Source of the DNA: Heteronotia binoei
Taxonomy: Eukaryota
Reading direction: 5' to 3'
Length of the DNA: 64,000 nucleotides
Assembly: GCF_032191835.1 (NCBI RefSeq)
Contig: NC_083223.1
Location: 100,192,001-100,256,000, forward strand
Below the pieces are notes generated by a model. It was not told the DNA's origin and searched no databases. It saw nothing but the letters and a program-made list of their open reading frames with translations. Positions within the stretch are counted from its first letter, which is position 1; each line of letters starts with the position of its first letter. The position numbers were made by a program, and so were the translations under genes. Shown here in pieces: positions 1-64,000 of the stretch.

Positions 1-1072
1 AGAGACTGCTTCTAGATAGCCTCCCTTCACTGTGTGTGCAGATGCAGAAGCCCTTTATATATACATATGTAAATTTTATACAAACCTGAGGCCTACCAAG
101 AAATTATAGCTATATATAGTATGGCTAGTTTTACTGGAGTCTACTGTGGTGCACCCTATTTTAAACAGTTTTGTGAAAATTATGTGCTATTTCAAAGTAA
201 GCTTTCCTTCTTAGAAAATCAGTATTCCCTTTCAAAAGGTAGAATGTGGGGCTCACACGCTTGTGTCCCCAGACCCCACAAAGCCTGAAGACAGAAATGT
301 GGGTGGATCATGCATTTGGCATATTGGCCTGAGTCGCCCACATTGTGTCTGAAAGGCTAAAGGGCGCAGACATCTTACACTCGTATTCTTGCTTCCTTTT
401 GCTGACACAAGAACACAAGATTCTTACACCCGTGTTCAAACTACATTTTTGCGGTCCTCAGATAAATCTATTCCTGATAACTGCTGAGCTGGTATTACTT
501 CCTCTAGACTTTGAAGACACGACTTCATGGACATATGACTTCCTACTAGGGCTTTTGTCTGTTCGATGCTGTAAGCTATTTTTATTCTTGGCGCAACTGA
601 GGCAGAGATAAATAAACCCTTGCTCAAAGGGGCAAGGCAGACGCATTCTCTCCTGAACACGTGTTGAGAGTCTTCATTCCTACAGTAGAAGATGCTATAA
701 AAGCACATTTCATCTGAGCCTGGGATGAACTCATTTATGGAAGATGTCAGATAATTATAATGGCAAGATCCCAAAAGGCAGCAAGGAAAAAGAGCAGAGA
801 TTTCAATGGAAGGTATCACAGAAGGAGCAGATAGTAGTGATACTGATGAACAAAAAACCCCAGATACTTCATCTGTTGCTTATGCAACTCTGCAAAGTGC
901 CATGTGCACTAGTAACAAGGAGCAACAGGAAGATCATGCATCTCCTGGAAATACTTCACTATTATTTGCATTTGTATCATTAAGGTTGTTGAAAATTCAA
1001 TGCAGAAAACAAAAACCTATTAAATCATGAGCTCTATCTATTGATGGGTGGCCAGTCTGACTGTACTCTGGA

Positions 1073-1393
1073 AAATTGTAAATATAAACGTTGTTAGCCA
1101 TGGCTAACAACGTTTATATTTACAATTTAAAAACCAATAAAATACAGTTACAATTTAAAACCATTATGTGGTGCCGTACCACTTCAATATAAGCGAGTTC
1201 TTTTCTGATGGTGATCACATAGTATCGTAGCTCTATAATGATGTGGGGCGGCAGTCCTCTCCCAGTAAGATATTAAAGGCCTGTTTGAACAGTTCAGTTT
1301 TGCAGGCCCTGCAGAAAGTAAAGAGATTCCACAGGGCCCTTATGGCCTCCGGGAGAGGGCGGGATAGAAATTTAAGGTAAATAAATAAATAAA
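1073..1393 (+). mobile_element. Rearranged L2 LINE 3' fragment (internal inversion, perfect palindrome at 5' junction)
   Basis: 3' end GGGAGAGGGCGGGATAGAAAT plus (TAAA)n tail at ~1350-1393. 1101-1349 resembles the reverse complement of L2 3' sequence (compare 6430-6680). Confidence 0.5.
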
Positions 1394-2439
1394 TGTATAA
1401 AATTACAACAAATATAAGAAAGAGCAGTCATTACTATCAGTGGCCACTACAGTTGGCCTAACTTTGCAGTGTTAACATGAAATGAAAAAAAGCAAGATGT
1501 CTACAAAGTTAAAGCAACACCTGCCTGGCAACTGTGAGAAACATGGACATGCTAAAACAAGGCATGCACGTGTGGGTGTAAAACACATTTTTCTCATCCA
1601 ACCCTCCTCCCCCGGCAGCCCAAATTCCTCCTGAAATGCTGCTCCATGGGTTCCATCTCATTACAGTCACAAACACAATATTAATCCTTGGGGAAAAAAC
1701 TTGTAATAATTTATTTGCATTGAAATCAGAGGTCTTTCCCAATACCTTGCTTTTCTTTAGGACTTCTGTATCACTCATCTGTCCAGACAAGCCTGCCCTG
1801 AAGAAGATGAAGACTGAAGGGTCTGATGGGAAGGAAAGTGAAGGAGAATGCACAGCAGTGCTGTGTGTTGAGCAATCCCTGGCAGTGATCAAAAGGACAA
1901 GGAAGAAAAACAGGGGCAGAGATTGAGACTAGCTCTAAATCTCTTGGGATTTTCCTGTGGTGAGGAACATGGCAGAAGATGGATGGTCCCAAAAAAACCT
2001 GCTACAAAATACAGGGGTGGGGAGGGGTTATACTTATATGGGAAAAGGAAAACTGTGATAGTCCATGAACCTCTGGATTGGAATTGGATTGGTGGTGCCA
2101 AAAAGATTAAATTTAAATTTGCCCATTTGGATTTAACTGCTAGGTGGGATATTAGCAAACCAGCCCACATGAAAAGGGGAGGGGGAAATGACCCAATGCC
2201 ACAGAGAGGTTCTTAGAGCTCTTGTATAAGCTCTTGTAATAATATATCATACGCATGGTTCAAAGTTAACCTGGACTTGATCTGAGTAGCCTGTTGATTT
2301 GAAAAAGAAGCAGCTTCAAAACCAGCCGAATCCAGAGGCATGGTTGCCAGTTCCAGCCAATGTGGGTAGTGGTTAACATTCAGGGGAGTATCCTGTTTAT
2401 GAAAGCTGCAGCTATTGATTTTCAGGTAACTACTTACCA

Positions 2440-2570
2440 GTTTGGTGTAGTGGTTAAGTACACAGACTCTTATCTGGGAGAACCAGGTTTGTTTCCCCAC
2501 TCCTGCACATGCACCTACTAATGTGACCTTGAGCCAGTCACAAGCTCTCACAGAGCTGTTCTGCTCAAGA
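2440..2570 (+). mobile_element. Squam3-type tRNA-derived SINE, partial
   Basis: CCAGTTTGGTGTAGTGGTTAAG head, GGGAGAACCAGGTTTG B-box-like region, GTGACCTTGAGCCAGTCA core. Ends are approximate. Confidence 0.65.
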
Positions 2571-2929
2571 AATAAATGGGCTGGCTCTTGAAAGCACTGT
2601 TTTGCACTGTTTACCTGGAGGATAGGTTTCAAAAGGTGGTTCTGGGGACTGCTTGCCCTTGGCTTTTGGGGTCCCACAAGGCCACATCATTAAAACACCT
2701 AAAATTAAGCTACACATACAAAATTAAAAATAAGATGGTAAAAAGGGATCGCTGAGGGAACACTAGAAGAAACAAAGGTTTTACCCACTGGCAGAAGGGG
2801 TAACAACTGAAGGGGATAGGCAAATCTCTCTAGGGAGAGAGTTCTAGAGTTTTGGTACCATGACTAAGAATGCCCTCTCCAGGATTACCCACTTTATTTT
2901 GGGTCCCTTCTTTGTTCCTTTCATGAATT

Positions 2930-3068
2930 GCTTAGCCTTCCATCCTTCTGAGGTCAGTAAAATGAGTACCCAAGCTTGCTGACTGGGGAAGGCAATGGCA
3001 AACCACCTGATGCGATGTCACCCCAGAGTCAGAAATGACTGGTTCTTGAACAGGGGACTACCTTTTCC
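2930..3068 (-). mobile_element. Sauria SINE fragment
   Basis: Reverse complement matches the Sauria SINE copies at 54334 and 60549 (GGTTTGCCATTGCCTTCCCCAG, GACTCTGGGGTGAC). Confidence 0.65.
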
Positions 3069-4062
3069 TTTTTTCCTTTAATATAATTTTACCCCAGAAT
3101 ACACATGTGTGCACTTATCAGATAAAGGGGGTGTTCCAAATGTTGACAGTTAAACATGTGTAAGTCATTTGGCTAACAAACTGTGATGTACCACTGATTT
3201 CTGATTCTGCAAGGACTTTCTTTAAAGTTAACAAAGAAGGAAACTGCAGGATCTTTTGTAAAATATAATGGCAGATATCCAAAAGGGATTATTAAATTAG
3301 GCAATCCAACAAAAATGGAAACAAAACAGAAGGGTTTAAGCAGAAATAGGTATTTGAAAACCGAACATAATTGATTCCAGAACTTTCTATTCCAGGTTAC
3401 TTAAGAGACGGTACATCTAACCAGTCTTGACTCGTCACTAAGATTGTCAAAGTACAATTCTCTGGGCCAAACAATGTGCACAGCAGTATGGGAATCAATA
3501 GCACAGCATGTGTTATTTTGAAAAACAGAACACCTAGCAACCTTAAATGTAACCATCTTGGCTAATTGTTCTGTATTTTGCTAAGCTTTCAAAGCAGCAC
3601 TTTTTTCTTTGAAAACCCTTCTTTGAAGGAATGTTTATTACATTTTTAGAAAAAAAACACTGAATTGTAAGTAGGAAAGAGGTACACAGATATATTCATT
3701 TCAAAATGTCACAGGCATTCTCGTTCATTTGCCCAAAGAATCTCATTCAACATTCTTTCTATACATGCATTTAGGGTTTCACAGAGGCTAACTCCTGCCA
3801 CTAAACACAGGGAAATTCCTGTCACTAAATGGGTCACAGCCCACACATGCAATTGCTTCTCCTTATTGGCTCACTTCAGAAGCTCTCAAATCATTAGGTC
3901 TTATCAGGGAGTAGTCCTCCATCAGATCCTAAAATATATTCACACTTTTGTTGAAAGAAGGGATCAGTGTGAATGACAAACAATTAGGATATTCTGCTAA
4001 TAGTGCAATCCTGCTGACTTCTTTTCTTGATCATCTAGAAGAAGATGAAGATGATATTGGAT

Positions 4063-4320
4063 TTATATCCCGCCCTCCACTCCGAAGAGTCTCAGAGCGG
4101 CTCACAATCTCCTTTACCTTCCTCCCCCACAACAGACACCCTGTGAGGTAGGTGGGGCTGAGAGGGCTCTCACAGCAGCTGCCCTTTCAAGGACAACCTC
4201 TGCCAGAGCTATGGCTGACCCAAGGCCATTCCAGCAGGTGCAAGTGGAGGAATGGGGAATCAAACCCGGTTCTCCCAGATAAGAGTCTGCACACTTAACC
4301 ACTACACCAAACTGGCTACA
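4063..4320 (-). mobile_element. Squam3-type SINE
   Basis: Reverse complement has the tRNA-like head (CCAGTTTGGTGTAGTGGTTAAG) and the L2-like tail (GAGGGCGGGATATAAAT). Confidence 0.75.
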
Positions 4321-6853
4321 CCAATCTAGGCTGAATCTTAGCATCCATGGCTGTAACATAATTCCCTCAATTTCCAGAGTTCCTTATTACTAGTGTGCAG
4401 GACAACAAAAGATAAGAAGAGTTTGAGGAATGGAAACCAGCATAGATCCCCCAATCCTAATTTCAATTCTATTACCCATGATAAAACAGCATTTAAAACC
4501 CTGACTTTCACAGTGACAGTCTTGGTAGTTGATTATTTTAAATATTTATATGCCACTTCATGTATATACTCATGCAAGGTAGCTGACAAACATGACAAAA
4601 CAGCTTTACATATTCAAATAGTACTGTACATAATACTTGTAAGGGCATAACATAATGGCACAGAGATAAAGATACAAAGCAAAGGTAGGAATAAATAGTT
4701 TGTGCTGTTGCTATGCAATGGGCACATGAAATAATGAAAGGAAGATCTCAAACAAGTTACATGCAATATCACTTGCATGACACAAATAATATACAACTGA
4801 TATATGCATGATATACAAAAGTGGTAGGAGAACTGGGAATTATAAAATCACAGAGTTGGAAGGGACCTCTGGGGTCCAGGGCCAATGCGTGGGAGGCCAG
4901 GTAGGAGGCCACCTAGGGCACCATCTGGCCTACAGGGGTACTACTGAGTGCCCCCTCCCCCACTGCCCTTGGTTCTGTGCAGACCAAGGAAGCCAAGAGC
5001 AGTGGGACAGCACATCAGTGTGTGCTCTCCTCCAAGCCCACCTTCCCTTGTAAGTGCTAGGGCTCCCCAACTTGGTTAGACATGGGCATCATTTGAGCAA
5101 GTAATTTATTTCTTCTGTTAAAGAAAAAGTGTCACATGTATGATCTTTGGTTGCATCTCCAAATGAGAAGGTAAAAACATCTATTCCTCTGTGTCTCTGC
5201 TGAGTTCATTAACAGCAACAGGCACTGGAGAAAACACTACTATAAAATCAGAAAGACTATTATAAAATGCATATGTTAAATATATGATCTCTCCCCCTTT
5301 AGTTTAATGCACATAATAGCAATGTTGTCTACATGATAAAAGGTACTTGGAGCAAAGGCATACTTTGTATGAAGGCAATTACTTGCAAGTAAATTGCTAC
5401 TCTCCTCATACGCAAGTAGATCTGCTTAAAGTTAATATTCCCTATGATGTCTGTACAGATGCTGAAAAGAATACTGCAGAGGGAGAAGTTAATACCTCTA
5501 TTATACCCTCGCAAAAAATCTCCTCTAAAAGTGAAGTCCTATAATGAAAAAAGCTATTGAGATGAGGTGCAAATGGTTCATGGGATAGAACCTAGGAAAC
5601 CCAGTTGGGGCAGGCACACCCATAGTGGCTGATAGTATGGCAAAACACCAAAGAAAAGGCTTTATGAATTGGAGAACATATGAAAGCTTTTTTTAGAAGT
5701 AAAAATCCTATTTTAAGAGCTCAGGAGTGAACCCTCTCACAAATCCCAAGCCTACCCTCATAGGCTCAAACATGGTTAAGGCTCAAACATGGTTAAGGAT
5801 TACATCTTATCTTAAGCATGGCTAACAGAAACCATTCCCCTCCCAATCAGCACTTGCAAACAATGGTTATAACAAGAATGCTAGTCAGCATTAGTTTCAG
5901 TTATAGGTAAAGGAGGTATAATTTTTAAACATGGCTAAAGTTGTTCACGGAAGAGCAAGGGGATATGTGCCAGGCCTCTCTTGATTTGTTAGTCATGGCT
6001 GATGATTGCAAGTGTATCTGCACTAGACTGCACTGGCAAGTAAAGAAATAAATGGGCATTAATGTTTATACATAGCTCTTGAAATCAACTGCTTGGTGAA
6101 GAAAGGAGAGACAAATATCCAAAGACTTTTGGCTTCTTATATCCTCCGAAGGCACCATAATTTAACATGACTGCTGGGCAGAGACAGAGGACGTAATAAA
6201 TCACAGCAAACCTGTTCATGTTTCTGGTTATAGAGAACAGTATACATCAGGATACTGCAGACAGCAAACATACTGAGGGCAGAAACCTGGAATAGGGACT
6301 TTCTGCTAGTCCAGTAATTCCGGAGTTTTCAAGTCAGAAAGCCTAAAGTAGATGAGTCAGTATTTATTATTTATTTATTTATTACTTTTCATTTATATCC
6401 CGCCCTCTCCGCAAGCGGACTCAGGGCGGCTTACAACATTATAAAACAATTAATCCAATAAAACATATAAAACCATAATTTACATATCAACTTTAAAACC
6501 ATTCTATAGCGCTATTTCAATCCAGTATAGGCGGTATTGACTTCTTAACTATGATCAGACCCACCGGTGTCCGGTGGCAGCCCTTTTTCAGTTAGATCAC
6601 AAAAGCCTGTTTAAACAGTTCGGTCTTACAGGCCCTGCGGAACGCAGATAAATCCCGCAGGGCCCTTATAGCTTCTGGGAGGGTGTTCCAAAGTTCTGGC
6701 GCTGCCACCGAAAAAGCCCTGGATCTCGTTACACATAGCCTGGCTTCTCTTGGGCCAGGGGCGGACAACAGATTTTTTGTCCCTGATCGCAGTGCTCTCT
6801 GGGGGATATATGGGGAAAGGCGGTCCCGTAGATAGGCAGGTCCCTGACCATAG

Positions 6854-7274
6854 TGTCAGAACTTGGATGAACTTCAGTCAAGTCCGATACTTGTTACAAG
6901 TTAGGATCTTTATTGAAGAACTACAGTGCTAGAGTAACGAAATAACAGTAATGGCGATTCTTGGCAGTTGGTTACATTTTATGCCAGCAGCAAAGCACAA
7001 TAAAACAATTATTCACACGGTCTCAAACAGTTGTCTCGTCTTCCCAGCTTTCGTTATCAGAAGGGAGGATGCTCCCCTGTTGTGAAGGCCAAACGGCCTG
7101 TCTTCAAAGGGCACCTGTGGATGCTAAGCAGAGACTATCTGCCGCCTGCCCTACTGCCCTAAATATTTGGCATAGCAGAGGGGCCAGGGTTAATGACCGT
7201 TGTCAGGCACTCTAAATTACAGCATGGAGTCAGTTTGGTCAATGCAAGCAAAGTAACAGTTACAAGTTCTGACA
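6854..7274 (-). repeat. Gypsy 3' LTR
   Basis: TGTCAGAAC...GTTCTGACA termini. One substitution seen versus 11895-12315. Confidence 0.97.
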
Positions 7275-7297
7275 TACTGCCCCCCCTAAGCTCTTCG
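7275..7297 (-). other. Gypsy polypurine tract
   Basis: GAAGAGCTTAGGGGGGGGCAGTA (- strand) immediately precedes the 3' LTR. Confidence 0.75.
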
Positions 7298-9634
7298 CCT
7301 TGGGCTTGTGTGGGTACAGTAGGTGAAACTTTTTAAGCAGTTGCGGGGCAGATACATCGCTAGCTTTCACCCATTCATCACAGCTAGGGGGAAAGTATTT
7401 CCACCTGATAAGGTAGTACAGTACCCCCCTTTGGACTTTAGAGTCCAGGATTTCCAGCACCTCATGGCGACTCTGACCCTTCACTAGGGTCGGAGGCGGT
7501 TCCGGGGGGCGAGGATGAAATTGCGTAGCTCCAGGATCCTTGCGAAGAAGGCTGCAATGAAAAACAGGGTGGATCTTACTTAATGATTTGGGCAACTCTA
7601 GTTCCACGGTCACTTTGTTGATAACCTTTTTTATTTTGAACGGACCCGGGTATTTTAGCGCAAGTTTGCGGCACCCCTGCGGAAGGGGCAGGTTTTTAGT
7701 GGACAGGAACACTGTCTCTCCCTCTTTCAATTCCCACTGGAGGGCATGCTTTTTGTCAAAGTGCTGTTTGTATTCCTTTTTCGCCTCCTCCAGATTCTCT
7801 TGAATCACTTTCCACCCTTCCCTCAGTCCCTCCCACCATTGTTGGCATGAAGTGGGTTCCTGGGATCCGGATGGCAGGGAGAGGTTGGGGAACGGTTTTC
7901 CTTCATACCCATTGACTATTTGGAACGGGGAGGTTTTTGTGGAGCTATGGAGACTGTTATTGTACCCATATTCTGCGAGGGGGAGGAGCTCCACCCAATT
8001 CGTTTGTTGGTAGTTGATATAGCACCTCAAATATTGCTCGAGAAGCCCGTTCACCCTCTCCTTCTGTCCGTCCGTTTGCGGGTGGTACGCGGAGCTAAGC
8101 CCCTGCTCGATGCCTGCTAGTTTGCAAAACTCCCGCCAGAAGTTGGCAACGAACTGTGGCCCGCGGTCGCTAATGACCTTTTCCGGGAACGAGTGTAGTC
8201 GGACCACGTGATTAAAGAATAATTGGGCCAACTTCTTGGCTGTGGGAAGTTTTTTGCAGGGGATGAAATGGGCTTGTTTGGAGAAAGTGTCAACTACTAC
8301 CAGTATCACTGTTTTCCCTTGGGAGGGAGGTAGTTCTACTATAAAGTCCATTGACACTACTGCCCATGGGCGATTGGCCATGGGGAGGGGAACGAGATGA
8401 CCCGGGGGCTTCCCTCCCCGCCGTTTGGACATGATGCAAGTGGGGCATGCGAGCACGAATTCAGAAACGTCCTTCTTTAGTTTGGGCCACCAGAATTGTC
8501 AGATGATCAAATTGAGGGTTTTCACATACCCGAAGTGACCCGCTAGGCGGTTAGAGTGGCTCTGTTCCAAGACCTCCTTCCTCAGGGACTTAGGCACGTA
8601 GACTTTCCCCTTGTGAAGCCAGATTCCCCCCTCACCCCTCTCGAGCCCTTCAGGGCGTTCACCTCCCTCCAACTCTGCCTCTGTGGCGAAGCGCTCCTTT
8701 TCTGGCAACTCAGGGGTCCCGGGTTTTTTTCCTGAACGGGTGGTGACCCCCCCTGCGACGGCCGAGGGGGGAATGAGAGAATCGACTACCTCCTCCCTCT
8801 GACTTTCGTGCTGAGGTAGGCGGGATAGTGTGTCGGCCAAAAAGTTCTTGGTGCCGGGGATATATTTTAATACAAAGTCAAATTTAGCAAAGAACCCCGC
8901 CCATCGGATCTGCTTGGCAGTCAGTTTGCGGCGGCCGGTGAGGGCCTCCAGATTTTTGTGATCGGTCCAAATCTCGAAGGGGACTCGGGCTCCCTCTAAC
9001 CAGGATCTCCATGTCTTTAGAGCAAACATTACTGCAAACGCCTCCTTGTCCCAGACCGACCAGTTTCTTTGCTCGTTTGAAAATTTGTGAGAGATATACG
9101 CGCAGGGACGTAGTTCCCCCTCTTCGTTCCTCTGCATCAATATGGCTCCTACGGCGACATCGGAAGCGTCGCGTTGCACCACGAAGGGTTTCAATTCATT
9201 GGGGTGAGCCAATATTGGTTCAGAGGTGAAGAGTCGTTTGAGCTCTTGGAAAGCTTGGTGGCACTCCGGCGTCCATGTTAGGCGCGCGCCGGGCTTTTTT
9301 GCTTCATCCCCTTTTCCCTTTGTTTTTAGAAGCTCTGTGAGGGGGAGCATCACCCGGGCGAACCCCTTAATGAATCCGCGGTAAAAATTTGTGAACCCGA
9401 GAAAAGATTGTAGCTGCCGTCGGGTTCGGGGAGGTTCCCAATCTAGAACCGCTTGAATTTTGGCGGGGTCCATGGCCAGCCCCTCCCCCGATACTCGAAA
9501 TCCCAGGTAATCTAGTTCCGTCTTGTGGAACTCACATTTAGACAATTTAGCATACAGTTTGTTCTTGCACAAGGTAGCCAACACCTTCCTCACCAAGGGT
9601 ACATGCGATTCGAGATCTTTCGAATAAATAATGA

Positions 9635-9778
9635 ATTTATTTTAATGTGAATTTTAATGTGAATTTAATGTTTTTATTACTATTGTTTACCTGAAATGCT
9701 GTTAGCCGCCCTGAGCCTGCTTCGGCGGGGAGGGCGGGATATAAATAAAATTTTACATTACATTTTACATTACATTAC
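9635..9778 (+). mobile_element. Short L2 3'-end insertion in the Gypsy RT
   Basis: GTTAGCCGCCCTGAG...GAGGGCGGGATATAAAT plus (ACATT)n tail. 9-bp TSD AAATAATGA (9626-9634 and 9779-9787). Excision restores YLDDIIIYSKD. Confidence 0.88.
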
Positions 9779-10294
9779 AAATAATGATGTCATCAAGGTA
9801 CACCACTACCCCCTTATACAGAAATTCTCTTAACACTTCATTTATAAAGTTCATGAAAACCCCCGGCGCCCTTGCAGCCCGAAGGGCATCACTAAGTACT
9901 CAAACTGTCCCATGGGTGTGTTGAATGCTGTTTTCCACTCGTCTCCCTCCTTAATCCGTACGCGGAAGTACGCGTCTCGGAGATCGAGTTTGGTGAAGAT
10001 CTTTCCCTCGGCCACTGTGTTCAATAGGTCTCTTATCAGCGGGATCGGATAAGCATTGGACATGGAAATCCCGTTTATCCCGCGAAAATCTGTGCAAAGT
10101 CTAAGCCCCCCGTCCTTTTTCTTGCGGAATAGGACCGGGGCTGCATGGGGGGCCGTGGCCGGCCGGATGAAACCCCGCTTCAAATTTTTGTCAATGAATT
10201 TTCTCAGTTCCGCTTTCTCTGCCCACCCCATTGAGTACAGTTTTGCCTTCGGTAGGGTCTGCCCTGGGATCAGTTCGATCAGTTGCGGCACTGA

Positions 10295-11843
10295 TTAAAG
10301 CAGGTCGTTGTCGTTTCCCGCCGACTCCTGCTCCCAGGACTCCTCGCTGGATTCTTCTACGGTGGTAACATCCTCGTCAATCGCCAAGGAGGTGGCGGCG
10401 GCGCCCCGACTGGGCTCCTTCAAGCGGCTGCCTTTCTTTTTCTGTGTGGTGGACGCCGGTTTGGGCGGCGGCGGTGTCGGCGTTGGTTTCACCGGGCAGT
10501 TGGCGGCTAAGTGGTTGGGGTCCCCACATCTGAAGCACTTCCGAGCCGTGGCCGAGGGGGTCGAAGTCGCGGGGCCTCGTTTCCCTTCCACTTTACTCGG
10601 GGAGGGGCCCGGCTTCCCCCCCTTCTTGCCTTGTTGCTGGCGTCGCATCCCGACATGCTGGAGGTCTGTTTCCACCTCTCCCGCCAGCTGGATCCAGCCC
10701 ACCAGGGTGTCCGGTCTCCCCTGGTGGTAACACCGATCTAGGATGTTCGCGTTCAGGCCGTTCTTGAACGCGGTGTATTTCATCACTTCGTTCCAACCCC
10801 TGGCTGCCGCGCAGAGGCCCATGAATTCAGTGGCGTACTCGCGGGTGGTGCGGTTGCCCTGTTCTATCCTTTGCAGGGCCGCGATGGCCTTCTCCTCTCG
10901 TAGGGGATCTCCATACTGCCGGAGCATCGCCTGCAGGAAATCGGCCACCGTGGCTAACTCGGGCTTCCTTCCCGTGTAGAGCCCCACGTACCATTTCCGA
11001 GCCGGCCCTCGTAGCTTGGAGGCGATGTGGTCGACTCGGCTCGCCTCTGTAGGGTAGCCCGCTCCCCAGTGCGTAAAGAACGTGTTGCACTGGATCGTGA
11101 AGTACTCCACCTCGTCTCCGTCCCCATCGAACGTGATTTTTAGTTCTCTGGCCCCCCCCGTCGCCCCCGACCGGGGCGGCAGGGGCCGGTATCACCGGAG
11201 CAGCCGGTCCGCCGGGTGGTGGGGCTGGGGGGCCCACCGGGGGACCGGCGGGTGGTCCTGCGGGCGGGCCTGCCGGGGGGCCGGCTGGAGGACCGGCTGG
11301 AGGGCCCGCCGGGGGGCCCGCTGGAGGACCCGCGGGAGGTCCGGCTGGGGGACCGGCCGGAGGACCGGCTGGAGGACCCGCTGGGGGGCCTGCTGGACCT
11401 CCTCCGCCCGGAATCTGGCCCACGGGTACTGCCCCCTGGAGTGCTCGTATTTGATCGCGAATCGCCCCCAGGTTCTGCTGCATCTCTTCTGCCATCAAGG
11501 TTCGAGATGCATGGACCTCGTCGTGGATCTCCTTCACCCAATCGAACAACTCGTTGCGTAGTGTTCGGATCGGGTCCCCTCCGCCGTAGGTGCCGAGCCC
11601 CTCGTCTCTGGGCTCGTCCCCTTCGTCCTCTCCGCCGCCCGTAGCGAGGATTCGGTAGCGTTGCTCCGCGGCCTCCATGGCGGCCGTAGACTTCCTCGGG
11701 CTCCAGGTCCGGGAGGGGAAGGCGTCAACGGAAAAAGGCGCGGGGACCTTAAGCTTCCTCCTCGCTCCGGTCACCTTCGGGTCGAGGGGTTCCTCGTCGG
11801 GTGGGATGTTGGGCTCTCCGTTGTCTGGAGCCTTTGCCGCCAT
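10295..11843 (-). pseudogene. gag: Gypsy gag with (PAGP)13 repeat and CCHC knuckle; +1 frameshift
   Basis: ATG at 11843. The frame switches at a G8 run (11152-11159). Retrotransposon gag core, CFRCGDPNHLAANC knuckle, G GGA AAC slippery site at 10319-10313. Confidence 0.88.
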
Positions 11844-11881
11844 CGGGCCAGGTTGCCAGTACAGATAAGTCCAAAATAAGG

Positions 11882-11892
11882 ATTACTGTTAT
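11882..11892 (-). other. Self-priming primer-binding site (non-tRNA)
   Basis: ATAACAGTAAT lies 2 nt after the 5' LTR and is perfectly complementary to ATTACTGTTAT in the LTR (11993-11983). There is no TGG tRNA-type PBS. Confidence 0.75.
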
Positions 11893-11894
11893 AA

Positions 11895-12315
11895 TGTCAG
11901 AACTTGGATGAACTTCAGTCAAGTCCGATACTTGTTACAAGTTAGGATCTTTATTGAAGAACTACAGTGCTAGAGTAACGAAATAACAGTAATGGCGATT
12001 CTTGGCAGTTGGTTACATTTTATGCCAGCAGCAAAGCACAATAAAACAATTATTCACACGGTCTCAAACAGTTGTCTCGTCTTCCCAGCTTTCGTTATCA
12101 GAAGGGAGGATGCTCCCCTGTTGTGAAGGCCAAACGGCCTGTCTTCAAAGGGCACCTGTGGATGCTAAGCAGGGACTATCTGCCGCCTGCCCTACTGCCC
12201 TAAATATTTGGCATAGCAGAGGGGCCAGGGTTAATGACCGTTGTCAGGCACTCTAAATTACAGCATGGAGTCAGTTTGGTCAATGCAAGCAAAGTAACAG
12301 TTACAAGTTCTGACA
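11895..12315 (-). repeat. Gypsy 5' LTR
   Basis: Near-identical to 6854-7274. On the - strand: CATAAAA at 12024-12018 and AATAAA at 11955-11950. Confidence 0.97.
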
Positions 12316-12320
12316 CATAG

Positions 12321-14678
12321 AGGGCTTTAAAGGTTAATACCAACACCTTGAAGCGAACTCGGAATACAACAGGCAACCAGTGCAGCTCTCTCAGCATTGG
12401 CTGAATGTGCTGCCGTCGCGGCAGCCCCGTTAGCAGCCGTGCCGCAGCGTTCTGCACTAGCTGTAGTCTCCGGGTTAGCATCAAGGGTAGCCCCATGTAG
12501 AGAGCATTACAGTGATCTATTCTTGAGGTGACCGTAGCATGGATTACCGTCGCTAAGTCGTTGCGCTCCAGGTAAGGGGCCAGCTGCCGCGCTTGCCGAA
12601 GATGAAAAAAGGCAGATCTAACAGTGGCTGCCACCTGAGCCTCCATTGTAAGGGAGGACTCAAGAAGCACGCCTAAGCTCTTGACCTTAGGGACCGGTAT
12701 CAATGGTACCCTGTCAAGGGCCGGCAGCTGGATCTCTCTCCCCGGACCGCCCCGACCCAGGTAGAGAATCTCTGTCTTCGTCAGATTCAATTTCAGCCGA
12801 CTCAGTCTGAGCCAAGAGGCCACGGCTTGTAACGCCAGGTCTAGATTTTCCAGGGTACAGTCAGACTGGCCACCCATCAATAGATAGAGCTGGGTGTCAT
12901 CCGCATATTGATGGCAGCCTAGTCCGTACCTCCTGACAATCTGGGCAAGGGGGCGCATATAGATATTAAATAGCATCGGGGATAGGACCGCTCCCTGCAG
13001 CACCCCACAGCTAAGAGAGTGCCTCTGGGATGCTTCCTCCCCTATCACCACCCTTTGTCCCCGATCTTGGAGAAAGGAGGTCAGCCACTGTAAGGCCAAT
13101 CCCTGAATCCCCACATCGGCAAGGCGGCTAGTCAGTAGCTGATGGTCAACCGTGTCAAAAGCGGCTGACAGATCTAATAACAACAGCACTGCGGAACCGC
13201 CATGGTCCAGATGTCGCATACAGTCATCTATGAGGGCGACCAGAACTGTCTCCGTCCCGTGACCTGGCCGGAAGCCGGACTGGAATGGATCCAGTGCGGA
13301 AGTGTCCTCCAGGAATCCCTGCAGCTGAATCGCTACCGCCCGCTCTATGACCTTGCCCAGAAAGGGAAGGTTTGACACCGGCCGATAGTTCGCCAATATG
13401 GCCGGGTCTGCTGATGGTTTTTTTAAGAGGGGACGGACCACTGCCTCTTTAAGAGGTGTGGGAAAGATCCCTTCAGTCAGGGACCTGTTGATAATGTCCT
13501 GTAGTGGTTCACGCAGCCATGTTTGGCTAGCCTTTATAAGCCAAGACGGGAACGGGTCTAACCTACAGGTCGTAGGGCGCACAGCTGCAAGGATCCTGTC
13601 GACTTCCTCCAGACTGAGTGGACCGAAGGAGTCCAGAATTGAACCAGAAGACGTGCTCGGTGCCCCAAGTTCATCTACTGTATTAATTATAGCGGGTAGA
13701 TCATGTCGGAGCGACGAGACCTTATCTGCGAAAAAGCTCGCAAAAGCCTCACAGCCTATTTCCAATTCTCTATTATTTTGTTTGCCCTGCGGTAATTCTG
13801 TTAATGACCGAATTATACTAAACAATTGTGCTGGGTGCGAGGTCGCAGATGCGATTCTTTGCAATCCGAATAGCCATCTCATAGGTCCTCATAAATGACC
13901 TATATGATGTTCTCGTAGCTTCGTCACGAGCGTAGCGCCATTGTCTCTCTAGTCGTCTTAATCGTCGCTTCATTGATCGCAGCTCCGGGGTATACCACGG
14001 AGCGGATCGTGATCGAGGATGAAGAGGACGTCGGGGAGCGATTTCGTCGATGGCCTCGGAGAGCCGGTTATTCCAGGTCTCCACTAGCTCATCCAACAAG
14101 TCGCCGGTGGGCCAAGGATCCTGTATAGCTGTTTGAAGCCGCAACGGGTCCATCTGACTATGCGGGCGAGCCAAAATCTGCTCACCGCCTAAACGGGACA
14201 GGGGTGGCATGTCCACACGAGCCTTCAGGGCCTGGTGGTCAGACCATGGCACTGCCTCGGCAGATATCTGATCCACTACTACTCCCGCCGCAAAAATCAG
14301 GTCTAGTGTGTGTCCAGCCTGATGCGTGGGCGCTGTTACATATTGGGAAAGTCCTAGTGCTGCCATGGAAAGCACCAGGTCCGTCGCACGAGTGGAAGCT
14401 GCGTCCTCAGCATGGACATTGAAGTCACCCAGGACTATAAGTCGAGGGTGCTCCAATGCCCAGACTGCTACAGCCTCCATCAGGGATGGCAGGGCACTGG
14501 CCGGTGCGTTAGGCGGACGGTACACCAGCCAGATTGCCAAACTCTCCCCAATGTCCCACACCAGACCCACACACTCCACGCCCTTGATCGCTGGCAGCGG
14601 AAGTATCCTGAAGGAGCAATCCTCCCGTATGAAAAAAGCCACCCCTCCCCCCCGCCCGCTTGATACACTGCTTGGCAT
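12321..14678 (-). pseudogene. L2 ORF2 (partial APE endonuclease plus RT), frameshift near 13880
   Basis: ORFs 13818..14678 (LVYRPP, LGDFNVH, GHTLDL, SDH) and 12200..13882 (NYRPVSNL, DLSAAFDTVDH, QGAVLSP, YADD). Confidence 0.88.
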
Positions 14679-17490
14679 GTCGGACTAGCACTCAGAAGAT
14701 ATGGGCCCAAATTCCCACACAGCCATGAAGCTTACTCAATGGGTAACCTTGGACTAGTCACCCTCTCAACATAACCTACCTCCCAGAGTTATTAAAAGGA
14801 CTGGAAAGGGAAGGCGAGAACTGTATATGCTGCCCTACAAGAATACAAATGGGACAGAACTATCACAAATTTCTTTAATGATTGCTACAGGATATCAAGC
14901 AATCAATAATACATGCTTTGAAGTCTTAAAAATAGAACATTGGTCTAAAAAGTATTAAAATGAAACTGGTGGGACCCGTAAATCCAGCGGCTACAGCTGA
15001 CACAGCTCTAGTAAACCCCAAGTGAATAATTATCAGCACAGAGCAAGGGAAATGGATGGGGGAGTGTTCTAGGTACTAAGAGGTATCCTGTTTACAATAA
15101 ATAATTAAAGAAAGCAAAAAATACCAGTGGTATTCTTTAGAAGATTTCTGCAAAAGATGCTTCAGAACGGAGAATTTTTTTTTAACCAAATCTATACAAA
15201 AAAGGGGGTGGGATCCAGTCAGCTTTTTTGCACAATTTTGCCAAATTTTCCTCATTATATTTATCATCCCACATTACTTTTATATCAAGCACAGCCTTCT
15301 TTTTTTCATGACTGAAAAAGCTGGTTAGATCCAACCCAATATATTCTATGATCTTTTTTAGTACTGAGAACTTACACAATGACAAGGTAAACCAAACAGT
15401 GTGGTTGCCTTAGCAAATATGGCTTTTCTATGTTACTCTGGGATGTTATAAAATATGAAATATTTGTCAATCCTTTCAAAACCTGATCTCTGTGCATGTT
15501 CTCCTTATTGGCATTTTTGCTACTAACCTCCTGAAGAAGTAATGGTTGGGAAAAAGTGGTACCTCAAAGACAATCCCAAAAGAGAAAGAATAACAAGAAT
15601 AGCACAGGTCTAGCTACCAAATATTTTCCTAGCCTCAACCTTTTATTGCTATTTATATTCTGAGTTAACAATTTTAGCACTACTGGGTAAATTTTTTACA
15701 ATATATCATTGAATGCAAATAAAAACAAATTTAACAACAAATATTTAATTTCAGAAATTAAACAGAACAGACAAGACATCAACAACCTGTCTCTTATTCC
15801 AGTATGCAGAACACTAGGAAAAGAGAAATGCATGATTTTTTTCAGCCAAGACATAACTAACTTCTGGGTCAGGGATCCTGAAGGAGCTGGAAACTTTTAA
15901 TCTTCCAGAGATGCTTGTGCATGCTACAGCTATTGCCTCAGAAGGATTAATTTGGCTGACACAGTAGAGAAATGCTAATGGTGGTTAGAATTCAATAGCA
16001 ACAGTGGGAGTTCAGGCTAACACTCCACTCCACCTGACAGCCTTTTGAAGTGCTTACAGCTCAGGGGAGAACCCCTGTAAGGTTCCAGAGCTTATGAAGT
16101 GTTCATTCATTTCAAATGAATATACCAATATGGAGGGGGATATGTTTATTGCTTCTGTTTTTCTTTGCTGTTAAAAAGGTAAAGCAAAATTTAGCTCAGA
16201 GCAGTTATGTTAAAAACAACATTTTCAAAATTATTCAATTTTGGTGTGGGGAATGAATGAACAGATTTTCAATGAACTGAAGATAATTCAGGACTCTGGC
16301 CAGAAGTAATAATATAAGAATGTAAAACCTACTGCAACTGCTTCTTATTAATTAAGCAGTTCTTAAACAGGTGGGTTTTTTTTTTTTGCAAAAGATCAGT
16401 ATAGTTACTATAAACACCCAAGAAGCATAAGGCTGATTTAATGTAAAATTTGTTCCTAGGAAATGCCATGCAGTCTACTTCAACTACTCTTAAAATCAAT
16501 AGCAATGTATCTATTGCTGTCTATAACAAAGACAGTACTAATGAAAATTCATGATTGTACTCAATCTCAACTTCCAGCTCTCAAAGAAGTTATAGAGCCG
16601 TGCCTAAACCTGCCTTCTATAACCTTTGTGTCTCCCACAGATACAGTTTTCTGTGAAGCAAAGGGTCATCTCAAAGTCTATATTGCCCTTGATTCTTCTC
16701 TGTAGCTTAAATCTATTCACATCTGGGTTACCTTTGCAGTTTTCTTTTTGATAACCTCCTCTCCTGTTGACTTTATCTAAGATGGTTTTGCACCAGCATC
16801 TTTCACTTAAGCCTCCTGCAGGTTGGGCACCATGGATTAAATTCTATAAACTGTGAATTGAAGGAACTGATCTCTATCTCTTTCACCTTTAGCTTCCTGC
16901 ACCTCCCTGAAATGCTAAGGGTCAGGTATTCAACACCATATAGAGGTATTTGTCTCCTGTCCTAGAAGTGCGGGAGCCTTTCTGACCCTGGCAGGCAAGT
17001 AATTCCACATGATGGGAGCCACCATAGAGAATGCTCATGTACAGGCAGCTGTTGATCTTACCTAACCGTCAGTCTATAAACTACAGTCTTGTAAAACCTG
17101 TATTCTAGTCTATCACCCCCAGTCATTCTTTTGCTAAACCCTGGAAGCATGATATGCTGCCTACATACTATTTTAATGCTTCATTTAGCACTCAGGACAT
17201 AGTTACTATCCTCAATACTTTTAAGCAAAAGGATTATAACATTTATTCTAAAAATAATAATCTGCCGTAAGTGTATCGATATGGTGTATGTAAATTTAAA
17301 AAACAAAGGGAGGCAAATAATTATTAAAATGCAAACAGAGAAAAAGAAAACTCAACAAAAACTTTTACAGGCATTATTCCAACTATACTCATATATTACC
17401 ATGTCAGACATAATTTCAAAAACAAACATTATGAGCTAATATTTTTAAAAGTGTTAGTCTGCTTTTGTAATAAAACACAACTTTAGCTCA

Positions 17491-17667
<177 letters not shown>

Positions 17668-17979
17668 TCAAAACCAGCACACCTATGAAGAGGAAGAACA
17701 GAAGAATTACAATTTGTTTTAATTATCAGTGTTGAAGCAAGTCAATATGCTTAATTTAATACTAATTTATTTTTAGCGGAAAACTTTCATTACCTGACCA
17801 ATGTTACAAATGAAGTGGCCGATAATGCCACAGTTTTTAAAAGGCTAATTTACTCAGACATAAATAAATGGTTTTTAAAGGAGCCTATTCTGAAATAACC
17901 ATGTATAAAAGTACCTCCTTGAAATACTTCAAAGCATCATCATGCCAAATACAATTTTGGTACAGAAAAGACTAAGTTT

Positions 17980-18185
17980 TTATACCCTTCTTTATCATAA
18001 GGAGTCTCAAAATGGCGTAAAATTGCCTTTCTCTTCCTCTCTTCACAACCAGAACCCTGTGAGGTAGGTGGGGCTGAGAGAACTGTGATTGACCCAAGGT
18101 CACCCATCAGGCTTCACATGAAGAGTGAGGAATCAAACCCGATTCTCCAGATTAGAGCCCACCCCTCTTAACCATTACACCAGGA
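17980..18185 (-). mobile_element. Squam3-type SINE, diverged
   Basis: CCCTGTGAGGTAGGTGGGGCTGAGAG, GACCCAAGGTCACCCA and TTAACCATTACACCA match the copy at 4063-4320. Confidence 0.65.
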
Positions 18186-20296
18186 TAGCTCTCTACAGAA
18201 TAGGTCTAGTGCCTTAGTTTACGGGACAATAATCAGATGGAAAATGCTCAGGGTTTTTGCTACGTCTAAACAGTTAATTACAGCTTCCAAAGCAAATAGA
18301 AAGAGCACCCCTTTCACAGGCTTTTAAAAGCTCTTTACCAAAACCATATACACCCAGACAACAGTGGCAGGAAGCAGCAGGTGCAATTCTTCCTCATCTC
18401 TCAGTAATATGCTATCTGAGAAGTAGCTTCCAAAGCCATCCCTTCATTTGCATATTGCTCTAAAGGAGATCCACAGTGTGTGACCAGTGTTAGTAGAACT
18501 GCATTTTAGCCATCCTGTGACTTTGTTGATTTCAATTTTATGAACAAGCATCACAAACATTGTATAGTTTCTGTATACACCAGTCCTTCATTCTACTTTA
18601 GTGATCAGCAGGGTTTTAAAGTTCTCTGACCAAAGCAGTGTTTTTATGAAAAGTCTTTATAGAGATGTCATGTACAAATTCATTTGTAATGAGAGCTGGA
18701 AGTTCTTGCAATAAGTGCTTCTTCTATTGATGTGGATCCAAACTAGATGTTTCTGTGGGTGGAGGATTTCTGCCCAAGGGGAGAATCCCCAGGAGCAGAA
18801 TTCGGTGGGGGTGGGGGTGGGGTGGGGCAGCACTGTGGGTTGCTGAGGGAATGGGGAGGCAGAAAAATCACAGTATGCCAGAGGAAATCCTTGTGCCCAT
18901 GCTAACGTTACCCTGGATCTAATCCATTACCTATATTATACTATACATTGTAATCAGTCAAAAATTCCTCCATAATTTCTTACATTGCACTGTTAATGAC
19001 TTTGAAAAGTTAAAATATTCCTCAAGCTTTGGCAAAATAATAATAATAATAATAATAATTCAGCAGCATGAGCATCATTTTGAAAAACAAACTAGCCTTA
19101 TAGTAAATACTTAAGCTTTCATTATGTCATTTCTGTGTTCTGATACTAGAGAACAACATTAATAATTAAAAGTTTTTGCTCAACATAGTACATAGTGATT
19201 TAGCAGAGTTTTAAAGAAATAATTAAATTCTAATCCCACAGCCTATGTGCCTTCTTGATCATTTCATCTATAATAAAGGAATAGCAGCTAAAAGGAAACA
19301 CAGTTGTCTTGTTTAGTTTAAAGTAGTCTGGGTAGATAAACCTCATTTCTTAAATAAAACTGAACAAGTTGGAAGGCCAATGTTTTCACTGTTTGAAACA
19401 TAAAGGAAACAAGCAGTAAATGAAAATTACAATTAACTGTACATTTTTACCAATTAAGAGAATACTTCTCTTGTGTTCTAAATTGGCCACTCAAGAGATG
19501 AGTACTATGTTATCATCACGTTCAGTCTGCAATACCAATAAAATGGTTAACTTTCTTGAACTCGGAAGGCAGTAAAAGCTCAAGTATAAAAATGTGTGAT
19601 GATTAATATTTACAGAGCAACAGAACAAATTAATATATTAGCTTTACTTAAACATCAAGCTAAGGATAAATGCAAAGCTGAAAATCTAGACTATTAATTA
19701 AAACCTTCCACTGCCTCCGTCCAGGATAACATTTTTTTCCATGTTTAAATTCTATCATTTTGTGAAAGCAATCTATGGATGTAGACTCATCACTGATCAC
19801 AGCAGATTCTTCCTCTGTATGACTTCCAACTTTGCAACTTGCCTTGGATGTGATACATAGCAAACAGCAGACGAGCTGTCAAGCTTGTCCTTTTCCCCCA
19901 TGCTTGTACATGTTTTAAAAAGCAGCACATAGACAATTTGTATGTTCATCCTTCACTTTATTTTCTTTTTAAAATGAAATTATTTTAAAAGCTGGAAGAC
20001 TGATAAAGAATGACTGGAAGGTATGTCAGCAATCCAAAGGCACCACCAATCAAGTGTTCTCCACAACGGACTTTTTGCCTATTTGAACTAAAATTCCTCA
20101 AAAAGTAGAACAATGAGGTTTTTATAGAGGGTGTCCTGAGAGATAGAGAAAACACACTTGGACTGAATGTCATACTAAGGTGGGAGACAGGTCAGCCTGT
20201 AAGAAACAGACAATGATCAAAGCATCAGCTAGTGTTGATTCTCACATCTGATTAAAGAGGATATCCAGTCCCAGGGCATGACGAATAAACAGAGAC

Positions 20297-20487
20297 TTAG
20301 TTGCAGGGTAGAATGTGCCTTTCCTTCTCATATGGTGCACTCTTTGCTACCATTTCCCCATTTACAGGCATGCAACTATCAATAATCCAGGTTAAAACAA
20401 GCCTGGGTACATTCCCAAATTCACTGCAAGAACTTGATTTTAATTCATTGCAATAACTTGATTTAATCAGAAGAATGTCTGTCAGTG
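20297..20487 (-). CDS. Candidate terminal coding exon of an unidentified host gene
   Basis: Strong acceptor (TTTTTTTTAACTACAG). One open frame, LTDILLIKSSYCNEL...ERHILPCN*. The protein was not recognised. Confidence 0.25.
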
Positions 20488-23024
20488 CTGTAGTTAAAAA
20501 AAACATTAACAGCAGAAAGTGAAGAAAAAAAAGAGAATGGTTAAAGCTCAATTTTTAAAAAAGCTTTGTGGCCAAATGAGAAGAAAATTAAATACTAAAA
20601 GTTGGAGTCTATGAAACACGATACCAAGAATTTGAAGAGGTGCTTTCCCCCTACCACCAGGAGACCAAGTACTAAATTTCAAGGGCAGTATTTATATATT
20701 TATTTATAACACTCTTAAACTGCTTTTATAATGCAAATGTAAAAAAGTTTTGTAGAACAAATGAAATGCTTTTAAAGACAAGGTGGGCATGCTGTAGACA
20801 TATACAGCTCTTAAATACAAGATGCATTTCTGCACCTACAAGAGTACCTGATCTTCATGCGGGAAACATGCAGGTCTTTCACTGCCTCTGTTGCCCTTTT
20901 TATCTGACTTGTCTCTTCTGGACAGATCAAAATGGGTAGCTGCATTAGTCTGTTTGAAGAAGTAGGAAAGAGTAAAAGCCTAGTAGCACCTTAAACTAAC
21001 AAAATTTGTGGTGGGGTATGACCTTTTCTCCAGGGTTGTGCACAGGGTCAGCACCAAGGTTTTTGGCACCCTAGACCAGACCCTCCCCCCACCCCTATTT
21101 TCCCGCCACCCATGCCCTTCCTTCCCGCCTCATGGCAGGCAAAGCTGGCCATAGCCCCGCCACTCCCCCACCCGTGCCTGCCCTGCCGCCCCTGCTCAGT
21201 TCCTTCCCCGCAGCCTGCCCATAGCAGTCCTAGTAGGCTATCAGGCATGATGGCAAGGCAGAGGAAGGCAGCAGAGAGGCAGACCTACAAGGTCACCTTC
21301 CGTAACTACAGAGCGAGCCAGTCTCTGTCAGCACTCACAACTTGCCCTGCAATATCAAGAACTTGTGGGTCACTGAGGCTTCTTTGGGAATTAGGCAAGG
21401 AACTTGTTCTGGAACATCCTACTTGGGAGTTGAAAACTGCTGTTACTGTCTTTGCATCACAAAGCATGAAAAGCAGTCAAAGACCCCCCCCCCCCCCCAG
21501 ACAGAGTGACTAGATGCTTGACCATCTCAGGGCATAATTATTGGGCGCCTTGGAGCCCCTCATTTGTCGCGCCTCCCCCCATCCCCATGAGGCACCACTC
21601 AAGAGCTCTTTCTCTCGAGACCTTCCGGGGTTGAAGCTTGGTGAGCTGACCTGTTTCCTTGTGTGGAGCAGACCAAGATCTTTGTTTTTGGACAGAAAAG
21701 GCTTTATAGAGCCTACTGTCTACTTTTTCCAGTAAAGGAACTTGTCTATGGCATGCATGTTTATTTCGAGGGGGATTCACTTTGGCTGATGAACGATCCC
21801 AGGAGGGTTTTTTTTTCGGCTTTGAAGATTCCCCCGATGAAGAATTGCATTCTATCGCCTATAAAGAATCCTTGGAGTCATTAAATTGACATAAACTCAC
21901 TAAGGCTTCAACTTCCTATGGACTATAACAACATCTGAGATAAAGTGGACGGTATTATGAGAGCTTAGACGTCGTTAATGAGGTAAAGATCCTTATCTGC
22001 TACTCCGGGTGTAATTTAAGCTTGTTAAAAGGAAAGATCTGGGACCCAGAACTATTTTTCAAAGTGGAAAATCAAGGAGAAGTGGAAGGGGGTAGAAGTG
22101 ATTTCTTTGGACTCAAAAGAAAGCAGAAAAGTACAGAAAAATACTTGCTGTTATGAATTCTTGTGGCTTCGGAAAAAAACCCCAGTCATAACAAAGCTGC
22201 AGACTCTTTCCTTAAAACAGGAAGTGACGTTTTCTGCAATCATTGAGAGACTTCAATGCTAGAGAGTCAGGAAGTAAGTGTGGAGAGAAGAGGAGCATCC
22301 AAGTATCCGGATACTTGCAAGAGTCAGTAACCATAGAGAAACATTGGAGGCCAGTTACAGAAAGGCCAAAATATTTTCACTAAATAACTTGAAAGTGGAC
22401 TATTAAAGGATTCAAAACATATATAAACAATCCCCTAAGGGCTAAATAACATGGACTATGTGCTTGAAAATGGAAAATAAGCCCTAGAGGGTAAAAGGAA
22501 AACTTTTTAAAAAGAGAGGCTTGGAACTTTAAAAATTAATATCTTGAGCTAGGAAGCTCTGAGGACGGCGTTTTTAGGCTTGTTGAAAAGGGCATGCTCT
22601 GTTCTGTTAAATCCAACTATCAGATTGGGGATTGAAGATACCAATTAAAAACCCATTATTTGTAATGGGCAGTCAGTAATGTCTGAGCAGAAGTTGGAAT
22701 CAAGAGTTACAAGGTTAAGAGCTGCCTCACTGGGAGAGGGTAAAATGTCTAAACAAGTTCATGAACAACTGGACGCTATGGAAGCGAGAATTTTGAAGGC
22801 AATGAGGGATTTAATAACTGGAAGTGAGAAGAAATTAACTAAGGAAATAAACTCCAGTGCTGAAGAGGTAAAGAAAGAATTTAAGAAGGAAATTGATGAC
22901 CTAAGGAAAGAGTCTCAAGCAATAGCTAAAAAGATAGATGATATAGAAGTGAAAATTAGAGATCAAGATGCCACCATTAAGAAAATGCAAGACAAAGCAA
23001 TACTACAAGACTGTAAGTTGATGG

Positions 23025-23504
23025 TGTTAGCATCAGGCACTTTAAGATGAAAACTGCTGATGCAACAGTATGTAACTCCAACTATACTAGCTAATGAGAG
23101 GCATGTGAAGCTAGTTAAGTGGGGTGTAACATGATTGGCCAGCTGCACCATAAGAACAAGGAACCCTAACTCTTAGTCTTTGTTGGGTTGATGAGGAGGA
23201 AGGACGTGTTGGAGAAGTGGAGAGCTATTGTTATCAGAGACTGTTACTCTGTCCGTTTGACTGATGATGGTAATGACCCTGGTATGTGTAGACTATTCTC
23301 TGGATTTGTGACTGTGTACTTCTGACCTGGATGAACTGAACTAACTGTGCTTTGACTATCTTGGACTGCCTTTAACTACTCTTTTGCTGTAACCCCAATA
23401 CAACTGTTTCAACCGGCTTACTGAAGTTGTGTCTTTGTAGACTTTCACTAGAGGCTGCACTTATCAGCATACTCATACTGCAGAACTCCCACGCACTACT
23501 GACA
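23025..23504 (+). repeat. Copia 5' LTR
   Basis: Matches the split 3' LTR except one 1-nt indel (GAACCCTAA versus GAACCTAA). Confidence 0.96.
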
Positions 23505-23506
23505 TC

Positions 23507-23521
23507 GGTTGTGGGCCCAGC
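23507..23521 (+). other. Copia PBS complementary to the internal (anticodon-arm) region of tRNAiMet
   Basis: GGTTGTGGGCCCAGC versus the copia-type GGTTATGGGCCCAGC (one G:U). Confidence 0.8.
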
Positions 23522-23630
23522 GTGGTCTGCGGGAGAGTGAGCTCTGTCTGCTGCAGCACTCGCCGGAAGTTCTACTCGTGAGTAAGGGAGCAGTTTGGGG
23601 CGTGGCACTTTGTTTGTGTTATAGGCAACA

Positions 23631-26600
23631 ATGGAGTCCAGTGTTCATATCTCTGGCTTCTTGATAAAGAGGCTTAATGGAGAGAATTTTGGGACATGGT
23701 CAGAGAAGGTCACCCTATTGTTAAAGTTCCAGGGGCTGTGGGAATACGTGCCAACTCCGCCAGACATAACCACGCTACATGCAGAGGATGATGCTGAGGT
23801 GATAGCAAAGCATAAGAGTAATGACGAGAAGGCGTTCGCATTACTTGGCTTGACCTTGGAAGATTCACAACTCATCCATATTAAAGGGGCGGACACAGCC
23901 AAGTCGTGCTGGGATGCACTAAAGGCAATATATGAGAGAGAAAGTGTTGGGTCACACATATTCTTAATGAAAAAGCTCTTATCCACACGTCTGGAGGCAG
24001 GTGGTGATATGATGACTCATCTTGAGCACATGACTCGTATGTTACACCAGCTGCAGGACAAAAAGGTAATTTTTACTCCCCTGCAGCAAGCCTACATAAT
24101 CCTATGTTCCCTGGACAGTACGTATGATCAATTTGTGGCCAACCTTGATATTGTTCCACAAGCTGAAATCACCGTGTCCAGCGTTACCCAACGCCTGTTG
24201 AATGAGGCTATGAGAAGGAAGGATGCAGCTCGATTCCATGAGGCTCCAGCCCATTCAACAATGAATGTGCCTGCCCGGGAGGTCTTTAAAGGGGCAGAGT
24301 GCAAGGCAGTAGTAGCAAAAACAAGTGCTGTGCGCAAGTGTTACTTGTGTGGAAGTCACAAGCACCTACAGCGTCAGTGTTGTTTGTACAAGAAGAAACA
24401 TTCTCCAGCTGTTACCAAAGGAGGTGGGTGCAATGTAATCATTAATGATTCCTCCTGCAGTAGCCAGCAATTTATGATTGACAGTGGTGCTACGGAGCAC
24501 ATTGCCAAGGACAGGAGGCTCTTTGAGACTTTTACTCCTACGCAAGGTCAGAGCATGAAGCTCGCAAACGGGCTGTCTGCCAATGTAGCTGGGAATGGTC
24601 TTATCAACATCCCGAGCCTGGGGAGAAAGTTCCTTATGCTCAATGTTCCAAGTCTGAATTATAATTTGTTATCAGTTTCGGCTTTGACTGAACAAAATTA
24701 TAAAGTTTGTTTTACAGCTACTGACTGCAATATATGTACAGAAGGAATTACTGCTAAAGCAAAAAGGAAAGGCGACCTCTATTTCCTGGAGAAGGAGGGA
24801 ACGGTACAGCATGTGAGTACTAATGAACCACTGCATGATAATTGCATATATCTCTGGCACCGCAGGCTGGGGCACCTTAATTTCCAGGCAGTGAAGAAGA
24901 CGCTTCAAGCGGCCGGAATTACTCCCAAGCCATGTGGGTGTTACATTGACTGTGAGGTATGCAAGGCTGTTAAGTCCAAAGCAACAGCCATGATATCTCC
25001 AAGCAACTTTCAGACCGATGACATACTTGATTTAGTGTTCATCGACCTGATAGGCCCGTTCCCAACGAGGAGTCTGGGCGGGGCAAAATATGCATTTTGT
25101 ATCGAAGACCATTTTTCTAGGTATGGTTTCTGCTTCCTTCTTAGGTCTAAGTCAGAAACATTCCATGCATTTCATAATTGGCTTCGCTCTGTGCACCGCA
25201 AGACAGGGAAATACCCTAAAACCATTCTGAGTGACAACGGTACTGAATTCTGCAACGAGAGAATGATTGCTTTGTGCAGGAGGCACGGCATTGAAAGAAA
25301 ATGTACAGCTCCTTACCGCCCCCAGCATAACGCTTTTTGCGAACGCAGAAACCAAACGCTAACCAATATGTGTATGAGCATGCTACAAGACAGCAATTTA
25401 CCTATGTGTTACTGGGGGGAGAGCATAATGTGTGCTTCTCATGTATTAAATTTGTCTTGGTCGTCAGCTACAGGTATGATTCCTGCAGAGGCATGGTACG
25501 GCAAGAAACCTTCCTTAGAGCACGTCAGGATATTTGGGATTCCAGCGTACGTCCACATCCCAAAGGAGCTCAGGAGGAAAGGGAAAAACAAAGCTAAAAA
25601 ATTGTTGTTTGTTGGTTATTCTAACAATCATCGAGCTTTCAGGTTTTGCCATGCTGGAGAGAAAAAGATAACGACTAGCGCATTGGCTAGCTTTCTTGAA
25701 AAATCTGTTGGCTGGCAACAAACGTCCTCAACTCTGATCATTCCGACAGTAGTGAAACAAGAGCCGCTACCCGTTCCTCGGAGGGGGAGGAGGAGCCCGT
25801 CGCTCAGCAACGGAGGCATCAAGGAAGAACCGTTAACTCCTACATTCCCAGGAGCTGGTGTTTCTCTGCAGCCTGAGATGGCAACACAACAGACAGTGTC
25901 TGATGAAGCTGTAGAACCAATTCTTCGGAGGTCCACTCGAGAAACGAGGCCACCAGATCGCTACAGCCCAGGACAGACATGCGCTGTGGTTGCTGAACCC
26001 TCGAGTTATGAGAGTATACAGCATCTATCAACAGATGAGCAGGCTGGATGGCGCGCTGCAATGAAGTCTGAGCTAGAGTCCCTGCAAAGCCAGCAAGTCT
26101 ATGAAGAAACGACTCTACCTATCGGTCAGAGACTCATTGGGTGTAAATGGGTGTTTAAGCTGAAGTCTGGCATAGATGGTACTACTCAGTACAAGGCCAG
26201 ACTTGTAGCCCAAGGTTTTTTACAGGGGGGGCAAGACTATGACGAAACCTTTGCCCCTACTCTAAAGGCTACATCACTGTATTGCGCTCTTACTATTGCA
26301 GCCAAACAGAAATGTTTAGTCAGGCATCTTGATGTGAAAACAGCCTACTTGCACGCACCACTGAGGCACTGTATATATATGCAAAAACCACCAGGTGTCT
26401 CAGATGATGATGATAATGCTAATACTTGTTGGTTGCTTAAGAAATCCTTGTATGGATTAAAGCAGTCTGGATTCGAATGGAACCAGCATTTGGTAGATAA
26501 CCTTAAAATGTTGGGTTATAAGCAAGGCGTTGCAGATCCCTGTGTGTTCACGAAGGGAACAGGGGAGCAACGTTCTATCATATTAGTGTTTGTTCATGAT

Positions 26601-27527
26601 CTGGCACTAATATGTAAATCTGCCAAAGTAATGAGTGATACTATTGATGCTCTAAAATCTAAATTTACTGTAAGAGATCTAGGAGAGATCAAGCAATATG
26701 TTGGATTGGAAATTGCAAAAGTAAATGATGGATACAGAGTATCACAGAGGGCAAAAATATCCCATTTGCTAAAACAGTTCAAGATGGAACAATGCAAAGG
26801 GGTACAAAATCCCATGCTACCAGGTAATGAATCTGACTGTGAACAGAGTCCACTGTTCGATCAAGGAATATACCAATCCCTGATTGGAAGTCTGTCATAT
26901 CTCGCAAATTGGTCCAGGCCGGACATAGCCATGGCCACTAACGTTTTGGCTAGAGCTGTTAAAGATCCTAGGCAAAAGCACTGGCTAGCAGCCAAGCATA
27001 TATTAAGATACCTAAAGCAAACCATAGACTTAAGTTTATTCATAACACCTACTGGTGAACTTACTATGTACGCCTATGCAGATGCTAGTTTTGCAAATGA
27101 TCCTAAAACTAGGCAATCTACAACAGGAATGGCTATCTTTCTGGGTGGCACCCTAATTGGGTGGAGATCACTAAAGCAGAAATACGTGTCTCTGTCCACC
27201 TGCGAGGCAGAATACGCAGCATTAAGCGCAGTGTGTACTGAAATCATATGGTTCAAGCAACTGTTAGATTTTGGTATATGTCATATGAATCCCATCATTG
27301 TGAGGGAAGACAATCAGGCAGCTATCCAGTTAGCAACCTCTCATGGAGTCAAGAGTAGATCTAAACATACAGATGTACGCTTTCATAATGTTAAGCAATG
27401 TTTAGAGGACAAACTGATAGTGCTGGAGTACTGTGAAACTAATGCTAATATCGCAGACTTGTTTACCAAGATTCAAACCCATGTAAAGCACAAGGAAAGT
27501 TGTATATCTTTGGGTCTTAGAAAATGA
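23631..27527 (+). CDS. pol: Copia gag-pol polyprotein (1298 aa), uninterrupted; RT motif FVHD
   Basis: CCHC knuckle, DSGAT protease, HHCC and DDE integrase, RT LDVKTAY and LYGLKQSG, RH YADAS/EAEY/DNQAA/ADLFTK. Confidence 0.95.
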   Translation: MESSVHISGFLIKRLNGENFGTWSEKVTLLLKFQGLWEYVPTPPDITTLHAEDDAEVIAKHKSNDEKAFALLGLTLEDSQLIHIKGADTAKSCWDALKAIYERESVGSHIFLMKKLLSTRLEAGGDMMTHLEHMTRMLHQLQDKKVIFTPLQQAYIILCSLDSTYDQFVANLDIVPQAEITVSSVTQRLLNEAMRRKDAARFHEAPAHSTMNVPAREVFKGAECKAVVAKTSAVRKCYLCGSHKHLQRQCCLYKKKHSPAVTKGGGCNVIINDSSCSSQQFMIDSGATEHIAKDRRLFETFTPTQGQSMKLANGLSANVAGNGLINIPSLGRKFLMLNVPSLNYNLLSVSALTEQNYKVCFTATDCNICTEGITAKAKRKGDLYFLEKEGTVQHVSTNEPLHDNCIYLWHRRLGHLNFQAVKKTLQAAGITPKPCGCYIDCEVCKAVKSKATAMISPSNFQTDDILDLVFIDLIGPFPTRSLGGAKYAFCIEDHFSRYGFCFLLRSKSETFHAFHNWLRSVHRKTGKYPKTILSDNGTEFCNERMIALCRRHGIERKCTAPYRPQHNAFCERRNQTLTNMCMSMLQDSNLPMCYWGESIMCASHVLNLSWSSATGMIPAEAWYGKKPSLEHVRIFGIPAYVHIPKELRRKGKNKAKKLLFVGYSNNHRAFRFCHAGEKKITTSALASFLEKSVGWQQTSSTLIIPTVVKQEPLPVPRRGRRSPSLSNGGIKEEPLTPTFPGAGVSLQPEMATQQTVSDEAVEPILRRSTRETRPPDRYSPGQTCAVVAEPSSYESIQHLSTDEQAGWRAAMKSELESLQSQQVYEETTLPIGQRLIGCKWVFKLKSGIDGTTQYKARLVAQGFLQGGQDYDETFAPTLKATSLYCALTIAAKQKCLVRHLDVKTAYLHAPLRHCIYMQKPPGVSDDDDNANTCWLLKKSLYGLKQSGFEWNQHLVDNLKMLGYKQGVADPCVFTKGTGEQRSIILVFVHDLALICKSAKVMSDTIDALKSKFTVRDLGEIKQYVGLEIAKVNDGYRVSQRAKISHLLKQFKMEQCKGVQNPMLPGNESDCEQSPLFDQGIYQSLIGSLSYLANWSRPDIAMATNVLARAVKDPRQKHWLAAKHILRYLKQTIDLSLFITPTGELTMYAYADASFANDPKTRQSTTGMAIFLGGTLIGWRSLKQKYVSLSTCEAEYAALSAVCTEIIWFKQLLDFGICHMNPIIVREDNQAAIQLATSHGVKSRSKHTDVRFHNVKQCLEDKLIVLEYCETNANIADLFTKIQTHVKHKESCISLGLRK

Positions 27528-27605
27528 AACAGTAAAGTCATGCTGTATGAATGTTAAAAATGAAATGTTTTATGGTGACAAAATGTATAGTCCATGTCGT
27601 TACAC

Positions 27606-27615
27606 AAGGGGAGGA
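27606..27615 (+). other. Copia polypurine tract
   Basis: AAGGGGAGGA abuts the 3' LTR TG at 27616. Confidence 0.85.
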
Positions 27616-27735
27616 TGTTAGCATCAGGCACTTTAAGATGAAAACTGCTGATGCAACAGTATGTAACTCCAACTATACTAGCTAATGAGAGGCATGTGAA
27701 GCTAGTTAAGTGGGGTGTAACATGATTGGGGGTGT

Positions 27736-27944
27736 GGGGGGTGTGGGCTCCCTCTGGGAATCCTACCCCCCCAGGGAAAGTGCATGCGCAATACATAGCC
27801 TCTCCTCTCCCGGTGTAGTGAACGCCGCGTGGTCACTGTCTGGCTATGCCTGGCAGATGGTCACTGCAATGGCCTCTCCTGCATTACTGCATCCGTAGCA
27901 ACACCTTCTCGCTGGTCCCCCCCGTTTTCACAGAGTTTGCTACG
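27736..27944 (+). ncRNA. Candidate HDV/CPEB3-like self-cleaving ribozyme at the RTE 5' end
   Basis: P1 G6 (27736-41) with C7 (27917-23). P2 CGTAGCAAC with GTTTGCTACG. P3 ACC/GGT. L3 TTCTCGCT. J4/2 CAGA. Built by hand, not folded computationally. Confidence 0.65.
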
Positions 27945-28116
27945 TCATGGTGCGACCGAATTGTCCGGCGGTATAACCGGATGGGCAGGCTGGGCCCACC
28001 AACTTCGTCAGCCTAAGAGAAGGAAAACTCTAACATCAAACCCGGGCAGATAGAGCTCGTTAATGTAACACCTACCACCTGGAGGACTCACTGCCGGCGT
28101 CCCGGCTTACTGGGCC

Positions 28117-28440
28117 ATGGCAGATGACCCCCAGGTGAAAGGGTGGAGCCAGTACCGCGCACACTGCGCATCACCTAAAAAATTCCTCTGCGCAGGCCTG
28201 AAGGGCATATCCACACACACAACCCACAACGCATCAAGTCCTGCAGCGATAGGCAAGGGGCGAAACGGCAGGTGGAAGGTGCCACTGGAAGCCGCAGTCC
28301 CGATCCTGCATGTAGGCGGTTCAGGATATTGGTCGCCTGATGCTAACCCGGAGACGAAAGCATCTTTCGGCAGCACCCTGAACGACCAAGCAGCCTTATC
28401 TAGGGACAGCACTGCTTGCTCCACACGGAGAGGGGCCTAG
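28117..28440 (+). CDS. RTE short upstream ORF (107 aa), function unknown
   Basis: ATG-initiated ORF in the 5' region. Beyond its TAG the frame stays open to 28527 and overlaps the ORF2 frame. Confidence 0.35.
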   Translation: MADDPQVKGWSQYRAHCASPKKFLCAGLKGISTHTTHNASSPAAIGKGRNGRWKVPLEAAVPILHVGGSGYWSPDANPETKASFGSTLNDQAALSRDSTACSTRRGA

Positions 28441-28487
28441 AAAAGGTGGCCTAAACAAAGCTCGTCTCCCCCACCCCAGTTGGCTAG

Positions 28488-31400
28488 CCGCGGTCAACGG
28501 GCATCCTTACTTGCGGTCGAAAAATAACAACAAAGAAAAGGCATGCACCTGCCTCACAAAGTGTGCAAAGACTAAAGCTTGCGTGTTGGAACATCAGAAC
28601 CATGCTTGACACAGTAGACAGTGGTCGCCCTGAACGACGCTCTGCTCTAGTTGCCCATGAACTTCTCAGGTTGAATATCGACATAGCAGCTCTCAGTGAG
28701 GTCCGTTTCCCTGAGGAAGGTAGTCTTCAAGAACACGGTGCTGGCTATACCCTCTACTGGTCGGGTAAGTCAAAGGCTGAGAGCCGCCTTTCTGGCATTG
28801 GCTTCATGGTCAGGAACTCCATTGCCTCCAAACTCGAAAACCTTCCAACAGGTCACTCAGATCGCATCATGTCCATGCGCCTCCCACTTCAAAACAAGCA
28901 GCATGCAACACTCTTCAGTGTGTATGCCCCAACCCTTCAAGCAGATCCTGCAGAAAAGAACAAGTTCTATGCTGATCTACGCAACCTCGTACGGAAGACC
29001 CCTACAGAGGACAAGGTGATCATCCTTGGCGACTTCAATGCCAGAGTAGGTAAAGACTCGGAAGCCTGGAAAGGAGTACTTGGCAAACACGGCATTGGCA
29101 ACTGCAATGACAACGGGCGCCTCCTGCTAGAATTCTGCATGGAGCACCAGCTCACCATCACCAACACTATCTTCCAGCAGAAGAACAGACTGAAGACAAC
29201 CCGGATGCACCCACGGTCCAAGCATTGGCACCTTATCGACTACATTCTGGTGCGCCAGAGAGACCTTCGAGATGTCTTACACACCCGAGTAATGCCCAGC
29301 GCAGAATGTCATACGGATCATCGTCTTGTACGCTGCAATCTCCGTCTTCACTTTAAACCCACACCCAGGAGAGGAGGTATCCCTCGGAGGAAGTTTCAGG
29401 TTGGCAGCCTCCAGTCAGCCGAAGTTAAAGCTGCCTTCCAGGCAAAACTCCAGTCAAGAATTGAGGACCTCAGTTGCCCCACAGACCCTTCTCCAGAAGC
29501 ACTCTGGGAACACCTAAAAACTACCGTCCTGCAGATCTCTGAAGAAGTCCTCGGGTTCTCCACAAGGAAGAACAAGGACTGGTTTGATGAGAACAATCAA
29601 GAGATCCAAGAATTACTGGCGAAAAAGAGATCTGCCTACCAAGCACATCTTGCTCAGCCCTCCTGTCCTGGGAAAAAAGCAACCTTTCGCGCTGCATGTA
29701 GCAACCTCCAGCGCAAGCTTCGAGACATTCAGAACGAGTGGTGGACCAAGCTTGCAGAGAGAACCCAGCTGTGTGCAGACACTGGTGATTTAAGAGGGTT
29801 CTACGAAGCCCTGAAGGCAGTATATGGTCCATCATATCAGGCTCAGAGTCCCTTGCATAGTGCAGACGGCCAAGTGCTCCTCACAGACAAGGCATCCATA
29901 CTGAACCGGTGGTCGGAGTATTTTCAGGTTCTCTTCAGTGCCAACCGCGTAGTTCAAGATTCAGCAATCCACCTCACCCCACTTCAACCGGTGAAAACAG
30001 AGTTGGATGAGATCCCCACCCTAGAAGAGACTGTTAAAGCCATCAAGCAACTGAAAAGTGGCAAGGCAGCAGGAGTTGATGGAATTCCACCAGAGATCTG
30101 GAAGCATGGGGGCACAGTACTACATAGCTCACTTCACAAAGTACTTGTCACCTGCTGGGAACAAGGCAAATTACCACAGGACTTTCGCGATGCAATCATC
30201 ATCACCCTATACAAGAACAAAGGGGAAAAGTCAGACTGCTCCAACTACCGGGGGATAACCCTGCTCTCCATCGCAGGCAAAATCCTTGCCAGAATACTCC
30301 TGAACAGACTGGTGCCCACCATTGCAGAAGAACTCCTCCCAGAGAGCCAGTGCGGCTTCAGAGCTAACAGGAGCACCACCGACATGGTATTTGTTCTCAG
30401 GCAGCTCCAAGAGAAATGCAGGGAACAGAACAAGGGTCTGTATGTGACTTTTGTCGACCTTACCAAAGCTTTCGATACCGTTAGCAGGAAAGGCCTGTGG
30501 CAAATCTTGGAACGTTTAGGATGTCCCCCAAGGTTCCTCAGCATGATCATCCAGCTACACGAAGACCAGCGAGGCCAAGTCAGACACTGCAACGACCTCT
30601 CGGAGTCCTTCCCAATAGGCACAGGTGTAAAGCACGGCTGCGTTCTCGCGCCAACTCTCTTTACGATCTTCTTTAGCATGATGCTTCAAAGAGCCGCAGT
30701 AGATCTAGATGAGGACGATGGTGTCTACATCCGCTATCGCACCGATGGCAGCCTGTTCAACCTGAGGCGACTAAAGGCACACTCCAAGACAATGGAAAAA
30801 CTCATCCGAGAGCTACTGTTTGCTGATGATGCTGCACTCGTCTCCCACTCGGTATCAGCTCTGCAGCATATGACGTCCTGCTTTGCAGAGGCTGCCAAGC
30901 TATTCGGCCTAGAAGTTAGTCTGAAGAAGACAGAAGTTCTCCACCAGCCTGCACCCCAGGAAGATTATCACCCTCCCTGCATCACTGTGGGTGAATCAGT
31001 TCTGAAGACAGTCCAGCAGTTCAGCTACCTGGGGTGCATCATCTCCTCAGATGCCAAGATCGACAAGGAGATTGACAACAGGCTGGCAAAGGCAAACCGT
31101 GCATTTGGCCGACTGCACAAAAGAGTGTGGAGCAACAAGCATCTGAAAAAAGGCACAAAGATCAATGTTTACAAAGCGGTTGTGATGACAACCCTCATCT
31201 ATGGCTCCGAATCGTGGGTTTTATACCGTCATCACCTGCGACTCCTTGAGCGCTTTCATCAGCGCTGCCTTCGCACCATCCTCAACATCCACTGGAGTGA
31301 CTTTGTGACCAACACTGAAGTCCTCAAGCGGGCAGAGGTTACCAGCATCGAGGCACTGCTTTTGAAGACGCAGCTGCGCTGGGCAGGGCATATTTCTAGG

Positions 31401-31787
31401 ATGGAAAACCACCGCCTTCCCAAGATTGCCCTGTATGGCGAACTCTCCACCGGCCATCGAAATAGAGGGGCACCAAAGAAGAGGTACAAGGACTCCTTGA
31501 AGAAATCCCTTAGCACCTGTCACATCAACCATCACCAGTGGTCTGACCTAGCCTCAGATCGCAAAGCATGGAGGCACACCATCCACCAGGCTGTCTCTTC
31601 CTTTGAGAACACATGCATAGCTGGTCTTGAGGACAAAAGGAGATTGAGGAAGAATCGCACTGCTACAGGACCAACCCTAAATCAGACTTTTCCCTGCAGC
31701 CGCTGTGGCCGGACCTGCCTGTCCCACATTGGTCTTGTCAGCCACCAGCGAGCCTGCAGCAAACGTGGACTATTGCACCCTTCTTAA
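28488..31787 (+). CDS. RTE ORF2: APE endonuclease, RT and C-terminal CxxC..HxxxC motif; intact, no AUG before APE motif I
   Basis: WNIRT, LSEVR, VYAPT, LGDFNAR, TDH. RT NYRGITLL, DLTKAFD, FADD. C-terminal CSRCGRTCLSHIGLVSHQRAC. The frame opens after the TAG at 28485-28487; the track start at 28563 is GTG. Confidence 0.93.
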   Translation, partial: PRSTGILTCGRKITTKKRHAPASQSVQRLKLACWNIRTMLDTVDSGRPERRSALVAHELLRLNIDIAALSEVRFPEEGSLQEHGAGYTLYWSGKSKAESRLSGIGFMVRNSIASKLENLPTGHSDRIMSMRLPLQNKQHATLFSVYAPTLQADPAEKNKFYADLRNLVRKTPTEDKVIILGDFNARVGKDSEAWKGVLGKHGIGNCNDNGRLLLEFCMEHQLTITNTIFQQKNRLKTTRMHPRSKHWHLIDYILVRQRDLRDVLHTRVMPSAECHTDHRLVRCNLRLHFKPTPRRGGIPRRKFQVGSLQSAEVKAAFQAKLQSRIEDLSCPTDPSPEALWEHLKTTVLQISEEVLGFSTRKNKDWFDENNQEIQELLAKKRSAYQAHLAQPSCPGKKATFRAACSNLQRKLRDIQNEWWTKLAERTQLCADTGDLRGFYEALKAVYGPSYQAQSPLHSADGQVLLTDKASILNRWSEYFQVLFSANRVVQDSAIHLTPLQPVKTELDEIPTLEETVKAIKQLKSGKAAGVDGIPPEIWKHGGTVLHSSLHKVLVTCWEQGKLPQDFRDAIIITLYKNKGEKSDCSNYRGITLLSIAGKILARILLNRLVPTIAEELLPESQCGFRANRSTTDMVFVLRQLQEKCREQNKGLYVTFVDLTKAFDTVSRKGLWQILERLGCPPRFLSMIIQLHEDQRGQVRHCNDLSESFPIGTGVKHGCVLAPTLFTIFFSMMLQRAAVDLDEDDGVYIRYRTDGSLFNLRRLKAHSKTMEKLIRELLFADDAALVSHSVSALQHMTSCFAEAAKLFGLEVSLKKTEVLHQPAPQEDYHPPCITVGESVLKTVQQFSYLGCIISSDAKIDKEIDNRLAKANRAFGRLHKRVWSNKHLKKGTKINVYKAVVMTTLIYGSESWVLYRHHLRLLERFHQRCLRTILNIHWSDFVTNTEVLKRAEVTSIEALLLKTQLRWAGHISRMENHRLPKIALYGELSTGHRNRGAPKKRYKDSLKKSLSTCHINHHQWSDLASDRKAWRHTIHQAVSSFENTCIAGLEDKRRLRKNRTATGPTLNQTFPCSRCGRTCLSHIGLVSHQRACSKRGLLHPS

Positions 31788-32471
31788 ATCTTCGTTCGCG
31801 AAGCCAAGCCGAGAGAGAGAACATGATTGGCCAGCTGCACCATAAGAACAAGGAACCTAACTCTTAGTCTTTGTTGGGTTGATGAGGAGGAAGGACGTGT
31901 TGGAGAAGTGGAGAGCTATTGTTATCAGAGACTGTTACTCTGTCCGTTTGACTGATGATGGTAATGACCCTGGTATGTGTAGACTATTCTCTGGATTTGT
32001 GACTGTGTACTTCTGACCTGGATGAACTGAACTAACTGTGCTTTGACTATCTTGGACTGCCTTTAACTACTCTTTTGCTGTAACCCCAATACAACTGTTT
32101 CAACCGGCTTACTGAAGTTGTGTCTTTGTAGACTTTCACTAGAGGCTGCACTTATCAGCATACTCATACTGCAGAACTCCCACGCACTACTGACAGATGG
32201 AGAACATGATTCGGCTAAGAGGAGTGCCTGAGAATGAACAAGAGGATGTGAAGAGTCATATTGTCACAATTATAGCTGAATTTTTGGAAGAAGATCCGGA
32301 GGAGATGGAGCGTTTATGCGACTATGCATATAGAGTCAATTCAGAATTTGCCAGAAAGCGCAAACTACGCAGGGGTGTAGTAGTGAAGTTTACCAGGAGA
32401 GACATGGTGGGAAGGATCTTAAGCAAGCAATTTGAAACCCCAATGGTGAGGGAGGAAAGCAGAGTACGAAT

Positions 32472-32792
32472 TTTTATTTATTTATTTGGTGACTTCTATC
32501 CCGCCCTTCCCACAAGTGGCTCAGGGCGGCTTACAACGACAATAAAACAATAAAACAGTAAAATCAGAGCAAGTTATTACATTTAAAATCAGACAATTAA
32601 AACCTAAAAACCTTAGAATTATAACATTAAAACTATACAGTATAATCACAGAAATCTGGTAGCTACATTATCTAATCAGGCATAGGCTAACCGGAAGAGG
32701 GTTGTCTTACAGGCCCTGCGGAACTGAGCAAGGTCCCGCAGGGCCCTCACCTCTTCCAGTAGCTGGTTCCACCACATAGGGGCCAATGTGGA
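32472..32792 (-). mobile_element. L2 3' fragment inserted in L1 ORF1
   Basis: (TTTA)n plus ATCCCGCCCTTCCC..CTCAGGGCGGCTTACAAC. The antisense ORF reads ...WWNQLLEEVRALRDL. AAAGG microhomology at the 5' junction; no clear TSD. Confidence 0.8.
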
Positions 32793-32926
32793 AAAGGAGC
32801 TGCCGAGAAAGGTCATTAGTGACAGAAAACAATTTAAGAAATTGACGGACAAGCTAAGAGAGAAGAGCATAAGATATAGATGGATTCTACCAGAAGGTCT
32901 CAGCTTTGAATATAAAAGACTGCGAA

Positions 32927-33084
32927 AACGGAAGATTTGTGTCACTTACCGTGAAGCTTCCTTCTCGGTGGACTGGCAGTGGGTCGGTCCGACTACTGGG
33001 TATAGGCTCCTCCTCCTCTTCACAGGGTCGGGTCTTCCAAACGATCCGGAGGGGGAGTAGCCTATACCTCCCAGCTCCCGCCAG
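32927..33084 (-). repeat. DIRS right ITR (32977-33084) plus 3' terminal extension
   Basis: 32977-33084 is the reverse complement of 38350-38457 with 3 mismatches. Confidence 0.92.
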
Positions 33085-33323
33085 GTGTATCCAAGCTGCA
33101 TCCCCTTAGGAATAAAAAATTTCCACAAACCTCCCCATTCACATACAGAGACAGATGAACAAGGAGAATAGTTTATTACGCTTCAATACACCACACAAAA
33201 TGGGAGATTGAAACAGAACATTGCCAATATAGAAAAGGCCAACATTTTTCAAGAGAGGAACAGAAGAGGCTCCAGGATCCATCTCCAAAACCCAGGAAGC
33301 CGCTCAACCTCTAACGGGCGGGC

Positions 33324-33423
33324 CGGACCGACCCACTGCCAGTCCACCGAGAAGGAAGCTTCACGGTAAGTGACACAAATCTTCCGTTCTCCAGTGCTCT
33401 GGACAGTGGGTCGGTCCGACTAC
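33324..33423 (-). repeat. DIRS internal complementary region (ICR)
   Basis: 33324-33388 is a perfect 65-bp inverted copy of 32927-32991. 33398-33423 is an inverted copy of 38438-38463 with 1 mismatch. Confidence 0.92.
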
Positions 33424-33471
33424 CGGGACGTAACAAAGCTGAACATCCCCGGGCAGGACCGGCTTCCCTGT

Positions 33472-35196
33472 TTAGAGTGCATGCTGCAGCACACGCCTCC
33501 CAAAGGCCGCCTCCGCTGAAGCCCATTTATCCACTTTATAGTGCCTGGTAAAGGTATGTACCGATTTCCAAGTTACTGCCTTACACACAGCTTCTAATGA
33601 TGGGAAGGACCGATACACAGCTGATGTCGCAGCACCCCTCAGAGAATGAGCCGTGATCCCATCTGGAGGGGTCTGACCTTGGGCCTTGTAGGCCAGAACA
33701 ATACATTCCCGTAGCCACCTGCTAAGAGAAGAAGTGGAAACCTGTCGTCCCTGTGACTTTTTGCTGAACGAAACAAACAGGGAATCAGACTTTCTCCAAT
33801 CTTTTGTACGTTCAATATAAAAACTAAGTGCCCTCTTAACGTCTAGGCAGTGCAACTCCCTTTCCTTAGAAGACTGAGGATTGGGACAAAAATTTGGAAG
33901 AACCAACTCTTGGGACCTATGAAAAACAGAATTAACTTTAGGAATAAAAGAAGGGTCTGGCCTCAGCACCACCTTTTCGTTATGAAAAACGCAAAGTTCC
34001 TTGTCAACCGATAGGGCCCTCAATTCAGACACTCTCCGTGCCGTGGTGATGCCTACTAGAAAAAGCGTTTTAAGAGTTAATTCCTTGATCCCACAGGAAG
34101 CCAAAGGTTCGAAGGGACGCCCGCACAAGGCATGTAGGACTACATTCAATTTCCACGAGGGAAACCTGTGCACCTGTAGAGGTTTAAGAAGAGCAGCACC
34201 CCTCAAGAACCTTTTAATATGCGGATGCGCTGATAAGGCCTTACGCCCCAGCACCCCTTGTATGGACGATATGGCAGCCACCTGCCGCCGCAGTGTGCTA
34301 GTGGAAAGCCCCTTATCTGCCCCTTCCTGAAGAAAACAAAGAATACCTTTAACCTTAACCGACATCGGGTCCCACCCCCGCTGGTTCGACGATGAGAAGA
34401 AGACCTTCCAGGTGGTATTATACACCCTATTAGTGGAACATTTACGTGATGCCAACATAGTGTCCACCACCCTCTTGTTATAACCTAGCTCCTCGAGCTG
34501 CAACCGCTCAACCTCCAAACTGTCAACTGTAACAGGTCTGGTTGAGGATGAGACATGTTGCCCTGAGTCAGAAGGTCGTCCCTCCTCGGCAGCCGCCAAG
34601 GAGGCTGAATCGACAAGCTCAGAAGCTCCTGGAACCATGACCGTCTCAGCCAGAAAGGAGCCACTAGCACCATCTCTGGTCTTAGTTCCACCACCCTCTG
34701 AATCACCCTGGGTAAAAGAGGAAGGGGCGGGAAGGCATACAGAAGTCCCGCTGGCCACTCGGCGCTGAGAGCATCGGTGCCTTCTGCTCTTGTGTCTCTG
34801 TGTTTGGCAAAGAACCTGTCCACCTGACAATTTTCCGCCGTGGCAAACAGGTCCACTGTCACCGTACCGTACCTGTCCACTATTAGACTGAAGGTGTCTC
34901 TGTGCAACATCCATTCCGTCTGGTCCAGCCAGCGTCTGCTGAGCCAGTCTGCTAATAGATTGTCCTTTCCTGGAACATGCACCGCTTTGATCGATAGGAG
35001 ATTGGTTTCCGCCCACTCGAAGAGAACCTTCGCCTCGGCATGGAGAAATTTCACCTTGGTTCCTCCTTGTCGATTTACGTACGCTTTGGCTGTCGAGTTG
35101 TCCGTTTTCACCAGGACATGGCAACCCCTCAGGAACGCCTGCAAACCCTGCAATCCTAGTCGAATCGCTCTGAGCTCCAGGAAGTTGATACTCCAC
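33472..35196 (-). CDS. DIRS tyrosine recombinase
   Basis: N-terminal STLRRQVAAIS..HPHIKRFLRG domain, ARRVSEL (Arg), HSLRG (HxxR), TFTRHY (catalytic Tyr). The track start is GTG. Confidence 0.92.
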   Translation of the reverse strand: MEYQLPGAQSDSTRIAGFAGVPEGLPCPGENGQLDSQSVRKSTRRNQGEISPCRGEGSLRVGGNQSPIDQSGACSRKGQSISRLAQQTLAGPDGMDVAQRHLQSNSGQVRYGDSGPVCHGGKLSGGQVLCQTQRHKSRRHRCSQRRVASGTSVCLPAPSSFTQGDSEGGGTKTRDGASGSFLAETVMVPGASELVDSASLAAAEEGRPSDSGQHVSSSTRPVTVDSLEVERLQLEELGYNKRVVDTMLASRKCSTNRVYNTTWKVFFSSSNQRGWDPMSVKVKGILCFLQEGADKGLSTSTLRRQVAAISSIQGVLGRKALSAHPHIKRFLRGAALLKPLQVHRFPSWKLNVVLHALCGRPFEPLASCGIKELTLKTLFLVGITTARRVSELRALSVDKELCVFHNEKVVLRPDPSFIPKVNSVFHRSQELVLPNFCPNPQSSKERELHCLDVKRALSFYIERTKDWRKSDSLFVSFSKKSQGRQVSTSSLSRWLRECIVLAYKAQGQTPPDGITAHSLRGAATSAVYRSFPSLEAVCKAVTWKSVHTFTRHYKVDKWASAEAAFGRRVLQHAL

Positions 35197-36614
35197 TTCG
35201 TCTCATGGGGCTCCCATTGACCCTGGATCATTTGATCCTGTGAGTGAGCCCCCCAACCCCATAGACTGGCATCTGTGGTCATGCAAACCTTCTGGGGCTC
35301 GCGTAGCGGATGACCTGGAAGGAAACGATCCGGGTCCAGCCACCACTGCAACTGGGTTTTTACTTCTGGTGGTAATGTCACCAGTTTGGGGATTTTGTTC
35401 CCTATAACCTCCTGGAACGGGCGGAGGAAGAACTGCAGGGGGCGAGTGTGGAACCTGGCCCAGGAGAGTAAATCCTGAAAAGAGACCATCATCCCTAACA
35501 ACTGCGCTAACATCATAACCGACACCCTGCGTCGTAGGATCCCTTGTAACAGGAGACGGAACTTCTCCTGTCTCTCCAGGGTTAAGAAGACTCTGTCCCT
35601 GGTTGTATCTATCTCCACTCCCAGGTGCACTAGCCTCTGAGAGGGAAGAAGATTGCTCTTCTCCAGATTCACCACGAAGCCGTGACCACGCAACATGGTC
35701 ACAGTCCGATGAATGTCCTCCTGGCATTGTTGGTATGACCCCGCCTTCACCAAAATGTCGTCCAGGTAAGGGAACAGGGCCACGCCCTGTAGTCTCAGCT
35801 CCGCCACCAGGGTCACCAGAACCTTTGTAAACACCTGGGGCGAAGACTTCAGGCTGAACGGTAAGGCCCGATACTGGAAATGTTTTCCCCCGTAGGAGAA
35901 ACGTAGAAACTTTCTGTGTGATTCCTGAATGGGAACATGTAAGTAGGCCTCTGATAGATCCAAGGAAGCCAGAAAATCCTGAGGCTGAATGGCTAACAGC
36001 ACTGACCGAAGGGTGTCCATTTTGAAATGCTTTGTCACAACGAACTTGTTGAGCCATTTCAGATCCAGGATGGTTCTGAACTCCCCGTTCTTTTTTGGAA
36101 CTAAAAATATTATCGAATAAACTCCCAAACCCTGTTGGGGTATCGGGACGGGCTCCCCTGCCCCTATATCCACCAGGTGTTGAATGGCCATCAGCATTGC
36201 TTTGTGAGCAATCAAATCTCTTTTTTGTGGAACCCAACGAAAGTGGTTGGGAGGGGGGGAGTGGAATTCTATGGCATAGCCCTGTTCCACTACCTCTAGA
36301 ACCCATTTGTCCTGAATCGACTGGTTCCAGGTGCCTGCGTACAAGGGAAGGCGACCCCCTATTTTTCCTGCCACCTGGTGAGGAGCATAGTCACTGGGAT
36401 CCCCCTTTTTTGGAAGAGGGTTTGGAACTCTGGTCTGACTTCGCAGAGTAATAGGGTTTGGAATCACGTCCTTTCTGTTGCCACTTTCCTCTGAAGGAAC
36501 GAAAAGGACCTGATCTGGATGGCTTTTTGGAGTCTCGAAAGGACGGAAAAGGCTTCCTCTGTTTTGTGTCTTTACCCTTGGAGGGTAGGCCTTTCTTCTT
36601 ATCCTTGTTTTCAA
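34485..36614 (-). CDS. pol: DIRS RT / RNase H / adenine-methyltransferase-like ORF
   Basis: LDLSEAY, YLDD. TDASLWGWG, FLELRAI, TDN, LADWLSR. MT-like DLFAT..YAFPP. The track start is TTG. The last ~700 nt overlap the YR ORF. Confidence 0.93.
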   Translation of the reverse strand: MKTRIRRKAYPPRVKTQNRGSLFRPFETPKSHPDQVLFVPSEESGNRKDVIPNPITLRSQTRVPNPLPKKGDPSDYAPHQVAGKIGGRLPLYAGTWNQSIQDKWVLEVVEQGYAIEFHSPPPNHFRWVPQKRDLIAHKAMLMAIQHLVDIGAGEPVPIPQQGLGVYSIIFLVPKKNGEFRTILDLKWLNKFVVTKHFKMDTLRSVLLAIQPQDFLASLDLSEAYLHVPIQESHRKFLRFSYGGKHFQYRALPFSLKSSPQVFTKVLVTLVAELRLQGVALFPYLDDILVKAGSYQQCQEDIHRTVTMLRGHGFVVNLEKSNLLPSQRLVHLGVEIDTTRDRVFLTLERQEKFRLLLQGILRRRVSVMMLAQLLGMMVSFQDLLSWARFHTRPLQFFLRPFQEVIGNKIPKLVTLPPEVKTQLQWWLDPDRFLPGHPLREPQKVCMTTDASLWGWGAHSQDQMIQGQWEPHETKWSINFLELRAIRLGLQGLQAFLRGCHVLVKTDNSTAKAYVNRQGGTKVKFLHAEAKVLFEWAETNLLSIKAVHVPGKDNLLADWLSRRWLDQTEWMLHRDTFSLIVDRYGTVTVDLFATAENCQVDRFFAKHRDTRAEGTDALSAEWPAGLLYAFPPLPLLPRVIQRVVELRPEMVLVAPFWLRRSWFQELLSLSIQPPWRLPRRDDLLTQGNMSHPQPDLLQLTVWRLSGCSSRS

Positions 36615-37750
36615 TGAGAAACCTATCTAGGCCCTCCCCGAACAACAAGGATCCTTTAAATGGTACTGCTGCAACCCTGGCCTGGGCTGTAGTATCGACC
36701 TCCCAATTACGCAGCCAAATGTTGCGTCTAGCCGCAACACCACATGCCATGGCTCTGGCCGCTATTTGCATGGTGTCCAATGAACTATCTGCCACAAAGG
36801 CTGCAGATAGGGCAATCTTTTTGAGTTCATCCTTGAACTCCTTGGGAGCTCCACTATCTGCTGCTGCTAAATTATTGGACCACGTGCACATTGCTCTGGC
36901 GAACAATGAGGAAGTTGTGGCTGCTTTGATAGCCCATGCTGTCGCTTCAAATTCCTTGCGTAAAGCCTGCTCAATCCTCCTATCACATGGATCCCTGGGT
37001 AGGACCGAATTGGAGATCAGGCTAGTCACAGGGTCATCCACCATTGGCAATTTTAGCCTCTTAGTGGCCTGTGGAATCAGGGAATAGAGTTTGGAGATGA
37101 CCTGTTGGTTGGCCTTAGGTTTAGCCGGCCGTTCCCATTCCGCCTTAACCAGAGCAAAAAAGGCCGCCGGTAAGGGAACCCCCATCTGAGCACTGCTCAG
37201 CTTTGGCATCATTTCCCCTGAGCCTGTGGGAAGGTCAGGATCCAACTCTTCATTTTCCTTAGGTGTGGCCACAAAATTAAGGGTCCTCAAAACCTTAGGA
37301 AGCAACTTAGAGTAGTATTCAAGGGGGAAAAGCCTAGACTGCACAGTGTCAGGTTTTCTCCTCCTCATCTGAAAGCTCACCTTCCTCCTTATCAGACTGT
37401 AGATCAGAGTCCTCCGACTCTTCAGCCGAACTCAGGAGAGGGGAATCCAAGCCTAAGTGAGCCTTGCCCTTAGATCATCCCAGGGCGTCACTGGGGCTGG
37501 GGTCTCTACACCTTTTCCTTCCCTCTTGTCTTTTTTGCTTCGTCAAGGAAGAAGAAGGGGAGTCTAGCCTCTGACTGAGGTCCTGCCCCAACTCTTTCAA
37601 CATTTCTCTTTTAAGCCATTGCAGCAAGTTTGTCTTGGCATTCTCCCCTGTCAGGTCGAGATTCTGAGCCTCTTGTTGAGGGGTCAGGGCTCCTGATAGC
37701 AGAGGCAAGTCGAATTCGCTTGGGGAGTTGCTTTGGGAACTAGCCGCCAT
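36391..37750 (-). pseudogene. gag: DIRS gag-like ORF1, disrupted
   Basis: ATG at 37750, TGA at 37477-37475, +1 frameshift at an A4 run (37357-37354). Continues as ..EWERP..RDPCDRRIE..ARRNIWLRNW..VPFKGSLLFG. Confidence 0.82.
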
Positions 37751-38349
37751 TTTGATGTACTCCAGATCCTTATAAGGGAAGTGAGAGGAAAGGCACTAGC
37801 AAAATAAGGGCGGGAAAGGCTCAAAATGGAGGGCAGCAATTTTTAAACTTCGCCCTCTGGCTGGTCTAACAGCACCTAATAGGCAAAAAACCTTTTTAAA
37901 GTTGCCCTTATCCAAAGTCTCCCCCTCTGCCAAGCATGTAATGCTAGGCAGTTCAGGGTCCAGGCATGCGGTCAGCTTACAGGAGAAAGGAACCCCTTCC
38001 CAGGTTTTAGATCGCCTGCGCAGGCCCTTCCCGCCGCGGGACGACTTACCGCGCTGCTGCTTGAATCGCCGCTTGTTTTCTCCGCTCCATTCCACTCACG
38101 TCTGCGGGGAAACGGAGCTTCAAAGGGCTTCGTTGTGAAAGCTCGCCTTCAGACGCTCTCTGCCGCCGCAGGGTCTACTCCTGAGTAGCCCTGTACGTTC
38201 TTAGCCCTTCTGTCGGGTTTGTTGGGGTCAACCCCTACGCTCCCGGCCTTTAGAATTTAAACAGTAGTTTTCTTTCTGCCGGATCTTCTGCGCTTCTTCA
38301 GGAGTGCTAGGGAAGAAACCGTCCTGCTCATGCAGGCCGGGAAGAAAAA

Positions 38350-38463
38350 CTGGCGGGAGCTGGGAGGTATAGGCCACTCCCCCTCCAGATCGTTTGGAAG
38401 ACCCGACCCTGTGAAGAGGAGGAGGAGCCTATACCCAGTAGTCGGACCAACCCACTGTCCAGA
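38350..38463 (-). repeat. DIRS left ITR / 5' terminus
   Basis: Reverse complement of 32977-33084, plus the terminal TCTGGA that is mirrored in the ICR. Confidence 0.92.
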
Positions 38464-38556
38464 CCACCGGAGAAGTAATAGTTGACACTCAAGGAATGAA
38501 TGAATTTTTTGTGGACAATAAAGAATTTGAAGGTACAGAATAACTGAGAAAACATT

Positions 38557-41500
38557 ATGGATTACAAATTAATTTCTTGGAATGTAAATGGACTTAATTT
38601 ACCACAAAAAGGGCAATTTTTCATTGGATTAATAAACAGAAATGTAATATAATTTGTTTACAAGAAGTACATATTAAACAATTGGATTACAAATTTTTAT
38701 GGAATAAGGCTTTGGGAAAACAATTTTTTTCATTAGCTAAAGAAAAAAAAAGGGGAGTGTTTTTTTACATTAAAAAAGAACTAGAACCTAAACTGGTTTT
38801 TAAAGACAATGATGGCAGATACATCGCAGTGGACTTGTTGATAAATGAAAAAAAAAACGTTGTTGTTGGGCTTATATGCCCCTAACGGGGCAAAGGATGT
38901 TTTCTTTAAAGACATTTTGCAACAACTTAATCAAGTGACTTATGAACAGGTTATGTTAATGGGAGATTTCAATGGAGCCATCAACAACTCTCTGGATAGA
39001 TCTGGAAACAAAAAGAAGAAAGATGGGAAGCTACCAAAGTCCTTCTTTGATTTAACAGAGCAAGAAAGTTTGGAGGACATTTGGAGAAAGTTTAATCCTA
39101 ATGTATGTGACTATACCTTTTTCTCAGCAAGGCATAACTCCTTCTCAAGAATTGATATGTTATGGTCCACGAAGGACCTGGGACTTATTAAAAATAAGAT
39201 GGAAATTCTTCCGAAAATAGGTGCAGACCACAATCCACTAATGTGGTCAGCGAAGGCTATGAGAAAGAGCAGAAGATGGAGACTAAATGAAGATTAGTTG
39301 CAAAAAGTGGAAGTAGTGAAGTCTCTGGAAAAAGAAACTAAAGCTTTCTTCCAAATAAATGAAGACCAAGAGGTTAAAACACAGACCATTTGGGATGCGT
39401 ATAAAGCAGTGATGAGAGGATTACTAATCTCATTGAACAACAAAGACAAAAGAGCTAAAGAAAAACAATTGAAAGACTTATAAACAGAAATAGGCAAAAA
39501 AGAAAAAGATCTAAAAAAACGACCGGGGAAAAAGAAAATAATGAGAGAAATCACAATTTTTCAGAATCAACTGAGACATTTATTGAACAAGGAGGTGGAA
39601 TGGATGTTAAAAAGGCTACAGCAAAAATCATTTGAAGGTGCCAACAAAACAGGGAAATATTTGGCTTGGCAACTTAAGAAAAAAAGGGAGAAAAAGTTTG
39701 TAAATAAAATTTGTGTGGAAGGGAAAGAAATTGTAGATCAAGCTGGAATTAAAAGGGAGTTCTTTAAATTTTATGCCAAATTATATAAAGGTCAACAGGT
39801 AAAAAAAGAAAAAATCGATGACTATTTGCAAAGATTAAAAGTGAAACCTTTGAATGATAATATGGAAAAAATTTTGAATAATCCAATTGAGAAGGTTGAA
39901 ATTGAAGCAGCGATTTGTTCAATGAAATTAGGGAAAGCTCCGGGTCCAGACGGCTTTTCAGCAAAATTTTATAAAGTCTTGGCGGATGTACTAGTACCCA
40001 AAATGCAAAAGCTGATGAACTGTATTAGAGAAGAGGGGAAAGTACCAGATTCCTGGAAAGAAGCTGTTATTTAATTAATACCGAAAGAAGAAAGAGGCTC
40101 CACAAATGTTAAAAACTATAGACCGATTTCACTACTGAATAATGATTACAAAATATTTGCTAGAATTCTAGCGGAAAGACTCAAACAGCATTTAAACATT
40201 TCTATTCAGGAAGAACAAGCAGGCTTTCTCCCTAGGAGGCAAATAAGGGATAACATTAGAAATGTAATAGACATTGTTGAATATTACGAAAAACATCCAG
40301 AAAAGGAGGTGGCTTTATTTTTTGCGGATGCGGAAAAAGCTTTTGATAATCTTAACTGGGACTTTATGTTTGCAGTTATGGAGAAAATTAAATTAGGAGA
40401 TGATTTTATAAGGATGACCAAAGCAATATATACAGAACAACAGGCAAAACTCTGTGTGAATACTGACTTAACTGAACAACTGAAGATCAGCAAAGGCACA
40501 AGACAAGGTTGCCCTCTATCTCCATTGTTGTTTATAATGACCCTAGAGGTCTTGTTGACTCAAATTGATGAAGACAGTGAAATAGAGGGATTGAAGTTGA
40601 AAGGTTTTTCCTATAAATACAGAGCCTTTGCAGATGATGTGATGTTTATTAATGAGAACCCAGTACAAACGATGCCTTTGTTGTTAAAGAAAATTAAAGA
40701 GTATGGTGAGATAGCTGGCTTTTATATTAATAAAGAAAAATCGAAGATCCTTACTAAGAATCTGACACTAAACAAACAGAAAGAATTACAAAATGCCACT
40801 GGATGTGAAGTTGCTTCCAAAGTAAAATATTTAGGTGTGGAGATGAGGATGAAAAACATTGACTTATATAAGAACAATTATGAAAAGCTCTGGCATAAAA
40901 TAGAAGGTGATATGTTAAAATGGAATAAACTAAACATATCTATGCTGGGGAGGATATCTGCAGTTAAAATGAATGTTCTACCAAGGATGATGTTTTTATT
41001 TCAAACTATCCCAATAGTGAAAGATAAGAAACAATTTAACCTGTGGCAAAGAAAGATTTCAGAGTTTATTTGAGTGGGCAAGAAACCAAGAATCAAAATG
41101 AAAATCTTAACAGATGCGAAAGAAAGAGGCGGCTTCCAACTACCTGATTTAATGCTATATCATGATGCAGTTTGTTTGGTATGGATTAAGGAATGGATGA
41201 CTTTGATCAACAAAAAATTATTAGTGCTTGAAGGACATGGAAATATCTTTGGCTGGCATGCGTATATGTATTACGGGAAAGAGAAGATGGATGGGTTTTT
41301 CTCACATCACTATATAAGGAGGAGTTTGCTGAATACTTGGAAAAAATATAGTAAGTATGGAGATGAGAGGAAACCACTTTGGATTGTGCCAACAGAAGTA
41401 ATAAGTATGCCGCAAAGTGTAAGGGAAGGGAAATGGGTATCATACGAACAACTTTTAAAGTTTAAGGGGGGCAAAGTTGAAATGAAATCGGTTGAAGAAC

Positions 41501-42309
41501 TGCAGGACAAATTTGATTGGTTCCAGCTGTTACAAATTAAAAGCTTGATAGAGAAAGACATTAAGAGCACAGGTATAAGACGAGAGAAAACAGAAATGGA
41601 GAAAATGCTGTTGGGCGAGAATGAAAAATTGATCTCAAGGATGTATAAACTGTTACTGAAATGGTCTACAGAAGAAGAGGTGGTGAAGCCTCAAATGATT
41701 AAATGGGCGATTAATTTTAATAAAGAAATACAGATGGAGACGTGGGAACACCTATGGAAGAATTCAATGAAAATATCAACGTGCTATAACATAAAAGAGA
41801 ACTGCTTCAAAATGCTGTACAGATGGTACATGACACCTAAAAAGCTAACAAAAATGAGTAATCAAGCTTCAGATAGGTGTTGGAAATGTAAAAAACATGA
41901 AGGTTCTCTCTACCACATGTGGTGGACTTGTGAAAAGGCGAAACAATTTTGGACAATGATTCAACAGGAGATCTCGAAAATCTTGGGTTATAATATTAAG
42001 AGAGCACCAGATGTCTTTCTGGTGGGATTACAAATGGAAAGCTTTCCGAAGCAAGACAGAACATTGTTGTGGTATTTGCTTTCAGCTGCGAGAACATTGT
42101 ATGCGCAAATGTGGAAGCAAGACAGAATACCTGAAAAATGGGACTGGGTCTTAAAGGTTCTTAACTGGAGTGAAATGGACAAACTTACTAGAATCTTAAA
42201 AGACAACAATTTGGAGAAGTTTAAAGAAGACTGGAGTAAATTCCAAAGTTACGTGGAAATACAATGGAGGGTGAAGAGTCATTTAGTAGTTTATGACAAC
42301 ATTAATTGA
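38557..42309 (+). pseudogene. L1 ORF2 (APE, RT, C-terminal Cys-rich domain), multiple stops and frameshifts
   Basis: MDYKLISWNVNG, GDFN, SRID, KAPGPDG, QGCPLSP, FADD, CWKC..SLYHMWWTC. Stops at 39295, 39481, 40072 and 41071; frameshifts near 38606 and 38860. Confidence 0.93.
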
Positions 42310-44708
42310 ACTTTAAATGATAAAGAAGAATCGTGATTATTGTGTTAGTAGGATATAGTTACATGGTAATTATGCATATATGAGTTAAGATTAAGACAGC
42401 TGGAATTCCGGAGTTGATTTTATAACTTTGAGTTTTATGTTTAATAAATACTAAGTGAATTATATAGAAAGGGTTATTGAAAGATAACTCTTTGTGTAAA
42501 AATTTTATAAGGGTGGAATGATATTTAGTAGTGTATGACAACATTAATTGAACTTTTAATGATAAAGAGGTATTGTGATATTGTGATAAAAGTATTAGTA
42601 TTAGTAGAACATAGCTATTTGGTAAATATATATATATGAGAGTTAAGATAAGACTAGGATAGGGGGAACTCTGGAACTGAATTAATAATTATGAGCGTTG
42701 TGTTTAATAAATGCTAAGTGATTATTAGAGAAAAGGTTAGTGAATGATAATTTTTTTTTCTTTCTAAAGATTTTATAATTGTGAATTTACCTTTAATATG
42801 CTTTTAATTTGTTTTAAGTACCGGCGGAGGTCATGAATAAGAGTGGGGGGGAGGAAAATATGTAATGTATTGGAGAAGTATATTTGAATTTGAATAGATG
42901 AATTTATTCCGATATATTGCAAAATAAAGTTTGGTCACAAAAAAAAAAAAAAAGAGCTCTTGCTCTCCTCCCCATCCCATACCTTCTTGTCTCCAAGGAT
43001 GAATACAGCTTGGGCAAGATCTGGAGGCAGCACTGGAAGAATTGCACATGCTGCTCCTTGAAGAAATCCAACTGCTCCACATCGCTGAAGCCTCCCTCCT
43101 CCTTTCCCCCCCAGCACAGCACTTGCCACCATGTTAGCCAACTGCTCCCTATCCTCAAGTATAATGTCTCCTACCAGTAGCACCCAGTCACGTGGCATGG
43201 TCTGAGCGCTATGCTAATTGGGGCATCAGCGCTCTTAGGAGGAGTAACTGGAGGAGGCAGTGTCCCTGCCCCCTGCAGTGGGGAGGCAGGGCCAGGCATT
43301 AGTGGCGCCAACCAAGAAGTAGCTTCGAGACAGCATTGGTGGGTTGCAGGCATATCTGTTCACCACGCTGAGTGCTTCTAATGCAAGCCTTCCAATGCAA
43401 GCACAGGTGGCAGTAGCCAAATTTATACAGAGGCCAGATAAGCTGAGACTTCCATGGGATATGAATCCACAGGAAAATAAAGCACGAAGGAGGCTACAGA
43501 TTTATATAGGTCTTGCAGGGAGCCCGATCCTATACAAGTGCGCCCACTGCTGTACCGGTCCCACTCAGCCCCTTCCCCACCACCACCACCCGCAGCACTC
43601 CTGGCAGGCCACCAGGTGTAATGGCAAGGTGGAGAGTGGCAGAGAGGTGGACGGTGGCAAGGGCAAGCGTTGTGGTGGTGAGGAAGGGGCACTGGGGCAC
43701 AAACAAGGAGGGGAAGGGGGCACCCACCACCTGCCCCTGTGGCCAGGTAATGCCCCAGGCGGCCACCTACCTGGCTTACTGGGTAGCACCAGCCCTGGTT
43801 GTGTGTTCGGTTTTGATGAACTAAATACAACTCTGAAAAACTGCTGATCTGGCTGTATAGAGCCGAATCAGATTCTCTGATCTGATTCAGCTGCCAAATA
43901 CAGCAGCTGCAAATAGCTGCTGGAATTTGGTGATTATTTGGCTCCATTATACCCTATGGGCCATTGAAGTCAATAGCAAAATAGGATATAATGAATTGCA
44001 GATGGGGGGGAAAGGGTTTGAGGTAGAGGCTCCAAATTTGCAGAGCAACTGCAGGAGGATCTCCCCCACAGAATCCCCAAGGTTCAAAAACATTGGATCA
44101 GGGGATCCAATTCTAGGAGTACCCAAAGAGGGTGCCCCCATTCCCCATGCTTTCTTATGGCAGGGGAAAAATATGTCAATTTCCCCGTGATGGGAAAATT
44201 GACAATGGGGAGGAGGGGGTTTGAAGGAGAGGCAACAAATTTGCAGTGTAGCTGCAGGAGCCTCTCCCCCAAGTAACTCCCAAATTCAAAAAAGATTGGA
44301 CCAGAGGTTTCCATTCTATGGTAACCCAAAGTGGTTGCCCCCTCCCTTTCCCATTGTCTCCTATCAAGGGAAAAACTTGTAAATACATGCAGCAGTCAGA
44401 TTCTCCTAGAGAATCTCTGACGTGAAAAGTCAACTGCGGTGAGGATGCTTTTTTGGAAGGAGCAAAACAGTGCTATGTACCTAGCAGAACCAAGAACCAC
44501 TGTGGCAGTACCAGGGCCATATACAGGACCTGAGTTCAAATCCAAGAATTTCTCTGATTTACAAAGAGGGGGGGGTGCTTTCTGCAAAGACCATAGTGCA
44601 GAAACAGTGCATTGAATGCACTGGTGCTAAGCAGTAGAGCCCCGTGCCAACCTAATAGTGACCAGTCCAGTGGCACAACCCTACCAACTACTGTCCAGCT
44701 GCTAAAAG

Positions 44709-44912
44709 ATGAATGGATACAAATCTGAAATCAAGATTCACAAAGGTGAGTAACCTGTTTTACTGCAACATCATTTCAGAAACAGACTGGAACAGGAGAG
44801 GAGGACAGGGTTAATAGAAGAGAGGAGATTCCAGCCTGTTTCTGAAATGATGTTGCAGTAAAACGGGTCGCTCACCTTTGTGAATCTTGATTTCAGATTT
44901 GTATTAATTCAT
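44709..44912. repeat. Long fold-back inverted repeat
   Basis: 76-bp arms (44717-44792 and 44829-44904) with 4 mismatches and a 36-nt purine-rich loop. Confidence 0.85.
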
Positions 44913-45814
44913 TTCTCAGTATACCCAGGCCACAAGGGCGCTGGGGTTCAGCAGCAGGGCAGCAGTTGGTAGGCCTTCATCCTAGTCTTTGCCTTCTCTG
45001 TTCCTGGGGGAGATTGTGGAAGATTTGGCAGTGGGTGGGTTCATGGTGGGGCCTCCTGACTTGAGGGCCCTGCTGGTTCAGGGGGCAGTGCTCGTGCTGG
45101 TGAAGGCACTGAGAAATTCTCCTCCTCCAATGAAGACACAACATCCCATGCTAACCCAGGGTAGTCCATGACATGCAGTGACATCAGGGCTGCAGTGAAA
45201 TTCCTAATACTTTAAACCATTCCTTCTTTGTATGTGCCCACTTGGCTCAGCAGTTAGGGCACTGGACAAAGCTATGGGAAACATGGAGTTTAGACTGGTC
45301 TTTGCTCTGCCAATCAATCCACTGCCAGGCAAAAAGAAGACTTTATCTTCTGGCTGCCCCCACTGGTGTCAAGTCCACACCCCCCATTTGACACTTGTGC
45401 CCTTCTTTACTGAACTACGGGATGGATAGAAAAGTCTTTGTTCAAGGTGCTACTGCATTTTTCCATCTTGCTGCCCGATGTCTGTGGTACCTCACCAGGG
45501 AAAAGGAAACTAGAAATGGGTCAGGCTCCACCTGTTGGAGTGGCAGGCAGCATGTTGTGGTCACATTGGTAGTTGGCTGTGCCTGTGTGCATCACTCACA
45601 GGGATGTCAATGGGGTACAGCTCCCTGGTTGGTGGGTATTACCAAGGGCTCTGACACATTCACTATGTGGTTTGGGTATGATGGAGGGCTGTTCAGTTTT
45701 TCCTCCCAGCACGGAGGGCACTGAGAAATGGTGCCTGTGCCCTGGCAGAGCCCCACCAGTGTAGCAATGTTGTAGTCAATGGGCTCTCAAGATGGTGCTG
45801 TCCATTTATCAGAT

Positions 45815-45868
45815 GAATTGGGGGTTGGACTAGATGACCCTGGAGATCCCTTCCAACTCTATGATTCT
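45815..45868 (+). mobile_element. CR1 LINE 3' terminus fragment
   Basis: GGTTGGACTAGATGACC..CCCTTCCAACTCTATGATTCTA. A similar piece lies at ~48555-48605. Confidence 0.7.
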
Positions 45869-48605
45869 ACAACTTTCTCTCCACTTTTGCACTAATTTAT
45901 TTTATTTCCTAACTGCTTCTGGTATACAGTGACAAAAGTCCTATGCCTCATCACAACAACTCTTTGGAATCTTGACAGCCATAGATAATTACCGCTGTGT
46001 TAATTTAAAACTAAAGTTATCAACAGCTGCAAACAAATGATATCTTCTATCTTCTGAGGGTATAATTACTCATTTATTAAGAGGCCATGAGAGCTTTCCT
46101 TTTATTAAAAAAATATTTTTCCTCAAACAACTGTAGCATCCCAAATTCATAGGACTGCTACATGAGGATAACATGTTTTTTAAAATGTTCAGGTAAATTT
46201 GTAATCTGATTTTAAATAAAAATTACAAAAAATGTCTTTACAATGCATGGTATAGATTTCCTACAATAATACCTCATCTTGGAAAAACATCTTTCTTACA
46301 AAAATATCTAAACTTCAAAGACTTAAGACTGAAATCTTCAACCAAATTTTTAAAAACATGCTGTACCCACATCATAATCTTATACTTTACAGTTCTTCAT
46401 TAGTGGCAGAATTCTAAACATAACAGAAATTCAATCCAGTCACTCACAGAGCTGAGGTACAGTTCATTATAACTGCAGTGCTATGAAATGAGCTGGCCCT
46501 TGCACAAAGAAATTAGAATTCAACACACAGCTCCCTCCCTTAACAACAGTGCTATCTTTTCAAAGATGACAGAGAAAACACTCACCCCATTGACTAAAGC
46601 TTTCCCTCCTTCCTTAGACACATGACAGGAGTCCACAGGTCACAAAGCTTAGTGAACAATGTTTTTGGTGACAAACCATAACTTCTAAATTTTAAGCTCA
46701 GTAAACTAAGTAAATTGAGATGCCATGCTCAGTATATTAGGGGAAAAGAGGCAGGGGGAATAAGAGTCTGTGCTGCCCACTGCACTTACTGTAGAATCTA
46801 AAACAGAAATTGGAAGCTAATGAAATAATAAATCATGCAAGATACTTAAAGTCTATTGTTCAAAGGTCTGTTACTAAGAATTCTGCTGTCATATAGGACC
46901 TAATTATTCATTTGTTGCATATGGTTTCAGATTCATTTGATTAATTAATATATAGCACTGCAGATCATTTTTATTGAAACTCTACAGTGGAGTCTACTTT
47001 TCCACAAGACAACAGCTTTATATTAATATTAGATCACAAGAAATCAGTAGCTTGGAAGGAAACTAAGGATTTTCAGCGTCCCAAATATTTTATTACTTTA
47101 AAAAGATCTTTTTTGCAAACTGCTAATTACCAACTAGCTAATACAATGCCTGAATTTTTAACAGTAATAAAATGAAATATTAAATTAGATAACTGCTGTC
47201 AGCTGTGTTTTGCCAAGACTGATTTAAATGCTATGACTGTTTTATAGGAAGTGCTGAGAATGATCTTTACAACAATCTGTTATCTCATGCTGACCCATGA
47301 AACACTATCTACCAGTATATGTTTGTATGAACCTTTTTCATACAAAGCTCATATCCCTATATAACCTTCTCATTTTGATACATTATTTTATATACTGTTG
47401 AGAATCACAAGCTTGGTCTGCTTTTTCAAATTTAATTATGTTTTAGTATTCTATGAACAGAGATCTTATTTGAACAAATAATGATTGCTCTCTTATATTG
47501 CCTTTCCTTAAACACTTGCATACAGCAATTTTCTCCATCACTATAGTTAACCAATATTTTCTCAGCCAGATTTTGAGATACTGTTCTATTTGGCCAAATA
47601 AAATTAACCATGGTGAATATTCTATTCTATGGACTATAATTTCACTTAATACTTTATGTATTCTTTCTGAGAATTATTTTATTACAGGGAAGCTTCACCA
47701 TATAATGTAGAACAAACCTTTCTTTTGATGGCATCACTAGGATTAGTCAGATACATGATTAAACATTTTCTCTAATTTAACAGGAGTATAATTCTACTTA
47801 AACACTAATTTCAGGGCCATTTTCCCTTATATTGATGTTAGCTAAAGTGGCTAACACACCTTCATAATTTTTTCTCACCTGTCTTCAGTAATTTCTTGCA
47901 TTATATCCTGTTGCCATCTCTGCCTATAGAATGGTTCCTTATAATATAAATAAAACGATTGATTGATAATCTAATTCTAGAAGGACCTCATAAAGTTTTA
48001 CTAATAGTCCTTTGGATGATTTATTTCAGAGTATATTATTAGCTGTTAAAATATATTCAATGGCCAGAAAATGTCTACTCTTTGAGCTAAATTGCAGATA
48101 AAGCTTTGAATCTGCTGATATTAGCATTTTATCAAAGGATTGTCTTCCAATCTTTCCCTAACCTGATTCCATTACCAATCTTTCCCTTCTTTCAAGAAAT
48201 CTATGATTTGACTGAAAGCAGCCTGCTCCCACTTACAGAAAGATCATGCAAGACTAGCTTGCTTAAAATGTTTGTTATGCATAAGAGGCATAATGGATGA
48301 GTAACTCTCTGAATTTCTTCCATGTAGTGCAGATAGAGGACCTAACAAAGATTTGCTTATTTTGAATATTATCCTAAGCCTCCACTCAGATCCAAACATT
48401 TAGTGGTACATTTAAGTCCAGCTGTTCCAAGTGCCATAACTTCACACACTAAGGACCTCTGAACCAATACCATGATGCCAGTAGCATGATAGTAGTTTTC
48501 AACTGATGGGGCTCACAAGGCCACATCTCTTTGGCCATGTGAGCCCCACCAATTGGGGTTAATGGCCCTGGAGGTCCCTTCCAACTCTATGATTCTATGA
48601 TTCTT

Positions 48606-49040
48606 TCTAGGAGCTTGCATTGTAATTCTGATTATCCCAGCTCTTTTGTACTGCAAAATAAAGTGATGTACCACCTTCTGGAATTGGGCTAGAAACTCTT
48701 TCAGTACAGTAATAACAGTGAAAAGAAATAAGAACTGAGGCAAAATTTTAATCTTTACAACTGCTATCCTACCTAGCCAAGACAAGTTAAGCCTGGACCA
48801 TTTCTTGAAACCAGATTCTATCCTGTCCATAACCAGTATTAGGTTATCTTGTATCTAATTTTTCAGAAAAATGTATTCCTAAATATGATGTCTTTAGATT
48901 TCCATGTGGCTCCCAACATTCTAGCTATTTTCCTTTTCTCATCTTGCAAACTGACATCCTGCAATGTTGACTTCTTTGCATTTATTTTATAGCCAGAGAA
49001 CTGACCACTAGGTTGTTGTGAGAATAAGGAAGATGGAGAG
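48606..49040 (-). mobile_element. Old L1 ORF2 fragment
   Basis: Translation LNLSWLGRIAVVKIKILPQFLFLF and SGYKINAKKS. Confidence 0.7.
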
Positions 49041-50729
49041 TCAGGCATGCAGTCCTGAGCTTCTTAGGAAAATGGCAGAATTAAAATATATCCATGAATA
49101 AATTATTAACATCTTAAACTTAATCCACAATCCTCTAACAAACCCAACCCAGTATAAACACACTCCAGCCAGGATCCAATTAATAATCAAATTTGTCCTT
49201 TTCTGAGAGCATGTGACATGCCTGGGAGTGCTCCTCAGTCTGGCTGCTTTTTGAAAAACAGGAGGAGACTGTGCCCAGGAGACCTTTCTCTCAGTTAGAT
49301 CTGATTTGAAAGTTCTTTCCCCAGCCTTGACACTATTCACTGTGCCTCATTGATCCATATTTCTGAAAACTTCAGATTAGATTAGTGCAATGAACAGGCA
49401 TATTTTAAAGTGCTGTTTTTGACCTACCGTATCTAGGCCTTAATGTATTATGACCCAACTTAACTAAAGTACTGCCTTTCATGAGTTAGTTGAAGTTGGC
49501 ACAGAGTAATCTGCTAGTGATTCCTCTTTTTCAGAGGTACATTTGGCCTCTGACACAGGCACAGCATTCTCTGTTGTCACTTTACCTTGTGGAATGGTTT
49601 GCAAGACACTGTAACTATGTAAGACTACTGAACCTCTGAAAAGCTGTTCTGGAGGTTGGGTCCAATGTGCAATGAGATATGGAGGAACTGGGTTGGCATA
49701 GGGAGTGAGAGATGCACAGAAAATAGAGAGTGACTCCTCCCTTGCATAAGCAGAAGTGTTTCCTGCCCTTACAAGATATGTTCTGGATCCAGGTCAAGGT
49801 ACAACTGACTTTTTGATTAGTCTTAATAAAAGGTATTGCTCTACTGTTGCTTCTGTACAAAACTGATATGTATATAGAAAATGGTCTTGTGTCTGCAGCA
49901 GCTCTTAACTAAATTGGCAAAGTTGAAACCAGGACAAGGATTAAATGGACATCTATAAAAGCATCTGCCATGAGGCTCAATTGCTCCCCCTAAAGAAGTG
50001 ATCATTGAAGAAAACGGAACTTCTATTTGAAATAACATGGGCCCATCCCCATTACCAGCAAGGCAGACGCAGCAGCTCCTGGATGGATTAACAGAGAGAG
50101 AAAACGCTTGCATAACAAGTGATACATCTCATGTCAAATCCACAACTATCTATAAAACCAGTCATTAATGGCCTACAAGCAGAAAGGGAAAAACAGGCAG
50201 AGCAGCCACAGCCAAGTCAGATCTCAAGCAGAAGCATTCTTGGCAGTGCCCATTTCCCTGTCAAGCAAGGCAAAAGGAAAGCAGCTGGCAGTTGCAGAAC
50301 ACAGAAGGCCAGGGCAGACTAGTCAGCAGCAAAAGCAAAGCTTTCTGGCAACTTTGCCTCAGTTGATTCCTTAGCAGAAAATTATCAAGCCTCCTGAAAA
50401 CCCATAAAAAATTTTGCTGTGTACCCCTGGGTCCTGAAAAAGAAGGCAACTTCTAAGTCAATGCATATTTCAACTTCTAATTCAGTCCCGGCACTAATAA
50501 TCAAGACCAAATAATAGAAGGGGAGGGGGAGGGGAGGCATGTGTTACAATTCTACCACCTTAATCCCAGTCAACAACAATAAAAACAGACTAAATAAATA
50601 TGTCCCGTGCTATGCTACTTACAAAAAGCCAAGGTTCTGCCAACTTTCCAGGGAAACTCTTGTAGCTCCCTGAGATAACACTTGGAATAATACAAAAAGC
50701 TTTCTTGGCTTTAAACCAAGAAACTATTG

Positions 50730-51437
50730 GATGATGTACAGATGGTATATGACTCCTAAAAAGTTGGCAAAGATGAACAATAAGATGCCAGATAGATGTT
50801 GGAAATATAAAAAACATGAAGCTTCTTTCTACCATATGTGGTGGACTTGTGAAAGAGCGAAAAAGTACTGGCAGATGATTCAACAAGAGATTTCTAAGAT
50901 CTTGGGATACGAATTTAACAAAGTTGCAGAGACTTTTCTGTTGGGATTTCCAAAAGATTTTCCAAAAGAAGATATAATTTTAATCTGGTACTTGCTCTCA
51001 GCTGCTAGGACATTGTATGCGCAGTTGTAGAAGCAAGAAAAAATACCAGAGAAATGCGATTGGATTGTAAAAGTTATGACATGGAGTGAAATGGACAAGT
51101 TAACAAGAACCTTAAGAGACTATGATTTAGAAGTATTTAAGATGAAGTGGAAAAAGTTCAGAAGATACGTAGAAAAAGAGTGGAAAATAAAAGGACATTG
51201 GCAATTTTTGATAATGACTAAGTATAAGAGGGAGGAGGATATTAATTTTGGTTCTTATTAATTAAGGGTACTTTTAATATTAAGATTTTAAGTATATAAC
51301 ACCAGTGGGGGTCAAGTAACAGGGGGAGGGGTGGGTAGAAAGTAATATATATTGGATAGATTAAAAAAGTAATTATTAATGATGTAAGAAATTGAAATTT
51401 ATTACCATATGTTACTAATAAAATTGTTTGAAACAGA
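50730..51437 (+). mobile_element. 5'-truncated L1 copy, related to the L1 at 21617-42951
   Basis: YRWYMTPKKL..RCWKYKKHEASFYHMWWTC. TSD TAAACCAA(G/T)AAACTATTG at 50712-50729 and 51438-51455. Confidence 0.88.
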
Positions 51438-51482
51438 TAAACCAATAAACTATTGTGTGTTCTAGAGGTTCATAGTATAAAC

Positions 51483-52327
51483 CAGAGGTGTCAAACTCAT
51501 TTGTTAGGAGGGTTGGATCTGACACAAATGGGACTTTGTTGGGCCAGGCCATGAGTGCCATATGTCATAAAATATAATGCCAGGTAGTGGAAATAGAAAC
51601 TTTATAATGGACACAGACAAACACAATTAAAAATATTAATTTTTTAAATTTAAAATACAAACATGCTTAAAACTTTTCCAATATTTTGTTTAAATTGGAA
51701 AGGTGGGGGAATAGTGGGATCTGGCAGTACAATTTTTAAAATAAAACATCAAGAAAAAGCACAAGACTCTGACTCTGTGGAAACAATGAAATGGCATTGT
51801 AAGCTTCTCTCCCACTCCAGTCTACTCAGATTGGCAATGGCTTTCCAGTATAATATCCCCTTTGGCTGTGGGTTCCCACATTAGAGTACTCACTAGATTA
51901 GATCCATTCAGCAGAGATATGATGGCTGAAAGCATCAATCCTTTGTTTGCAAGGACACAACTCCAGGAAGCATGAGTTTCAGCTGGCTACAGGAATCCTG
52001 GAAATGTAACAATCTCCACTCCATTTGAAACCATTGCAGAGCACAAGGCTGCAAGGAAAACGAGGAATGGATCTTAAAATCCACTCCACGTTTTCCTTGC
52101 AACAGCCAGTAAAGAAAGACGGGAAGAGCAGGGGAACTGAGACTCAGCCTGGGAGCTTCAAAGGGTGCTTCAAATAGCCTTTGATGTTCACAGGCTGAAA
52201 CTGAAAGAGACTCAGTCTCAGAGCTTCAAAGGGTAAGACAGGAGGGGGGAGAAAAGTGCCCAGCGGGCCTGATCAAAGCCCTGGGTGGGCTGATTCTGGC
52301 CCCCATGACGGATGTTTGACACTCCTG
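51483..52327. mobile_element. Non-autonomous hAT (Charlie-like) element
   Basis: TIRs CAGAGGTGTCAAAC and GTTTGACACTCCTG. 8-bp TSD GTATA(A/C)AC. Confidence 0.8.
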
Positions 52328-53019
52328 GTATACACTCTACCCTCTGTCTGAGATTGCTGCCCAACTATATCATTGCAGTGTCCATGTACATAAAAGCATC
52401 AGAGTTACCTGAAAAGTAAGTGCTGAAGCCTGCAGAGAGAAAACGGAGCTAGTGCACAGCACCACTATAAAGAGAGCAAGTTCCTGACATTAAAAAAAAT
52501 TAAATCAGATTTTCTACTGATATCTACTAAAGGCCTTTCCAAACCATGCCAGGGTGTTTCCGTGTTTGTCCCAATGGTATCTAGTATATCACTCCATTAA
52601 GTGAGGTTTAAAGCCTTCATCCAGTCAAAGGAATCTTCCTCCATCTAAAGCGGCTCTTCCTCTGACAGAAAAGCCACTCATTAGAACTTCCTCTATCTTA
52701 ATAGAGAATAACCATTCACAGAGTTTAATGGAGTTTACTCTCAGGAAGTGCCCACAGGATTGCAAACTTGAACATATGAAACTGCCTAACAGGCTGAAAA
52801 AGTGTTGCCACACACTCCTATTTTGCATAGTATCATGTTAAATTAAAGCTTGCTTCTCGTTGTTGTATTTTACTTCAAAACACTAATATTACATGGCACT
52901 ACTGTCATGACAATAAATCTAACAGTCACTGTTCTGACAGTATAATGAACTGTCCAATCATTCAACTGCTGTTCTGAACACCACTGGACGTACTTGAGTA
53001 AGCGTACTTTCTATTTTAC

Positions 53020-53101
53020 TTTCCAAATCCTGATGATGTAGAAGAAAGGGTGACATTATCAGTTGGGAGAAACCACATAATCTGATTCTTCTTTTCAACC
53101 A
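53020..53101 (-). CDS. Candidate host exon E (donor uncertain)
   Basis: Acceptor CTTCTTTTGTAG. Phase-1 frame LVEKKNQIMWFLPTDNVTLSSTSSGFG. Weak donor at 53019; alternative at 53007. Confidence 0.25.
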
Positions 53102-54333
53102 CTACAAAAGAAGTGCAATTTGGCCTACCCCTATAGCTGCAAGCATAAAGTTTTTACAAAGTGTCTTTGATGGGTAAGTCAAAGCTACTATTGGAATAAC
53201 AGAAGACGAATAATACATTCACCTGATCCACATTATCTATAATTTACAGACTAATGGAGTGTCATGTGGCTGCTGTCACATGGTAACCTTGGCACCAGGC
53301 AATTGTTTCTACTTTAGAATATGCTTTAACCTTCTGATATACGTACTTTATAACTCCAATTTTCTACCTGTTCTGGACATTAAGTATATGTAGACATACG
53401 GAAAATCATGGATGCACAAGAAACTATAGGTGTACTCTACCACTCGATTCGGTGTGCATTAAGAGATTTATTAAAGGTAGTAGGTTAAAATTCTTGAAGG
53501 ATTTCAGTTTTTTTTAAATGTTTTTATTTTATTCTGTATTTTTACAAAGCTTTAATTGTTTGCTGCTTTGGTGGCCCTGACTGGGCAGAAAGGCTGGATA
53601 TAAATTTTATTCATAAGGTATGTCAAAGGACGTCAAAGTCAAAGGATGACTTAGGGCTGCTTGTCTGCTATGAACCACACTTCAGGAAGACTAGCTAAAT
53701 AATTCCAGTAAAACAGCTTGAGCAAAAGACTGAAAAGCGGACTGAAATGCCAATAACAAAATATTTCTCTTACTGAGGTGCAATCAAGGCAATACTATCT
53801 GGAAAGAATTTTTAAAAGTGTTTAATCAAACATGTGTTCTCCATTATACACAAACTCATATAAACAAAAACATAGCGTTAGTGTTTTGAGCATTTTGCTT
53901 TATTACCTTCTTTACTGCAATATTCTTTTATTTTGTACACTACCACATGATGGTCTTCTTTGGTGCACAACAGATAATACATTTCATTCTGTTCTGTCTA
54001 CTGCTGTTTTCATCTCCTAATTTTCAAGTCCATTTACTAAAATATCTAGAGCTTAGCTTATTCTCATTCTTTTCTAATTTAATTTTATCATATACTAACA
54101 TTTTATTATTATTATTGAAGCTACACATTCCATAAGCTTACATAAATGCATTAAGCCACACCGGAATAAAATCCTTTAGTAATAAAGAAAGGAAATGTAT
54201 GACATATGGTCAAATCAATTCTAAATAATTTCAGAAATTCTCATTTTGTGTTTGCTTTTATGCCATTATTATTTTTACCAAGATGGGAGAAAAGAAGGAG
54301 GTGCAGAAACAGAAATAGGTCATTGTATAGCTT

Positions 54334-54636
54334 TTAAAAAAAGGTAGTCCTCTGTGCAAGCACCAGTCGTTTTCGACTCTGGGGTGACGTTGCTTTCACA
54401 ACGTTTTCATTGCAGACTTTTTACGGGGTGGTTTGCCATTGTCTTCCCCAATCATCTACCTTCCCCCCCCCCCCCGGAAGCTGGGTGCTCATTTTACCGG
54501 CCTCAGAAGGATGGAAGGCTGAGTCAACCTGGAGCCAGCTACCTGAACCAGCTTCCGCTGGGATCAAACTCAGGTCTTGAGCAAAGGGGTCCGACTCCAG
54601 TGCTGCAGTTTAACCACTCTGTGCCACAGGGCTCTT
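54334..54636 (+). mobile_element. Sauria SINE, full length
   Basis: AAAGGTAGTCC..TGTGCAAGCACCAGTCG..GGAAGGCTGAGTCAACC..GGGCTCTT. TSD ATTGTATAGCTT at 54322-54333 and 54637-54648. Confidence 0.88.
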
Positions 54637-54914
54637 ATTGTATAGCTTATAGACTTCCAAAGACTCAAAAGCAAGAAGATACATTTCTTGAAACAAACCT
54701 ACAAGGGCCATGAAGGTGAAGTTTTCAAGTGGCATGGTGTGACAAGGCAATTGCCTTAGTATTTACCCCACTAAAATACTCATCCTGTTGTTGCTTCAGT
54801 TGTCAAATTTGCCCAGAAATTGGCACAGTAGGCACAGGTAAAGATTTAAACAGTTTCTGCTTTATTTGAACAGACTGGCAGGGAAGGGAATCAATATGTA
54901 CAAAGGGCTAGGAA

Positions 54915-55110
54915 CAGGGCTTTTTTTGAGCAGAAATGCACAGGAATGCAGTTCCGGCTGGCTTGGTGCCAGAGGGTGTGGCCTAATATGCAAATAGGTT
55001 CCAGTTGGGATTTTTCTACAAAAAGCCCTATGCAAAAATGGTGATGTCATGGGGTGTGGCCTAATATGCAAATATGTTCCTGCTGGGATTTTACTACTAA
55101 AAAAAACCTG
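54915..55110. mobile_element. Short hAT-type MITE with an internal tandem repeat
   Basis: CAGGGCTTTTTT and AAAAAACCTG termini, 8-bp TSD G(C/T)TAGGAA, two GGGTGTGGCCTAATATGCAAAT units. Confidence 0.72.
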
Positions 55111-55240
55111 GTTAGGAATATGTAGGCAGACAATTAAAATCTAAACATACAACTGTCTCTGAGATTGCTGACTTTGCAAGAGACAGTTTTACCCTGAAAG
55201 TTGTTTGACTTTCTCTGAAGCTTTAGCCAATGTTATAATT

Positions 55241-55350
55241 TGTTGTTGTTCAGTCGTACAATCGATTCCGACTCTTTGCGACCCCATGGACCAAGTCATG
55301 CCAGACCCTCCTGTCTTCCACCATCCTCCGAAGTCTGCTCAAATTCATGC
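55241..55350 (-). mobile_element. BovB (RTE) 3'-end fragment
   Basis: Reverse complement ends ...CTGAACAACAACAA and contains GCGACCCCATGGAC. Confidence 0.7.
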
Positions 55351-55394
55351 TAGGTAGATCAGTAATGCTGTCAAGCTTGGTCTTAAAGGTTGGT

Positions 55395-55900
55395 TGGCAC
55401 AGATTTCCTTTTTAAGATTCACACTTTATAAACGCGCAGTCTTGAGATTGTACTCAGCATTGCCCCTTTGGTTAAGACTAAGGTCTTCCCTCTAGATACC
55501 TTTTCTCTGGCAAGACCATTATTATCACCTCTTTAAGGTAAATAACCTGGGACTTTGGCATTTAAGGGTCTTTCAATGTCACTCCACACTCCTTGCCAAA
55601 TCCTGATCTTCCAGACTGACATTCTTCTCTCTCTGGACAGTAAGCTTAATACTGGAGAATTAAAATTCCCTCTCAAGATGTGATTCTTTGTTTTACACAC
55701 AGAGAGACTGATTGTACTTTTGGGAACAGTCTCCCACCAGAGCCTCTCATATATTTCAAGCCACTCCACACTGGCTCTGACACAGACTCTGCTTTATTAG
55801 GCTTTTCTCACACAAGAGAGTGTCTCAAGCAACAACTCCCTTCTCCATTAATCTCCAACTCCTCTACTCTCCAACTTCTTCTCTAACTCCCTAACTGATT
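55395..55900 (-). mobile_element. Old L1 ORF2 3' fragment
   Basis: Degenerate translation WLEIYERLWW..STISLSVCKTKNH..IWQGVWSDIE. Ends are approximate. Confidence 0.45.
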
Positions 55901-56450
55901 CCCTTTCTCTGGCAGTTTCCCAATCAGAGTGAGTTCCATTAGCTGTCATTCATATGCACTGCCTCTAAGCATGCATATGTCTGTGGTCTGTCACACATGG
56001 ATATGCCATTTTATCACTTAGGTATTAAGATCAATTGCAAAGCAAATTCATAGAAAGTTACCCTTTGCTTCAATATCAAGCATCTTAACATAATAGAATC
56101 CTGCTTTTGTAACTGGTATTCAAATACCATGCAATGAACATTGAACTACATTTCTATTATACTTGCTTTATTGTACATCTTTGTGTTTCATTAGTTTTTA
56201 TATTTTGGGGGGGGGGGACGACACAGAAAATGCTCACACTTTGGGGGTGGAGTCTGGAGACTTTTTCATTCACTGTAAATAAATAAAAATACAGCAGCGC
56301 AGTTCTGCTGAATAGTCTTCATTTCCTCATTTCCCCAGCAGCTGCACTTCTACTAAATGAAAGTGAACACACATACTCACAAAGCAGCCAAAATAAACAG
56401 TTTGCAAGCCCACACTTTTGTGATCTCACTGGTGTAATCACTTTACTCAC

Positions 56451-56500
56451 AGAAGTTACTGAACGTAACAATCTGCTGAATTTCCACCAACTTCTTCAGA
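56451..56500 (-). CDS. Candidate host exon D
   Basis: Acceptor TTTTGTTTTCCTACATTAG, donor GTGAGT. 50 nt, phase 2 to 1, LKKLVEIQQIVTFSNF. Confidence 0.4.
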
Positions 56501-57669
56501 CTAATGTAGGAAAACAAAAGTACGGGAGAGAGAAGTCTAAGGGGTGGAGTTTTCCTCCACCCCATAATCAGGTTCTAGTTAAATCTTTACCATACATTTA
56601 ACTACACAAACAACTTCTGAAATGAATGCAGGGATTGTGATCTCTTTCTCTCTCACACACTCACCAGGAAGAGCCACGTGGCTCTGCCTGCTTGCCTTCT
56701 CCCATGAAGCTTTTGCATTCTGTTGAGCTTTAAAGGTATACACATATTCCAAAACACAGTTTGCAAGCTTCTTCTAAAACTGCCCAGATCTAAAGGGCAC
56801 ATCATGGCTGTGGGGGTGGGGCTTTCCCCTCCAGCAGCCGGCTGATGGTGGGGTGGAGCCTGCAAAATTGAGGGATCTCCTGCCCAGACCTGAGGGCTGG
56901 CAAGCCTAGTCATATAACTGCCAGTATAGTGCTCTACTTGATCAGTGTTCAGACACTACTAGGTTACCTGTGCATTCTAACTTACTTCTCTAATCATTTT
57001 ATTTCTGCTGTCCCCTTCCCATTCTTATGGCTATATTCCATTCTTTACTAGTTCGGCCAAATTAAAATCTAAATAGATATACAAGTCTTTAAATGAAAGA
57101 GGAGTGACAAGAATGGCTATCAAAAATTATTGAATTATTAGTGGCCTAAGTTTTGAAGATTAATTGAGAACTTATGCACATGGGCTCATAAATGCAAACA
57201 TTCTTCTAGGACATATGAATTATTATCTAACGCTCAACATAGCCAAATATGTGGATACTTAAAACCAGAAACTGGAGTCATGAAAAGATTAGACGGACCT
57301 TACTATAAATCTGAAAAATGCTCCAACTTTGCAGAAAAATCTAAAATCTTAAAAAGAACACACACACACACAAACATTGTGGCGTTAAAGCCCCCTAAAA
57401 TAAAAGCAGTGCTGCTTGTAGCTGTGATTAATAAAATGCCCTTTAAGTGGCCTTTGTGAGGGTTGCTAGGCAACTGTAAAAGTTTTACCAGCCTTCAGGC
57501 CTGGGTTTCTATTAGTAAAAGGCAGTGGGAGGTGGCAGCACCCTTTCCAGGGCTGTTTTAGTCTCTGAGGAAGGACTTGTCAAGTCAGGTTGGGCAGCAA
57601 TCACTGGATAGTTTGGTGCCACCCAACATGCATGACTGGCTGCTTCCTACAGTTTAACAGTAGCCACTC

Positions 57670-57880
57670 CATGAAAGCCAGTGAGGTGTAGCGGTTAGAA
57701 TTTTAAATTAGGATCTGGGAGACTCAACTGCAAATCCCCACTATGCTGTTAAAATTCACTAGGTAACCTTGGGCCAGTTATATGCTATGCCTATACTACT
57801 TCACTGGGTTGTTGACAAGATATAATGGAGCAGAGGAGAAGGATATAAGCTGCTCTGGGTCCCCAATGTGTAGAAGAATG
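57670..57880 (+). mobile_element. Squam3-type SINE, diverged
   Basis: GCCAGTGAGGTGTAGCGGTTAG head and GGTAACCTTGGGCCAG core. Confidence 0.6.
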
Positions 57881-58323
57881 CAATATAAGTAAAGTAAACC
57901 AACATGAAGATGGAGGCAGATAAAACATAGGTTAGTTAGTTGGTGGGCAGAAAGGATAGAAGGAAGCAAAAGTGAGGCTATGGGAAGTTGCCAGGGAGAG
58001 GGGAAGAATGTGGAAAAAGGAATACAGGAGGAAACAAGGTGTCCCCTCAAGTCCTTGAAGCTTCCCCAGCATGCAGCTGCTCCTAGCATAGGAACAAGCT
58101 GCCAGAGGAAAGTTGCAGACAAAGAGGCAGATAAAGGTAGGTTGGCTAGTGGGTGTGGAAGGAGAAAAGCAAGCAAGAGACAGGGAAGTGAAGAGAAAGA
58201 GGAAACAGTGAGGGAGGGGAAAATTAGACAGAACTCCACTTATTATTTATATTATTCATCTGCGCCAATGTGAGAATTCAGTGCTTAGTGCTACTAATAA
58301 TTATAATATGTGGTTCAACTTAC

Positions 58324-58393
58324 TGCCAGCTGACTGACATTTCAGCAGTTAAAATTACTGTAATCTCACCACTTGCAAATTTACACTCATTGT
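58324..58393 (-). CDS. Candidate host exon C
   Basis: Acceptor AACTTTTCAG, donor GTAAGT. 70 nt; the only open frame is phase 1 to 2, NECKFASGEITVILTAEMSVSW. Confidence 0.4.
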
Positions 58394-58414
58394 CTGAAAA
58401 GTTTTCTTTGAATA

Positions 58415-58625
58415 ACTCACAGCCTAGTGTAGTGGCTAGAGTCTGGGAGACACAGGTTCAAATCTCCACTCTGCCACAAAAGCTTCCTGGGCTACATTAG
58501 GCCAGTCACAAACTCTCAGCCTATTTAAGCTTTCAGGGTTGTTGTAAAGATAAAACGGGGAAGGAAAGCGTTGTAGGTCATTTCAGCTCTCCACAGATGA
58601 GAAAAATGGGGAACAAATGAAGTAA
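58415..58625 (+). mobile_element. Squam3-type SINE, diverged
   Basis: GTGTAGTGGCTAGAGT..CAGGTTCAAATCTCCACTCTGCCA..GGCCAGTCAC. Confidence 0.55.
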
Positions 58626-58795
58626 ATAAACAAAGATACCCATGCAAACCATCTATTTTAAAAAAAGAATGTTTAGCTGAGACAAGAGATCCCTGAAAGA
58701 ACTGGAACAGATTTAAATGTTTATCCAAACTGGTTACTATGCAAACTAGCTTCAAAATATCACTTAAAATAGAAAAAAAATAAATAAAGCCTCTT

Positions 58796-59613
58796 TAGGG
58801 TTGCCAAGTCCAATTAAAGAAAAATCTGGGGACTTTGGGGGGCGGAGCCAGGAGATTTTGGGGGTGGAGCCAGGAGACTCTGGGAGTGGAGCCAGGAACA
58901 AGGATGTGACAAGCATAATTGAACTCCAAGGGAGTTCTGGCCATCACATTTAAAGGGACAGCACACCTTTTTAAATGCCTTTCTTCCATAGGAAATAATT
59001 AAGGATAGGGACACCATCTTTTGGGGCTCATAGAATTGGACGCTCTGGTCCAATCGTTTGAAACTTGGGGGTATTTTGGGGAGAGGCACTAGATGCTATA
59101 CTAAAAATTTGGTGCCTCTACCTCAAAAAATAGCCCCCCCCCCGAGCCCCCAATAACCACGGATCAATTCCCTATTATTCCCTATGGGAATCATTCTCCA
59201 TAGGGAATAACAGAGTGCCCAGTAGACATTTCCCTCCCCCCCACGCTTTCTAAAGGGGGCGAGGGCCTCACCAGGGAATTCCCTGCCCCCTCCCTCTCTC
59301 ACACACACAAATACTTACTAGATCTTCTTCCTGCAGAACTTTGCTTGCTGTGAAAACGAAAGCAAAAGAAAGGGAGGGGCCGTTCTCCATGGAAACTGTT
59401 ACTGACCCTTTCCAATGAAGCCCTTCCTGTTTCCTGTGCAGCCTTAAAGGGGCACACATTTTACAAACGGATCAGGAACTCTACAACAACGTGATGCCTA
59501 CACGTATGTTCTCCCCCCCCTCCACCTCCCCTTCCGGATTTTTGGAGAGCGGGGGAGGAGGCTGCAAATTTGGGGGTCCCTCGCCAGGGCGGGCGGGGGC
59601 ATTGGGAAGCCTA
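58796..59613. mobile_element. Non-autonomous hAT-type element (TAGGGTTGCC termini)
   Basis: TAGGGTTGCCAA and TTGGGAAGCCTA termini. 8-bp TSD (A/T)GCCTCTT. Confidence 0.75.
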
Positions 59614-60548
59614 TGCCTCTTCCAATACCAATCATATGTATTAATATTACTATGTCAACTCTACAGTGATCAAAACTTTTATAAGACTTTAGTTGCAAAA
59701 TGTTCACAGAACCCAGTCATGTTTTATTATTTTGTGTTTTATTTTGCTTCATTTGTTATCTGCTTTTCTCATTAAGATTCCAAGCAGATAACACAGTTAT
59801 AAAGACAATTAAATAAAGACTGTAAAGTATTGTCAGGATCAGCCAAGTATCAGTCAAACAAATTTCTCTCATGAAACTATAAAGTTTATTAGTACTGAAA
59901 TGCCAGAGCTAATCTATATATGATTGGCATTGCCAGGAATGAGTATTAATGGTTACAGTGCGGTAGATATAGGGAAGTTGTGCAGGTAAATTCTGGCGCC
60001 CATTCCTCCTGCCTCCAAGTCATTCAAACATATTCCCATTGCTCTCATCAGTTCAGTCCAAGGTCGCTATAGTTAGGAAGGTATCCTTGAAAGGGCCAGA
60101 TGCTGGTTGCTTTAGTAACAAGATAGTTTAGCAAGCATGGGATACACCAGAGTTAACAGCCAAAGTGAAAGTACAGAAGTTCCCAATTCCCCCCCTCCCC
60201 CAGTTCCACTCTCCTCCCAACAGACGTTGATTTAATAAACAGTATGGATCATAGCAGGTACACCTGACAGGTATACACTATCAACGATGAAAAAATGGAT
60301 CACACAAATTAAAGAAAAATGAAACAGAAACAGTATAATACATCATATAAACTGAATATCTTATAAAGCTTCCAAGATGGCTTATAAAACAGAATATAAA
60401 AATAGAAATAAAACAAAATGAAACTGCATAAAGACTAGAACTGATAACATCACAAAAGCAGATAAAAGAACCATCTTATGTTGAGAATTCACCAGATTTT
60501 GCTTAGTGCCTATTTATTGAAAATGATGCCAGACAAATAGGTCAAAGT

Positions 60549-60845
60549 AAGGGAAAGGAAAGGTCCCTTGTGCAAGCACCAGTCATTTCCGACTCTGGGG
60601 CGACGTTGTTTTCACAATGTTTTCACGGCAGACTTTTTACAGGGTGGTTTGCCATTGCCTTCCCCAGTCATCTACACTTCCCCCCCTAGCAAGCTCATTT
60701 TACCGACCTCAGAAGGATGGAATGCTGAGTCAACCTCAAGCCAGCTACCTGAAAACCCAGCTTCCATTGAGGATTGAACTCAGGTCGTGAGCAGAGCTTA
60801 GGACTGCAGTACTGCAGCTTTAACACTCTGCACCACGGGGCTCTT
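60549..60845 (+). mobile_element. Sauria SINE
   Basis: High similarity to 54334-54636 along its whole length. Confidence 0.85.
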
Positions 60846-61494
60846 ACATGTCATGGTAAACAAATGCACAATCTGGATGTCACTTGGGAAGGGCCTTTTC
60901 TCTAACAGCACACCCATTCATACAGTGAGTATCTTGCCTTCAAAATATAGGGGTACATGGAATTTAGGATCTCAAAAGTAAATTCATGCAGGATGAGGTA
61001 GTTCTTTAGGGACCCACAACCTTTAGGGCTTTGAAAGTTAATAAAATCACTTTGAACTGAGCCTGGAAACACACTGAAAGCTACTAAAGATTTTTTAAAA
61101 ATAAATAGACATGGGAGTGATATGCTCATGATGGACAGTACCAGTTAATAACATGGATGCTACATTCTGAACCAGTTACGATTTCAAATGTTTTTCAAAG
61201 ACAACACTGTATACAACATGTTCCAGTAATCTAGCCTAAATGTCACTAGACCACAAACAGCTGTTGCAGGGTCATTTCATTCCAAAAAAGGATACAACTG
61301 GCGTATCAACTGAAGTTTACAAAAAAACACTACCAGCAATTATGCAGTGTACATGAAACTCTTAATGAAATTACATGTGTTTAACAGAACAGGCAAGTTG
61401 AAATGAAAAGTAACTACTGATATTTCAGAAGGTGTGTAACCTTAAGAAATTTTAGACAAATACTTTACAACTAGAAAAAAATGTACAATCATAC

Positions 61495-61696
61495 CGGCTG
61501 TTAATCCAATAATCTGCTTGTGTAAAGTCTGTGAAGCATCCTCACTTTCTACTATCCCCAGCAGACAAATTACGATCCTCGGAAAGTTCACAGGCAGGGT
61601 TGAAGGATGTGTGCGCGCAACAGTCACACTAATCAGTGGGCTACAGTGAGGAGGGGAAGGGACAAAATCACTTCCTCTTCCATCAGCAGAGCTCCT
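61495..61696 (-). CDS. Candidate host exon B
   Basis: Acceptor TTGCTCTTGCTGCTTCTTCAATCAG, donor GTATGA. 202 nt, phase 0 to 1, RSSADGRGSDFVPSPP...HKQIIGLTA. Confidence 0.33.
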
Positions 61697-63100
61697 CTGA
61701 TTGAAGAAGCAGCAAGAGCAATTTCACTCCCTGCAAGACTCCTTGAGAGTCCACCAACTGTGGCAATCCGCTTTCCCAGGGCTGCAAATGGCTGCTGGGA
61801 GGGGAAAGCAGAGACGATCCCATCAGAGTTGTCTGCTGACAGATCCAAACCTACATGATTTTATCCTCCTGCTTAATATTTTGCTTTTTAAAAAAATTAA
61901 TAAAATTGAAAAGAGTAAGGGCTGTATTTCTGAAACCTTTCCCTTCAGCTTGCAAGCATAACGTTTCCCAACCACCAAAAAGCAACCATCTTGGAGGTTT
62001 TTAAAGTAGTTTTTGATAGAAAAAGGAATGAAAAACAAAAAGAAAAAAACCCTCCACCTTACATGAATCTCTCAGTTCCTCCAGCTGCAGGCTCCAAAGG
62101 TGCTTTGTAGAAAGTGTCCTAATTAATGTTCAGCTAGATTATTCACAAGCAATATAAATGAGTAAATTACACAGCAATTTTTTTCCAAGGTGCAGTGGAC
62201 CATCACGTAAATTTCTATAGCCATAACACACAATTTACTTATTGAGCAGAGTCCAAAGGACTGACTGTTGAACAAAGCTTCTGTAGATTACAACCCAAAA
62301 AACTAGTTTAAAATTTATTTCTACATCTATAGAGGATTTTCCTCAAATCACTGGATACATTTAACACTTTCCTTTTGATTTTTTCTCCCCAACTGAGAAT
62401 ATTGCCTGATTCACATTTGATTTCTCTAGAAAATGCTGACAGGATACTTACTGGGTGTTGACAGAAGATTCAATCAGCTACATGCACTATGGATCCTTGC
62501 CCATCAGGGCTAATAAAAAATGGTAGAGAAACTAATGGATTTCTAGAGGGCTTTAGAAATGCTGAGGAAGGCCAACATTTCTTAAAGAACTGGCTGTCAA
62601 GCGTCTCCTTAAACACCATCCTTTTGCACTGAAAAGGTGACAGCTATCAAATTATCACTAACCTTTCCTTTATGGAGAAGGTGAATATATGGCAACATCA
62701 CAACTAAGATTTTTCTACCACTCCTATGTAAACTTTTGGGGACGGCTTTAATGGTCCTAGTGTAAAATATTCATGTAGAACAGCCATTTTCATATCATGA
62801 GAGAACGCCTAGTATTTTCAGAAAATAATTGCTTCTGTAAACTTACAGCTATCTTCCACAGAAAATGCCCAATAGTAATGGCCTTGCCTCCCTCCAAACA
62901 GCCTCCAGTGAAGATGGAAAATTCTGCTTTATTATGCGTGACTAGATCAGTTAACCACTCAAAACAGAGAAGGAGCGCTATTGACCCTCAGAGGATGTTG
63001 TTTATTATGTCTCTGTATGAATCAATGCTCTGGGCTTTTCCTCTAACCACAGTTCAAAAAACAACAAACAGAGAAATATATGAAATAGGTAACTATTTAC

Positions 63101-63215
63101 CATGGTCAGTTCTGTTGCAAGAGTAGTGTAGCTTTCCAGTGTTACTTTAAAAACATTTGCTTCAGCTAACGTAAGTTTGGGAAACACAAGAGCAGATACT
63201 ATGGCAGCAGAGGGC
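63101..63215 (-). CDS. Candidate host exon A
   Basis: Acceptor TTTTTGTAG, donor GTAAAT. 115 nt; the only open frame is phase 2 to 0, PSAAIVSALVFPKLTLAEANVFKVTLESYTTLATELTM. Confidence 0.4.
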
Positions 63216-64000
63216 CTACAAAAACCTGGGGCCACTTCAGCATGAGAAAAACACCATGCAGATGTCAGTATCTATATGTTATGTAAATTGAATCAAAAGC
63301 ATATCACTTCACAATTAAAGAGGATTCCACAGGAGTAACTGCTTTTAATTGCCCTCCCAGGACCACCTTCTAGTCCTCAGCTCCTCTGGCAGCAGAGGGA
63401 CTGGGCCAAAGTGACACAAAGGAAGTGAAGTGTCAGGCTGGCTGCAAGCCACGCCAGGGTAGAGCAGTGTATTAAGTGTGGCCAGAGCTACCTCAGGAAC
63501 TTCAACACCTGCCAGCAATACAGCTGGGTGAAATTATATCACAGCCTTTTTAAGCCAGGGCTTGGATCAACCATTTTCTTAGGGTCACAGTCTATGCCTT
63601 CTAGATCTGACTCCAGACCCTGTGTGCTCTTAACACTCTACACCCTGTCTATTCCAGACCTTGATAGCTTCTGTGCTCAAGGCTTTGCATGTTCCAGAAA
63701 CCCAGACCCTGATGAGTCCCTGTCTGCAGGGTAGGTCCTGGCTTTTAGAGATATCAGCTAAGGCCTGAGGTCAGAACATGGCCCTCTTCAGCTACTGCCA
63801 ATGCCAGGCAGCCTTCTCCAGAGTGCTGCTAAAGCCAGATGACCCTCTGCAGCTGTTAGGCCTGCCTTGGCTCCCCGCCTCCTCACTGAGGCCAGGCTGG
63901 CCACAGCTCCCAGCCTCCTCATCCATTGGGTCCTGCCCCCTCCTCACCACTGCCATTGCCAGCCTAGTGTGGCTGCTGGTCCTCCCACCGACGCTCCCAG

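What the first reader, a model, noticed from the sequence alone, without database searches (positions are those of the whole stretch)
27736..27944. HDV/CPEB3-like self-cleaving ribozyme at the 5' end of a squamate RTE LINE
Seen: every core element of the nested double pseudoknot, in the right order. P1 is GGGGGG(T) 27736-42 with CCCCCCC 27917-23 (6 bp plus one mismatch). J1/2 is ~150 nt. P2 is CGTAGCAAC 27894-902 with GTTTGCTACG 27935-44 (one bulged U). P3 is ACC 27903-05 with GGT 27914-16. L3 is TTCTCGCT, 7/8 identical to HDV genomic UCCUCGCU and keeping the U20/G25 pair. GT follows P1', giving a single-bp P1.1 as in CPEB3. J4/2 is CAGA, placing the catalytic C at 27931. P4 is reduced to ~5 nt. 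The predicted cleavage site lies 6 nt inside the TSD-defined 5' boundary, and those 6 nt (GGGTGT) look like a slippage duplication. Established: HDV-like ribozymes process the 5' ends of R2 and RTE-clade elements. Inference: this copy or its family consensus self-cleaves to define the transcript 5' end. The P4-less, long-J1/2 variant would be unusual.
Basis: partly seen in the sequence, partly recalled or inferred. Interest (0 to 1): 0.8.

Follow-up and report, generated by a model that had tools for sequence, protein, structure and literature searches.

The report
HDV-like ribozyme heading a reptile LINE
The first 209 bases of a young, intact RTE-type jumping gene fold like a hepatitis-delta-type self-cutting RNA that has lost one helix, and related elements in aquatic animals carry the complete version at the same spot, so this is a real but already known kind of ribozyme whose cutting has not been tested.

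Summary
The element is a 4090-bp RTE LINE (27730-31819) with an intact APE+RT ORF and an 11-bp TSD, sitting in the 3' LTR of a Copia element.

Helices this loose occur by chance about 1.6 times per window, and Rfam finds nothing. Rfam also misses the clear relatives, so its silence carries no weight.

The case rests on relatives:
- An RTE from a metagenome (L004, 80% ORF identity) shares the 27775-27980 block at 82%. It has the same P4-less fold, and every one of the 8 core differences sits in a loop or bulge or keeps a pair. These include G1-C to G1.U and G7-C to U7.G in P1.
- Four more distant RTEs (L022, L025, L029, L032) carry textbook HDV-like ribozymes in the 5' UTR upstream of ORF2. They have long J1/2, GG P1.1, a 5-bp P4 and CUAA, and their P1, P2 and P3 sequences covary.
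- Other copies in RNA libraries read G at 27742, which makes P1 a perfect 7 bp.

HDV-like ribozymes are published for RTE elements. P4-less, long-J1/2 forms are known in silkmoth R2 and abalone. This is therefore a new member of a known kind. Catalysis is untested, and RNA-seq showed no 5'-end pile-up. First readers of this scan flagged the same motif at two other RTE copies of this genome.

The parts
27719..27729 (+). Left target-site duplication AACATGATTGG, part of the Copia 3' LTR.
   Evidence: Identical 11-mer at 31820-30. It occurs once at the empty site 23128-38 in the 5' LTR.
27730..31819 (+). Full-length RTE-clade LINE, 4090 bp, ending in (GA)n.
   Evidence: Bounded by the TSD. ORF 28563-31787 has Exo_endo_phos and RVT_1 domains.
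27730..27735 (+). Six extra 5' letters GGGTGT between the TSD and the predicted cleavage site. They repeat 27739-44.
   Evidence: Other copies join their flanks at 27734 and 27738 (table 7).
27736..27742 (+). P1 5' strand GGGGGGU. The predicted cleavage is 5' of G27736.
   Evidence: Pairs with 27917-23. Nearly all other copies read G at 27742, giving 7 of 7 pairs (table 3). L004 has GGGGGGU against GCCCCCU.
27743..27893 (+). J1/2, 151 nt. Its 3' part, 27812-27893, forms a stem-loop domain closed by a 10-bp helix that abuts P2.
   Evidence: 82% identical to L004 from 27775 onwards. The helix is predicted in both sequences with compatible changes. The motif ACATAGCCUCUCC is also present in the J1/2 of L025.
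27894..27902 (+). P2 5' strand CGUAGCAAC.
   Evidence: Pairs with 27935-44 and appears in the MFE fold. The common variant A27897G gives G.U with U27941.
27903..27905 (+). P3 5' strand ACC.
   Evidence: Pairs with GGU 27914-16. Across the relatives this helix reads AU/GC and CG/GC.
27906..27913 (+). L3 UUCUCGCU, holding U20, C22, C24 and G25.
   Evidence: Fits the published fixed L3 residues U..CG (PMC6326823). The relatives read UUCCCGU, UCCACGC, UCCUCGU and UCCCCGU.
27914..27916 (+). P3 3' strand GGU.
27917..27923 (+). P1 3' strand CCCCCCC.
   Evidence: L004 reads GCCCCCU here, and both changes keep the pairing with its own 5' strand.
27924..27925 (+). P1.1 strand GU. G pairs with C27908 of L3, and U faces U27907.
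   Evidence: CPEB3 has the same arrangement of one G-C plus one U-U pair (PMC4836649).
27926..27930 (+). Five-nucleotide linker UUUCA where P4 would be.
   Evidence: Canonical relatives have a 5-bp P4 here. Many copies carry an extra T after 27924, so its length is free to vary (table 4).
27931..27934 (+). J4/2 CAGA with the predicted catalytic C27931.
   Evidence: Fits the C-R-R-A descriptor (PMC6326823). The C lies 4 nt before P2', as does the C of CUAA in L022 and L025 and the C of CUGA in L004.
27935..27944 (+). P2 3' strand GUUUGCUACG, with one bulged U.
   Evidence: In L004 the bulged U is a C, which changes no pair.
28563..31787 (+). RTE ORF2 (AP endonuclease plus reverse transcriptase), open over 1074 codons.
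31820..31830 (+). Right target-site duplication.
23015..32155 (+). Host Copia-type LTR retrotransposon in the same orientation. 5' LTR 23015-23464, ORF 23631-27527, and a 3' LTR split by the RTE into 27606-27729 and 31820-32155.

Best explanation
Bases 27736-27944 are an HDV-like (CPEB3-type) self-cleaving ribozyme at the 5' end of a young RTE LINE. It is a derived form of the canonical ribozyme that this RTE clade carries. It has lost P4 (5 nt remain), it has a one-pair P1.1 (C-G plus U.U), and it keeps a long, conserved J1/2 of 151 nt.

Inferred mechanism: the LINE is transcribed by read-through from upstream, here from the Copia element whose 3' LTR it sits in. The nested double pseudoknot then folds (P1 with 27917-23, P2 with 27935-44, P3/L3, P1.1). 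C27931 acts as the general acid, and the RNA cuts itself 5' of G27736. This releases a LINE RNA with a 5'-OH whose first letters are the G run, which then serves as the template for retrotransposition. The fold may also help translation of the uncapped RNA.

Shown here: the fold, its homology, its covariation across relatives, and its position at the element boundary. Inferred: the cleavage itself, the read-through transcription, and any role in translation.
For: 1. All elements are present in the right order. They fit a published HDV-like descriptor: G1-Y, L3 U..CG, J4/2 C-R-R-A (PMC6326823).
2. L004, an RTE with 80% ORF2 identity, shares the block 27775-27980 at 82%, while the 5' UTR stretches on either side of that block do not align. 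It has the same P4-less fold. All 6 substitutions and 2 indels in the 51-nt core fall in loops or bulges or keep pairs, including G1-C to G1.U and G7-C to U7.G in P1. Random substitutions keep every pair in only 0.2-5% of trials.
3. L022, L025, L029 and L032 have canonical HDV-like ribozymes 0.5-1 kb upstream of ORF2. They show 7 of 7 P1 pairs, J1/2 of 97-179 nt, GG P1.1, a 5-bp P4 and CUAA. Their P1, P2 and P3 sequences are quite different but complementary.
4. L029 and L032 become alignable exactly at G1 of P1.
5. In RNA-library contigs and reads, nearly all other copies have G at 27742, which gives a perfect 7-bp P1. The common A27897G change gives G.U. The length change falls in the P4-replacing linker. 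Other copies join unrelated flanks at 27734 and 27738.
6. Precedent: HDV-like ribozymes are known at RTE 5' ends (PMC6765202, PMC3774820). P4-less, long-J1/2 R2 ribozymes self-cleave, and a C-to-U change abolishes cleavage (PMC3774820). CPEB3 has the same P1.1 (PMC4836649).
Against: - No cleavage assay has been done.
- Raw RNA-seq (X21, X22; depth about 10-25, unstranded) shows no pile-up of read starts at 27736. In X22, 19 reads of a divergent subfamily run about 30 nt upstream of the G run.
- This lineage departs from its canonical relatives in three ways at once: no P4, a single P1.1 pair, and G instead of A at J4/2 position 3. P4-less silkmoth ribozymes are weak, at 10-40% cleavage, and very low in B. 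mori (PMC3774820).
- This copy has U x C at P1 pair 7. A nearby C run (27766-72) can trap the 5' G run in an alternative hairpin, which is the MFE fold.
- The whole J1/2 is as conserved as the core, so the constraint could lie elsewhere, for example on a promoter or a protein-binding site.
- Only two lineages carry the P4-less form.
- Rfam gives no hit, but it also misses the canonical relatives.
Confidence: 0.62

Rival explanations
1. Decayed or repurposed relic. The sequence descends from the clade's HDV-like ribozyme but no longer cleaves usefully after losing P4 and one P1.1 pair. It would be kept as a structured 5' UTR, serving as a binding site for the element's protein, an IRES-like fold, or part of an internal promoter that sets the 5' end at the G run.
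For: - Three departures from the canonical relatives in the catalytic neighbourhood.
- J1/2 and the downstream hairpin 27964-81 are as conserved as the core.
- No pile-up of RNA 5' ends, and some reads cross the site.
- R2 protein is reported to bind a pseudoknot within its ribozyme, and these folds are proposed to act as IRESs (PMC6765202).
Against: - The residues needed only for catalysis are kept in both lineages: C27931, A27934, U20, G25 and the G1-Y pair.
- P1, which pairs the extreme 5' end with the core, is maintained by a change on both strands.
- Natural P4-less and single-P1.1 ribozymes are active (PMC3774820, PMC4836649).
Confidence: 0.28
2. Chance look-alike. The G run, the C run and a 9-bp helix happen to mimic the HDV topology in an ordinary LINE 5' UTR.
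For: - Equally loose helices occur about 1.6 times per shuffled window. One comparable hit lies antisense inside the RTE ORF itself.
- Runs of G and C pair trivially.
- Rfam is silent.
Against: - With the L3 pattern added, the expectation falls to about 0.03 per window, and the hit begins 6 nt from a TSD-defined LINE end.
- The fold is kept in L004 through 8 differences.
- Canonical ribozymes sit in the 5' UTR upstream of ORF2 in four relatives.
Confidence: 0.04
3. The family's ribozyme is active but this copy is crippled. U27742 gives a U x C mismatch in P1, and the extra GGGTGT together with the 27766-72 C run favour a competing hairpin.
For: - 27742 is G in nearly all other copies.
- The MFE fold pairs 27736-41 with 27767-72 instead of forming P1.
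Against: - Six G-C pairs of P1 remain.
- The alternative C run lies in a stretch where the laid copies vary (27759-27765), so a competing hairpin there may not be peculiar to this copy.
- The copy is young, with an intact ORF and a perfect TSD, so it came from an active source.
Confidence: 0.25

Closest known systems
HDV-like ribozymes at the 5' ends of RTE-clade and other non-LTR retrotransposons (the drz-Agam-2 family, R2, R4, L1Tc, Baggins; Webb 2009 and Ruminski 2011, as cited in PMC6765202, PMC3774820 and PMC4908430)
   Same: - Nested double pseudoknot forming the first roughly 200 nt of the element.
- Cleavage site at or next to the element's 5' junction.
- Long J1/2 insert.
- Host element lacks its own upstream promoter and lies downstream of an LTR element.
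   Different: - No P4, and a single C-G pair in P1.1.
- Found in a reptile genome, in an RTE lineage whose nearest relatives are in aquatic animals.
- Activity has not been measured.
Silkmoth (Bombycoidea) R2 ribozymes, and the abalone HDV-like ribozyme with 5 nt in place of P4 (PMC3774820)
   Same: - P4 is absent.
- J1/2 is very long, and part of it is needed for activity in silkmoths.
- Only the catalytic C and one A are conserved in L4-J4/2.
   Different: - Different LINE clade (R2, specific to rDNA).
- The silkmoth P1 5' strand comes from 28S rRNA and cleavage is upstream of the junction. Here P1 is element sequence and J1/2 is 151 nt.
Mammalian CPEB3 ribozyme (PMC4836649)
   Same: - P1.1 made of one G-C pair plus one U-U pair.
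   Different: It is not part of a mobile element.
Canonical ribozymes of the sister RTEs found here (L022, L025, L029, L032)
   Same: - Same order of elements and the same place in the 5' UTR.
- Long J1/2, with the shared motif ACAUAGCCUCUCC in L025.
- L3 reads U-Y-C-N-C-G.
- The catalytic C lies 4 nt before P2'.
   Different: They have GG P1.1, a 5-bp P4 and J4/2 CUAA. The window and L004 have GU, no P4, and CAGA or CUGA.

Membership tests
HDV-like self-cleaving ribozymes | Nested double-pseudoknot order: P1, J1/2, P2, P3, L3, P3', P1', P1.1, (P4), J4/2, P2'. | tested here: met
   Coordinates checked. The same order is found by my descriptor in the window and in 4 relatives, and by hand in L004.
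HDV-like self-cleaving ribozymes | Cleavage-site pair G1-Y at the base of a 6-7 bp P1. | tested here: met
   G27736-C27923 here. G.U in L004, L025, L029 and L032, and G-C in L022. The published descriptor allows G1-Y (PMC6326823). P1 is 6 bp plus U x C in this copy and 7 bp in most other copies.
HDV-like self-cleaving ribozymes | 3-bp P3 closing a 7-8 nt L3 with U20, C24 and G25. | tested here: met
   ACC / UUCUCGCU / GGU.
HDV-like self-cleaving ribozymes | P1.1 of two C-G pairs between L3 and the two nucleotides after P1'. | tested here: inconclusive
   Only C27908-G27924 forms, and U27907 faces U27925. CPEB3, an active member, has the same arrangement (PMC4836649). The feature is reduced rather than absent.
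HDV-like self-cleaving ribozymes | J4/2 with the catalytic C followed by R-R-A, directly before P2'. | tested here: met
   CAGA 27931-34. L004 reads CUGA and the canonical relatives read CUAA. Descriptor from PMC6326823.
HDV-like self-cleaving ribozymes | P4 helix stacked under P1.1. | tested here: not met
   Only UUUCA lies between P1.1 and J4/2. P4 is reported to be dispensable for activity and is absent in active silkmoth R2 ribozymes (PMC3774820), so it is not strictly defining.
HDV-like self-cleaving ribozymes | Helices supported by covariation. | tested here: met
   - Across 6 sequences, P1 shows GC, GU, UA and AU at 6 of 7 positions.
- P3 shows AU/GC and CG/GC.
- The P2 strands are unrelated in sequence but complementary.
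- Within the P4-less pair only P1 positions 1 and 7 change, and both changes keep the pair.
HDV-like self-cleaving ribozymes | Site-specific, divalent-ion-dependent self-scission giving a 5'-OH at G1, abolished by C75U. | not testable with these tools
   RNA-seq laid on the stretch gave no decisive 5'-end signal.
Ribozyme-terminated non-LTR retrotransposons | The element's 5' junction coincides with the ribozyme's cleavage site across copies that have different flanks. | tested here: met
   - L029 and L032 become alike exactly at G1.
- In the window family the junctions lie at 27730 (this copy), 27734 and 27738, against a predicted 27736, all within a G-rich run.
- First-reader notes report the same at two other copies (unchecked).
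Rfam HDV-type families (I did not list which HDV-type models the Rfam release holds) | Covariance-model match. | tested here: not met
   No hit at the gathering score or at E up to 10. The same search misses the canonical L022, L025, L029 and L032 ribozymes. The likely reason is that the models do not allow a 100-180 nt J1/2, so the test is uninformative.

The most novel reading that the evidence does not exclude
The window and L004 lineage is a natural minimal-core HDV-like ribozyme in which the large, conserved J1/2 domain has taken over the stabilising role of the lost P4. This would parallel the unexplained 35-nt J1/2 requirement in silkmoth R2. The conserved part runs from 27775 to 27893, including the 27812-27893 stem-loop abutting P2. 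On this reading the ribozyme travelled with a horizontally spreading aquatic RTE into a reptile, where it is still processing transcripts of an expanding family.
Probability: 0.3. Interest if true: 0.6.

Novelty: new member of a known kind. Interest (0 to 1): 0.45.

Why it matters
- It would add a vertebrate (reptile) RTE family, together with a wider set of aquatic-animal RTEs, to the retrotransposons that define their RNA 5' end with an HDV-like ribozyme.
- It offers a naturally conserved P4-less, single-P1.1 core next to canonical sister forms. That is a ready-made comparative series for asking what P4 and the J1/2 domain contribute to folding and rate.
- Standard covariance-model scans miss every member found here. 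Long-J1/2 HDV-like ribozymes are therefore probably under-counted in animal genomes.
- For genome annotation, the motif marks true full-length 5' ends of this LINE family.

Tried and rejected
- Rfam at the gathering score over the whole window and at E up to 10 over 27650-28050 gave nothing. This was rejected as evidence once the canonical relatives also gave nothing.
- A search of the window for a second copy of the core found none.
- Exact-pattern scans for two conserved 23-24-mers of the block gave no hits. The first pattern was scanned in genome contigs and viral contigs, the second in viral contigs only.
- The protein route to closer copies failed. The best ORF2 relatives are only 80% identical, and the small upstream ORF 28117-28440 has two weak relatives.
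- Contigs for P0003 and P0076 had no DNA available.
- L001-L003, L005 and L086-L090 share the 5' UTR only from about window 28063 onwards and lack the ribozyme block. The Branchiostoma lanceolatum locus L001 matches only about 75 nt next to the ORF start.
- MAFFT could not align the 3' halves of the six cores. Pairs were therefore counted by component in a script, and no covariance model was built.
- RNA-seq 5'-end mapping gave no pile-up at 27736 at depth about 10-25 with unstranded libraries. This is uninformative rather than negative.
- I considered that P4 might be the conserved hairpin 27964-81. This was rejected because no P2' complement follows it.
- I considered an alternative P1 register starting at G27734 with G.U and U.G pairs. 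This was rejected because no G would then follow P1' to form P1.1.
- I considered that the block might be protein-coding. This was rejected because every frame has 3-8 stops in both sequences.

Full report
**What is there.** The surrounding element is well defined.
- A Copia-type LTR retrotransposon has a 1298-codon gag-pol ORF at 23631-27527 and a 5' LTR at 23015-23464.
- Its 3' LTR is split into 27606-27729 and 31820-32155.
- The split is caused by a 4090-bp insert, 27730-31819, flanked by the 11-bp duplication AACATGATTGG. That 11-mer is present once at the matching place of the 5' LTR.
- The insert carries one long ORF, 28563-31787, with AP-endonuclease and reverse-transcriptase domains. 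It ends in (GA)n. It is a full-length, young RTE-clade LINE in the same orientation as the Copia element.
- The proposed P1 starts 6 nt inside this boundary.

**Is the motif more than chance?** On its own, barely.
- With P2 of at least 9 bp, it finds 2 cores in the real window and 1.6 on average in dinucleotide shuffles.
- One real hit is an obvious false positive, antisense inside the RTE ORF.
- Requiring L3 to read U[CU]CNCG lowers the chance rate to about 0.03 per window.
- Rfam finds nothing at the gathering score or at E up to 10.

**Relatives decide the matter.** ORF2's closest proteins are only 80% identical. They come from marine and other metagenomes, amphioxus, carp, shrimps and a sea urchin. 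I fetched 90 related loci. Most share the window's 5' UTR only from about 28063 onwards.

One of them, L004 (80% ORF2 identity), also shares 27775-27980 at 82% identity, while the 5' UTR stretches on either side of that block do not align. L004 has the same architecture:
- P1 GGGGGGU 67-73 against GCCCCCU 249-255
- P2 CGUAGCCAAC against GCUUGCUACG
- P3 ACC against GGU
- L3 UUCCCGU
- then GU, UCUCA, CUGA

The 51-nt cores differ by 6 substitutions and 2 indels. None breaks a pair or touches U20, G25, the catalytic C or the last A of J4/2.
- Two of the substitutions lie in the P1 3' strand, and both keep pairing with L004's own 5' strand. G1-C becomes G1.U, the classical HDV wobble. Pair 7 is U.G, where most copies of the window's family have G-C.
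- In simulations, random substitutions keep all pairs and core residues in 0.2-5% of trials. This figure is post hoc and should be read as modest support.

**Canonical ribozymes in the same clade.** The descriptor, run over all loci, finds textbook HDV-like ribozymes in the 5' UTRs of L022, L025, L029 and L032.
- P1 is perfect at 7 bp: GGGGUAU/AUACCCC, GUGUGUG/CACACAU and GGUGGUG/CACCACU.
- J1/2 is 97-179 nt.
- L3 reads UCCACGC, UCCUCGU and UCCCCGU.
- P1.1 is GG, P4 is a 5-bp hairpin, and J4/2 is CUAA directly before P2'.
- P1, P2 and P3 differ in sequence between lineages but stay complementary. That is covariation at the level of the clade.
- L029 and L032 have unrelated upstream DNA and become alignable exactly at G1 of P1. 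This is the signature of a ribozyme-defined element end.
- L025's J1/2 shares the motif ACAUAGCCUCUCC with the J1/2 of the window and L004, which ties the two forms together.
- Rfam misses all of these, so its silence on the window means nothing.

The window's motif is therefore a derived member of this lineage. It has lost P4, changed the second P1.1 pair to U.U, and reads CAGA (CUGA in L004) instead of CUAA.

**Other copies of the same family.** Reads and contigs from four RNA libraries of two coded species were laid on 27450-28650.
- The family is abundant there.
- Nearly all other copies read G at 27742, so the family's P1 is GGGGGGG against CCCCCCC, a perfect 7 bp.
- The common A27897G change gives G.U with U27941 in P2.
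- A frequent extra T falls in the linker that replaces P4.
- Among the listed substitutions, 9 lie in 27742-27826, 1 in 27827-27962, and then about 1 per 21 nt. This is soft evidence, because 62 rows were not shown.
- Two contigs join unrelated flanks to the element at 27734 and 27738. Full-length copies therefore begin within a few letters of the predicted site.
- First readers of this scan flagged the same motif at the 5' ends of two other RTE copies of this genome. I did not check those notes.

**What the RNA data do not show.** The two raw-read RNA-seq runs are unstranded and cover the region only 10-25-fold. No pile-up of starts appears at 27736. In one run, 19 reads of a divergent subfamily run about 30 nt upstream of the G run. 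Standard RNA-seq is poor at 5' ends, and many copies lie inside other transcripts. I read this as uninformative, but it is not support.

**Folding.**
- The MFE of 27736-27946 contains P2 and a J1/2 stem-loop domain, 27812-27893, closed by a 10-bp helix that abuts P2.
- That helix is predicted in L004 too, with compatible one-sided changes.
- In this copy the 5' G run can also pair with a nearby C run (27766-72). This is a competing hairpin, and L004 lacks the C run.
- L022's J1/2 folds as a closed domain with its ends paired, like the P1.2 'pinch' described for drz-Agam-2-1 (PMC4908430).

**Comparison with what is known.**
- HDV-like ribozymes are published at the 5' ends of RTE, R2, R4, L1Tc and Baggins elements. 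The RTE and Baggins elements are described as lacking promoters and being transcribed from introns or from just downstream of LTR retrotransposons (PMC6765202; PMC3774820 citing Ruminski 2011, a paper I could not open). That situation matches this window.
- P4 is reported to be dispensable. Silkmoth R2 ribozymes have no P4 and a J1/2 of 216-498 nt. They cleave at 10-40%, lose activity with C-to-U, and need part of J1/2. An abalone ribozyme has 5 nt in place of P4 (PMC3774820).
- CPEB3 has the same G-C plus U-U P1.1 (PMC4836649).
- A published descriptor fixes G1-Y, L3 U..CG and J4/2 C-R-R-A (PMC6326823). The window meets all three.
- Each unusual feature therefore has an active precedent, although I did not find all three combined in one published ribozyme.

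**Verdict.**
- About 0.9, my own judgement: this is a homologue of the clade's HDV-like ribozyme.
- About 0.6: the P4-less family still self-cleaves.
- Somewhat less for this particular copy, because of U27742 and the competing hairpin.
- It is a new member of a known kind and not a new class.
- Its interest is moderate. It is a clean natural series from canonical to P4-less cores, in an RTE lineage spread among aquatic animals and present in a reptile, and it is invisible to standard Rfam scans.

Noticed in passing
window 23015-32155: A seemingly intact Copia-type LTR retrotransposon: a 1298-codon gag-protease-integrase-RT ORF and LTR segments 97-100% identical. RNA reads that bridge the empty LTR site (loose ends at 27729 reading CCAGCTGCACC...) show that other copies without the RTE insert are present in RNA libraries.
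   Followed up: partly
window 28563-31787: The closest proteins to the RTE ORF2 are at most 80% identical. They come from marine metagenomes, Branchiostoma, carp, shrimps and a sea urchin, and none is from a reptile. This fits a horizontally acquired aquatic RTE, like the RTE-Snek and RTE-Kret elements of sea snakes (PMC7846101, which does not mention ribozymes). I tested neither identity with those named families nor the species.
   Followed up: partly
L086:209-500, L087:50-343, L012:496-796, L017:191-491, L006:1200-1489, L041:1196-1490, L016:1221-1496: Many sister RTEs carry a different conserved 5' module. It begins, after unrelated flanks, with GTCAGGTCAGGT. It holds a 6-bp hairpin (UACUGG...CCAGUA) whose loop contains ACCUG, complementary to the terminal CAGGU, so a pseudoknot is possible. 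It contains CUAA but does not fit the HDV order. It may be another 5'-end structure.
   Followed up: partly
window 27964-27981: A conserved hairpin just downstream of the ribozyme: UCCGG, an 8-nt loop CGGUAUAA, then CCGGA. In L004 the closing U-A is C-G (both sides changed) and one G-C is G.U. Its function is unknown.
   Followed up: partly
L025:1-90; L029:195-207; window 27730-27747: The 5' ends of these elements carry short tandem repeats of the P1 sequence itself: (GT)n blocks in L025, (GGT)n in L029 and L032, and GGGTGT twice here. This may reflect slippage or template jumping when the 5' end is copied.
   Followed up: no
window 28117-28440: A 107-codon ATG ORF in the RTE 5' UTR has only two weak relatives: 74% identity over 47% of its length in P0121, upstream of another RTE, and 43% in P0122. 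It has no Pfam match. It could be a short ORF1 or could be open by chance.
   Followed up: partly
window 27984-28060; L003:1-165: An approximately 80-nt 5' UTR module (GGCAGGC..UUCGUC..AAGGAAAA..AAACCC..GGGCAGAU.GAGCUCGU) lies between the ribozyme block and the widely shared 5' UTR. It is tandemly duplicated in L003. The 5' UTRs of this RTE clade look modular.
   Followed up: no
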